A stretch of DNA of 64,000 bases from Oikopleura dioica (Eukaryota > Animalia > Chordata): contig OU015566.1 of the NCBI GenBank assembly GCA_907165135.1, forward strand, positions 11,284,001-11,348,000, written 5' to 3'. The notes under the pieces were generated by a model. The model was not told the DNA's origin. It worked only from the letters and a program-made list of their open reading frames with translations, and did no database searches. Positions within the stretch are counted from its first letter, which is position 1; each line of letters begins with the position of its first letter. Shown here piece after piece: positions 1 to 64,000 of this stretch. The position numbers and the translations under genes were made by a program.

Positions 1-671
1 CTGGAACATCAACCCTGATTACTATGCTGGTGGCGAGGATTGGGTGAAGAATGCGACACTTGATTCTGTATTTACAGAAGAACTCTTCAATCGCTCCGTA
101 AGAAGAATGTCTCGAGCGTTTTCTGGCAAAGATTCGAAAGGCGTCCGAATCGTTATTGGGATAGACGTGGTTCTTTCAATCGAGAATATTTATAAATTGT
201 CTGAATCTGAATATGCTTCAACGACATATTTGAACAGCACCCAACAGCTTTGCTTGGGACAAACTTGCGACTGTCTAAATTACCAAAACCTTGAATTGCC
301 ACCTTTTATAACAAAATGTGGCAAAATTCAAGATCAAAATGAATGCGAGAAAAATATCTTTTGCGATTTTGCAGGAAAATGTCAAATAAAGAAGAGATTT
401 GTTAAAAATCGTGATTTCTTCAATTCCCGATGTGAAACGGTAAGTTACGATTCCATTTAATAAGCTGAAGACTTTTTAGAGTTCATATGGAACCTGGATG
501 GCTGGTCTTATTCCTTTGGCGATTTCAATTCTTCTTATTTGTTCAGCGAGTTTTCTGATAACCCGACATCATAAAAATGAGCGGATAAAGATGAAGCAAA
601 TGAAGGACTTGCCTATTCCTGAGAAACAACCTTTCACTGAGAGAATCAGCAAATTATTTCAAATAAAGTGA
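1..671 (+). CDS. 3' part of a type I membrane protein (Cys-rich juxtamembrane region, one TM helix, short cytoplasmic tail); family not identified
   Basis: Frame open from the window start to 439, 40-nt GT-AG intron at 440-479, then SSYGTWMAGLIPLAISILLICSASFLITRHHKN...FQIK* (TGA 669-671). Confidence 0.6.
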
Positions 672-1192
672 ATTTCACCACTGAAAAATTAACAGAAGAA
701 TATCTTGGTATCGTATCATGTGACCAAAACTTACGGAATTATTATGTTGAATAAATTATCGTCTCTGCTCGTAAACATGATCATTAAAATGACAGATTTC
801 TTCGTTAGAATTGTGGGAAGATCATTATTATTTTTTAAGCAAAGAAATCCCTTCTGAAAACCGCACGATTCCAAAAGATCCAACTAGAGATAAAAAATTC
901 TGTTCCTCAAGGTCACCGATAGTTCATCTCGAGTTTTACGCTCCATTTCTGGGAATGGATTGCGATCTGACAAGATATAAAAGCTTTCTCGTTGCGAAAT
1001 CGAGGCATAACTGTATTTTTAGGTTCCAAAAATGGATATTCAGCGACCTTTTCAAGATTCAACCAAGAGAATATTTTTTAGCGAAAAGATTCATAAACAA
1101 AAATTGCTCGCGCTGCCAAAAGAATACTTTTCAGATTCTTTTCGCAGTAGAGCTCGTTCTGGATTGTTTTTATATTAGAATTTTGATTTAAC

Positions 1193-1259
1193 AGAGAACT
1201 CACTTATAGCAACTACAACGACGACTACGACAACAACTACCACAACGACAACTTCCACT

Positions 1260-1293
<34 letters not shown>

Positions 1294-3346
1294 CGACGAC
1301 GACGACGACGACGACCACTACCACCACCACTACCACCACGACTACCACCACCACCACGACTACCACGACCACCACGACCAGGACAACGACGACCACAACG
1401 ACGACCTCTTCGAGAACCTCCACCACAACAACTTCAGTAACATCACCAACTCCATCTTGCCTAACATCAACTGATTTCAACGATGTGTCAGTTTGGGAAA
1501 TCTCAAACGATTTTGACATTCAAGTTCCAGAATCTGTCTACCAATTCGACCATTCTGGCTTTTCCGGTAATGCAGAAGACTGTCAGAGAATGTGTGCAAA
1601 TACAGCTGGCTGCTACAAGGCAAGGGGAAAATTTCAACATAATTCTTGAAAAAAGAGATAAATGTTTCCCCAAAAAAGCTAAACTTTGATTCATCGAGCA
1701 CAACATGCACCCTTCTTGGCAATGCTGCTACGGGATACCTTTCTTCTTCAGCTTTCGCATTGAATGGGATTGACTGCAGTGGGTCATCTTACTCTTGGAC
1801 CGACTACAAAGTCTCTATCGGCGTAAGCGTTCTTTTTGGAACATCAGACTCTCCCGCCGACTTACTTGCGCGCTTGAAACAAAACAACAACTTCTCCTGG
1901 ACTTCCAAGAACGGGGTCACAGATGTTCCCGATTTGATTTACTCGATGTCAGTTTTCTTCGAGCCAGTCATCACTCAGAATACAGCCGGTCTTACAACTC
2001 CTACAGCCGATCAAGTGTGGATCACGTTCGAAGGTCTTATCTACTTCCGCGAAGCTTCAACTTCTTCAAGAAAGCGCCGTCAATCATTTTCAATCAACAC
2101 AATCATCGAGACTCAAGCAGTTGCCGCAGCAAATGATGTTACCGATAACGTGGACTCCGCTGGAGCGACTGTTGACGAAACATCTGAGCCTGAGACAGTG
2201 ATTGAAGAGGTTGAGCCGGTAGTGGTTACAACAACAGAAGCACCAGCAACAACGACAACTGTAGCGCCAGGAGAAACGCCCTGCGATTCCGGAGACATAT
2301 CTTTACAGACATCTGCAAAATGCTGCCCAGATCATTTTGGCATAGCTATCCACAGCTGTGTCTTTGAGAAGTTGAATATGGATCCTTCTGCTGCATCTCT
2401 TGTCGGACAAAATGCAGCAAGTAGCTTCAATCCTCGAACTTCATCATCTACAGCGAATACCTGCGGCGGAACATTGATCAATGGAGAGTATCACTTCGGA
2501 GAACAAGGCAAAATCACCGATTGCGGCAACGAAATAGTTTCTAATGATACCCACATTGTCATAAAAAGCTCGATTCAAGGAGTCGCTGGCGTTCAAGTTG
2601 GAAAAATCACTCGTGAAAGAAGACTAAAAGTGGATTTGGAGTGTGCGTTTCCTCGAGTGCTTAGAGTCAGTACTGGATCGAGCCCAATTATGACATCCTT
2701 GTTCCATTTTGTCGCAGATTTGGGAGAAACGATCGGCAATTTTGATGTTAGCATGGGAGTTTTCAAGGATGCTGCCTTCAGGAATGTCTTCAAAACTGAA
2801 TTTCTCACGTTTTAGAGCAATTTAAAAAGACAAAATAGCACGAATTTTGCTGCTGACGAGATCGTTTCGATTCCCCAGCCTCTTTTTGTCAAATCTGCGC
2901 TTGAATCTGCTTCTGACAACTTTAAACTTCAACTCAATCGCTGCTGGGCAACTCCAAAGTAAGAATAAGCTTCGATTTTCATATGTTACAGTAATTTTAG
3001 TGATGACCCTCAAGATGAAATCTCGTATTCCTTTGTTGAAAATTTCTGCGGCAATGAGGCTGAAATCTCGGGTGATACTTTGGAGATCTTCGAAAACGGA
3101 GAAGAGAGTTTTGCGAGCTTCAGATTGACTTCTTTTGAGTTCAATGATGCCTCAACGGTTTTCCTTCATTGCGATGTTAGAATTTGCGACTCAAGGTAAG
3201 CAAAACGCCGTTGTGTCCCAGATAATAATAATTTCAGCATTGAAAATTGCGTTCCGAACTGTTCTTCAAGAAGAAAACGAAGATCAATCGATGATGAAAA
3301 TTATCATACTATCACTTCTGGTCCTATTCAAGTGTTCTCCCCTTGA
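1193..3346 (+). CDS. Secreted mucin-like ZP-domain protein: poly-Thr stalk, PAN/apple-like module, spacer ending in RKRR, ZP-N/ZP-C, furin site RRKRR, no TM; 5' end unresolved (possibly near 780-810)
   Basis: DCQRMCANTAGCYK|LNFDSSSTTCTLL joined across a GC-AG intron (1620-1678). ZP motifs: KCCPDHFGIAI, DCGN, VDLECAFP, FDVSMGVFKD, QPLFV, KLQLNRCWATP, VFLHCDVRICDS, CSSRRKRRS, ITSGPIQV. Confidence 0.8.
1212..1433 (+). repeat. Poly-threonine (ACN)n coding repeat, mucin-type stalk
   Basis: About 70 near-contiguous ACA/ACG/ACC/ACT codons in frame with the downstream PAN exon. Confidence 0.9.
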
Positions 3347-3469
3347 AAAAATCCAAATAAACATGCTATTTATAGTATAAATTTTATGCTATTGATTCAA
3401 TAGTATTGAATAAAGAGAACCACGAAATCAATTTTTCTCTAGAACATAGTCTTCCTTGTTATCATTGGA

Positions 3470-4998
3470 ATGCATTTATCGCAGATCAATCAGTTTAAAA
3501 GAGAGTTCGCTCGTGCGAAAAGAGCGAAAATGACTTTGTAAGTGATTAATGTTCAAAAATTTATTTGAATAATATAATTTTATTATTTTTTTCATAAATT
3601 AAATTCAAGAGAATGCTTCGGCTGCATCAAAAAGGAACCAGAACAAAACTCAAGAAATAAAAATCTCATCAAGAAGGACCAATCCGATATTCTAACATCT
3701 CTCAGCAAATATAAAATGATGGTAATTCAGCTCGCTTCTTTCTTGTCTGACTTATTTCTAGCACATCGTGTGTCTGATACTCGCAGTAACCTTCAAAATA
3801 ACTCAGTACTTTTTCAACAATCAGCCGCTTCCTTGCAACCATGCCGATATAATAGAATCACTGACGAGCGCCGATCGTAATAATTCAAGGAAGTCGCTTT
3901 CCATTCATACATCTGCGGATGTTGAAGCTGCCATTCAATTAGGTATTTTAGCTTTCCATAGAAAGTCATCTGTAACCATTTTTAGAGCTTGAATTTGCGT
4001 GTTACTACAAAGCAAACTGTTCCGACATTCTTCCAGTGTGGAATGACGCTACAATTAACTTCAACACTCCACTGAACACGACTTTACCCGAGGAAGGGTG
4101 TGCCCCGATAGATACAGATTGTGTGACATGCTGTCCAGAAACTCTCTGCCCGCCAGACGCATTTGGATTGCCGGAAGACATTTCCATGCCTTCCTTTATC
4201 CAGCTCTACGACTCGTATCACCCACGTGCTCTTCAAGCGAATAATATCTTCGTTTTCTGGGATTTTCTCTGGATATTCTTTGGCATGCTCGTCTGGTACA
4301 GAGTGCAGTCTCTCAAAGACGTAAGTAACATTTCTTCAATTCCAAAATTGACCTCTTTTTAGATGAATCTGGTCAATGTTCCCGTAGTTATCGACGAAAA
4401 GGATATCGGCACGATTTCACTGCAGTGTCTCCTTGCTACAGTCACGATGGTTTTCTATGCAACAGATGCCGCTTGCTCCTGGCTCTGGCTGTATTTGCAT
4501 GACAGGGAACGACTTCAGGTCGAGCATGCTTCGTATTTCACAGTGGAAGCAAGAAATAAGTCCCTAGGCTCGGTTTGATAAAAAATTTCTTTATCATTCA
4601 TCTTTAAAAAATATCATGAAAACCGAACAAAGCTGCGTGGCACACTTGCTATGTGCTTTTGATTATGAATCCGGCAATCTTCCTTTCTGTGCAAATGAAG
4701 AAGAAGCTTTGCAAGTACGAAGAGTTGCAATTTGCAAGAGAATCGTAAGATCGTTTCTGTGCGGTTCTACTTTATTTTATTTATTTATTTATATAATATT
4801 GTATCACAAAATATACCGAATATTTTCACAGCCACCTTTTGAAATCATGGAAGAGAACGATTTGTAGTCATTCTTTGGTTGAACTGGGCAGGTTTCCCAT
4901 CACTTGTTTCTAACTCGTTGACCTTGAAGAGGCGGCGATTCTTATTCGGAAATGAACGGGATAAAGAAGTGATTCGAAATGAAAACAATTTCGAATGA
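3470..4998 (+). CDS. Multi-exon membrane protein with Cys-rich extracellular loop; family unknown; both ends uncertain
   Basis: GT-AG bounded exons give HIVCLILAVTFKITQYFF..., ACYYKANC...GCAPIDTDCVTCCPETLCPP..., NIFVFWDFLWIFFGMLVWY, ISLQCLLATVTMVFYATDAACSWLWLYL. Confidence 0.5.
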
Positions 4999-5463
4999 AG
5001 TCTCTCGAGTGACCCTTGTCGCGCTCCTCCCGTCAAAGGCCTAATCCAGTCGCTTGCTAACAGTTGTGCCCAAGTGCCCAGATTTTCTCTTTTGGGCACA
5101 CAAAGGGAGGGAGAAAATAGACACTGATCCTTGTAAGGGTGCTCGAGCCAGATGCCCAGCTTGCTTTTATTTTCGTTTACTAAATTAATGACTTTGATTG
5201 AACAACATTGTTCTTATTATTTATTTTACGGACAAAATTTTTAATCCCTTATTGAAACATCTTGAGAAAATGGCTCAGGCACCTCCGGCCAGGGTCGAAC
5301 TTGAGCTCGGCGGGATGCCTCCCGGAGTGATTTCGAGTAGGATTTAAAAATCTGCGAAATAATAAAATGCTCGCCGCAGGGGCGCGTGCCCTAAGCTTGA
5401 TACATCTGGGCAGCATGAGCGTATGCTAATCGAATCTGGATGTTATATGTCGAAAGGCTGGGT

Positions 5464-6168
5464 CAGAGTTCAAAAATTTTCGGCTCCCGGGCAGGGGAGC
5501 GGCGGCCGGCCGGGCGCGGGCACGCTGCCCGCCTGCGCCCCCGGGCCTCGCGGCCTCAAGCGCCCGAGCCCGTCAGAGGCCGCGGCCAGTTTTTATGATT
5601 ACACCGTGCCCGCCTGAGCCCCTGGGCCTCGCGGCCTCAGGCGCCCGAGCCCGTCAGGGGCCGCGGCCAGTTTTCGTAAGAAAAGAAGAAATTTTCGCCG
5701 AAAACTTTGAAATTTTAAATAAAAATTGAGACTTTTGTCGGAAACCCGTGAAAGAGTTCTCTTTAAAAATGACCCCTAAAATTGGCTAAAAATTTGGTCT
5801 AAATCAAGATTTTTGCAAATTTCCGAACTTTTTATACCGTTTTCGCATATTTTTTGACTGTAAACTTATTCAAGTCATCGAATTGAAGCTGAAAATACCG
5901 ATTGAAATTTGGTCACTTTGTACTCGCGGGCGCGGCCGGGCGCGAGCAGGAGGGCAAGGGCCCGCGCCCGCGTGAGCCCGCGGGCACCTTCAATTTCTTG
6001 CCCGCGCCCTCGTACGCCCGCGGGCACCTTCAGTTTCGGGCCCGTGCCCACCTGAGCCCCCGAGCTTCATCAATTTTGTGCCCGCGCCCGCCTGAGCCCC
6101 CGACCATTTTTCCATTCCGAGCCCGCGCCCGCCTGTGCCCGGGCAAATCGCGGGGTTTTTGAACTCTG
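5464..6168. mobile_element. Non-autonomous hAT-like DNA transposon (705 bp)
   Basis: Perfect 13-bp TIRs CAGAGTTCAAAAA (5464-5476) / TTTTTGAACTCTG (6156-6168); perfect 8-bp TSD GGCTGGGT (5456-5463, 6169-6176); GC-rich repetitive subterminal arms; no transposase ORF. Confidence 0.9.
5527..5674. repeat. Tandem 67-bp GC-rich duplication inside the hAT-like element
   Basis: 5527-5593 vs 5608-5674, 4 mismatches. Confidence 0.9.
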
Positions 6169-9100
6169 GGCTGGGTCGCCATGAAACCATAAATCTTCGC
6201 TCGCTGAAATTCACAGTAAAATTTTGTGAATATTAATTATTTTGTTGGCACTGGAGGTTTTTTCCCAAGTCGCAAAAAAGGTGCAGAGCGTTAACGGAGG
6301 ATGTCGGCAGGGTTGTAATCCGCTGGCCACCACCTGGTGGAAGGGGCAATATATCCGCTAGAATGTTGTTCCACGTGAGTAGCTACAAGCATTTACATTT
6401 ACTTTGCGCAAAAGCTGGAAAGCGCTTGTTTAGGCTTAGCCGATTTGAGCTCGCTGTGATTGAGGAAATCCCCCTTACCGAAATCAGTATATCAGTATTT
6501 TTCCGGATAAAGTCGGTTTATTTGGAGATGGAAATACAAGTCATAACGTTTTCGTGATTTGAGTATTTCAACTTTTTTCTTTTACTTGACACGAGCGGGG
6601 AGGCCGACTTTTGTGGTGACAGTGGAACATGACACGTGACATGTAGAACTTGTCAAAGGCGCACGACAAGAACATGGAGAAGGTATTCAAAGCGCGGATT
6701 TCGAAGCGGGAAATGCGCCAGATCTGATTTCGTTTCCTCCTTACTAGAAAATTTACCAGTTGTAGCGATAATTCTAAGCTACATTAAAAGTAATCGACAG
6801 AAGCTGGCGATCCTAAATCAAAAGCGTCTAAAGCTGTCAATCGTCGATTTTGATTGATTCGAAAGTATTCAAATTTACCCATAAAAATCGGCATGCAGCA
6901 CGCATTTTATTATACCAGCCTCGCAACTAAAATAACAACGAGAAATGCAGCTGCTCCAATTTAACCTTCAGAAAGTGGGTGACGTTACGGCCATTATCGA
7001 AATTAGTAAATTTCTAATTGCAAGGCCTTCGATTCGCAAATCGGTGATTAGCCGGATAATTCGCGACAATAAGGAGCACCACCTCCCGCTGAGTCTTTCC
7101 TTGCCTCGGGGCGCGTGCCCAAAACCTCTCTCCACTCGAGGCAAAAACCAGATGATCCCTTCTTGATTGAATAGGCACTTGGTGCAGTACTCAGAAGCGA
7201 TTTGCTCCAACTTCTTTCTGAAAAGAAATAAAAGGACTGAACACGGCTTATTCTCCATTTGTCATCCTCTTTGAAGCGGCCTGTTTTTATGAGGTCGGTA
7301 AGCGACAGATTTTTACCGGATAATGACCTTGTCCAGCGCCTTCAATATCCGACAGTTGGAAAGGGGAACGCAAGGAGACCGAAACGCAGGTACTTATCGC
7401 GGAGTAAAGGTGTTGTTCGGCGGTGGATCAAAGGGAGTATTGTGCAGGACGAAGATGATCCTACTGATCTGTGTTGGTAATACAGAACTTTGAATTTTTA
7501 AACACCATCAACTTATTTTGACGCTTTCGACTCATGGATTTCAACCCTTGTTTTCCTTTTTGTCGATAGTAAAAAGATTTCTAGATGTAAACATGGCGTT
7601 GTGTTTGAAAGTATCATGTCAATTAGAGTGCTTCTAAGCTGGATTAGCAATAGAAGAACACATTGATTAATGCTGCGATCAGTGCAAGAGAGGGACAGAT
7701 AGCTCGAGTCATGTGACACTTGCGAGTTCAATAATCCGGAAAAGCCCCTACTGACCCGGTAATCAAAGGCCCGGAAATCCAACATGCCCAAGATGGCCAA
7801 GATTTCGACGCTTCTACGAATTCTCAACTCGTGAATAGAAAAAAATAGATGCCATTCGCTACAATAACTCAATTAGCCACACTCAAACAGGAAGATTTAA
7901 ATTTTTAATAAGAAGGCTCTGACGCTTTATGAATAATTTTTGGCGTGCGTTTTTACGTTCGTTTGTGTTTATCGAAACCCTTGTTATGAAGCTCGCCGGA
8001 AGTGTTGCGTGAGATATTGCCCTTGATGATTTGGCCAATTTAGCATTATTAAACTTGCAAATCGGTGAAAACCAGCGCCTTAGGAATTTAGTCATGCTTC
8101 TCTATTTCTGAAGGTAAATTCTGATTTACTGGCTAATCCGCCCCGCCAAAGGCACAGTATGATAGTAATTCATACAGTTTGACGGCTGTATAATTCGCCG
8201 CCATCTTTTCTTGTCTGGTCGACGATGACCGAATCGATCCGAAAATCGTCTGATCATCGCCGCACCGCGAAAAATTCAGATACGCAAAGCCGTGCGGATT
8301 TGGCACCAACTCGGAGTTTCTTGAAAAAAAGTGCAAAATTGATTGATCAACGCTGGGAAAATCACTTGCAAGAAAGATTTCGCGAATGAAGAAATGATTT
8401 TGATTATGACAGTAGGCGCAAAATGTCGGCATCTAATTGCCCATCCGAAGCGTTTCTAGGGCACTTTTTCGATCTTCAGAAGGCTTTAGGAGCGAATTTG
8501 GGCGATAGAAAACATCTGATGGACTGTTAGATACTGACGTTTGGTGATTTCTGCATCGAAGACAAATTTCTTTTAAAAATTATTCTAGAATAAATGTCTC
8601 CAGGTACCCTCAAAATCAAAAAATCGCAATTTCCCCAGATTTGGATTACGAAAAAAGGGATTTCGTAAAACCTATCCAGAGCCCCTTTTACCGGCCTTCT
8701 GTTTCTAGAACCAGAAAATGGGGCGATCTGTTGTCACCATTTCTCCATGTTTCTCTTTCTCGTTGAACTAAAAATTCAAAGAGAAACAGAAAAAAGTACA
8801 ACCAGTCTTCCTGTAGGGATCCTCAGGAAAAAAGTAACCGCATCGATCATCTGCCGCAGATTCTTTCCAAAAAGTTTCCAACAGGCAAGAATTCCTAAAA
8901 CTCATTTTCAACCCTCAGTAACAATTAAAACAGTCAACCACGCGCGAAACCGGTTTCAACCAAAAATTGGCTCAATTAAAGAATTTTCCAAAATATCTGA
9001 ATTTTGCGCCTGTCACGAATTACTCAATCAGATTTTCTTAGAAGCTTCAATTTTAAAACTCGAAAACAAGGTCTTCTTTTTCGAAAAACCCCGATTTAAA

Positions 9101-10585
9101 TGTTAAAATCAAGAATTTGTAATCAATCAAAATAAGCTCTTCCTTGAAATTGTCGACTTAGACTCGAAGGGTTAAAAATCTCGGTCGAAAAACTCGGCGA
9201 AAGTTCGCACTATTTCGTCCTAAAATCCAACTAGCGAAATAAAGAACTCTAAGTTATCAAGATCCACACCTTTTAAACCCAATCTCCACTGTGCTAAAAA
9301 CCCTAAAATTCGACCAGAAATGCTCGAAATCGTCACGAAATCCGCAGTGCGCGAAAAGGGTTATTTTCGCGCAGAATCCGAAAAACGCCCACTTTTCCTC
9401 TTCCTCCCCTTCCCCAATTCTTCCCCAGTAGGTTTACCTCTCCAATTTATTGTCAAAAAGTATAGGGCGATTTTGTACCTAATTCAGCCAATCACACATC
9501 CGCTAGAACTTCTTCTGATTTAGCTCACTTTTTTAAGAAAAAAATCCAAAATTCGACCATTTTAAAAAATCATTGTTTTTCTGGCCATTACCGAGAGACA
9601 GAGCCATTTTGCTAACAGTACCTTGGCTACAGTTTATGACAGGTAGAGTCAGCTAGAGAAATTAATAAATTTCGTCGGGTCACATGCGGTCGACGAATGA
9701 GCGGCCGGTGATTGGCCGGCTGCTCTGGGAGCTTCCGCAGAAGTCTATCAGACGATTTTAACAAAAATAGACCCTTCCCAGTTTCCGCGAATTTCGAATG
9801 AGCCGATGAGTCATTACGAAACTATGACGAATTCTGTGAGAGAACGAAAAAAATGAACTTTGTTCTTTTAGCAGCAGAGAGGATAATCGAAAACGTCACG
9901 ATTCGAAGATCGTTACAGTAGGGGAACTCTACTGATACTACTATTGATAAGCTACTGCTAATTGTCTGCTGGAAGAGAGATTCGATTTACAGGAATTTCA
10001 GGAAGGGGGATGAATTTTTTATTTTAATTTTTATTTTATAAAATAAGGTCAATTTAGCAGTACCGCTGACATTGTTTTAAAATTAATAATTTGCTCAATA
10101 TTGGAGCTTTTCATGTTGGGAAAATAGTTTTATTTTGATGTTTGATACTCATATGCTCCTTATAGTGAAGAGATTATGTAGAAATTATTCATGTTCTTTT
10201 TCATCATATTCTCAGAATGATCGCCTTCGTTTTTGTATATTCTTCCGACCTAATAACGCCCTTGAACTTGTCTACCTCTTTTTCAAAACGCGGTTATTCT
10301 CGGAAAGTGCTCAAACTCGCCACTTTGATTTTGGCGCGGCGTTTTGATTTGATGATCCTTTTTTTCAGGCGGCGCGCGCATGCACCTGCTTGCACACGCT
10401 TTCCTCCTCTTCGCGTAAAACGCTTGTAATAGCGCGGTATCATGAGCCACAATAAAGGATAAATACACAACTTTTAGCGGCCAATAAAATTTGCAACATC
10501 GCGGCTAATAAAGATCCTTATATCGGGGCGAAAACCCTCTGATCTTTGCTTGTTTTGTTGTTTCAAAAGATGGCTCCACTGAAGT

Positions 10586-10783
10586 TATTTGAAAATCGTT
10601 AAGGGTGTCCCTTCAATCCTTGGATTAAAAAGTCAGATTAGAAATAAGGGATACCGAGTACCGAAAGAATCTTGTATGGAGAAAGAAATACCTTCAAAAT
10701 GATTTTATCCACCCAGGTCCCTTATTACTAGTATGATATTTTAATCCTACTATTGAAGGGACACCCTTATCGATTTTCAAATA
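10586..10783. mobile_element. ~200-bp hairpin/MITE-like inverted repeat
   Basis: TATTTGAAAATCGTTAAGGGTGTCCCTTCAAT (10586-10617) is the inverse of 10752-10783 (31/32 match). Complementarity continues inward with mismatches (GGATTAAAAA, AATAAGGGA). Confidence 0.7.
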
Positions 10784-12416
10784 GCTCTTATGAATTTTTA
10801 AATAATGTTCATTCTTGCACTTCCCATACTTTCGCCAACTAAGCTTCATTACATAAATTAACCCAGATCCAACTCTAAAATCAACACGAATCTAACATCA
10901 TTTTTTTCGATTACGATCAGCTGGTGCATTCGCTGTAGATTTTCCGCTACGCATGAAAAATTAACCCCTGTCAATGGGTTGCCATCCATTCTCTTCGCCT
11001 GCACCTGAGTAACGCTTTTGTTTTCGAAATTATGAAATTTATGAAACAGCTAGATGAGTGCAATTATAGTTAGTGGGAGATGGATTAGCTCTTTGGGATT
11101 CTTTGAAAAGTGGGGATTAGGCGATTGTTCTGATCGATCAGATTATTGAAAAAATTTAAAAGGATCTTCAATTCTTTTTTTAATATAATGGCATTGAATT
11201 TCATTTGCCTTTGTAATAGAGTAAATGCTCAGGACAGAATAACTGCAAATATTGTATTTGTAATTACAAAGTTTTGGTCGCATCTGCCCACTTCCCGTGG
11301 ACAGTTACGGATTAGCCAAACTTCCCTCCAGCTCCCAAATAAATCCCCAAGTCGCATTTATTCCCGTGCTTGGCCATAAATCTGCCACTTGACTGCCGTC
11401 AGCACTGTCACTTTCAGCATTGCCGAGTGCATTTAGCGCGCTTTTGCACTTTATTTCATTTTTATTATCTTCGCCGAATCATTTCATTTTATTGCGCTCT
11501 TGCATTTGTAAAAGAGGCTGTTCAACCTTTTTCGAATTGATTCCCGATTTTGGGTAATTTGAAGGCGATTCGGGATATGGGTCCAATTCGGGCAAAGGTT
11601 AACCTTTCGATTATCAGATGTTTCTTCTTTTCTGGACATAAATCAAGATTCGAGCTAATTTATTGCGATATCTTCTACTCTAAATCTACCTGTCGTTTTT
11701 TCTAATAATTGTTAACACTTGAATTCTTACTGAAAAGTTTGATAGTAAAGATATCCCCGTAAAGTAGCCTAGAATCTTGATTTTCTTCATTGAAAGAGAT
11801 GTAATTTGCGGTTCAGAACCTACCAAATCTTTTGAAGCAGTGATTGTGTGCCTTTGAAGCCATAACTTTCCACGGGAAGCATTTAATTTGTCGACTTTTA
11901 CTTTCTTTCCCAAAGGTGTGAATATATTTTACCAGCAAACATTCCAGGCCTCCCTTCGCGCACTTGATGAGTTGCTTACTTTTTTACATAGATTTTCCGG
12001 AGAACAGCGGGAATTAGAAGTCATAATTCACCTCCATTACAGCGAACTTATCCATTGCCAAGCTGCTCGTCACGCCAAGCCCGAGGAGAAAATTTCTCGC
12101 TCGTCGCCACGAACGCACCCGCCATCACCCGCTTCAACCGCACAGCGCCACCTCACGACGCGCTGCCACTGCGCCATACTGTACGCTGCTCTAATATAAC
12201 GACGCGTCGGAGCTGATCGTCATATCAACTCTTTCTCCCTCTCTCAAAACCGCAACAAGAAAACGAAAAGCTTGAAGCCTCCAATAGAAGCTCCAGCAAA
12301 AACTCAAAACCAAAGAGATCAAAAAAGAAAACTTAGAGATTTCCCGCTAGAAAAAGAAGTATTAGGCAAACCTTCCCAAAACCTACTTGAACGAAAAGAA
12401 AAGAACGAATACAATC

Positions 12417-14538
12417 ATGGTCCATCTGCGAACTCTTCTCGCAGCCACACTCACAGGTGCAACCTCTGCCAGTGCTGGTGAAAACTTCCGAGGCCGATTG
12501 GAGATTCAGTACGACTATTTGAGCACAGAAATGCACACCGACACCCTCAAAGTCTGCGTGCTCAACTTCAACTACCACCCCGACCCTCGCCGATGCGAAG
12601 ACGCTCCAGAAGGAAAGCTAGAAAGCAAGTCAGAAATTGGAATCTTCGGAACTGGTCAAGTCGCCATCACCGGCCATGGCTCCCGCCAAGTGGATCTTCC
12701 CTTCACCGCTGTTTGGCCGGTAAGTCAAAGTGAATTTTCTTAATCGCCCCTCATTACTCGAACAAGCGCTAAAAATGAGTATTCCAATTATTTCGCGCTC
12801 ATTCGCAAGGAAAAAATACATCAAAGTTTTACAGTTCTTTCTAACAGTTGCTTAGGGTCCCATAAGCGTGCACTTTTATAGCCAATAAGACATTTCTTGT
12901 TTCACTTATTGACATTTCGCACGCGATAAATATGTACTAAATTTTGTCAACACCTTTTTCGTCTGCTGAAAAGTGCAAAATTGAAACCCATTTCAAAGGG
13001 GCGGCGGACAGGAAACCAGCGGGGTAGAACACTTGTTTGGCTTAGCCTATCAATCTGTGATGTTAAACCCGCTCTATGTCTGTGTGGCTAACCTTATCAG
13101 CGTGATACCCATTTGTCCGCTCTTCGAGGTCCCCTAAATACTTTGAGCTGATTTTTATCTTTATCTAACCTTTTCATTTTCAGGGCGATCTGTCCGTCAT
13201 CACCTGGACCGGCAAGGATGAGCGCGTTCATACCTTTTCCGGCGAGCTCAAGGCTGGAAAAGACTGGAAGCGAATCAACGTCCAGGATGTCCATCTTCGC
13301 GCTAGAGTCACTTGCTTAGCTAACTTCTACGGCGAGGACTGCAACACCATCTGCATTTCCCCTTCTGAGAGCAAGAAGAGAGTAGTAGGCTTCTACTCGT
13401 GCAACAAAAATGGCGAAAAAGTCTGCGATCCCGGCTTTGAAACCGATGCCAACGATGAACTTCCCTGCCAACGACGTAAGTTTACTTGCCCCGGTTTAAA
13501 TTATAAATTAAAAAGTAACGCGCCCTCAGGCCCGTGCCAAGACGCAAGTATTGTGCCCAGCCCCCAGGTGCGTGTTATTCAGAAAGTCTCCAATTTCTCG
13601 AAAGTACAAAAGCGAGACTATTTTCATTACGCACTTCCGGTTGCCTCTTGTCACCATATGACTTGAGTGATTAGCGAATTAACTTTTCGCCAATATCAAA
13701 AAAGTCGGCCATCAAACCCCTTGCGCCTTTGAATCGTTAATCCGCAAATTTCCCATCAATTTTTCGCGCCGCGCTGATTTTTCAGTAGAGACAGGAACTC
13801 TCATCTTCAATCATCTAACCAATCTTTTCAGGAATCTGTCCAGCAAACTGCGCCGAATGCTCATCTAACGGACGCTGTCGAAAATGCGAGCCGGGCTACT
13901 CCAGATCTAACAGTCGAACTTGCGAGAAACTCTCCTCTCCTCGAGTCATCACTTCTCCATGCGCTTCTTCACCCTGTGGCGATAATGGCAGCTGCATCGT
14001 CAAAGGCAACTCCTTCCAATGCCTCTGCAAAACTGGCTTCATCGGTGCTCTCTGCGAAGTTACTGCGGCTCCTGAACCACTAACTGCGCCATGCACCGCC
14101 ACTTGCGCCAACAACGGAGTGTGCATCGAAGGAAACAAATGTTATTGTCCCGAAGGCTTCACTGGCGAGTTCTGCGAAATCGAAGAAAAAGACACCCTTC
14201 TCCTTGGAATCGTTGCTGGAGTCTTGCTTTCCGTGCTCGGTGGCCTCGTTGTCGTTGCGGGAGTTATCATTCGAAGACGCTCTCAGATGCGCAAGAACAC
14301 TTCCGATGTCGTTTTCGAGGAAGAAGGAATCATGGAAGACGGAGGACCTTCTCACTCTCGGGCCGAGGGTGACGTTCTCATCTCGTCCCAGGCTGATACC
14401 ATCCACAAGGCCGCCTACTCCAAGCCCAGCTCGCCTGTCAAGCCTACTAAAAACCTCCAAGACGCCTCGTTCATCACCACCTCGTCGGATATGAGCTTAT
14501 CGGCACCGCCCTCGTACAACGAAGCTCTTCAATCGTAA
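12417..14538 (+). CDS. Delta-like (DSL) Notch ligand: signal peptide, MNNL/C2, DSL, furin-like Cys repeat, 2 EGF, TM, tail ending in PPSY
   Basis: Exons 12417-12719, 13184-13475, 13832-14538 (GT-AG). VDLPFTAVWP|GDLSVI (MNNL); RVTCLANFYGEDCNTIC...YSCNKNGEKVCDPGF (DSL); CASSPCGDNGSC...CLCKTGFIGALC and CANNGVC...CYCPEGFTGEFC (EGF); LLLGIVAGVLLSVLGGLVVVAGVII (TM). Confidence 0.85.
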
Positions 14539-14843
14539 CTCTCTTTTTTATCCTCGCCCAGTTTATAATTTACACCGCCAGCCAGCTTGACGAGCTTCTT
14601 ATTGTGAGAATTACTTTTTTGTATATTTTTGATGCTCTTTTTTCTTCAGCGCGCCTCATATTTCTTGAAAAAATACAAAACCTAATCCAAAAACAATAGT
14701 CATCTCCCGGATCTTTTATTTAATTATTTTCACTAGAATCAATTTTTTACAACTTATCGAGATAGAAAACTATCCAATCGTCTGCCTGCTTTGTGCTTCC
14801 TCTTTACTCTTATTTTTACAGCTGATGTAAAAATTGCTTTTAA

Positions 14844-15524
14844 GGGATCCCCCCCTAATTTCCGGAACTTTGACCCGTATCTACTTTTTTCTCGCCTTAC
14901 GTATGAGGCTGATTTTGGGCGCAGATTAAAGCCCGTTTTTTACTGAACAAACGCATGCATGATAAGCCCTAGGTTCTAACATTCACTTATGCATTTGATG
15001 CCTCTTAAGTGACTTAAGTTGGCAAAAATGGCCATTTTGGGCCAACTTCAAGTTGTATCTACTTTTTTTTGGCCTTTTGAATTCCCAAAATCTCTTGATT
15101 TTTATAAAGTTAAGACCCTAGGCTACATTTGCATGCATGTTCACGATGATTGAAAAAGTAGACAAAATTTTTCTCGTTGTAAAACTTTCGGCCGTAATTT
15201 TAGCCATTTTTTGGAGTCTTTTTGCTCTCTGGCACCACCAAGTGATAATTTTTTTTCTCTAAAACTAGTTTTTTCTTGATAAGGGCGTTATATGCTTTCA
15301 AATAAGCCCTTATTTGCCTCGTTATCAAGACTTACAAATTTCGAAAAAATCGAAAATTTTCTCTAAGTATAGATTATAATGCAATTTCAAAGCGCTGTCA
15401 CGGGTTATCACGGGATCCAGGGCCCTTGATATTATAGTAAAAAATGACCCTCAGATCACGAGGAATCCAAATATGTACCTCTCGATACTTTTTGGGAAAA
15501 TTTTTCGGATCGGGGGGGGATCCC
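14844..15524. mobile_element. Non-autonomous TTAA-targeting element, Kolobok-like (681 bp)
   Basis: 12-bp TIR GGGATCCCCCCC (14844-14855) / GGGGGGGATCCC (15513-15524); TTAA on both sides (14840-14843, 15525-15528). Purine-first termini fit Kolobok rather than piggyBac. Confidence 0.75.
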
Positions 15525-16661
15525 TTAAATTAGCCTGACTGTGATATTACGAATTATTATTTTCCGCGCGCTAGAAAGCTTTTAACAAAATCCTCTCCTC
15601 CTAGAGTTCAGATATTCGCCTGTATCTATAAATATATGATCCCTACATTAGAAACAAACATACAGTGCTAGTTACTTTACTGTACTTCTGCTTAGATAGG
15701 GCTCGTTTGAGTTTATAGAGTTAAATTCAGACATCAGTGACAGATTACACTGCCAGAAAATAAATTACAAAAACAAAATTCAAGTTGCTATGAATCGAGC
15801 AAGAAGAAACGTGAAAGCGTTCAGGTGCAAGTAGGTTTACGAGGTCAGTCTGACATTAATCAACTCGTCAGAGCAGTATATTTACGGCTTGCAGAGAAAA
15901 ATGAGCAAACAAGCATCTTATAAAAGAGCTGCTACCGCTTTAAACTCACTTGTCACTTTTATTTCCCGAAACGTGCGAGAAACTACTTCCGGCACTTGGG
16001 TGGTGTGCCCTCTCACCTCTGGCAGTTGTATAGCTCGTTAGTAAATTTGTGCATGTCCATTTTATGGCTCAAACAGCATCGCGGGAATCTACTTCTGAAA
16101 CATCACTTCATAATTTGAGGGTAGCTACTCAACACGAGGGAATTTTTTGTGACAACTTGTGGCGGCTTGAGTTTCCGGGCACAATCACTTTTTGATTGAA
16201 AGGGATGCTATCAATTATCGTCATTTTAGAATTTTGTGTATTTCGAGGATACATTCAACAAGGTAATTGAGGGCATTAGATGAATATTCTATGATAGTCA
16301 TTGTTGAGGTGTTAGTTTCTGACGAATCAAAAGTATTTCATCCAAAAATTTAGCTGCGGAGACAACAAGGAGAATTCAAATCGAGCTTTTATTCTTGGTC
16401 ATTAAATTTTTTTTTTCATTTGGATCATTCATCCTTTTTCTTCTTATCCTCGAGATTCTTGAGCTAGAAGAAAACTTGAGGAAAGATTTCAGAAAGCTGT
16501 GTTACCTTCAACGCGACTTTTGAGTATTTACAAGTGGCAGCCATGACAGTATTTGAGCTTCAATCGGTTTTTCAATGATCAAATTATATTTTAATAGAGT
16601 ATCACTGCGAAATCTCAGCCGACTAATCGTTAGGTAGAAAGAAAATATCGAGTGCCAGAGA

Positions 16662-16906
16662 ATGAGCAGAGGAAGATGTACTCATTCTCACGAGGCTTGT
16701 TGCTTGGCCACAATATTTTGCGTTTTTCTAGCGCTGATTATTTTCGGCAATTTGACTGGATACAAGGCAAATAATCATTGGGTAAGAAATAATCTAAGGA
16801 TTTCGATTAATTTCGACTTTAGAACGGTAGAATAGCTAGAAACGCTAGCAATCAGCATTTCATTTGGGACGGATCATCGTTAAGCGATACTGCGCATCAT
16901 GAATAA
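16662..16906 (+). CDS. Candidate 67-aa spliced single-TM microprotein
   Basis: Exons 16662-16781 and 16823-16906 joined by a 41-nt GTAAG...TTTAG phase-0 intron: MSRGRCTHSHEACCLATIFCVFLALIIFGNLTGYKANNHW|NGRIARNASNQHFIWDGSSLSDTAHHE*. Confidence 0.4.
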
Positions 16907-16973
16907 CCGAGTCAAGTTGGGCAAGTACTGCATTTATGCAGCTAAAAAGGTTTAACTTCAAAAGCTTCAATGT

Positions 16974-18543
16974 CTATTTTAGCACCTGATACATAGAAAT
17001 TGCCTGTCGCCTGTCCTTGCAATTCTCCCAGTTGCTTTTAATCTCTTCTTCTTTCATCGTTGTGTTCTTCGTCTCTTCCACTGAATAAAAATACTTTATT
17101 TTCAATAAGTTTAGGTCGATGATACGCGTATATGTTTTAAAGCCGTGGTCGCTCGATGAAAATAGAATTAGCAAGAGCAGTAATGCATTTGCGTTCTTTC
17201 CGCGTTTACCGCGCGAGAGAATAAATTACTTGAAAATTTACTCTTCTATTTCGTTAAAAAATTCTTACCGATTTTTGCGTTTGACTTCGTCATTTTCTTT
17301 AAGAAGCATTTCATCCCTCTTTCTCTCGATTTTTATACAAAAGTGCAATTTGAAGAAAACAGGCTCCAAGCAACGACCTTTCTTGTAATAAGGTTATCGG
17401 AATACTCGAATAGTCGTATGCTGCAGGGATATTCAGTTGGTGGTACTGGCATTGCGTTGCCCGGCGAGATGGAAAATGTTTCAATCAGCTGAGGATCATC
17501 TCATCACGCCTGCCAGCTTATCATGGGTCAAAGAACGGGGCAAATAAAGATCGTGTGATTAAAGCTCTTCAAACCTGCTCATTTACTGTATTTTTTTTGC
17601 AAGACAGATTCTCATTTGAACCTCATTTGTCAAAATTGAATGTTTTTACGAAAATATTCAGTGTTAAAAAAGGCTTCAATGTTCAATTTGTTGAAAATTG
17701 TTCAATAGTCTTGCGACTGCTATCTGCTCATAATCCGAGCTTTCAAACACAATAGAAAAACGGCTGCTTTGAGATGTCACTTGTGTTTGTGGAAGTTGTT
17801 TCCTGCGTCGTTCATTTCTAGTAAGTCTTCGTGCAAGCAAGTACGTGGAGTATGCTTATCCGCCCGCGGCGATAACTACGGCTCCTCCACCATCACTTGC
17901 TCTCCTCATAAAAGCATTTAACCTTTTACCGGCTAAAAATCACTTATCCCCTGAAATTTTAAAAATACCAAAAATTGGTCACTCTTCTTTCACTTTCATA
18001 AGAGTAGGTGAAATGATATAATCGCGTTGGGAATATTCGAAGAAGAGAAAAAGAAAGGCTGAAGAAAACGTGAGAACCGAGATAGTAAAAAAGGTGAACG
18101 CACGATCTTGCACGTGAATGGTTCTACTACCTGTATTGCGCTTTGAAAAGTTCCAGGGAAAGCAAATAAACAAAAATTACCTAAACTTTTTTTTTGATTA
18201 TTATTAATAAAAAATATTTTTTGTTCATGATTATTTTGGTAAAAAAAAAATCAAAATAATCCTCATTATATTTTAAGAAAATTAAATATAAGGTTAATTG
18301 AAAAACTCTAATTGAAATAGTCTTTTTAAACGAGACTGGTAGATACTAATTGTCTCAACTGCAAACACTCCGGAGTCCTTCTAACAAGAGTACAATCCAA
18401 GTTGAAGTTATTTCCATACCAAGTCCTTTTGACCCCATAACTGCTTGGTTCAATATATCTCGAACCAGGAGATTAGCATCAGCCTTCCGCGTTTCCAAAA
18501 ATATTTTCCTTTGGTAGCTACATTCAAATTTACACGTAGCCAT
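16974..18543 (-). CDS. Possible multi-exon membrane protein; structure unresolved
   Basis: Scattered open segments, including a hydrophobic helix (RAFTFFTISVLTFSSAFLFLFFEY, ~18020-18110) and PQLIETFSISPGNAMPVPPTEYPC (~17420-17490). Confidence 0.25.
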
Positions 18544-19171
18544 GTTTTGACCGAATACATCTTATGAAATAACAACGAAATTATATTATTTTAACCCGCG
18601 TCTGGTTTTGATCCCTTTTTGGGCTCACCACGAAAATGTCACAATTGACGTGTCAAATAAAGCCCCTTTAGAGGTTCATTCGGTTAGACGTGTAATTATG
18701 AATTACATGATATGAATTCCGTAATAATTTAGCGCCTTGGAGAAAGCATAATTTATTATGATATCAGCACTATTTTTCCATAAATAATAGAGGGCAACTA
18801 CCAGCCACTTGGGCCAATACAAGGAAAGAGAGTTTTTTCTTTGTCAACATAAAAATGATTTTCGCAGACTTGTATAATATTGTGCTGAATATCACCGCCT
18901 TGAGCCCTTTGATTGGACAAAGACTTACATGTTACATGTATAATCCAGGATACTCTAACACGATTATCCTCAAACTGTGGGCATTTTCAATGGCTTTTGA
19001 AAGTCCTTTAACGAGCTTTTAAGAGTTTCTAGTGCGCGGGCCTAATTATAAATCATCCTGCTTCTTGAATTTAGCTCCACGTAATAGGCACTAACCGCAA
19101 AATAGCCTCAAAATACCACTGAGCGTACTTGAACGAAAGTAATTTCTTACGATCATTTTCAGAAATCGAAA

Positions 19172-20205
19172 ATGACGGTCAATTATTACGAAGAAGAAGT
19201 CTTGCTAAACGAAGGCGGCGTTTCAACCATGGTGGAGATTAAAAACCAAGGCTACCCCGACTCGTTGAAGCCAAACTCTGTCGCAAAGTATGCGATTTAC
19301 GCCGCCCCAGGTGGTCGGATCAAGGTTAGTTTTAACTCGTTTAATCTTCCAAAGCACGATGGATGTTCAAACTTATGGCTCACGATCTCCGAAGATCCTA
19401 ATTTGAGGTAATTTTTATTTTAAATCAAAGCCAGTTTTCTGATAAATTTTATAGTGAAAATTCTCCTCAAGCAAAATGGTGCGGCAACAATAACCCTCAT
19501 TATGCAGTTTCTCGTTCAAACAGAATCTTTGTCTACGTCTTCGCCAAATCCAACCTCTCCAACTCGTCCAAAAACTTCATCCTGAAACTTGAAGAGAGCT
19601 CGGAATCATCAAATCTAGACGCTCTCTTCAAAGGAAATCAAGAGTACTACGAGAAGGAAGGGATCGCTCAGGCTTCAGGAATGGGCTTCGGAAGCATTTT
19701 AATGTAAGCCGTTTTGCTTGGTATGGAGCGAACGTAATGCTCAAATTTGCGCGTTGATTTGCCGGAAATACCTTGAAAATTCCACTTTCAAGCCTCAAAA
19801 GAACCGATTTTTGTTGATGAGAATTTTGCCCAAAGCTACCAGCCACAATCCGCTTCTACAAGCATTTCATCATCAGCCGGAGATTCAACCCTCTTCTCAT
19901 TTCCTGGCTTTGGACCTCCTATTGCCCCGCGCAATCCGACTCAATCTCAAGTTTTTATTCAAGATGGGAGCCAAGTGCCTCAGCACACATCATCGAATGA
20001 TGTAGCGCAAGTTGTTGTGAATTCTGCCCGGCCGGTGTTTTCAGATTCGATGTTCATCGTCCCCGAAAGGAATTTTACTGGTGGCGATTTTAAACTTCTA
20101 CCACCGCGAACAACTGCCAAGATGCGAAGGTATTTGAATTCTTTGCCGCCAATGTTATTAGACAATCGATTAGACAAGCGCTTTTTGCATCGCTTGGAGG
20201 ACTGA
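19172..20205 (+). CDS. CUB-domain protein with low-complexity C-terminus
   Basis: NQGYPDSL...YAIYAAPGGRIKVSFNSFNLPKHDGCSNLWLTISE | KWCGNNNP...SRSNRIFVYVFAKS...NFILK matches the CUB pattern. Final exon ends at TGA 20205. Confidence 0.75.
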
Positions 20206-20393
20206 TGATTGCAATTTTTATGCTGAGCTTCATCATTTGGAGAATCGCTAAAACAACATGTATGAAGAAGAAAGAAAAGGATCAAGATCTTCCTCGAGCC
20301 CACCGTGCTAGAAATCGAAGATAGTGAGTTTTTCTATCGATTTTGAACTCTGTAAATAAATATATCAACAATCTTGAAAAGAAAAAAAGTCAT

Positions 20394-21843
20394 TTATTGG
20401 TAAAGAGCGATAAGGCAGCAGAGAAAATGGTGAATAGAATTAAAGACCAGTGGAAGAAGCTCGCTCTCTTCCTTCTTTGATCCACGGGTGGTGGAGGATG
20501 TCTTCGAATGTTGGACGTTCCTCCTCGTTCGGATTTAATATCCATTTGATAAAATCGCGAATATGCCTTGAGAAAGATAAGATAAAATGAAAACGCTTGA
20601 ATAATGGTACCTTGGAACTTGTACAGCAGCTTTGAATCTTAGATCACTTCGGATGATATCTCGTTCTTTTGGGAAGGGAACTTCTCCTTGCGTCATTGTA
20701 TAGAGCTTTTTGGGTTCAAAAATTATATCTAATTCAAAAAAGAACGAAATGGTTTTGCCGCTTTTACGAAGATTTAAGAACCGTGGCAGAACACCCATCG
20801 ACCATACTGAAGCTCGTTTTCCATCATATCTTCTTTCCCTGAACCATTCTGGAGGGTAGAATTCAGGAGTTCCTGCGAATTCTGTGTAGCAAGAATCCTA
20901 AAAATTTCATCATTTTTATGTTTTTTTTTTCTTCAATTTACTACCTTTAGTCGCGTTCCGCAGCCAAAATCAATCAGTTTTGCTTCAAAAGGCGATTTTG
21001 GATCGTAGTCGATTTTGCGCGAGAGAAGGATGTTCTCATCCTTGATATCTCTGTGGAGTACTCCGTTGTTGTGGCAGTGGATAATTGATTCTAGGATCTA
21101 CAAAATAAATGTTAGCCAAGACAATGTCTATTTATAAATATTATGGTTGCGCCACATCTTCATCGATGCTAATTATATAGTTCAAGATTTAGACAAATTG
21201 CAATTGCCCCATTTACCTGGATAAAGATATCTCGGACGACAGGTTCTCTAATCGGACCAGCTTGGTTCAGATAGTCGAATAGATCGATGTGTCTCTCAGG
21301 GCGTTCCATGACAAGAACATAACTTGACTTCCGCTCGTACCAATCGATCATCTGTACGATTCCTAAAGCTTGTTAGATCTCGACCTCTTGATTTTCCTAC
21401 CTTTATGACCGTCGGAAACTTTGTCCAAAAGCTCGAATTCGATTGGGACCATTTTTCCTTGAACGCGGCCCCATCTTTTTACTTTTTGCTTTGGGACTTG
21501 CTTGATTGCGACTTTGAGACCATCATAGCGTCTAAAAATTACTCTTACTGACCTTTTTGGTAGGCTTAAAAATTTACCTGACGCCGCCATAGACGGTGCC
21601 CCCACCGCCGACCCCAACTACACCAGTAATCTCATAGAGCTTTTTGAATTCTTGGGCTCTTTCACGCGACTCCAGCTTGATGGTTTTCCTCTCGAGTACT
21701 TTGGGACTTGTCGGCGTGCCGCTACTTTCTGATTTCTCCTTCTCCGCCGGATCATCACGGTCTAAGCACCGGTTTTGCACCGGCTGGCGAGCTGCCAGCG
21801 CGCTTCCAATGAGATTTCTTTTAGAAAAATGTTTTTCATTCAC
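20394..21843 (-). CDS. PIM: Pim-family Ser/Thr kinase; start codon uncertain
   Basis: [13 protein letters not shown]|[82 protein letters not shown]. The ERP hinge and 'AIK.V.K...VP.E..LL' pattern are Pim-typical. Confidence 0.88.
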
Positions 21844-22177
21844 GCAGATTTCATTTTTTACAGTGACAGCTAGATTTAGATTGAGAGCAGCTTAGCTTTA
21901 ATCAAAAGTAGTTTCCCGTACGAAGTTGTGATGCCCTGGTAGTTAACACTTTTAACTTTTTTTATCGCTTGCTTGTCATATGCACTGATTTTTCGCCCAT
22001 AAAATGAGCAACTGTCGCCCGGAGGAGGTAGTTTTGGCATAAAAGTCCCATGAGCAGCGAGATTTCTTTAGTTTTTTGATTAAATTCGATAACTAAGGTA
22101 AGAAAAAAGAGAATAAGGGAGAGATAATTCTGTTTTTGTGAAAAAAGATTGTAAATTAATATTCTTAGAACTCGAAA

Positions 22178-22747
22178 ATGGCACCAAAGAAGCAGGGAAA
22201 GAAGAAGGCTGGTACCTCCAACGTCTTCTCTCAGTTCGAGCAGTCCCAGATCCAGGAGTTCAAGGAAGCCTTCGGCATGATCGACGCTAACCGAGACGGT
22301 TTCATCGACAAGGACGATCTCCGAGCTACCTACGCTTCCCTCGGTGTCATGTCCATCGAAAACTCCAAGCTCGAGGAGATGATGGCTGAGGCCCCCGCCG
22401 CCATCAACTTCACCGTTTTCCTCTCCATGCTCGCTGACAAGCTCAACGGTGCCGACTCCGAGGACACCATCGTCAACGCCTTCAAGCTTTTCGATCCCGA
22501 GGGCAAGGGTACCATCCCCAAGGATTATCTCGCTGAGGTCCTTACCACCCAGGCTGACCGATTCAACGAGGAAGAGCTCAAGTCCATGATGGACGCTGCT
22601 TCCATCGATGAAGCCGGCAACCTCGACTACAAGGTAATCAATTAAATTCTCTACATATTCCAATAATTTTAGGGACTCGCTTACATCATCACCCACGGTG
22701 ACGACGAGGAAGGCGAAGAAGAAGAAGGCGATGAAGAAGAAGAATAA
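22178..22747 (+). CDS. MRLC: Myosin II regulatory light chain, muscle-like, with acidic C-terminal extension
   Basis: MAPKK...TSNVFSQFEQSQIQEFKEAFGMIDANRDGFIDKDDL, INFTVFLSMLADKLNGAD, NLDYK|GLAYIITHG; intron 22634-22672; strong C-ending codon bias. Confidence 0.95.
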
Positions 22748-24246
22748 ATTTCTTCAAAAAACTCTATTCTATTCTGAAGCAAATTCTGACTGCTATTTTG
22801 TTTCTCAAAGTATCCGTAGTTGGAAATGTCCTTTCTGGCTATCTTACACTTTCTTTTCTGAATGAGATTGACCTTTGTTTGCAAACTGTGAGCAAAATGT
22901 TCTCGCTTTCAGGCGAATAAAATAGTAATCAGTTTTTAATATCTCTTCTATAAACTTTTGATTGTGAATGAAAAACGCTCTCCTGTGAAGTAAAATCTCG
23001 TTGAAAATGAAAAAGATTGTAATTATGGAATGGATGGAAGCTCAGCCATATTTTATAGTGCATAATCACGTGATGATTCGGATCCCTAACAATTGTCTCT
23101 TCGAACCGATACTCAGGGGCTGGGACATTCAGCTTCCAGCTCACTTCAGGCCGAATTAATTTCTTATTTTCTCTCTCGCGTAGATTCTCTTATGTATTCA
23201 ATTGGGATTCTCTAAGATCTTTCTCGGGTGAGTGATTATTATGAGTTCGAAATTACGCTTGCAAGCCTGATCGAGTATTTTATTCTAGCACCGCTCAGAC
23301 ACATGCGCCCACTCGCCACTTCTGATTCCGTAATGATAAAGGTGCCATCGCTACCGGCCATGCCAAATTGCACCAGGCACCACTACCACCAATTCCAAAT
23401 CATCATATTCCGGGAATAATGCGCATCTCAAAACGACCAAGATTTGATTCAATTTAACGAACTCGAGCAGATTTGGAACAGTTTTATTGACAGGGCAAAA
23501 GTGCTTTGTTATGGGAGTACATACAAGTTTTTCATAAACAAAAAGCTGCGGAGCCGAGGCCTGGATGTTATGACCCGGACAAGAGGTTACTTGTTGTCAT
23601 ATCAAATGATCCAGGCTGTTTTTGGACGATTGTAATCACGCCACGAGTGTCTTAATTTAACGTTTGAGATTTTTTTTAAAATTGCTATTTTCTAACGCTG
23701 GCCCAAGTCTGAGGCATTCCCTCGAAAGGAACATAAAACCTTGTCGAACATGGGCTAATGCGGTTATCGCTCTGGCTCACCTGGACCCTTTTAATATTTG
23801 CTTATCATTTTCTTGAGAGCTTAAGAACTCACTTGTGACGAGCGTAACCGGAGATTATGCAAAAAAACCAATTTCTAACCTTGAATTAATTGGAGCGCCA
23901 ACTGTGCCAAAACAGTTTTGTTCTTCGCTTTTTCGCCAAAAGGTTTGTTGAAATATGTGACGCAAAGATTTTCTAGCTCTGATAAATTTCCGCGAATTCC
24001 AACGAGTGTGTGGCCCGTCTGAAATTTGTCGTAAAACACACGTAGATATGAAAATTGCCTATCTCACCTGAATACAGGCCAGTGTTCCCGGCATTTCATG
24101 GAAGTTTTCGATGGCAAAAACTTGGAGTATCTGGTGGATTACGATGGCGGTTTCTTCGAGAGACACATTCATTGCCAATCGAGCTTCAATTATTTCAGAT
24201 TTTTGACCTTCAGATAACAGTTTATATAGATTTCTATATAATTTTG

Positions 24247-27200
24247 TTAGAATAAAATACCGTCCGCGCCAAAGTCAGAATTAGAAATATCAGAAGAGCT
24301 CCTCAGCGCCTCCGAGAGTCTTGACGAGAAATCGTCGACATATGGCAGTGCTTTGGCAATTATAGGAGTATTCAGTTCCTGGACATAACCAAGAAGGTCG
24401 ATGAATTCAAGCCAATCCTTGATAATGACTTTTGCCATGGACTTGAGATTCTTCTCATCACAAGTGCGAATTTGAGACATTGAGTGGCAAACTATCGAAA
24501 GAACTTTCGTGGGTCATAAATTTGACGATCATTATCAGAGTTTAACTACAGTTATAGATGATCTGACCAGCCTGAAAAGATTTTGTTGACCAGCTGCAGA
24601 AAAGTTTGGTTTTCGTTTGGTCTTCTGCTTGAAACATCGGGACTCCCACTTTTCAACAAATCAAGCTAAAAGAAGAAAAATTCAAAGTGAAATAAAAGAC
24701 ACGTAAAAACTCACACCAGAAGTACTGATTTTCACGGTGTAAAGCTCGCATACCTTTTTGAAACCACGATCGAGCATATAAGTGAGCCCGAAGAGCTGCT
24801 GCTCTGGGTTATCTTCGAGCACCTCGCAGAGCTTTTCTTTCGCGCATCGGACAGCTGAATTGTTATTGTCGATGAATTGATGAAGCGTTGTTAACACTTG
24901 CCTAGCAGTTTGGCGAAAGGGCCATGATGGGTTTGCTTAGCTTGGGGATTTCCGCCAGCTTCTCTGCAACAGCTTACGAATTCAGTCAATGGATCGATAT
25001 AGTTGCTTTTGAAGGGGTGTATCAAGTTGTTTTCTTCTATCAAAAACTTCATGCAACCCTTTCCTGATGGCAGTCAAGAATTTTTGCTGACGAACCTTCT
25101 TCCTTGTTTTACAGCACGCGTACATGACTTTTTCAACAATTTTTTCTACAGTTGAATTGAGCAAGAGAACATCGCTTCCAAGCTTATTTGGATTGGATGT
25201 CGAGGAAGCTGCAAGCGAATTATGCTGACTCTCCAAGTCCTGTAATAAAGCTGAAGCATCTTGAAGATGCTCTCGCAGTGAGCCCCTTGGATATTTATCG
25301 AGTATAGGCTGACCACCATCGACGTTTACAAAGGCCTGTTGAAGCTTCTGAAAGTTACCGTAAATCAGGTCCTACCTTTTGAAATTAGCGTTGTCGTCAC
25401 CTGAGTGATGGATGCGAAATTTGCAAGTGCCTTATTGCACTGAGCTTGACCAGGTGCATGGAAGAGAATTGTTTCCTGGCAACTCTGCAGAGCGGAAGAA
25501 AGGGATTCTTGTGCTGCTGATGAGGGTGCATCAATTGTGACGATGAGCTTATCAAGGATGAGAATCACACTTTGTCTTTTGAAGGGGTAAATTTATGGCA
25601 TTTTTTACTTGCGGACTTGAAACTCTTACTCTAAGAAATAACGCCCATTTCCTAAAGTCTTGAATAGCCAAATTTGTAGCATCTTTCTGCAGGTGTGAAC
25701 AAAGAGCAGCACTTCCTAAGTGTAATCCAAGTTGGATTAGGATCTTGTCAACAGAATAAGTTTGAGCATTTAGTACCATATCGATTTCGAGCTTATCCCA
25801 TATTTGTGTGGTCTACCTAGATAACTTGTGTCTTTGTTCACACTGCTCCTGTAAAGCGAGAGTATTCGTATGCGAATTCGGGACCGGTTGTAAGATCTTC
25901 AATCGAGCTGATGAGACGCATCATTGCTCCAGCTCGGCGGTGGAGTGGTGTTCGTTTTTCTGGATCACCATTCCACTCTTTCAGATCCTGAAATGTAAAT
26001 TTTCGTCATTCTGATCATCTAAAACCCGCTTGTTCTGGCCACGTGTCCCAAATTGACGCACATCGGCAAATTAACTCCCGTAGCTCAGAGGTCAGAATAC
26101 CGGAACAAGATGTCAAATTCCCATGGATAATACAAATTCTAAGGAGTTCTGCTCACCTTTGCCATATCATTTGCCAAGCTAGATATGTCTTCACCGGCCG
26201 AAAGTAAATATTCGCGCATGTGCTTGTTACTCCAGGAGCTGAGACGTGTGCATGTGGAGCACAACTCGTTCGATAGCTTTTGTAGTCGGAATACTTCTGT
26301 GATGAGAGTGTGCGCGCTCACTGAATTGAACATATTTATCAACATTTGATTTTTAGGGACCTTGTGTTTTGACGATATTTCTAAGCGCCAATCTGATAGA
26401 ATTTATCTTCAGCTTGAAAGGTCTGTAATCAATCTCGCACTTCTTTCCAAAAGTATTTTTACTATCTGCGGTCACAATAAGCCACATGAGCGTATGTTCG
26501 GACTCGATCAGATCAAAAGCTTTCATCACCAGTTTGTTCGCGTTTTCTTCCGAAAAAGTTTCTTTCGCCAGATTATAGAGATCATCACAGATCTTTTTGA
26601 TTTCCGAAGCTGCTTCGTAGTAAGTTTGACTCGATACGACGTCGCAGTTGTATTTTGAAACGCCTTTGAGTCGGACGATTCGGTGAATTGTTGATGTTCT
26701 CAGAGCTTTTTCTTTGTCGAGTATTTCTTTCAGAAGTTCTTCTTGAGCATCGTGGAAGTTTTTCACTTGTCGTAAAAGCCGATCTTGATAATTAACGCAG
26801 AGAGTACTTTCGCTTAATTTCCGTAAGCAAAGAATTATTTCAGATCCTTCAATCGCCATCGCTTTCCACTGTTTTGATGCTTTCTCTGGAATCAAAGATG
26901 ATACTTTTGTCATGCTCTCCGCAAAGGATAGCGCTGAGGCGGCATATTCAATAACGTCGGTACTTGAAGAACCGAAGATATCTGACAGTAGCTCATGAGA
27001 TTTTAGGAGGGAGGCGAGTAATTCTTGTTTGTCGACTGAGTTGGAGCCAGTTTCTTTCGAAGCAACGACCATTTCCTTCAACGCAGAGTCAAAAGATGCG
27101 AAGTGCGGAAGAGTAAGGACGATAGAATCACAGAGCTTCGAAATTACTGGATGCTGGGATGGAATTTCATTCCATTTTTTCTCCTCGTAAAGATGACAGA

Positions 27201-28443
27201 CCTTCAGAAAGCATCGAATTAGCTCGTGACATTTGCCAACGAAGCTCGTATTAAGAGTCATATTGTAAATGTAGACGATTGTGTTCTCCATCTTTTCGAG
27301 GATGAGTTTCATGTCTACAGAAGGGGATTCGCAAGCTGCTTCGTCGCCAGAATGAATAGATCTAGGAACAAAATAAACGAAAAGATGACGATCTACAGCC
27401 CGCAGAAATGACCACTCGATGACGCCGTGTCATAGTTACAAGATGGTGATAACGTACCCGACCCACGAGTTGACGACCACGAGTAAATACGAGAGCGCGA
27501 AATGAAAGTTGGCTAGTTGCGTCATGTCCTCGTTTCTATCCCTCTTTTCAGGAGCTGAAACCTCGAATTTCCCAACTTGTTCGAAGTAAATGAAGCGTTC
27601 GTTGATCATTTTTATCGTTTTCCATAGAATGTCGAGTTTTGTTGGGTGGCAGAGTCGTTTGGACAGGTTCCAGTCTTGCACGAGATCTGTCAAAACAGCT
27701 GCTAAAGTAGCTGCTGGCTCAGCAACGCTCTTGTCGATATTGTAGAAAAACTCGGCGTTTGTGTGATGCTTTTCCAGCGATGCTTTGCGCTCTTTTTCCT
27801 TCTCGACCTCACGCAGAGCTCGTTTTTTCTTTGATTGCAGTCGATCAATGTGCAACTTGTCAATCAAATCCTGACGTTTCCTCTTACTTTCCTCATGTTC
27901 GTTCAGAATTGCAAAATTGTCTAGAAGCTTTGTGCAGTTCTTGATGAAAATTCCAGATTCTATAATCAAATCTTGCTGGGAAGCCGTACAATTTGGAGTT
28001 TCGACGAGTGTTCTGGTCGTTTTCACCAGCTTGGGAAATAATTGTGATAGTTGACCACCAATTTTCTATTTGAGGTTTATATCATGTTGCTAACGAAACC
28101 AAAGGTTTATTAAAAATTTAAGACTTTGGAAACCTTCCTTCCCTTCTTTCCATAAACAGCCCTCATCTTTATCAAAGTCTCGTTCGTGAACTGCAATATA
28201 AATCGACATTGCCTGTGACACGAGTTTTGCCTGAGCCGTTGTCTTCTGTACAGAGTCCGTGAATCGTAAGACAACCTTTCTCTTCACAGATGTAATAAAG
28301 CTCTGATCCAGAAATTGCACTCTAGTGGGAATTCTTCTTCTCCTCTTTGATTTCTCGTCATCGGGTGGTTTTTCGTTTGTGAAAAACCGGTGCGCTGGAA
28401 GAAAGCTAGCGCAATCAAGTTCAGTTGTTGTTGATTTAAACAT
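24247..28443 (-). CDS. Divergent talin-rod-like helical-bundle protein (~1,100 aa, roughly rod domains R4-R10), no FERM head and no C-terminal I/LWEQ domain seen
   Basis: Collinear matches to talin as recalled: QLFPKLVKTTRTLVETPNCTASQQDLIIESGIF ~ QIPLLVQGVRGSQAQPDSPSAQLALIAASQSF; FHAPGQAQCNKAL ~ KAPGQLECETAI; LAASSTSNPNKLGSDV...ACCKT ~ LANAARAEASQLGHKV...AASKT; CCREAGGNPQAKQTH ~ AKEAGGNPKQAAHT. Confidence 0.7.
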
Positions 28444-28752
28444 TTTGAATGAAAATTTAAAAGCGATAAAATTGAAGAGAAATCGAAAATTTCTGAAAAT
28501 AAAAGAATGAGTGAGGGCGCTCCTACGGCTTATCGCTTTTGATCTAACTGCACTTGAGTTTGATTTATAAGGGGTCAGTCAGATGAGGTTAATTCAACTT
28601 TCAGTATTGAAATTAAATTTTGATGGAATTTAAAACTTTGTTTTGACAATATTTGCAGCATATGCGAATCTTCCGGAAGACACACCCTAACGGTGTTAGT
28701 CAGACACATCGTGCGATTATCAGAATGCTGAGAAATTGCCTGCTGCTTTCGG

Positions 28753-28841
28753 TATAAAATAGAAAGTAACAGGAAACAAAATTACTCTATCGAAAAGGTA
28801 AAAAGTCGATTCATAATTCAGAGATCTAACTTTCTATCTAG
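28753..28841 (+). promoter_or_regulatory. TATA box and 5'-UTR intron of cathepsin L
   Basis: TATAAAA at 28753-28759; AG|GTAAAA donor at 28798; TCTAG acceptor directly before ATG 28842. Confidence 0.5.
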
Positions 28842-29863
28842 ATGAAGTTGTTCGCTACCCTCGCCGTCACCGCCTCTGCCCTCTCCCTCGACCACGAGAA
28901 CTTCCAGGAGTTCAAGGAATGGCAGGCTACCGTTGGCAAGGCCTACCAATCTGAAGGCCATGAGATGCGAGGCTTCCAGAACTGGCTCGTCTCTCGACAG
29001 TTCGTCATCGAGCACAACATCCGAGCCTTCACCGGCCAGGAGACCTTCACCGTCGAGATGAACAAGTGGGCCGATCTCTCTGACGAGGAATGGGTTGAGT
29101 ACAACCGACTTCGAAACGGCGCCAAGGCTAGCTCTGACTGCACGCCTATGCCATCCAATGCCACCCAGGCCAACCCCGACTCCGTTGACTGGCGAACCCA
29201 GGGATACGTCACCGACATCAAGGACCAGGGACAGTGCGGCTCCTGCTGGGCTTTCTCCACCACCGGCTCCACTGAAGGTGCTCACTTCAAGAAGACCGGA
29301 GACCTCGTCGCTCTTTCTGAGCAGCAGCTTGTCGACTGCTCCACCAAGGAGGGCGACCACGGTTGCAACGGTGGCCTTATGGACTTTGGCTTCACTTACA
29401 TCATTGAGAACGGCGGTATCACCACCGAAGAGGCTTACCCTTACCAGTAAGTCCAATAAACAAATGCAAAATAATCAAAATATTTAGCGCCCAGAACGGT
29501 GCCTGCAAATCTGGCATGACTGCTGCTGCCACTCTTTCCGAGTGCCACGATGTCCCCCAGGGCTCTGAGGCCGACCTCGAGACCGCTGTTGCCACCGTTG
29601 GCCCAGTCTCCGTCGCCATCGATGCTCACCTTCTCTCCTTCCGACTCTACAAGCAGGGTATCTACCACGACCGACTCTGCTCCTCCACTCGACTTGACCA
29701 CGGTGTCCTCGCCGTTGGATACAAGAACGCCGACTCTGGCAACTACTGGATCGTCAAGAACTCCTGGGGAACTAGCTGGGGTAACGAGGGTTACATCTGG
29801 ATGGCCAAGGACAAGAAGAACGGTTGCGGTATTGCCACTGCTGCTTCTTACCCTATCGCCTAA
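28842..29863 (+). CDS. CTSL: Cathepsin L (papain family C1A)
   Basis: Signal peptide; ERFNIN-like and MNKWADL prodomain; PDSVDWR; [11 protein letters not shown] (catalytic Cys); CNGGLM; [10 protein letters not shown] (His); WIVKNSWG (Asn); intron 29447-29487. Confidence 0.96.
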
Positions 29864-31253
29864 TTTGTTTGCCTATCTATATCTGTTCGTAGTAGTAAAT
29901 AAATATATTCAATAAAAACCAATTCTCGTTCGCTTGCTAAAGAAAACACCTGCGAAGGAAATAAACTTATTTCGACGAAGAATGTAACTTAAATATATTT
30001 TTATTGAATAATACTAACATTCGGCTCTGAGGCCGAAATTTTCAAATTGAACCGAACTTGTGAAAGAAGTCGGGAAGAATTCTAGGCATGCGTGGATTGA
30101 GTTGAGAGCAGTTTTTGTAGATTCTAAGTGAGTGTTGCGTTTCTAGCTGAAACTAAAACTGAAGTATGGCAGGGAATGGCCGGAATTGACTATTTTTAGA
30201 GCGAAGGTTTCCTCCCGATAGAAGCGGTGGTTTGATAAGAAAGTCAAAAAGTAAAGGTACCCTAAGAGACAGAAGGGCGAAGGTTCTTGTTGAAGAATCA
30301 AACATGGTTTTGAAAAAAAACAGAATCAGAGTGTGTCTTATAAATAAGAAAGAAGAGTGTAGCTGTTAGCCGTTTGTATATTTTCAAGAACAGATAGCGT
30401 TTACTTTACTACCGACTACACAACTATTGCGTATAGAACGAGTATCGCTAGAGTCAGCAAGGATGCTTTAAATGAATTGAAGGTATGTTCAGTAGGCGCG
30501 CTTGCTGACTCAGTGAGACTGAAAAAAGTAAAAAAGCAAGGTACAGTTAATCTGTAGCCTAAGTTACAGGATATGAAGCGATAGAAAGACAGAAGCATCA
30601 TTTTTTAGTTTTCGGGTGAGTTTCTCCTTATTTCGAAGCTGGTGAAGAGTCTATCCGTTCAGATTGAAGGCCTCAGGAAACTGAAAAAGAATGATTAGTC
30701 GCGTAATTAACATAATTTTTTGGACAAATCAACTGGTGAGCAATTATCGATAAAAGTCTAATTTCGAGCATTGTATTTGAATCAATTAGACAAGATCTCC
30801 AGTCGTATCAACGCTGGGCGTAATGAGATGATGGGAGTCAATTCTACTTTCGATGGAAAAATATATTTACAGAAGAGCCGCTCGCTCAGATTTTTTATTG
30901 ACTGCGTTCTCCTCATCTGAACCAGGGCATCAGTGTGTTCGAGAGCTAGGTCATAACTACTGCTCAACATCCCTAACCTACTTTTGTATGGGCTCAGTAT
31001 TACTGAGTCAGTAAAGCGGCATTTTTTGGTTCGTTCTAATTAGGCATATAAAAGCAGAATTTTTTCTCGTATGAGTATCAGAGTACAAATATGAAACAAA
31101 AGGGTTGATGTCTAGTAGATCATCATGTCTTCATCATGTCTACCATTCATTTTTAATGGAAAATCTCGAACATTCCTAACACCCACATTCGAAGCAGCCC
31201 TACTTGCTGCGTTACTAGCGCCGAGATCAATGTCTACATTTGAGATTTCCTGG

Positions 31254-33934
<2,681 letters not shown>

Positions 33935-34686
33935 TTTCGTTTATAAATGGTTTTAAAAAGGGTAATTGAAGGAAAACTGATTCGAAAGAGACAAAATGGA
34001 AAATTCGTAAATCAAGACTTTCTAGAGAAGATTCTCAGTGGCAAGAATCGGGTGATTAATAACTGTTATCGATAAAAATTAAAGCGTTTTATGATCATCT
34101 GTCGTGACTCATGAACTGTTCCTTGACCTCAACTTCCAGCTCTCCCATTTTGCCGATGTTTTGTTTCGTTGTTTATTCTAAATTTCTTTGGTTGGTTTCT
34201 CACAATTCCATCAATTTCCGCGTTGCGTTCCGCTAGAATTTCTTCCTTGCGCAAGTTCCTTTTTTCGGTCAAAATTCTCCGCTTTTTCTCTTTTGTTTTT
34301 GGAAATCGACGGCGGCCAAAAAAGGCGAAATCGTGGCGCGAATTTTTCGTAGGTGGATTTGTTTTTAATTCTCACTGACAAGTGCAAGTGTGGTCACTTT
34401 TATGCCAGGGAGAGCGGCGGTTTTCCTAAAATTGCCCTTCCCGTCAACGCGGCGCCCCGTCGCTGATTGGATGATCTCTACTGGAGAATCGATCAGGCCT
34501 TGGTCCCCCGAGAACGCATCAAGAACCAGATGGTTCTCTAGAATGCCTGCTATTCGGGTTCAAATTAAAGTAGTTGCTCTAGAAATGTTGAAAATGAATT
34601 TTTATATGATAGAATTTTGAAAAGAAAGCTTTTTTATTGTTGAATTTCAAATAAGTCGAAGGAAGATGATCATCGTCTTGATGAGC

Positions 34687-35021
34687 TCATCGTACTAAAA
34701 ATTATAGCCTTATCAAGCCTTTTTTGTTAAACTCACCTTGATTCTTCTGTTCTGATTGGAATATTTGTCGTCCTTTTATGTCCTTCTGTTTAGCAGTTGT
34801 AAGCCGGATTATAGGATCATTGAAATCGTCGTACGGGTCGTGCAAGTTTTCTTTCAACAAGATTCCTTCGGAGGTTTCTATGGAATGTTTTCGTCTTGTG
34901 CTTTCCGGCTTCTATAGAATAAATCTTTATGAACGACAAACTAATGAACAACCTCAGACATGGACGTTTTCTCTGTACTTGACGCGTTGCAGGAACGAAG
35001 ACAGTAAGAATGAGAGCTCAT
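34687..35021 (-). CDS. Possible small spliced protein (~83 aa), unknown
   Basis: ATG 35021; two short GT-AG introns join MSSHSYCLRSC...SE|KPESTRRK...EQKNQ|VR*. Confidence 0.25.
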
Positions 35022-35849
35022 TTTAAGCTTTAGAATCCCCGATTTGTGATTTTGCCAACAGAAACGCGAGTGAAACGAATTTTCGATACCATCTTTGGGT
35101 CTTCGTATTGGACCAAATGTAAATAAATTTAGTAGATTTGAATTCAGATTTTGAAACTATCATTCTCATACTGATTTTCATTTCAGGATGCATATACATT
35201 AGTCGACAAACATTAGCACAAGGTCTTCTTAGTCAAGATTGACCGAATTATTGAATGATCCTTTGAAGAAGTCTTTTCTTCGAAAGCGTTAAAATGGGAG
35301 AGAAGATGGTTGGGAAACAATAATGCCAGAAAAACTCGTCTAATCGGCGATACACCTATCTATTGCATGCATCGAGTGGGATTATCCAATCTAAATTGGC
35401 ATTTGGCAAATCGTCAGAGAAATCTGCGGACATATAAAGCTCTCACAATTCTTTCAGCAGCATTTGTCGTCGATTTTGAAAAATGAGAATTTGTATTTTT
35501 GCACTGTTTTTCAGCACAATCAGTGGCTTCAACCCGTTTAATTAGTAATCAAAATCTTGAATTCTTTTGACTGAAAAAGGTTTTTAGCTTTGACGAATAT
35601 GATTTTAACGAAGATAATTCTCAAGCCGATTTCAAAAAATTACTGAAGAAAGAAATTGGCGCTAACGCCGACGGTCTGAAGAGCAAGTTTTTCCATGGCT
35701 ACATAAACTCGATAAAGTCGAAGTAAAACTGTCTCAATAAAGTATTCATCTGTAAAATGTAATCAAGCGAAAGACATGAACAAATATTTATGTTTACGCA
35801 TTTCTGGGGGACGCTTGAAATCAAGGAAGAGTACAGCAATTATTTGATA

Positions 35850-38800
35850 ATGAAGTCGTTGTTTTTGCTTATTTTTCTTGTTTATGGGAACGAGGATACA
35901 CTAGTTTATAGAGAGTCTGATGGGAATTTCGTAGAGAAGGATGAGCTTGATGGGGATGATGTCCAGGGAGGGTTGAAGATAGATGAGAAAAATTTTGAAA
36001 ACTGAGATTTTTTTGAATTTTTTGATTGAAATGTTCTTGAAAATGTTATAAAACTAGATAAACGAAAGTAAAACTCCAAGTTTTAAAAATAAAACCACCT
36101 TTCGGCGTTGCTACTATAAACACACAATTATTTCGATAAGAAAAAAAATTCTCCGAAACTCGTTCTCAGCTGAATTCTAAACGTGGAATTCATCATGATT
36201 TTGGCGATCTTGTCGGTATCAAATATGACAAGGAACGAAATACTGTAATTGATGATTGGCGAGTTTGGAATACGACGATCATTCCAGTGGTTTTGTCCTC
36301 GACGCTGAATAAGAAAGCGTTTGTGGCGATGGAAGAGATGCGGATCGAGGTAAGAAGTGAAGAGAAAAGAAAACGAGAACGATTAAGTATGGTCTTGGAA
36401 CATGTATAGATTTCACTCCTTGGACAGGAGTGGAAAGGGATTACATCAAAGTCTACCCCATCAACGGCTGCTTCTCGCTAATCGGATACGCTCAGCAAGG
36501 CGGCCAAATTCTGTCCATCGACAAAGGCTGCGAAAGAACAACAACGATGAGTATGAGAATTTATTCGTCATTTCGTGATATATTTTTTCTTTGAAGTTCA
36601 CGAGTTTATGCATGGACTTGGAATCAATCACGAGCAGGAGCGGAATTTAACTTTTAAACTACGCGTTGGGCAAGGGTTCTTGAGAAAATGCGGATTAGAC
36701 GGAAAATATTTGGTACAAGATTTAGAGGTTTTCAGAACTGATGAATTTGCGGTTCTTGCGATTCAGTGATTTCAGCTTGCAGAAAAATGTCTCGGACCAT
36801 AAGCTAATTATCGATCTGAGAATAGAAATTTGAATTTTAGATAGAAAGAAGAATCCGATTCCCCAGGTGAATCCACGGCAAATTAGACTACATCCGTTTA
36901 TACCCGGATAAACTATTATTGAATTCCCAAAAAGACGCGTCCAGATCGAGATGATTATATCACCGTGAACTACGACGTTATCCAGCCTCCGGTACGTGGG
37001 TATAAAATTGCAATTTTATCGTAAATTCTTCAGTGCAATTTTCTCATCCTTACTTTCAGGCTACTCCTGGATCGCCCAGAATCCTGGATCGCCCAAATCC
37101 TGAATCGCCCGATTTCCTGGATCGCCCGGATCGGGGGATTCAGGATTCTGGGGGATCAGGGATTTTGGGGGATCAAGGATCGGGCGAATCAGGATTTTGA
37201 ATTATTCAAAGTTTCAGTTAAAAATTTCTGTTTCCTCTTCAAAAATAATACCGCCGTTTCATTTCGAGTGTGTGCACATGGGGGAGGGCGCTCGGGCGCA
37301 ATGCCGACGGGGAGATTCGCTTTCGGAGTTTTCGAACTCTCTCCTGGGGCGGAAAGTGGCTCCAGGATCGCGCGCTAATCCCTTCAAAGAAACCCCGAAC
37401 TAACATTTACCAGCATTCGCGGCGGGAGATCATGCCCCAGTTTTACTCCAAAAGATCGATATCATTTTTTTGGTACCATAAGAATGCTGGAATCACGCTG
37501 ATTAATATGATGGTATTTTTACTTTAAAAATATTCATAAAATAAGATTTTATGCTTGGGTTAAATCACGATCCGTGAAAGAGGGATTAACATTGCCGCCG
37601 GATGAAAAGGCTCGAGGTACGCGCTCGTCGCCTGGGAACTCGTGCAACGCCGACGCCGTCGATTTTCTGAGGTGACGCGGAAAGTTAAAAGAGGTGCAAG
37701 AAAAAAGAGTTCACTTTTTTTGTGACAGAAAAGGCTTGATTTTTGTTACAGAAATGAGAGTGCACACACTCAAAATTCAATTTTATTCATTAGTCCTAAT
37801 AATAATTCATTCAATCCTCCTTCATTATCAACTCAAAATTTATTTTCAAAATCTTCGTGTGAAAATCCTTGATCGCCCTGAATTCCTGGATCCCCCAGAA
37901 TCCTGAATCCCCCGATCCGGGCGATCCAGGAAATCGGGCGATTCAGGATTTGGGCGATCCAGGATTCTGGGCGATCCAGGAGTAGCCTTACTTTCAGCTT
38001 GGATTTAACTTTTGGCGTCTTGGATACAACCGCAATGCGAGGGGATTGTGAATCGTCATCAAGGTCGGAAGAGAAAACCACAAACCAATAATAGTATCCA
38101 ATTATGGGTTTTTGATTCCGGCTCATTATCCCCTCTGAAGACGTTCGCCAGGTTCCATACGACTTCTATTCCATAATGCACTACGACCAGTACAGGCAAG
38201 TTGAGCTCAACAAAGCAAGTGATGATCGCTTATTTAGCTTCGTCACGGGTAGTACTCCTTCTATAACCACAAAAGTCGAGTACTTCAACAAGATCATTGG
38301 CCAGCGCCGAGGATTCTCTGTTGGAGATCACCAAAAAATCAACCACTTGTATAAATGCCCCCGGCCGTTGAGAAATTCGGTAACTTCTGGATTCGACAAA
38401 TTCAGATTCTTCGATGGCTTCGCTTAGGGTTACCAACTTAGCAATAAATAACTGTTTGGTTAGCAAGAAAAGAGATCTGTGAACCCCTTTGAAAGCGCCA
38501 GAAGGAGATCATTTTGAGCAAGTTGAAGCGGATTTTCAAGTTCCAGGTTTGACAGAATTAATTTGAACTAAACGTTATCTCAGGGGGCGAATCTTATGTG
38601 ATGGAGATGAATGGGCCAAAACGAGGTGCTCTAATTTCACCAAGGTAATTTTGATAAAGAAAAAACAAGATACTGTCGACTCTTAAATATGTGTCAAAAG
38701 TAGAGCTTCATTATTCGCTCGAATTTTTAAAACAAATTTTCATTAGTAGTTTCACTCAGAGTCGTCTGAGTTATGCTAAGTTACTTGTTCTAAGCCTACA

Positions 38801-41417
38801 AGGTATTTCGTTCAACATGATTAAAATCGTTAAATTCAGCCGCGTAATAGACTTATCACTCTCGTAAATTATGACATCAAAGGTTTTTAAAAAAATACAC
38901 GTTTAACGGTTAAACCAATTTCAAAGGTACGAATCACGTGCGCCCCGGCAATGTTTCTCCTTTTGGTACACAGGACCAGTTTCACGATTCAAAGATGCGA
39001 ATTCGTAGAACGGCCGGACCCATCAATTATTGTCAAAAAAGCTATGCGCGGCAAAAATTTTTCACGATGTCAATTTTGAAACTGGTAAAAGGGTCGTTTG
39101 GTGACTTGGCGGTGACTTTTCATCCTCAAGATGTTGATGGAAATTATTTGGAGGCAATTCATACTTGCGAAGGTTTGTTTCAATCGGGGAAACAAAATTC
39201 TAAAATAAATGTTATTTGAATTATTTGATTACCGGCTATTATCGTAATCAGACAACTCATGCTTCTATAAAGCTCAATTTTCAAGTGATCCCTGTCCCGA
39301 CGGGCGAGTGGACGTACTTTCAATGTCAACTGGAATTGACCGATCCTGTCATTTACAAAATCGAAGCGGGAGTTCGCAGTGGCCAAAAATTGCAATTAGA
39401 TGATGTTTCTTTAATTGATCGCGAATGCTATCAAGAGCATTTTCAGGTGACTTTATTCAGATCTTTCAAAATCCTTACACGTCGTTTAGTTGAAAAATTT
39501 CACCAGCTGGTTTGGGTCTAATCCATCTTCGGCGTATGTTTACAGCCCTGTTTTGCGCGCTCCAACTGGCCATACATATCAGGTCTAATTTCTAGCGAGC
39601 GCTCCTAATTCTAGTGCTCGAGATGAATTTCATCGTTGATCACGTTTCTTGATCATAATTTGTCGATCATTTTAGGTGAAAATTACGAGAGGTTCTTCAA
39701 GTCTCTCCACAACAGTTTACCTAACTAACGACGCAAATGACGATGCTGACGTTTTTTGGCCTTGGGCTGAGCAGTATGTAAAAATTTATCTGATCGAACA
39801 TCGAAGAATTCCTGTCAAGGTTGTGGTTTTTTATTTCGGGTGGTCAAATTGACTGGGGAAGATAAGGTTTATAATCATGGTTACGATAAATTCGACGAAG
39901 CACTAGGTCAAATCAGTCATTATTTTTCCAGTTCTGGGAAGATTGAGAAATGACCTTCAAGTCGATTGACGTGCGTTTCATAAAACTAAAATAGAATCCG
40001 ATCGCCCGATTGACAGCTAAACCATCTCAAGAACCAAATGAATCACAATTACGTCTGGCTGACTTCTTCCTCAGAAACATCTGCCAATCAAAAACCCACC
40101 TCAGGAGCGGGCTTCTCAAAAAATCTTCTTCAGGCCGAATCCAGAACAAGTTTTTACCTTGAGAGCACTCTCTCAATAAATCTCCTTCAAAAATAACTGA
40201 ACATCTGAGCTCACTTGAACACGCTTATCCAATAATTAAATCAGCCCTCTTCCCGATTCTCCTCGATTCTGAAATGCCAAACCCCAGCTTGTGAAAAAGT
40301 CGTTATTTGAGAAGCCACGTGAACAGAACGGAACCCAAGCCACGTTCTAATCTATTTTTGATGCGCTCCGTTCAATTATTTTCAATTTTTAGGAACGTGC
40401 GATAAAGCGGATATTCGCGCACTTTTGTCTCACATTTTGAGCTTTTCGAACATTATCTTCATAGGGACACTCTGGCGCGGATTTTTAAGCTTTGATTTTT
40501 TTTTTCAAAAAATAATCCCCGTCCGCTTTTTTCTATCAGGGCGGATCTCACTCGAGTTTCAAGATCTCGATAAATACTGAGCTTCAAAATGCTGCCCAGT
40601 TTGATTTGAAAAACGCTTAACTCTGAGAAAATTAATTTCAGGACGTGAAAAATTCTCAGGTGACGGTGCCGGACTTGATTACCCAGCCCAGGTCACCAGT
40701 TAATGCGTATCTCCTAACGACTTCGGCCGAGAACTTGACGAATTTCGTTTATTTGGTTTAGATAAAATAAGCCGCACTTTACAAAACTTGAATGCTTGAA
40801 TGGCAAGAGTAAAGGTGGCAATTTTCTTTTTCTAATTGGAGACCGGATCTCGAAATTCTTTAAAAATCTGCTTTGAAGTTGTTCATGGTGAACATAACAG
40901 ACGTGAGGGATCTCAACATGACTTCAGAAAGGGCTGATCGATTCTAGTGGTTTATTCGGAATGTATCTTACGGTCAACCTAGAGGAAGGCTTAGACGAGT
41001 GCGGAACATGTCCAGGAATCGGCAAGGGCTGCTTGTGGACGGGTGAGTGAGCTTTATCAGCATCGGCTGTCAGATTTTCATTTTTTTAGAGGATGGCTAC
41101 CGGTGCGTTTGTATTGAGCCTTTCGAGGAACAAGAAGGCGCGTTTTCAAAATAAGATATGAAGAAATTGATAAATTGAGGTGAAACCCCGTTGAACTTCT
41201 TTGGCTTTATTTTATTTGTAAACGCGCCGTCAAAGATGGAAGATGCAGATGTCCAGCTGGGTATAATTTCGTTGGCGATAGGCAGTATGCGTCTGATAGA
41301 TGCGTTCATGTTTGCGACGACCCAAATGAAGAGTTCTGTGGGGAAGGAGAAATTTGTGTCCCGCTAGAAAATGGAGCAGAATGTGTTTTATCGGAGAAGA
41401 GCATTTTTGAGTTCTGA
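35850..41417 (+). CDS. Meprin-like astacin metalloprotease: signal, pro, astacin, MAM, MATH/TRAF, EGF-like repeats; 3' end approximate
   Basis: HEFMHGLGINHEQ|TRPDRDDYI (HExxHxxGxxH); PYDFYSIMHY (Met-turn); IGQRRGFS.GD..KINHLYKC; MAM-like GALISP...LQLDDVSLIDREC; MATH-like NFTSWF...YSPVLRAPTGHTYQ...DVFWPWAEQYVKIYL; EGF-like CLWTEDGYRCVC and CRCPAGY. Confidence 0.85.
37059..37987. mobile_element. MULE/Foldback-like non-autonomous element (929 bp) in an intron of the meprin-like gene
   Basis: Perfect 99-bp TIRs (37059-37157 / 37889-37987) starting GGCTAC and built of ~16-17-bp TCCTGGATCGCCC subrepeats; perfect 9-bp TSD TTACTTTCA (37050-37058, 37988-37996). Confidence 0.9.
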
Positions 41418-42613
41418 AAAAAATTGTAAAATTCACGTTGTCTTCGAGTTTCCTCTCTCCTGTCAGATTCATCATTTAGTTCAACGATTAATTTACGCAT
41501 CAAAAGTTATGAATAACAAGTGTTTCTCAGGATCTTCGATCAAAGTCAACGATTATTTTGAATTTCAACAGAACAATTGTTGAGTTTATAATTTGTAATT
41601 GTACGTACGGCTAAATTGCCGAATTTCAAACGTGAGTAGTCCAAAATCTTCAAGTCGAATACACACATCTTATCAGAAAGTGACAGGGAGAAATTAATGC
41701 TCCGAAGCGGAGATTAATAACACGAAATGTATCTTAAAGATTGACATGTGCTGATGAAAATCTGAACTTTTGAAAAGCAACTGCTTTGCATAATCTAAGC
41801 TTGATCTTTGATCAAACTAATCCGACGAATTTCTGGTTAAATGTTCCATGAAGCCGAGTAAAGTACATGTTCACTACTAGCTTAAAAGTTTATCCATTCA
41901 GGAGGGTGTTTATCACGTTTTTCAAATAAGATTGGAACTTTCTTATCGTTTATACTACACTTTTGACACTTGTCTCGGAACTCCTTTTCAAGTGCCAAGT
42001 CTTTTCTGTTTACTCACAGTCAGATACTATTTTGAGTGGGACCAGGGAATTTTTAATTTCTAGCTTCAACTTGAAAGGATATCGTAGCGCAAATGCGTGT
42101 CTGTTTTTCCATGTGGCTTCTTGAGTGCCTGACAGGCGAAAAGTTTTGTTACGTCGGATCGACTGTCAGATACTGGCGGAAAGAAATCAGAGGAAAAACT
42201 GTCTCTAAAACGGATTTTACTAAGCTTAGATTTTGGGGGTCAGAAAGGTGTTAAAACAGAAGCTTGCTCTGATGAATAAATTCGAAGATCAACCCAAGAT
42301 TATGATTTTAAGATTGTTTCTTCGCGCCAGGTTAATCCACTCTCTCCAAGTTTTTTAGATGAGCATTCTAACTAACTTAATTTTTGACAAATTTCACACC
42401 CTTTCTAATGTTGACCGCAGAGAACGAAGTATTTTTTCTGGTTTGAGATTGTTTGTTCGATAAAAACCCTCCTCCGCAAACGTTATTCTTTTCATGACGA
42501 GGACTTTCATGAGCGCTCATTTTTGACCCTCTAGCGCCTGTGCGCGCGGCGCATATAATGCGCCCGGCGCGATCGAAAAATCACTAAGTCTTAGAGTTCT
42601 GTAAAATACAAAA

Positions 42614-43683
42614 ATGAAGCTCGGTTTTTTCTTCACTGCATCAGGTAATATGCAGAGATTATTAATAAAGCACTGTCTAATCTTTCCTTTCAGCATCTGC
42701 GTCTGTAACCTTCACTGCCTTTAAAGAATCCGGCTTTACTAGGCCACAAGCGAAGGCAGACTGCGAAAGTCGAGGCCTCCGACTTGCGAATATTTATTCT
42801 CAAGAAGAACAGGATCTTCTCAACCAAGTCATTACCGACGCTGACGGTTTAGAAAGAGGTTAGTTTCCATTGTACGAAAGTTTTTTAAAGAATTCTTTAG
42901 CTTTCTGGCTCGGCATGACACAAGGAAATGATACCGAGAAAAACACGATCAAAGATATCGACGGAAACGATCTGCGATTCTACGACGGCTGGCGAGAAGA
43001 TCAGCCAAGCAACAAGCTCAACCATCCAAATGACAAGCACACGTCTGGAGAATATGAAGACTGCGTTCGACAGTTCGGACTTGAAGGCTGGAACGACGCT
43101 ATCTGCTCTCGAACTTGGTATGTTTATCGTCAAAGATTCCTCGTTAAAAAGCCTTTCTAGGTCAGGAGCGAAGAAAAACAACATCGCGATGGGCCACATC
43201 TGCGAAGATCGTCCATCTTCTGCCGCTGTTGAAGAGTTAGACTCTCACTTTCAAATTTGGGCAAACACTTTTACCAATGCCAATATTGCCGCTAGATGGG
43301 AAGCAACTAAATTCAGTGGCTTCAGCCTGCGACTCAAGGTAAGAAAAGGATCAAGAAGCACTCCAGTCTAAATGATTTTATGTAGCCTTCGAATATGTTT
43401 AAAAAACTTGTGGAGGTACAATCTTGGCTTCGGCAATTTGATAATATGCTTTTTATAGAGAATCTTGAAGTTGAACTGCGCAGAAAGTGAAGCCTCGATC
43501 GGATCAATGCCAGCAGTTGATACAACTGGTGACGCTCAAGACGAACTTGACAAGATGATCCAGGGTTACAAGGATTTCTTCGCGACATACTTCAGCAATT
43601 GTCGAGGAGGTGTTTTGAACACAAAGCTCAACGAAAAAATTGACAGATGGGCTGCATTATTGTCGGACAAAATTCAAAACTGA
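42614..43683 (+). CDS. Secreted C-type lectin domain protein with an orphan C-terminal helical domain
   Basis: MKLGFFFTAS|ASA; AKADCESRGLRLANIYSQEEQDLL; AFWLGM; GWREDQPSN; EDCVRQ...GWNDAIC; GHICE; final exon LNCAESE...SDKIQN*. Confidence 0.85.
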
Positions 43684-43729
43684 ATCTGTTAAAGTTCACG
43701 TTTTTTATGTATCAAGTGTAAATAAAATA

Positions 43730-44142
43730 CAGTAAAAACCCAAAAATTGGCCGGTTTTCAGATGTAAATTCCCGAAAAAAGCGGCCAAATTTTGGGTTTT
43801 TTGCCGGGTAGCCAAGTTGCCCCTTCAAAAAGCAAAGTTTCGAAATTTTCGAAAATCGGCATGATTTTCACATTTATGATGAATTTTAGTCAATTTGAAG
43901 TCAAAATTTAATTTTTGCTTCTTTAAAGACATTCTTAGGAGAGTTAATTCATTTTAAATGATTAAAACACTCTAAAAAAGCTCAAAATGATCAGAAATAG
44001 AATCATTTGGGCCCAATTCTGATGAAATTTTTTTTATTTTTGAAAAAGCGGCCAAATTTTGGGTTGATTTCAGGTTTCAAAAAAGGCGGATTTATACAAA
44101 AAGCGGCCAAATTTTGGGTGGGCAAATTTTGGGTTTTCACTG
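43730..44142. mobile_element. Tc1/mariner-like MITE (413 bp)
   Basis: TA|CAGTAAAAACCCAAAAATTG ... CAAATTTTGGGTTTTCACTG|TA (18/20 match, TA flanks); three internal copies of AAAAAGCGGCCAAATTTTGGGT (~43776, ~44043, ~44098). Confidence 0.8.
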
Positions 44143-44436
44143 TATACAAAAGCGTTTTAAAATTAGATTTCTATAGGAAGAAAGCTGTGTGCCACAAATT
44201 GTGGCAATAAAGAATGGCAGTGACTTTGAAAAGGCTAAGATACAAAAAGGAAAGGGAAGTAATATATTATAAAAATATAACAAAGGAAAAGCCTTTTTCG
44301 AAAAGGAAAATCGTAAAATTATCCGCGCCAGTAGATAATGTCAAGAGTCTTGACTCAAGACCTCAAATAAAAAAAAAAGAGAATTATTAACTCGCTTTTG
44401 TCGTTCAAGTATTCTGATCAAGTAAATGGACATAAC

Positions 44437-45373
44437 ATGAATGAAGAGAGATCAGTGAAAATAATCGGTGATACTACTCTTCTTCAGGCGAATTTCCATC
44501 AATCTCATATTGCAGTTCGAACAGGACATGAGAGAGTAAAGCTGACTACTTTCGATAGAGATCGACTTCCGAGATATTCGCCGACGAAGTCTGGGCTTGT
44601 AATGCTCCTGGATGAAGTTCAACTTGACTTGCAAGATGCTCATCATAATCTCAAAGCCTTTTCTCACGCTCTCAAGAATGAACATAAGTTCCTTATGTGT
44701 AATGAAGACTCTAGTAAGAGGCTGCAAAATTTGTTCGATGGATTTCGCTACGGAGCATTCATGTTTAAAAACATCACGAAGAACGAGGTCTACTGTGACG
44801 ATGGCGATGCCCCTCTTATTTCGGATGTCTGCTTCAAAAAGCTTTTATAATTTAATACTGACCAAAAACTATTCCAGACCAGAACTGTTCCTGACGACTT
44901 TAACTAGTTTTAAACTGTTGTTAATACAAATCGAACAAAAAATCCTATTTCGTCCTCAATTAGCATCTCAAAAACACTCAAAAAGCTTGACCTAAAACGC
45001 TTCCAGGGCAACAAAGATGAGAGCACTACAGAAACACCCAGCTCGATATTCTCTGTGTCCGTTTTGTAAGTCTACGAAATTAACATGTCTGATCAGTGCG
45101 CAGAGTTCGAGAATCAGCTGAGAGCAGAAAACTGTCCTATAGTTATTGACACGATAAGAAACGTTCTTGAGCTCGGAATCCGTGCTGCTGGATGCCAAAT
45201 TGTAAGTCGCATTTTTTGAAACAGTTTTTGTAATTTTCAAAATAAAACAAATAAAACTTTAGGAGTTCCCACTTCAGTGTTATGAAGACATAGAGGAGAA
45301 TTCCACTGCTTCTAAGCCTGCACTCAATTTTATCTTGATGCTTTTATGCTGCCTCATATTCATGATCAAATAA
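44437..45373 (+). CDS. Unknown protein with a hydrophobic C-terminus (TM or GPI signal); internal splicing only partly resolved
   Basis: 150-codon ORF 44398-44850, then exons EFENQLRAENCP...GCQI|EFPLQCY...ALNFILMLLCCLIFMIK*. Confidence 0.4.
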
Positions 45374-45504
45374 AACCACTGAAAGACCTAGGACCTCCCG
45401 ATCTTCCGATGTTCAGGAGAAATAAGGTGAAATATAATTTATTCAACTGCTGAAGATCAAAGAAAAATGTGATAGAAATATTGAAGAAAATTGAAACGAG
45501 ATTT

Positions 45505-47714
45505 TCAGCTAGACTTTGGAGGAGGCAGAGATAATTTAGAAGGCGGAAATTTAATTTCTGAGGTACTTGGTTTTTCGTCATCGTCGTCGTCGCTCTCCAA
45601 AAGGATGCATTCGATTTCTTTGGCCGTTTTTCCTTCCAACGTTTCTTTGGTCGCGACGGGCGGAGTGTAAGCCGACGTTATAACGCAATCATCGCCACTG
45701 TCGTCATCTTCCGATTCATGATTCGGGTTTTCGTCTGAAGAATCATCAGAGCTCATAGCATCGGCTTTCTGTTTGAGTATCTCTAAAATCTTCTTCATCT
45801 TCTGCTTTTTCTCGTCCAGCACTGCACTAGTGCTTTTCTCTTCAACAATTTCAAAATCATATTCTTCATCACTAGAAATTATATTTAAGTATATATTGAA
45901 ATCCGCTTGCAAACCTTTCAACAGTTACAGTATCGCCAGTGTACGTTCCGACGCCCTCATCGCTCACAAATTCTTTGTGATCCCGAGTAGCTGACCCAAT
46001 CGTCCCATTGCTTTCTTCGCCGCGTGTGTCTGATGTTTCACTTGGCCTGTGATCATTTGTAACCTTCAAAGAAACGTAAGGACATAGTTCATCATCGATT
46101 TTACCTCGACTTCTCGTTCTTTTTCTTTTCTGTCTTTCTCTGTCTCTTTCTCCGTGCCCTCTCTTTTTGCGCTTGCGTTTTTATCTTCACTGGAATCATT
46201 TTTCCGATTCCCTTCATCTTCACTTGAGTCGGATGAGGAGATGACGAAGATGTTGTGCTCTGCGGGTTTTCTAGCGACTTTTCTTCGCTTTCCGAACTGG
46301 ACTCCTGTGTAATTGAGTCCAAGGCTTCCTGCGTAAGTATGTTCTGAATAAAGCTACAGTTAAGTGCAAAACTATAACCCCAAAGGCTCAAACCTCGAGT
46401 TCTTCCTTATCCAGATAAAGATCGTTAACAACTTCTTGTACATCTATTCCTCCGTCAAGGCACTTTTCGAATACTAAAGAATTAGAAAAAATGGTAAAAA
46501 ACCGGGACTTACATCTCTGGGCAGTTTGGATAGCAAATTTAATCTTCGGGAACGATTCAGGTTTATAAACAGCTCGAGCTGTATTCGTCCCATCAAAAGG
46601 CTCCTCTATCCTGATTTTCTTTCCAGTAAAGAGTTGGTTGTCTGGAAACATAAGTCTTTCATCTAAAGCGCTCACTGGCTTCCCAAGTCTGACAGAGATG
46701 ACTTGATTGAAGTCGAATTGATTGTAGTAGTCAAAGAAACCAAAAACAAGTTGACCAACTGTAGCTGTGTTTTGGACTTCCCATTCCTATATAAAGCTTA
46801 ATTCGTGGTCAATTCTCATTCTTTTACCGCTGGATGACGTCGAATACGATGAGGAAGCTCATGAAGAGAGTCGGAGATGTTGATCTCTTCATCTAAGCCT
46901 TGAAGAACTGGAAGAATTGGAGGTGTGCGCGTTTGGAGATAATTGATAAGCATGAGATTGATGCTGTAGCTTGTTAGTGTTCCTTCGGAGGCATCGTTGA
47001 TTGTGAGCTTTTTACAGATTTTCTTTAAAAACATGGCGACAGGTCTGACTCTGGGATCAATTACTCGAGGACCCATTGCACTAGAATTGAGTTAAACAGA
47101 TATTTTTCACGATTTCAAACCTATATGCATTCAACAACCAAGTGTTCCGCAATCCAGTTAGGTTGTTACAGTTTATGTCGATCTGAACGCCTCGAATATT
47201 GAGCCTCAATATCGGGACTTTAGCTGGAATAAGTTCGGCGAAGTCGTTGAATTTTCCGACATTTCTTATCGCTTTGCGGCAGATTTTAAGAGCCTTCATA
47301 GAATCACTTTTGCTGACTTGTTCCTTAATTTCTGTTTAGCTGATTTTGAATTGTACGACTAACAGTATCGTGGTCGATAACCAGACAGATATCGACATCG
47401 GAGTTCTTTGTTCCGAAGCCATTTGAGGTCGATCCCACAATATAACAAGAATAATCATAGCCGGACTGTTGAATACAGTCTTCAACCCAACATCGGATCT
47501 CGTCCTTTTGATTGTAATGTTCCGACATTTGCTGGTGCATTTCGTAGTTGAACTCGATGTATCCACTGAGTGGACATGTTCCAGGAGCAGGGTTGAAACG
47601 AGGCTCATTAAAATTGCGTCTCATTGATTTACCAGGATTCTGTCTACTCTTATTCTGTTGATCGTCATGGCGTGATTTACGCTTTCGATTTCCGCGACTT
47701 GGCATCATGCTCAT
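45505..47714 (-). CDS. TENT2: GLD-2/TENT2-like non-canonical poly(A)/terminal nucleotidyltransferase with a long basic and acidic tail
   Basis: VGSTSNGFGTKNSDVDICL (pol-beta NTase motif); AKVPILR; QIDINCNN..GLRNTWLL; DPRVRP; GTLTSYSINLMLINYLQ..PPILPVLQ; IEEPFDGTNTARAV. Spliced continuation LE|EALDS...KSR|PSETS...VES|DEEY...PKSS*. Confidence 0.8.
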
Positions 47715-47847
47715 ACTTATAAATTTAAATTTTTATTGCAGCACATTTTTTTTCAATAAGTGGCGAGTGTTCAGAATGCAAGATAACTGGAAAGTTGATA
47801 AATGAATTGAACTAAAATTGAACGACATTAAAATTGAGTCAGGGTTT

Positions 47848-49336
47848 TTAAGCTTCCATCTTCACAGGCGCTGCTCCTTCCGCAGCTACTGGATCAGGAG
47901 TTGTTTCTTCATTGTGGACGTAGCATTGTACGGAAGGCTGAACAACGACATCGTTGATGACTTGCATTTCTTCCAAGAGCCCAGTAGAATCTTCAAGCCC
48001 GAAGACTTTTCTGCCGCCACCTTGCATCAAAATTCTAAAGATAGGCTAGAGCGAGCAATAAAAGTGATAAAATACCTGAGAAGAGACTGAGCAGCGCAGC
48101 AAATGTTATCCATTTCTAATTTCGAAAACGAGTTGTGCACCGATCGACCGTCTCGTTCTGCTGGGTCGCGAATGCCAGCCGAGCCAGGGAGGAAAAAGCC
48201 AGAAGAAAGTAGCATGAGGGAGCGTTTCAATGCGCTTGGGACAGGCAAAATACTCTAAATTAAATTGACAATAGGAAAATCGAATAAGATTCTTACCGGA
48301 TTTCCAGCTTCGTCAAAAGTAGACATCGAATAATGCGCCAAAAGTTCAACAGCCCACTGAGACATGCCAAGAAAGCCATTGAAGCGCACTTTGAAATCGG
48401 AAAGGATTCGCGCCAGGAGTCGGATGTTTGGATCAACGCAATTGTCAGCAAACCACTTGGCCCGTTTGCCCATGTCGAAGTTTTTGTACATGAGACGTTT
48501 TTGAAGATGTTCCTCGGCGCTTGTCTTTATTTTGTTGCCAGAGCATGTGATGAAGCAGTTCGCACGAAAGCCAGTCAAAGATTCGACTAAGCGAAAATGA
48601 AATTAGCGCGTGACAGTTATTCAAACCTCTTATACTAGCAGCTTCCTCACTAGAAGTGATTGTATACGTGGCTAAAGCGGAAGCAAGTTTATCAGAAAAC
48701 TCTCCAAATTCGTCGATTTTCATAGGATTTCTCATCGTGATTAGAATTTCAAGTTCTTTGACTCCTAAATTGTCATTTTTCGAAACATTCTATAGTTGAA
48801 CGAACCATCAATAAGGGTTTCATTGGCAAAAGCTCCAACAGTTCTGATATCATCAATAGCTTGTGGTTCTTGCTCGGCTGGAGAATCTGCGTCTGCCTCG
48901 GTTTTGACTTCTAAACCGACATTCAGCTTATTATTTTATGGCCAAACACTTACCCTCTTTCTTAGCTTCGTCATTTTCGGTATAGAAAGAGCCCAAAACT
49001 TCCGTAATTTCCTCATAAACTTTGCTCATTGCCTGCTGATCATCCTCTGCCAACATAATTTTCTTGTTTCTTTCTAAAATCATCTCTCCTACTTGCGAAT
49101 CAAACTAAAAGTGCTTCATCAATCCTGCGTGAGATTTCGTTAGATACCTCGTTGCTTGTAACTTTTGGAAATTGGACTGCACAATGTTCCAGGTCAAATG
49201 GCGAAAAGGGAATAAATACTGAATTGCGTAGTGGACCCTGGAAATGACCTCCTCTTCCACCTCCTCTGCCTCTATTATATGGACTGGGACGACCGGGGTT
49301 TCCTCGCATCATTCCTCGACCGCGACCTCCAGCCAT
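47848..49336 (-). CDS. ILF2: Interleukin enhancer-binding factor 2 (NF45, DZF domain)
   Basis: N-terminal RGG; PFDLEHC...FPKV; RAKWFADN; RILSDFKVRFNGF..MSQWAVELLAHY; LLSSGFFLPGSAGIRDP; ICCAAQSLLR. Confidence 0.92.
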
Positions 49337-50244
49337 AGCGAAATAAACTGAATGATTTTGAGCTATTTTATTAGAAAAAAGAAGAACAAGGGAAAAATCT
49401 GTGACAGGAATAAGGGACTAAGAATAAAGGGTACATGAACTATAACGAGCACAAAGGGTTATTTACAGGGGTATATTTACAAAATTTGTGGGAAATGTCA
49501 CCGACCACTAGGTGGTTTTTTCGATGAAGGTTCCCATTAAAATGGGTCCCCTCCCGAATTAAAACACTTACTATTTTAAATGCCCCAATGGGGCAAGTGC
49601 TTAAAAGATTAAAAAGAAAAAAAAAAGTATATTGCCATAGAGATGGCATTTTTGTCCTAGAGAGGACTCCGTCCATGTCGACTCTTTCAAGAGGACTCTT
49701 TTTCAGGACGTAAAATCTTTTTCAGAATGTTTAAACATTCTCATAGTAATAAAAGAAAGAAAAAAAATATATTTATAGAAGAAAAAACTTCAGTGCCAAG
49801 CGGCGAAAAAGGGCATATTTGGGGCGATATCCTTGGACGACTCCGTCTTTGGATCCCCGCGCCCTGATGATTGTGGAATCTCGTTCATGAGCCACATGCG
49901 ACGCAGACTGCGGAAAAACTATGAAATCTCGCAGATCGAAACGAAGAAAAATATCGGAATAAATCGCAGTTCGCAGTGCGAACTTCGCATCGTACTGTAG
50001 TCCGAAAGTTTTGGAAAACCCACATCCCTAGGGCCAGTGACATTTGTATTTAATATGAAATAAATATGGCGTTATACGCCATATTCCCTTATTGTTAGGG
50101 ACCGATTTCAATCTAAATATATTAATAGTTATTACTGGTTGAACGTGCAAGAATGAATGGGATTCGAAGTACAGAAATTTAGATGAATATGCAAGCCACA
50201 TTTAGGCATTTAATTTTTGCTGGACTAGAGCACTCTAGCGATAT

Positions 50245-53200
50245 TTATCGAAAGAGCCCGCTTGATACCGTTATATCGGCAAATATTGGGGGATAGTCGT
50301 TGTTGTTTTTCTTCGCGTTCATCGCTGAGGATGTCGAGGATCTAATTTCAGCGCTTGAAATGTCTCCTCTAAGCGTGAGCAACGATTTGATGTGCTCAGC
50401 TGTTAAATCCGAGTATCTTCCGACCATTGAGCTCAATTCTAGCTCTATCATATCTGGACTCGATTTTAATAAATCGGCAATACTTCGGATGACATCTGTT
50501 GCAGAGGCAGCACTATCTTTTGAGTTGGAGAGCTCTTTAAAATATCTTTTTGGGGATGAAAAAGCGTCCTCACTTGGGATACTCGAGGTGTTATTTAAGA
50601 ACCGAATAATATTCTCTGGGTGTCTCTGTGCTCGAGGCTATGTTAGTTTTGGAACGCGTGATGAATCACTTTTTAAACCCCTTTCCTTCCAAGATAATCT
50701 GCCTCGATCAAGAGTTGATCGGAGACCTCTCTTCTCTCTGTGTCATTTTCGTAGCCAGAAGCGCTGAATTTTATTTTCCCGTTTGCCGGTTGAATGATTG
50801 CCGCTACATATCGAACAGTGACACGTCTCTCGAGCTCCTTGATCAAACTGCAAAAGGGAAAATTAATAATTTGCCCTTCTCCATTGTGGCCGTTGAAACT
50901 GCAATTGTGGCAGGTTTGTTACCTAAACAAGTGCTCCGGGCGCAGCGATGCAAAGTCTTTCGAGTAGTCTGTCACCGTGGCGACAATGGTGTCAACTGGT
51001 CGCCCGCCAGGTGTCCCTGACGATTCAAGCCACTCTGATTTTGTCATGATTTGACCGAGGACCTCATTCAGGTCCATCATCACTTCCTCGACCAAAAATG
51101 AGCATCCTTTCTCAGCAGCGTCGTCGGCGATTTTGGAAATTGGACTATCGAAGCTGTCTGAAAAATTCTCATTTTACTACCTCTTCCTAGATTTTTGAGT
51201 TTTTTACGACCAGCGAAAGTAAGGAAACTGTCGCGACACTAATTTCAAAATTATTTTATTACCTCGTTGTATTTGGAACTTTGCCGCGACATCAGTAAAA
51301 TTGTCCGCGAGCGTCTTGCAATTATTGATCGTTGCTACGGTGTAATTATGATACCACTGCGCAGCGTTACGCGTCCTCAGATGCTGGTCTTTGAATTCTG
51401 ACAATGCGCCGATAAGCTTTTCGAAGAACTCTCTCATCTCCAAGACGATGTCATTAAACACCCTGTCTTTTATCTCGTCGCTGATTTGTTTGGTTACGCC
51501 GAGGATTTCCGAAACCATTTGAGCAAGAATAACCGGCAGGTCTGTAACAAAGTAGCCATCAGCATCTCCACTTGGTGGGTCTGTTTTACGCCACTCTCTC
51601 GATTCCTGCGTGACAGCGTTTGACAGCCAAGCCTTGATATTCTCCTTGGTCGAACCAATGTAAACATTTATAAGCGCATTTTGTTCCGATCCATCGAGTA
51701 GTTCTGGGATTCGCTCTTTGGAAATTCCTAGCTCCGGGTTTCCCATGTAATTTTCGCTCGCATAGTGATTGAGGAAGATTAAAAGCTCGATAATTGTCTT
51801 GCCTTCAATTCCCTCGCGAATAAGACGATTGATTTCTGTAGCAAATGCGATGTGATACCAGTTTGTGAAACGGTCAAAAATGTTCCAACTCGGCGGGAAG
51901 CACGGAGCCACGATGTGTTTTAGAAGGATGAGCTCCGTAACGGAATCGCTTCCGATCTTTCTGGGTTTGGGTAAGCAAATTGCTCAGAAAGCGTGACCTC
52001 ATTTTTATGCGCTCTTTGTTTTGCGACATAAGTCTTTCATAATAAACAAAAAAGGGACGGGACATATTAATTATTGACCCACGGGATCGATCCACTAACA
52101 CAGTGCTCCTAAAGATTCTTATATGTTTGCTTATCCCTTCCTAAGTTGGCTCCCGAGCCAGCCATCGCCAGCTTTCTTCTCGATTCTGAACTTTGCTTCG
52201 ATCGTGCCCTTCAAGCTCTCAAGCACTTGCTCTCTCCATTCTTTAGGCCGGCCCGGGGGTGCGAAACCCGAATAGGTTTTTCTCCTACTAGTCTCTTGAT
52301 CGATCGAGGTCTCTCGCTCAATAATTCGCAAAGCGCTGTGACGAGCTTTAGTGAGTCACTACCTCTCTTTATTTGAATTAAAAATCATTTGCTTTCAAAA
52401 AGGAAGTCTGACGAAAAACGCCTCTCTTGACAGTCTCTCTCTATCTCTCTTTGGCGCTAATATAAACTAAATGACGCTGTAAAGGAACGTTACATAAGAA
52501 AACTCTTTTGACAACTGCGCGAACTTTCTAAGGATAAGTTTTTAAAGCTCTGCCTGACAAGCAGCTCCGGCTTGGACTTTGCGATGGAAAAGGAGTCGGT
52601 AATAATACTCGAGATTTTTCTAAAAAGATGGAGGATAACGCAAATATGTAAAAAGTAAATATAGACTTGAGGCAATAGAGAGTCTAGCTCAAAGTTCATT
52701 CTTTACCTGTACAGTTCGTTTGATACAACATCGACATCTTGAAAGTATCGATTCAGAAGTGTGACATCTCCTTGACTTCCGTTTTCCAGTTTGTGCTGCT
52801 CGTACAAAAGCTCATCCCGTGATATCTCAAGCTCTCTTATTGTCTTGTGAGCTTCGAGCAGCTTTTCTTCTTTGAGCTGATCTCTCGCTGCTTCCACACT
52901 TTCTGGCACTGTGAAGATTTGTCGCAAGTTATCCATTGCCGAGCTTAGCTGACGATGTTCAGCAGAGATGTCTTTGATTTCTCGAATGTGCTTATCATGG
53001 AAGGCAGTGTCCATCATTTCTTCCACTGTCTTCATCGTTTTACGAACTTCTTGAACATTTTCAATGGCGGACTTTAGCTGCTCAATGCCAAATCGAACAC
53101 CATCAAGTTGAGAATGAACGGCAGTTTTGAGGCGCGATTCGACACCCATCCGTTTCCGGGCGATTCCTATTATAGAAACAATAAATAATTGAGAGCAGTA

Positions 53201-53326
53201 ACTACCTTTCTTGTATTGATCCACTTTATCCAGCTGATCGGGTCGTTGGAGCAGTTGTGCAACTTTCTTTAGCGCTCGTTTTTCAGCTTCTGCTGTATCG
53301 ATTTGAAGGTCATTTTCGAATTTCAT
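50245..53326 (-). CDS. EXOC3: Exocyst complex component 3 (Sec6)
   Basis: VAQLLQRPDQLDKVDQY; VESRLKTAVHSQLDGVRFG; NLRQIFTVPESV; LLEAHK; LRIIERE...GFAPPGRPKEW; CFPPSWNIF; DADGYFVTDLPVILAQMV; LLTLRGD. Confidence 0.95.
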
Positions 53327-53643
53327 TCTCCAGTTTTTTAAATTTAGTACTTTCTAATTAAGTTTGTGTTAATTACTCTCAATAAATAATTTAATTCATA
53401 AATCACATGATGTGTTTGTGAAGATTTGGAGGCAGTAAGGTAAACAGTTTATAACTGACTTTGTCTTCAAGGTCTTTGAGGTCGATTACGCATTCGTGGA
53501 TTAGATGAAGTATACTCAGTGACGCTTGAGAACGGATAGATATTTACTTTATGAGGCCAAAAAGGAAAAGTTATGGATACACTATTAAATCATTGTCAAA
53601 GATAGTCATAAAGCTATCAGGCAATTAAATTTGACGGATTAAT

Positions 53644-54826
53644 TCAATAAGAATCCGAGCCTAAGATCGTGATGAATCCTGTACTAGACCAAAACAATTT
53701 CCTTGCTGCTGCGATAGAGTTGATGCCCAGACTCCACTGTGCCTGATAGTAAGCCATGATGCTCCCACCCATCGCAATTGCAACGAGTGGCATGTATCGA
53801 AGCCAGAATGTGGAATTCTCACTTTCCCCGCAGCTCTGGATCTTGTGATTTTTAGAAAGTTCTTCGTGAGCAAACCAGGTCAACAAAGCGAAACAGAGGA
53901 TTGACCCAATTGACCAGACTTGATCCCAACGGCCCGTTATTCCAAGCATTTTATAGCCAGCGCGGTGGTACTCCGGGTTCCGCTCAACAGCGAGCCCGTA
54001 AAAATGGGGAAATTGCCAGAAGAAAAGCAAACCAGTCGGGACAATCCAGAAGTTATTTACAAACTCTCCGCCTGTATTAGTCAAGTAGCCCATAAGCGGC
54101 GGAATTGCACCGACGAATGCACCAATTTGCGTGTTTATCCAGCTTTTTCGCTAAAATTAAAGATTCTCGTTGTTGATTTCTTTTTAAAGCCGTACCTTCA
54201 AAGTAGTGTAAATCCAATAATACAGCCAGACATTGAACACTCCGAGTCCCGCTACAGTCGCATTACAACCGGCCGCTAGAACTGCACCGCCGTAGACAAC
54301 ATTTTTCATTCCTCTAACTTGCGCTTCATAATGAGCCAAATCATATCCGTTGTAAGATCCTCTCTTGACGAGTTCTCTCAGCCTAGTTCTTTCCATTTGA
54401 CGGTCGTATGGGACTTCGTGTTTTTGGTTGAAAGTGTTAGCAGCAAGACCAAGTCGGTATATTCCGTAATACAAGCAACCAAGCTCTAGCAAATTAATAC
54501 TAAAAATAAGTTCCTTCAATTTATTTTTCAAGGTACCTAAATGGATATCCAACCATCATGTACCCAATAATCCCGGCCAGTCCGTTTGACCGGGAAAGTG
54601 CATCCTTCCCGACTCCCTTATGAAAAGCCCGATCGGGGGAAAAAGAAGGTCGCAAACTGCCCCAACTTGAAAAGTTCGTTGTCAATTTTCTCAGTTCACC
54701 TTCCTCTGCATCGCCATTTTTGATGATCCCAGTGACTCGAGGATCAATGGATTTTACGCCAAGCGCTGCCTCGCACTTGGGCGACTTTTTCAAATAAACA
54801 GCGTAAGATCTACTGGCCCGAATCAT
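53644..54826 (-). CDS. COX10: Protoheme IX farnesyltransferase (heme O synthase)
   Basis: AANTFNQKHEVPYDRQMERT; NTQIGAFVGAIPPLMGY; FFWQFPHFYGL...EYHRAGYKM; ARKLFWSS. Confidence 0.9.
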
Positions 54827-55003
54827 CTCATTGTCTGCAGAAACTTTTTCAGCTCTGAAACAAAAGCAATCAAAGAAACATTTTTGCAGCTATTTTTATT
54901 GAAAAGCGCCCGATTATTATGACAGTAAAAGGAGGTTTTCCGCTTTTGATTTGCGGATTGAAGATAAAGGGAATGTACAAAAAGTAAGCTGGCAAGACGA
55001 AAG

Positions 55004-55668
55004 TTAAAGAAGAAAAGCCAGAAGAAAGATCGTCGCAACGATTATGAAAAAGGGCAGACAGCTCTTTAGAAATCCGCACATGTTCACGAAACGGCCTCGA
55101 ATAAGCAGCATCTTTATTTCAAGGTTTCATTATTGTCTTATCGTTAACCAAGAATTGGAATGAAGAAAAATCTATGAAACCATGCCCAACATACACTGAC
55201 CATATTCCAGTTTGATTTGCCCTTGTATTCCATCAGATTCATAGCCATCGCTACGTGGCTGTGGCAATTATCGCTAAAAATCGTTTAAAAACATAGAAGG
55301 GCGGCGTAAAAATTACCAGCAAAGATTGTGCATTCGCCCGTTATATTCATCGGAGGCTTCTTTTACAGCTGTATCCCATTGTTTTCCGCTGATATTTGTT
55401 GGGTCGAGTTGCAAATAGCGCGTGGTCTTGCCAAATGCAAGATTATCTTCAGAAACGTAATATGGACCCGCAAAATCACGAATGACGCCATTCGAGTAGG
55501 CAATCCCTAAAATTAACATTATCTTCCATGATTTCAACTGTCCTTACCAACATGCCCGATGAAAGGCAAAAACCAAGATATGCAAGGAAGAGGAGTCCAA
55601 ACGATACAAAAAGGAAATCGATCTTTTTTGATATCAATTGGCTTCATGTTTTCTGATTCCTCGACCAT
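55004..55668 (-). CDS. TMEM222: TMEM222 (DUF778)
   Basis: [25 protein letters not shown]; [20 protein letters not shown]; [13 protein letters not shown]; NWNMV; final exon [19 protein letters not shown]. Confidence 0.92.
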
Positions 55669-55791
55669 CTACGAACTAAAGAAAAATTATATTTTAAATA
55701 TAATCTAGTGGCCTATTTATGCAGTGATAAAAACATGTGTTAGGCTGGCAGGATACAGTAAAGTTCGATTGAGTGTTACAACGAAATAAAC

Positions 55792-57855
55792 CTAATCCCA
55801 AAGTTTGATCGTCCCGTCCCACGAACAGGTAACGAGTTTCGATGGCTCCTTGGGCAGCCATGTTGTGCAAATGACAACTTCATCGTGTGCCTGTAAAATG
55901 TTTTAACGGCTATAAACTTTTGAAAATAATACTTTGAACTTTGAGTAAAGCCTCGTTGTTTTCCAGTCCCAGATGTGAACTTTTCCCTGTCCATCTCCGG
56001 AGCAAAGATAGCTCATGTCAGGACTAAATGTTGGAACGCAAGCGTAACCGGCGACGAGATGGCCTTTGAAGATCTTCTTTCTCTTTGGCCGGAACTTGCC
56101 GCCAGTACAGTCATAGGTTTGGATGGTGTTGTCAAGAGATTGGAAACAGACAAATCGATTGTCGGGAGATTTCACCGCAGCGGGCATGGAGTGCATACCT
56201 GAAAATAAATTGAAATGCTGTCGAGAATGGGATCATACCCGGATCGGCGATATATTTAAAATCGACTGGAATGTCCCATTCCCAGACACGAATAGACTTG
56301 TCATCCGAAGTCGTTACAAATCTCTTGTTATCATCAATAAACGTAATCGAGTTGATTGGATTCAAATGACGATCGTATTCTTGAACGATATTCCCAGATC
56401 TGATATCCCATGCAGAAACCTTCAACAAGTAAATGATCAGAAAAATGGATTTTTTTTTACCTTTTTGTCATTGCATCCAGCAAGGAAAATATGTTGTTTA
56501 TCCGCATCAGGGTTGAATTTGACAACATAAGGAATCTTTCTATTCGTGAATTTTGAAATGCACTTGCCAGTTTCTGTGTCCCAATATTTGATGAATCTAT
56601 CGTACGAGGCGCTGAGAAAATGTTCGCCTAAAAATCTTCATAAAAATCAAGAAAAGAAACAAATAAGGAACCTTTGATAGTCATATCAGATTGCCTGACA
56701 CCCTTCGAGTGCCCATCATAAGTTCTCAACAGACGCCTCTTTCCATACGTCTCCCATAATTTCAATTTGCAATCCATAGAAGTAGATAACAGCAAATGAC
56801 CAGTGCCCGGAAAGAGCTGAATATTCGTAACTCCTTTTTGATGTCCTTTGAAAGTGTGAATGAGTTTCTTCGGCAAATAGCATCGTTCCACAGTGTGCGT
56901 CTCTTTCCAGTTGACGCCCTGGTCCATAGGAGGGTGGAGGTAATTTCTGCCCAAGTAATCGTTGGGATCTGAAAATAAACATGTCAGAATGTCAACACAT
57001 AGAAAGTCTTACCGTTGATATGAAGCTGCGTCTTTTCCATAACGACATCGTCATCATCGTCATTCGCTTTCGACCTGTTGTTTCGTTGCTGTCGCTTGCG
57101 AATTTTACCTAACACAATATTTATAACCTAACGATCCAACATTTATTTACCTAGAATATCATCGAGCTCTTCTCTAACTTCACCGCTTGGATTCGTTTCC
57201 TCCATGGTCTTCTCGTCTTTATACTTTGCCCAAGGTCCCTTCCACCCCTCGATGTCTCCAGCATCATCATTTTTCGCACGCTTTCTTTTCTTTCTTTTCA
57301 CATTCATCCAGACACTGCCACCTTGTTCGACAGCTTTACCGTCGATTCCGTGATAACTTGTCACGGTTTTCATATCCTACAAAAATTTAAGGACATTTAA
57401 TGAAAAGCTCAGCTTCAAACCTCATCAGCGCTATCGAAATTCTTTGATGGATCAATGGCCGTTCCATAGGAATGATAATTTCTTCGTTGCGTTTCGAAGG
57501 CAAAATCAGAAATGTGCTCCTTCTCAGCATAACCAGCCAGGGTGTTTCGCTCGGCCGCTGCTTGATTACTTTTCAATGGATTTGACGGCCCCTGTTCTGG
57601 CATATAAAGTTCTTCGACAGTTGGATTGAAGACGATCTCTCCTTTTGTTGTATCGACACTTCTGCCGTTGTGAACATCGTACTTTGTGATGACATTTGGT
57701 GCAACGACGATATCTGTTGACGTCTTGATTGGTTCTGGCTTCTTCATATTCGTCATATGAGAAATGGCATCGGCATGCTTGACGCAATTCAAGTTCTCCT
57801 CGTCCGACTCAGAGTCGGAGCCTTTGTAAGCTCCGAGCGCGGCCAGAGTCGCCAT
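55792..57855 (-). CDS. CDC40: Pre-mRNA processing factor 17 (WD40)
   Basis: [18 protein letters not shown]; GHLLLS.SMDCK.KLWE; FLSASYDR; [15 protein letters not shown]; [15 protein letters not shown]; [11 protein letters not shown]; AHDEV...WDGTIKLWD*. Confidence 0.95.
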
Positions 57856-57988
57856 TTCAATTGCTTCACTCTGAAAGAAATATCTATTTTTGCTGATTAT
57901 AGAGCAATTTACATTTATTTCAGTACACAAATATGTTCAATAAATTTACAGAATATACAGAAATTCAGAAATATGAGAAGTTACAGTA

Positions 57989-60392
57989 TCAATTTTCTAG
58001 GCTGGGCACGCTATCTTCGGAGATCTGGAAAAGGAGAGGTTTTCCCGTCTCCTTATCATTCAACTGGTAGTAAAACTTTCCATCGAGATGAATAAATTGC
58101 CCTTCCGAAGGTATCTTCAACTTCGAATCAACTTGGGCGATAGAACTCGTTTGTGGATTGGTCTGATCAGTAATTGATGTTGCGCTGGGCTTCATATATT
58201 GGATTGCTTTTGAAGTCGAAGGTAAGGATTCAGCAAAAGGCTTTTTTGACGATTGTTCTTGCGCAGTCTCTTCGGCCTTTCGTTTCTGAGTTTTGAGCTC
58301 AACTTCCGCTTGGAGCTCGGCTGACAGATGTTGAATTCGAGTTTCCATGCTTCCGACAATTGCGAGAAATTGCGAGCCTGGTCTGATATCGCATTGTTCG
58401 ATGTGCGCATCGAGAGTTTTTTTCTTACGAAACATCACCTGATTCAATTGGTTAAAAATACATAGAGATAATTTTTTACCTTGCAATGTGGGCATTCGTA
58501 AATCGTCTTTGATTTCATCCCGAAATCTTGTTGATAATCTTTTATGAACAAGTCGGTCTTCGCTGGAATCGTGTACATTTCTTTCCTTTCCAAATCCGGC
58601 ATATGAATATCTTGGTAGTTTTCAGCTTGAGAACTGTTGTCGAGCATGTAAAATCCATCCGGCTGCAGCAAATATTGAAATCGATGACGTTTTGTTCCTT
58701 CCTTTGGGTCAGCAAATCGAGGATCTTCTTCTTTGTGATCTTTCCGAAAGTGCTGGGAGAGCTTGAATCCGCGAGTGAAGACTTTGTCATGACAAATGTG
58801 ACATTTGTAGCCTTGGAACTGTCAGTAACTGGATATTTCCCACACCTACCTTTGACACTTTCGCCAACTTCCGTCTTTTTGTGCTGAAATCGCTCATGAT
58901 ATCGCAATTTTTTCAACGTCGTTGTTACAAAATCACAGCCAGCGTTCGTGCACTTGAATTCGCCAGACTTGTTGTGCGTTACAACATGCGCCTTGTAATC
59001 CTTGAGCGTTTTGAAATACTTTTCACAGAATGGACATGGGCCGAATTTCCGCTCATCAGAATGAACGTACTGCAAGTGAGTGGCAACTGCGCGAAAGTTC
59101 CGAGCCATATGCTTACAACCATCCACTGGACAGGCGAATTTTCTGTTATGATTTGTCAGGTGGTCACGAAGAAGGACTTTTGTTGGGAAAAGCTTTCCAC
59201 AAACATCGCAAGAATGAGTTCCGTCTTTTGGGTATTGCCGAGCAAAGTGGTCTTCAAGCCGTTTTCCTGTGGAAAGCCGGTCGCAGCAATATGGACAAGC
59301 GATGTTTTTCAAAACAAGATGAGTACATACATGCGCTTTTAGTCTGTTCATCGTTTTGGCGCCCTTAGAATTTGTGTCGACGATGAAATCGCATCCTTCC
59401 CAGTTGCAGCCGATCATTTGATCTTTCTTCCACAGAAGCGGGCTCCAGTAACAGTCGACTTCATCATGCATATGTCGAGCCAGAAACTCCGGAACGAAAG
59501 AAAAGTACGAGCATGGTTCAACTCCTTCTCGTGGAATCACCCATTTGCAAAGTCCTCCGAATTTGTCCATACTTGCATATTGCGCCAAAGGATCCAGTTG
59601 ACGAGCAAGACAAGTGGGAATGCCAGCGGTATTTGCGAACTTTTCGAGGATTTGATGTCTTTTAATAAGTCGAACGCCGCATTCTTCTATCCTGGTTTGG
59701 TGGGCGTGGAAATAGGTATGCCGGAGAAAGTCATCAACGTCCAAAGAATCAAACTCATAGCCACAGCAATCGCCAGTAACAAGAGGCAGGGATTCTCGCG
59801 CCAGAATAGTCCGTCTCCAAGTGCATGTCTTTGGAATGTATTTCAGGAAAAGTTCCTTTGTTTCTCGCAACAGTTCCTGGCGCTTCAAATTGTTTTTGTG
59901 GAAATAGTGGCAAATTAGACTAACGAGTTCTTCGGTGTATTCTTCCGTTGCCGCTCCTTCAGGAAAAAGAATACTCAACACATGCGCCTTCAAATGGTCG
60001 AGATAATCAGCATAGACAGCCAGCTGTTGATCTGACATTATGCTCCCTAATCGGAGATCCATCGGGCACTTCGGATTCTCGATAAAACTCGCGCATAGTC
60101 CACAGAAATAAGGACCGAGTTGTTCGGGCTCATTCCGTCGGTACTCTACCAGGCTTGTTAAAGTCGATTGTTTCGGTGTTTCGACTTCAACGTCTTCGTA
60201 GACAAGATTGTCGTTGTTCTGATGGTTGTTGATGTGAAAAGACTTGTCAAACGTCTCTGAAAACAATTTTAGATTGTTCATCAAACTCCGAATCTTACCG
60301 GATGTGGATGGATTATCCGGCAATTCTTCAATATAACAAGTGTTTAGCTCGCTTTCTGTTGTTTCACTCTCCTGAAACGACTCTAGGTCCAT
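57989..60392 (-). CDS. HINFP: Histone H4 transcription factor-like C2H2 zinc-finger protein
   Basis: FLRHTYFHAHQTR; GCNWEGC; IACPYC; CDVCGKLFPTKVLLRDHLTNH; VHSDERKF. After a 38-nt intron (58812-58849): YKCHICHDKVFTRGFKLSQHFRKDH...RFQYLLQPDGFYML, resembling the recalled HINFP C-terminal CHVCDKCFTRG...RFRYKEHEDGYMRL. Confidence 0.8.
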
Positions 60393-60596
60393 CCTAGACT
60401 TCGAACGAGTTCCGATTCGATTCTGAAAGAACACGAAGATGATCAGTTGTGAACTTGTGAACTTTTTATGTTTGAGCTTGATAAACAGGTTCTGAGAGCC
60501 AGAGCTTTGGGAAGTTCTTCGATGGCCGTCGATCTTTGAAATGACAGGATCTTTTTTGAGTCTCTAGTGGTCGAAAAACTAACAGCTGATAGAGCT

Positions 60597-61659
60597 CTAG
60601 AAAACCTTCCTGAGAGGCTTGTTTAGCTGCGCAATTTGAGCAATTTCTTCGTCAGAAAGAGAAAAATCGAAGAGCTTGGCATTTTCTTCGATTCTTGAAG
60701 GCGTCGCTGACTTTGGGATGACAAGAACTCCTCTTTGGAGTTGATATCGAAGAAGAACTTGTGCTGGAGTTTTTTCATGGTTCTTTGCGATTTGCTTGAT
60801 TATTGTTTCGTCTACCAAAGTTTTGCCGCTTTGATCAAGGGTACGTTCGATGCGTCCGAGAGACATGAAAGAAGTGACAGAAATGTCGTTGTTGAGGAGA
60901 AACTTGACGGATTCTGGCTGATCCAGCCATGGGTGAAGTTCGATTTGGTTGTTTACAGGTTTGATGCGGCAGTTCGAAATGATTTCACGCGTTTGGTCGT
61001 CGTCGAAATTCGATAATCTAAATAAAAATATATTTTTTTCCGGGAAAGCCAATCAATTCTTACCCAATATTCCGGACAAGTCCTTCATCAACAGCTTTCT
61101 CCAACTGAGCCCAGACGTCTAACAGAGGATAATCATCGAAAACGTCCTTCCCAGTCTCGTCCTTGGCAGTTTCAAATGGAAAATCGGCGCCCGCTTCATT
61201 TTCCGCCGCTTTCATGCCCCATGGCGCGTGGATAATGTACAGATCGAAGTAATCACTCTTCATCAAATTTAACGAATGGCGAATTGCGGGGAGGATTTTC
61301 GATGGTTTATGAAAACCAGAGTGGAGTTTCGATGTCACGAAAATGTCTTCTTTAGATGGGATTGAACAATTAAATTTTTTGAAGAAAAAGAATCATGAAT
61401 TTCGTTGAATTTCTTTGAATCCCAAGTCTCTACTTTTTAGGACGCCTTCTTTGATCGATTCTGCGATTGCTTCTCCTACTTCGGCTTCATTCTTGTAAAT
61501 AAAGGCAGTATCTAACAATTTATATCCAGTTTTGATCGCATGCTTCATCGCATCAATTCCAACTCTTCCGTTGAGCTTGTAAGTTCCAAGTCCGACCGCA
61601 GGGATTGAGAAGCCATTTTTGCAGCGGAAGACGCTTTTAGAGAGGGTCGACAGTTCCAT
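60597..61659 (-). CDS. Aldo-keto reductase (AKR1-like)
   Basis: IPAVGLGTY; LLDTAFIYKNEAEVG (catalytic D/Y); VTSKL; DLYIIHAP; LVRNIG|LSNF; NQIELHP; PAQVLLRYQLQRG..VIPKS. Confidence 0.93.
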
Positions 61660-62085
61660 TCTGAATGAGAATTTAAAGATAAGAAAATTAAATAACTCGC
61701 GCTTGATAAGATTTTTTCAAGATGAACACTGTATTGCCATTACAGTTTGGAATATTTGCAGCGAATATCCGATAATATCGAGGGAATAATAACCTTTACT
61801 TCAGAGTCATTTTAAATGTGGAAAGTTTATTTTAGTATAAATCAGGTTGAAATTATGGGACTAATACTAACAACGCTTAGAGTATCAATAGATTCATTGT
61901 AGTCTCTTATGGTTTTTTTTTTAATTTTCGAATCTTCTTTATTCTTCATGTCTTCATTTTTATCTCTTTCTGCAAGAATGAAACAATGGCAGCAGTCACT
62001 ACTAGTATCATATCGGTAGTAGCTCTTTTCGTATCATTTTAAAACATTTTTTTTCTCAAAGTTCTCCGTTTGGACAGCGCCTGGG

Positions 62086-62100
62086 GCCAATCGCCAATCG
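62086..62100. promoter_or_regulatory. Tandem CCAAT boxes in the divergent region upstream of the minus-strand cluster
   Basis: GCCAATCGCCAATCG, ~430 nt upstream of the AKR ATG. Confidence 0.35.
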
Positions 62101-63054
62101 CGCAAAAAGAGAAATTAATTCCTCCAAGGAAAAAGGTGATTCCTTTACTGTCCGGTAGCTATAGTAAGAACACAGTGAGAGTATAATAAGAAGAAAGAGG
62201 ATGAAAGAATGTCATTGATAAGGAAAGGCCGCGAAAATATAGAAGTGAAATCACTAACGCGAAAAAGTTTTATTTCCATATTTGTAATGAATTACGCTCA
62301 AAGCCGTATAAAGACACAGCAAACTTGTGAGCCGACGGACATTGTCCTGCGGTGTGAACAGCTGCAACGAATGTCTACTAGACAGGCGCCAGCATCTTTC
62401 GTCACCTTTCCAGAGGCGCCAAGTTCGTGAGCTGGGATTCCTCGGCGCTGTTGCTAGGACTATTCTGACCAGAGCAGCAGTTGTCGGTATTATTCATCAT
62501 CCTTTGTTCACGAGGAAGAAAAGTATGAAATTAAGTGGGAGGGCTTGGAGCAACCGGATATGCGATTGACAAGAAAGTTCGAACATGGGAAGGAAAGAAG
62601 TCGTGAAATAGGATTTCCATATATTCTTTTCCGCCTGCTGTGCATTAATCTGGCGGATTTCAGAAATAGAGAGGATCGGATAATGAAGTAAGACGTCAGA
62701 CTAAGCACATCCTGTCGGACGGAGCGGGCACCCCATCTCGGACAGGAACCTAGACGTCTGAAATTTTGGCAGACTTGGGATCTATAAACACTCCAGATTT
62801 TGAATTAGCAATCATATTTATATGACCAGTAAATAAACTTCAAATTTTTAATTTTTGCCTTTCAGAAGAACTTTCGGCATGAACGAAAGTAAACTCTAAG
62901 ATTTCCGAATACAACTTATTTGAAGAAAGCCGCGAGCGGCTTATCTTTGAAGAAATTCTAAGCTGTCAGAAAAATAGAAGAAGCTCTTTTGATTCTTCCG
63001 AAAATATTTCGTTTCCTTTTCTTTGGAAAATATTTATCATTTTTTTCCGCGAGG

Positions 63055-63900
63055 ATGAAAAAGATAACGCCCACTCGTTCGAATCCTCAGCTGGCTCATA
63101 ACCTTGTTAGAGAAAAAAAGAGAAAACGATCGACTTCTGAAATCGATCGTGCTCTGAGGCTCGGGCGTTTTTTTCAGGTTGTTTTTGTGTGTATACCCAA
63201 GTTACGCATACATTTTATTTTACACCTTTTTCTATATTCTTTCACGACTTTTATAAAGACGAGTACTTCGGCCCAGTTGTTGAAGGATTAGATGCAATCA
63301 AAGGTAATTTTATAATTAAGGTAGTTGCTGAAATAACTGTTTATTTTAGGCGTAGCAAGGCCAGGTGCAGATTTGCTCAGAGAGTTCAAAAACGACTTCT
63401 TTTCAAAATTCAATGTGGAGAAAGAATTCAAAGACTTTGAAACCATCGTCGAGGAAAATAAGAAACAAGAAAATTCTAGCAATGATGATGACCCGCTTCC
63501 AGACGGAAAATTACCAGCTACAGTCGCTGCGGCGATTTTTCTTTCGGGGGTAAGGGAGAATAAAAATAGCAGATTTTTTTTAAGGATTTATATTTTGAAT
63601 TCATGGAATTGAAGATTTATAATTTAGAAAGAAGATGAAAGTGACGCAAAGAAAGATTTCGAGGGAAAAGATTTGGCGAGTATGGCGCTCGAATTGGAAG
63701 AGCTTCGAAATGAACTTGCGGTGAGTCGATCGATCACTTATGAGAATCGAGAGGCGCTTATGAACGATCATTAGAATGCGTTACGCGAGCGGAGAATCTA
63801 CGAAGAAAGACTCGCGAAATCTGACAACGATTTTGCGGAAGTTCAGAAGGAGAGACAAGAGCTGCTCAGTACTATTAGACGATTACAAGATCTTGCTAGG
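63055..63900 (+). CDS. Coiled-coil protein, unknown; probably continues past the window end
   Basis: GT-AG joined exons DEYFGPVVEGLDAIK|GVARPGADLLREF...LSG|KEDES...LELEELRNELA|NALRERRIYEERLAK...LQDLAR. Confidence 0.55.
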
Positions 63901-64000
63901 TGAATTTTATTTTTGTATCAATAAAGAGGTTATTTAATTAACGCTCCATGCGCTTTTTTATACCATTTTTTTGTGTTAAATGGAGATTGACTGAATTTTG

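Follow-up and report, generated by a model that had tools for sequence, protein, structure and literature searches.

A gene of Oikopleura dioica probably derived from the central talin rod, R4 through R9, with neither head nor tail

In animals, the force-bearing connection of integrin to actin depends centrally on talin, and the question raised by the present locus is whether the middle of its rod can exist as a protein of its own. The locus lies in a stretch of 64,000 nucleotides of Oikopleura dioica (contig OU015566.1, positions 11,284,001 to 11,348,000), called the window below. The host genome is a compact tunicate genome. A first-pass annotation of the window had proposed a talin rod protein without head and tail at 24247-28443, covering about R4 to R10. 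As will be discussed below, we find that the protein probably descends, with strong divergence, from the central talin rod, R4 through R9, and that it indeed has no head and no tail.

The multi-exon minus-strand gene annotated at this place could be confirmed. It runs from 28443 to 24552, starting with an ATG at 28443 and ending with a TAA at 24554-24552, and consists of 11 exons with a total of 3,063 nt (1,021 codons), with phases that agree throughout and no internal stops. The distance from its ATG to that of the divergently transcribed neighbour (28842, plus strand) was measured to be 399 nt, in agreement with the earlier figure of ca 400 nt, and the identity of this neighbour as a cathepsin L gene is confirmed by the Pfam families I29 and Peptidase_C1. 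The features are as follows, where L001 is a contig from a sister lineage and L004 carries a distant ortholog:

28444..28841, no strand: intergenic/promoter region shared by the talin-rod-like gene (minus) and the cathepsin L gene (plus), from the alignment with L001
ca 60 nt upstream of the talin-rod-like ATG, within 28444..28841: conserved block GGAGCGCCCTC[A/G]CTCATTCTTTTATTTT, from the alignment with L001
28138..28443, minus: exon 1, residues 1-102; identity 90% to L001 and 33% to L004 (E=0.004)
28321-28356, minus: basic cluster EKSKRRRRIPTR, in exon 1
28066..28137, minus: intron 1, 72 nt, non-canonical GA-AG, missing in L001
27458..28065, minus: exon 2, residues 103-305; Talin_R4-type signature and a charged K/E/R-rich helix
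27919-28050, minus: Talin_R4-type signature (Pfam PF21692), residues 108-151, in exon 2
26361..27361, minus: exon 3, residues 305-639, all-helical; 77-94% amino-acid identity to three lineages, dN/dS 0.08
26157..26320, minus: exon 4, residues 639-693; 89% identity to L001, joined to exon 5 in L004
25849..25987, minus: exon 5, residues 694-740; 91% identity to L001, phase bookkeeping
25652..25715, minus: exon 6, residues 740-761; proposed donor TTTAG|GAAATGG (GA-AG)
25401..25575, minus: exon 7, residues 761-819; 66% identity to L001
25437-25457, minus: APGQAQC motif, residues 801-807, in exon 7; ERAPGQRRC in L004
25058..25347, minus: exon 8, residues 820-916; holds the R9-type signature
25063-25275, minus: R9-type signature (Pfam PF21865), residues 844-914, in exon 8
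24902..25005, minus: exon 9, residues 916-951; joined to exon 10 in L004
24945-24965, minus: REAGGNP motif, residues 930-936, in exon 9
24754..24854, minus: exon 10, residues 951-984; amino-acid identity 100% to L001 and 76% to L004
24552..24665, minus: exon 11, residues 985-1021, and the TAA stop, from the comparison with L001

Support for the exon junctions comes from the orthologs and from RNA. Exons 1 and 2 are a single ORF in L001, which reads through the site of intron 1 without interruption (...LWKEGKKLGGQL...), while in L004 exons 2 and 3, 4 and 5, and 9 and 10 are fused. Intron 10 is spanned by five RNA reads (run X5, joint 24665/24754), which confirms the donor at the 3′ end of exon 10. 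This is the one splice joint obtained from the RNA runs, which bear the same species label, stem from a lineage that has diverged (90-95% similarity of the reads) and give near-zero coverage of the gene. For exon 5, a GA-AG donor is proposed (ACAG|GAGCAG), and for exon 6 the same in-phase donor (AG|GAAA) and acceptor (AAAAG|A) as in the window are present in L001, while the exon 9 donor is of the GC-AG type (CTAG|GCAAGT). The conservation of ACCKTRKKVRQQ in L004 led us to reject AT|GTACGC, another option considered for the exon 8 donor.

Orthologs, which the first-pass annotation had asked for, are present both in sister-lineage contigs and in the distant L004, with identities of 94, 78, 76 and ca 38%. 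The dN/dS is ca 0.08 in two comparisons. The gene is under strong purifying selection; it is real, spliced in a sister lineage and strongly constrained.

We now consider the origin of the protein, for which the sequence comparisons give weak but mutually consistent evidence of talin ancestry. Close to the N-terminus, residues 108-151 match Talin_R4, with an E-value of 8.9e-4 in the window and of 2.2e-3 in L004; the L001 match has 27.0 bits and E=6e-6. The profile positions are the same in the three cases (44-88), and the curated cut-off is reached in one ortholog. Close to the C-terminus, residues ca 840-935 match TLN1-like_RS, a family found in six orthologs. The scores in bits are 20.3 (window), 25.7 (L001), 25.1 (P0014) and 27.1 (P0012), the last one being at the curated cut-off of 27 bits, and profile positions 117-137 of the family match exon 9 (E=7e-3). 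When the profile of seven exon 8 sequences (A7) is compared with the PDB, the top four chains are all Talin-1 R9 (2kbb, 4f7g, 5ic0 and 5ic1, E=0.03-0.33). With a deeper alignment this match was found to improve from E=0.25 to 0.03, and EAGGNP can be recognised in the aligned Talin-1 chain.

The signatures appear in the same order as in talin, namely Talin_R4, APGQAQC, TLN1-like_RS/R9 and REAGGNP, with the APGQxxC and EAGGNP motifs on either side of the R9-like bundle, and the R4-type motif is also repeated internally (exon 3, residues 175-212). The R4-type start (residue 108) and the R9-type start (residue 844) are 736 residues apart, compared to ca 737 in talin-1, taking R4 as 913-1044 (PMC3605642) and 2KBB as 1655-1822 (PMC2685691). 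The earlier claim of talin motifs in the correct order can thus be retained for the R4- and R9-type parts, which also have the talin spacing. R10, on the other hand, is not supported. The similarity is to R4- and R9-type sequences only, and the protein is better called R4-R9 than R4-R10.

It is important to point out that every talin match is at or below its curated threshold and covers part of one domain, and that together they account for ca 20% of the length. The ca 650 residues between the signatures resemble no family and no PDB chain, and show similarity to close relatives only. Exon 3 has no Pfam family match, and an hhalign comparison of the R9-like profile with it gave nothing. Searches of exon 2, exon 3, exons 9 and 10 together, and the N-terminal region against PDB sequences, using both single sequences and profiles, gave no talin and no vinculin. 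There is also no match in the protein to the vinculin-binding site family PF08913; these sites are short, and the protein has diverged strongly.

Structure prediction was also considered. The AF2 model of exon 3 (four-row alignment) has 12 helices and a pLDDT of 41.5, and that of the N-terminal 304 residues has one very long helix and a pLDDT of 49.2. Both are wholly helical, with a confidence so low that they can be used as evidence of helical content only. With the better model, a Foldseek search of the PDB gave no match at E<=0.001. A talin four-helix fragment is ranked first with E=0.44, which we do not count as evidence, and the four-helix bundle of TLNRD1 appears at rank 30 with E>1.

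One can ask whether the protein comes not from talin but from another family of helical-bundle adhesion adaptors of similar length, vinculin/alpha-catenin/alpha-catulin (PF01044), within which it would have diverged strongly. The three ESM clusters nearest to the N-terminal 304 residues (taken from the L001 ORF) are of this family (0.85-0.87, 169-177 shared features), the length of ca 1,000 residues is near that of vinculin, and the very long helix in the low-confidence AF2 model is reminiscent of vinculin-type double bundles. However, a talin cluster is nearly equal in the same search (0.84), and the clusters nearest to exon 3 are of the talin rod only (0.77-0.79). Moreover, PF01044 matches none of the window exons (E up to 10) and none of the L001 and L004 pieces (E up to 1), and no vinculin or catenin chain is found among the PDB matches at E up to 10. 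What does match are two Pfam families specific for talin, together with the PDB chains of Talin-1 R9. The profile searches, which could have favoured another helical family over talin, do not do so, and we consider a vinculin-type origin unlikely.

Another scenario is a lineage-specific helical protein with no kinship to talin, in which the matches arise by chance from amphipathic helices of like composition. Helical and coiled-coil sequences inflate HMM scores, the matches are partial and sub-threshold or at threshold, with most of the protein unmatched, and when exon 3 was used in an exhaustive representative search, nine matches were obtained, all of them short pieces of close relatives and none from the talin of another animal. 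Chance would, however, have to select two talin families from 24,736 models, to do so at constant profile positions in three to six orthologs down to ca 38% identity, and to reproduce the order and the spacing seen in talin. It would also have to produce a PDB profile match that is specific for R9 and improves with alignment depth, and the two motifs at the expected offsets. We therefore regard this scenario as improbable, and a talin-derived rod remains the preferred reading.

Turning to the N-terminus, the exons, the upstream ORFs as far as the TPR/KLC-like gene and the upstream ORFs of L004 all lack a match to a FERM-type Pfam family. The observation that no FERM-like exon precedes the KLC gene holds, since there is no FERM-like ORF between the cathepsin L and TPR/KLC-like genes. 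The start Met and the N-terminal sequence are common to three lineages, including the distant L004, where an in-frame stop is located three codons upstream of this Met and the upstream neighbourhood is different from that in the window. These results bear out the description of the protein as headless. A further scenario, which we consider very improbable, is that an ordinary talin gene is represented here by its middle part alone, its head and tail exons being located elsewhere, either joined to it by splicing over the cathepsin L and KLC genes or missing owing to misassembly. In its favour, the reading frame stays open for 45 codons ahead of the ATG in the window and in L001 alike, and the window contains a single acceptor-like site in that part (TTTTCAG). 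However, L001 lacks this site, and the 50 nt immediately preceding the ATG are poorly aligned between the two and contain a 3-nt indel, unlike the coding exons. The L004 stop and neighbourhood also speak against this scenario, the downstream ORFs are not talin-like, and misassembly is unlikely because the same cathepsin L arrangement is found in an independent metagenome contig.

At the other end of the protein, neither PF01608 (I_LWEQ) nor any other talin C-terminal family was found in exons 9-11, in the following 77-codon ORF or in the downstream ORFs. The C-terminal I/LWEQ actin-binding bundle (R13) and the dimerisation helix of a canonical talin are thus absent, and the frame ends ca 50 residues past the R9-like bundle (ca 130 if the next ORF is spliced on), consistent with the tail-less protein originally described. 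In exon 11, a variable Ser/Pro/charged linker is followed by the conserved TFLQLVNKIFS. The stop in L001 is at the same place, one codon earlier, with an AATAAA ca 20 nt further on. Exon 11 conservation stops exactly at TTTTCAG|G, and the stops beyond this point vary among lineages. The next ORF is the following:

24250..24503, minus: ORF of 77 codons, ATG 24480; coding-type substitutions versus L011, 82% identity in L010

This ORF may be a separate downstream gene ca 70 nt past the stop, or it may be exon 12 of the present gene, with a non-canonical G[C/A/G] donor at 24571/24570 spliced to an AAAG|TT acceptor at 24504/24503. The protein is 1,021 residues long, or ca 1,100 with the twelfth exon. 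Of the annotated span, the start at 28443 agrees with the present model, while the 3′ end is perhaps at 24552, as the last 300 nt (ORF 24480-24250) may belong to a separate gene.

The protein would accordingly be composed of ca 60 residues with the basic cluster, bundles corresponding to R4-R9, and a short tail. Compared to talin, it lacks the FERM head, the linker, R1-R3, R10-R13/I-LWEQ and the dimerisation helix, and has gained the 60 N-terminal residues and the K/E/R-rich helix after the R4-like part. It is too diverged for equivalents of R5-R8 to be recognised. The talin FERM head (F0-F3) binds integrin beta tails, and a protein without it would therefore be unable to bind or activate integrin. 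Similarly, with no C-terminal actin site or dimerisation helix, it would not transmit force from integrin to actin. Most likely, it would act as a free cytoplasmic helical-bundle scaffold, as the shorter rod-only TLNRD1 does. The region kept would correspond to ABS2 (R4-R8, the internal actin-binding site of talin), the R7R8 partner hub and the F3-binding R9. The most likely activities would therefore be to associate with actin and to bind or sequester either the partners of talin or a talin head.

One can also speculate, although we consider it rather doubtful, that appendicularian talin has become two parts, a head encoded by a separate gene elsewhere and R4-R9 encoded by the present one. 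The one-chain link between integrin, talin and actin would then be divided between separate proteins, and the R9-like bundle could bind F3 of the head in trans, turning autoinhibition into a two-protein regulation. If the head is truly encoded separately, the need for a single talin chain would be directly testable in a tractable chordate.

An arrangement with R4-R9 only, with no integrin-binding head and no actin-binding tail, is not described for talin relatives. If the reading as a diverged central talin rod is correct, the protein is a second and much larger rod-only talin derivative, and a natural experiment on the central rod (ABS2, the R7R8 hub and the F3-binding R9) without head and tail. 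If the talin match is a false lead, the gene still encodes a conserved, fast-evolving, lineage-restricted helical protein.

TLNRD1 is an R7R8-like nine-helix module, in which a four-helix bundle is inserted in a five-helix bundle. It is the sole rod-only talin derivative described, without head or tail (PMC8287531, PMC8697387), and, according to reviews, no proteins other than talins and this short R7R8-like one are known to have the five-helix rod fold (PMC8697387). As a natural rod-only derivative, it is a model for a free scaffold, an actin bundler or a decoy. The present protein is nevertheless clearly different from it. No TLNRD1 chain is found among the PDB sequence matches, and the signatures map to R4 and R9, not to R7R8. 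While TLNRD1 has ca 360 residues, a single coding exon and R7R8 only, the protein studied here has ca 1,020 residues encoded by 11 exons and extends from an R4-like to an R9-like part.

Read from stop to stop and linked via short introns, the open pieces of the minus strand from 28,600 to 24,200 give a talin-rod-like gene of 11 exons. The exons total 3,063 nt, i.e. 1,021 codons, with agreeing phases and no internal stops. For this joined model only lengths and phases were computed; the searches and folds discussed below used single exons or natural ORFs.

Features of the talin-rod-like gene and the ORF following it (window positions)
28443-28138, minus, exon 1
28137-28066, minus, intron 1, 72 nt, GA-AG, not in the sister-lineage contig L001
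28065-27458, minus, exon 2
27361-26361, minus, exon 3
26320-26157, minus, exon 4
25987-25849, minus, exon 5
25848-25716, minus, intron 5, GA-AG, inferred from phase and the same AG/GA pattern in L001
25715-25652, minus, exon 6
25651-25576, minus, intron 6, GA-AG, inferred likewise from phase and the AG/GA pattern in L001
25575-25401, minus, exon 7
25347-25058, minus, exon 8
25005-24902, minus, exon 9
24901-24855, minus, GC-AG intron between exons 9 and 10
24854-24754, minus, exon 10
24665-24555, minus, exon 11, followed by TAA at 24554-24552
24480-24250, minus, 77-codon ORF (MSQIRTCDEK...), stop 24249-24247, coding-type substitutions

Three introns require GA donors and one a GC donor. Exons 1 and 2 are one continuous 304-codon ORF in L001, reading ...CLWKEGKKLGGQLSRIFPNL..., which fixes intron 1 of the window. 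In L004, the contig of a distant relative, exons 2+3, 4+5 and 9+10 are fused, and the corresponding window junctions are thus confirmed; exon 1 is there divided by an intron of about 1.9 kb. Run X5 (same species label, diverged lineage) has five RNA reads that are spliced from 24754 to 24665 over a GT..AG intron of the minus strand. The overhangs of these reads agree with L001, so transcription and splicing of the gene take place in that sister lineage.

A word search with exon 3 returned three closely related sequences (94, 78 and 76% identity). L001 (5,073 nt) is colinear with window 29628-24562, and there too cathepsin L is the divergent neighbour. An exhaustive search with exon 3 gave the much more distant L004 (12,282 nt, about 37-40% identity), presumably from another appendicularian, and did not find the talin of other animals. 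L004 opens (1-1176) with a 392-codon frame of V/P/A-rich repeats (VVPADVVPAEVV...) having no family matches. The dN/dS of exon 3 is 0.080 versus L001 (with saturated dS) and 0.079 versus the 94% relative, values that mark the gene as functional and protein-coding.

In the Pfam search, Talin_R4 (PF21692) matches window residues 108-151 with E=8.9e-4. The orthologous segment of L001 reaches 27.0 bits (E=6e-6, cut-off 27) and that of L004 18.7 bits, with profile positions 44-88 aligned in all three. On exon 8, TLN1-like_RS (PF21865) scores 20.3, 25.7 and 18.9 bits in the window, L001 and L004, and 27.1 (at cut-off), 23.6 and 25.1 bits in the orthologs P0012, P0013 and P0014; exon 9 carries this profile on (positions 117-154). 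Against the PDB, a three-sequence profile of exon 8 gave Talin-1 chains at E=0.25, and for a seven-sequence profile the top four were 2kbb, 4f7g, 5ic0 and 5ic1 (E=0.03-0.33). 2KBB comprises talin 1655-1822, which form R9, the bundle of five helices to which the F3 subdomain is bound in autoinhibition (PMC2685691); R4, R5 and R6 are 913-1044, 1046-1206 and 1206-1357 (PMC3605642) and R7R8 is 1357-1653 (PMC8287531). R4 profile position 44 corresponds to about talin residue 958 and 2KBB position 47 to about residue 1695, i.e. about 737 apart by a mapping good to perhaps 10 residues; the two matches here start at residues 108 and 844, 736 apart.

REAGGNP (residues 930-936) matches KEAGGNP of a Talin-1 PDB chain at the expected offset, and APGQAQC (801-807) matches APGQxEC at the start of talin-1 R9. 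The language-model features of exon 3 have only talin-rod clusters nearest, with weak scores of 0.77-0.79. The R4-type motif at 27937-28050 (LVKTTRTLVETPNCTASQQDLIIESGIFIKNCTKLLDN) recurs within exon 3 (hhalign E=0.017) as a weak copy at 26725-26838 (IILCLRKLSESTLCVNYQDRLLRQVKNFHDAQEELLKE), which is consistent with repeated bundles. The four ordered talin-rod motifs of the first-pass annotation are upheld by R4- and R9-type signatures, APGQAQC and REAGGNP, but not between residues about 190 and 800, which match nothing in family or PDB searches.

It is important to point out that none of the talin matches is comfortably above threshold, that the two AlphaFold models, helical throughout, are unreliable, and that Foldseek of the better one gave nothing significant. 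Another option considered was that the protein belongs to vinculin/alpha-catenin, whose clusters (0.85-0.87) rank just above a talin cluster (0.84) in a language-model search with the N-terminal 304 residues. However, PF01044 is absent from all scans even at permissive thresholds, and no PDB search returned vinculin or catenin chains.

We now consider the ends of the talin-rod-like gene. The distance from its ATG at 28443 to that of cathepsin L (28842, other strand) is 399 nt, in agreement with the roughly 400 nt proposed earlier. Residues 1-57 align with the L004 gene from its residue 1 (E=0.004), where the aligned start Met has a stop three codons before it. The 45 codons upstream of the window ATG are open in frame, also in L001, but can be argued to be non-coding: L001 lacks the acceptor-like TTTTCAG found upstream of the window ATG, the 50 nt just before the ATG align poorly between the two with a 3-nt indel, unlike the coding exons, and the conserved part resembles a promoter or leader block. 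FERM families gave no matches in the exons, in ORFs between cathepsin L and the TPR/KLC-like gene or in L004 upstream ORFs, which bears out the suggested absence of a FERM-like exon before the KLC gene.

The conserved non-coding block (window 28500-28560, L001 1050-1115; ATAAATCAA..CAAGTGCAG..TCAAAAGCGATAA..GGAGCGCCCTC.CTCATTCTTTTATTTT) lies in the intergenic stretch from which the talin-rod-like gene and cathepsin L diverge; both genes may share it as a promoter or leader element. Cathepsin L itself (28925-29900, plus strand) has deep coverage in RNA run X4, but with fixed differences all along; the reads also skip at 29078/29218 and show 34 replaced letters in joints at 29428/29504. The source appears to be a diverged ortholog or paralog whose intron content differs, rather than the window allele.

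At the 3' end, the L001 frame ends at the same place as in the window (...IFSGWSED, then stop), with AATAAA about 20 nt on and then unrelated sequence, which favours the stop at 24552. The alternative is that exon 11 is joined to the 77-codon ORF. Exon 11 conservation ceases exactly at TTTTCAG/G; the base after this G is C, A or G depending on lineage, the stop position beyond differs among four lineages, and L011, of a 95.7% haplotype, has an 8-nt indel downstream. A phase-1 non-canonical donor here would give an in-frame joint to AAAG/TT at 24504/24503, from where the frame would run on through the ORF (ATG 24480). This ORF is 82% conserved in the related contig L010, again after exon 11, and has mostly synonymous changes in the 95.7% haplotype (L011-L013), where TTA in place of its TAA makes the frame 19 codons longer; it has no family matches. 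We put the joint and the stop at 24552 at about even odds; the 3' end of the gene may be 24552 rather than the 24247 proposed earlier. With either C-terminal end, no I/LWEQ or other talin C-terminal family matches, as anticipated for a protein stopping before R11-R13/I-LWEQ.

In L001 4905-5073, past the stop and AATAAA, there is sequence with no relation to the window, namely a G-run and repeated CTGATTGG / CCAATCAG motifs; an insertion, another neighbour or an assembly join could account for it. In the window, a small minus-strand gene (about 23878-24172; ATG 24172, MNVSLEETAIV...) lies about 75 nt past the 77-codon ORF; it has a GT..AG intron at about 24067-24017, is covered by sister-lineage RNA reads (X5, X6) and has no Pfam match. 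The close spacing of the three same-strand units suggests an operon.

Among the records returned by our literature searches, none deals with an Oikopleura dioica gene for talin or a talin-like protein, and PMC3913557 mentions Oikopleura only for notochord-cell actin staining. The only rod-only talin derivative described is TLNRD1, R7R8-like, about 360 residues and one exon (PMC8287531). The present gene differs as a larger variant, seen so far only in Oikopleura dioica and relatives. In vertebrate talin, R4-R8 hold ABS2, an internal site for actin binding, R7R8 is a hub for LD-motif partners and R9 binds F3 (PMC8287531, PMC2685691); the part retained would be the region with these three. The parts that fasten talin to integrin and, at its ends, to actin would be missing, and we therefore expect, by analogy with TLNRD1, that the protein acts as a free scaffold or as a competitor rather than transmitting force. 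Nuclear import, lipid binding or spacing are possible roles for the N-terminal EKSKRRRRIPTR cluster and for a charged helix past the R4-like part.
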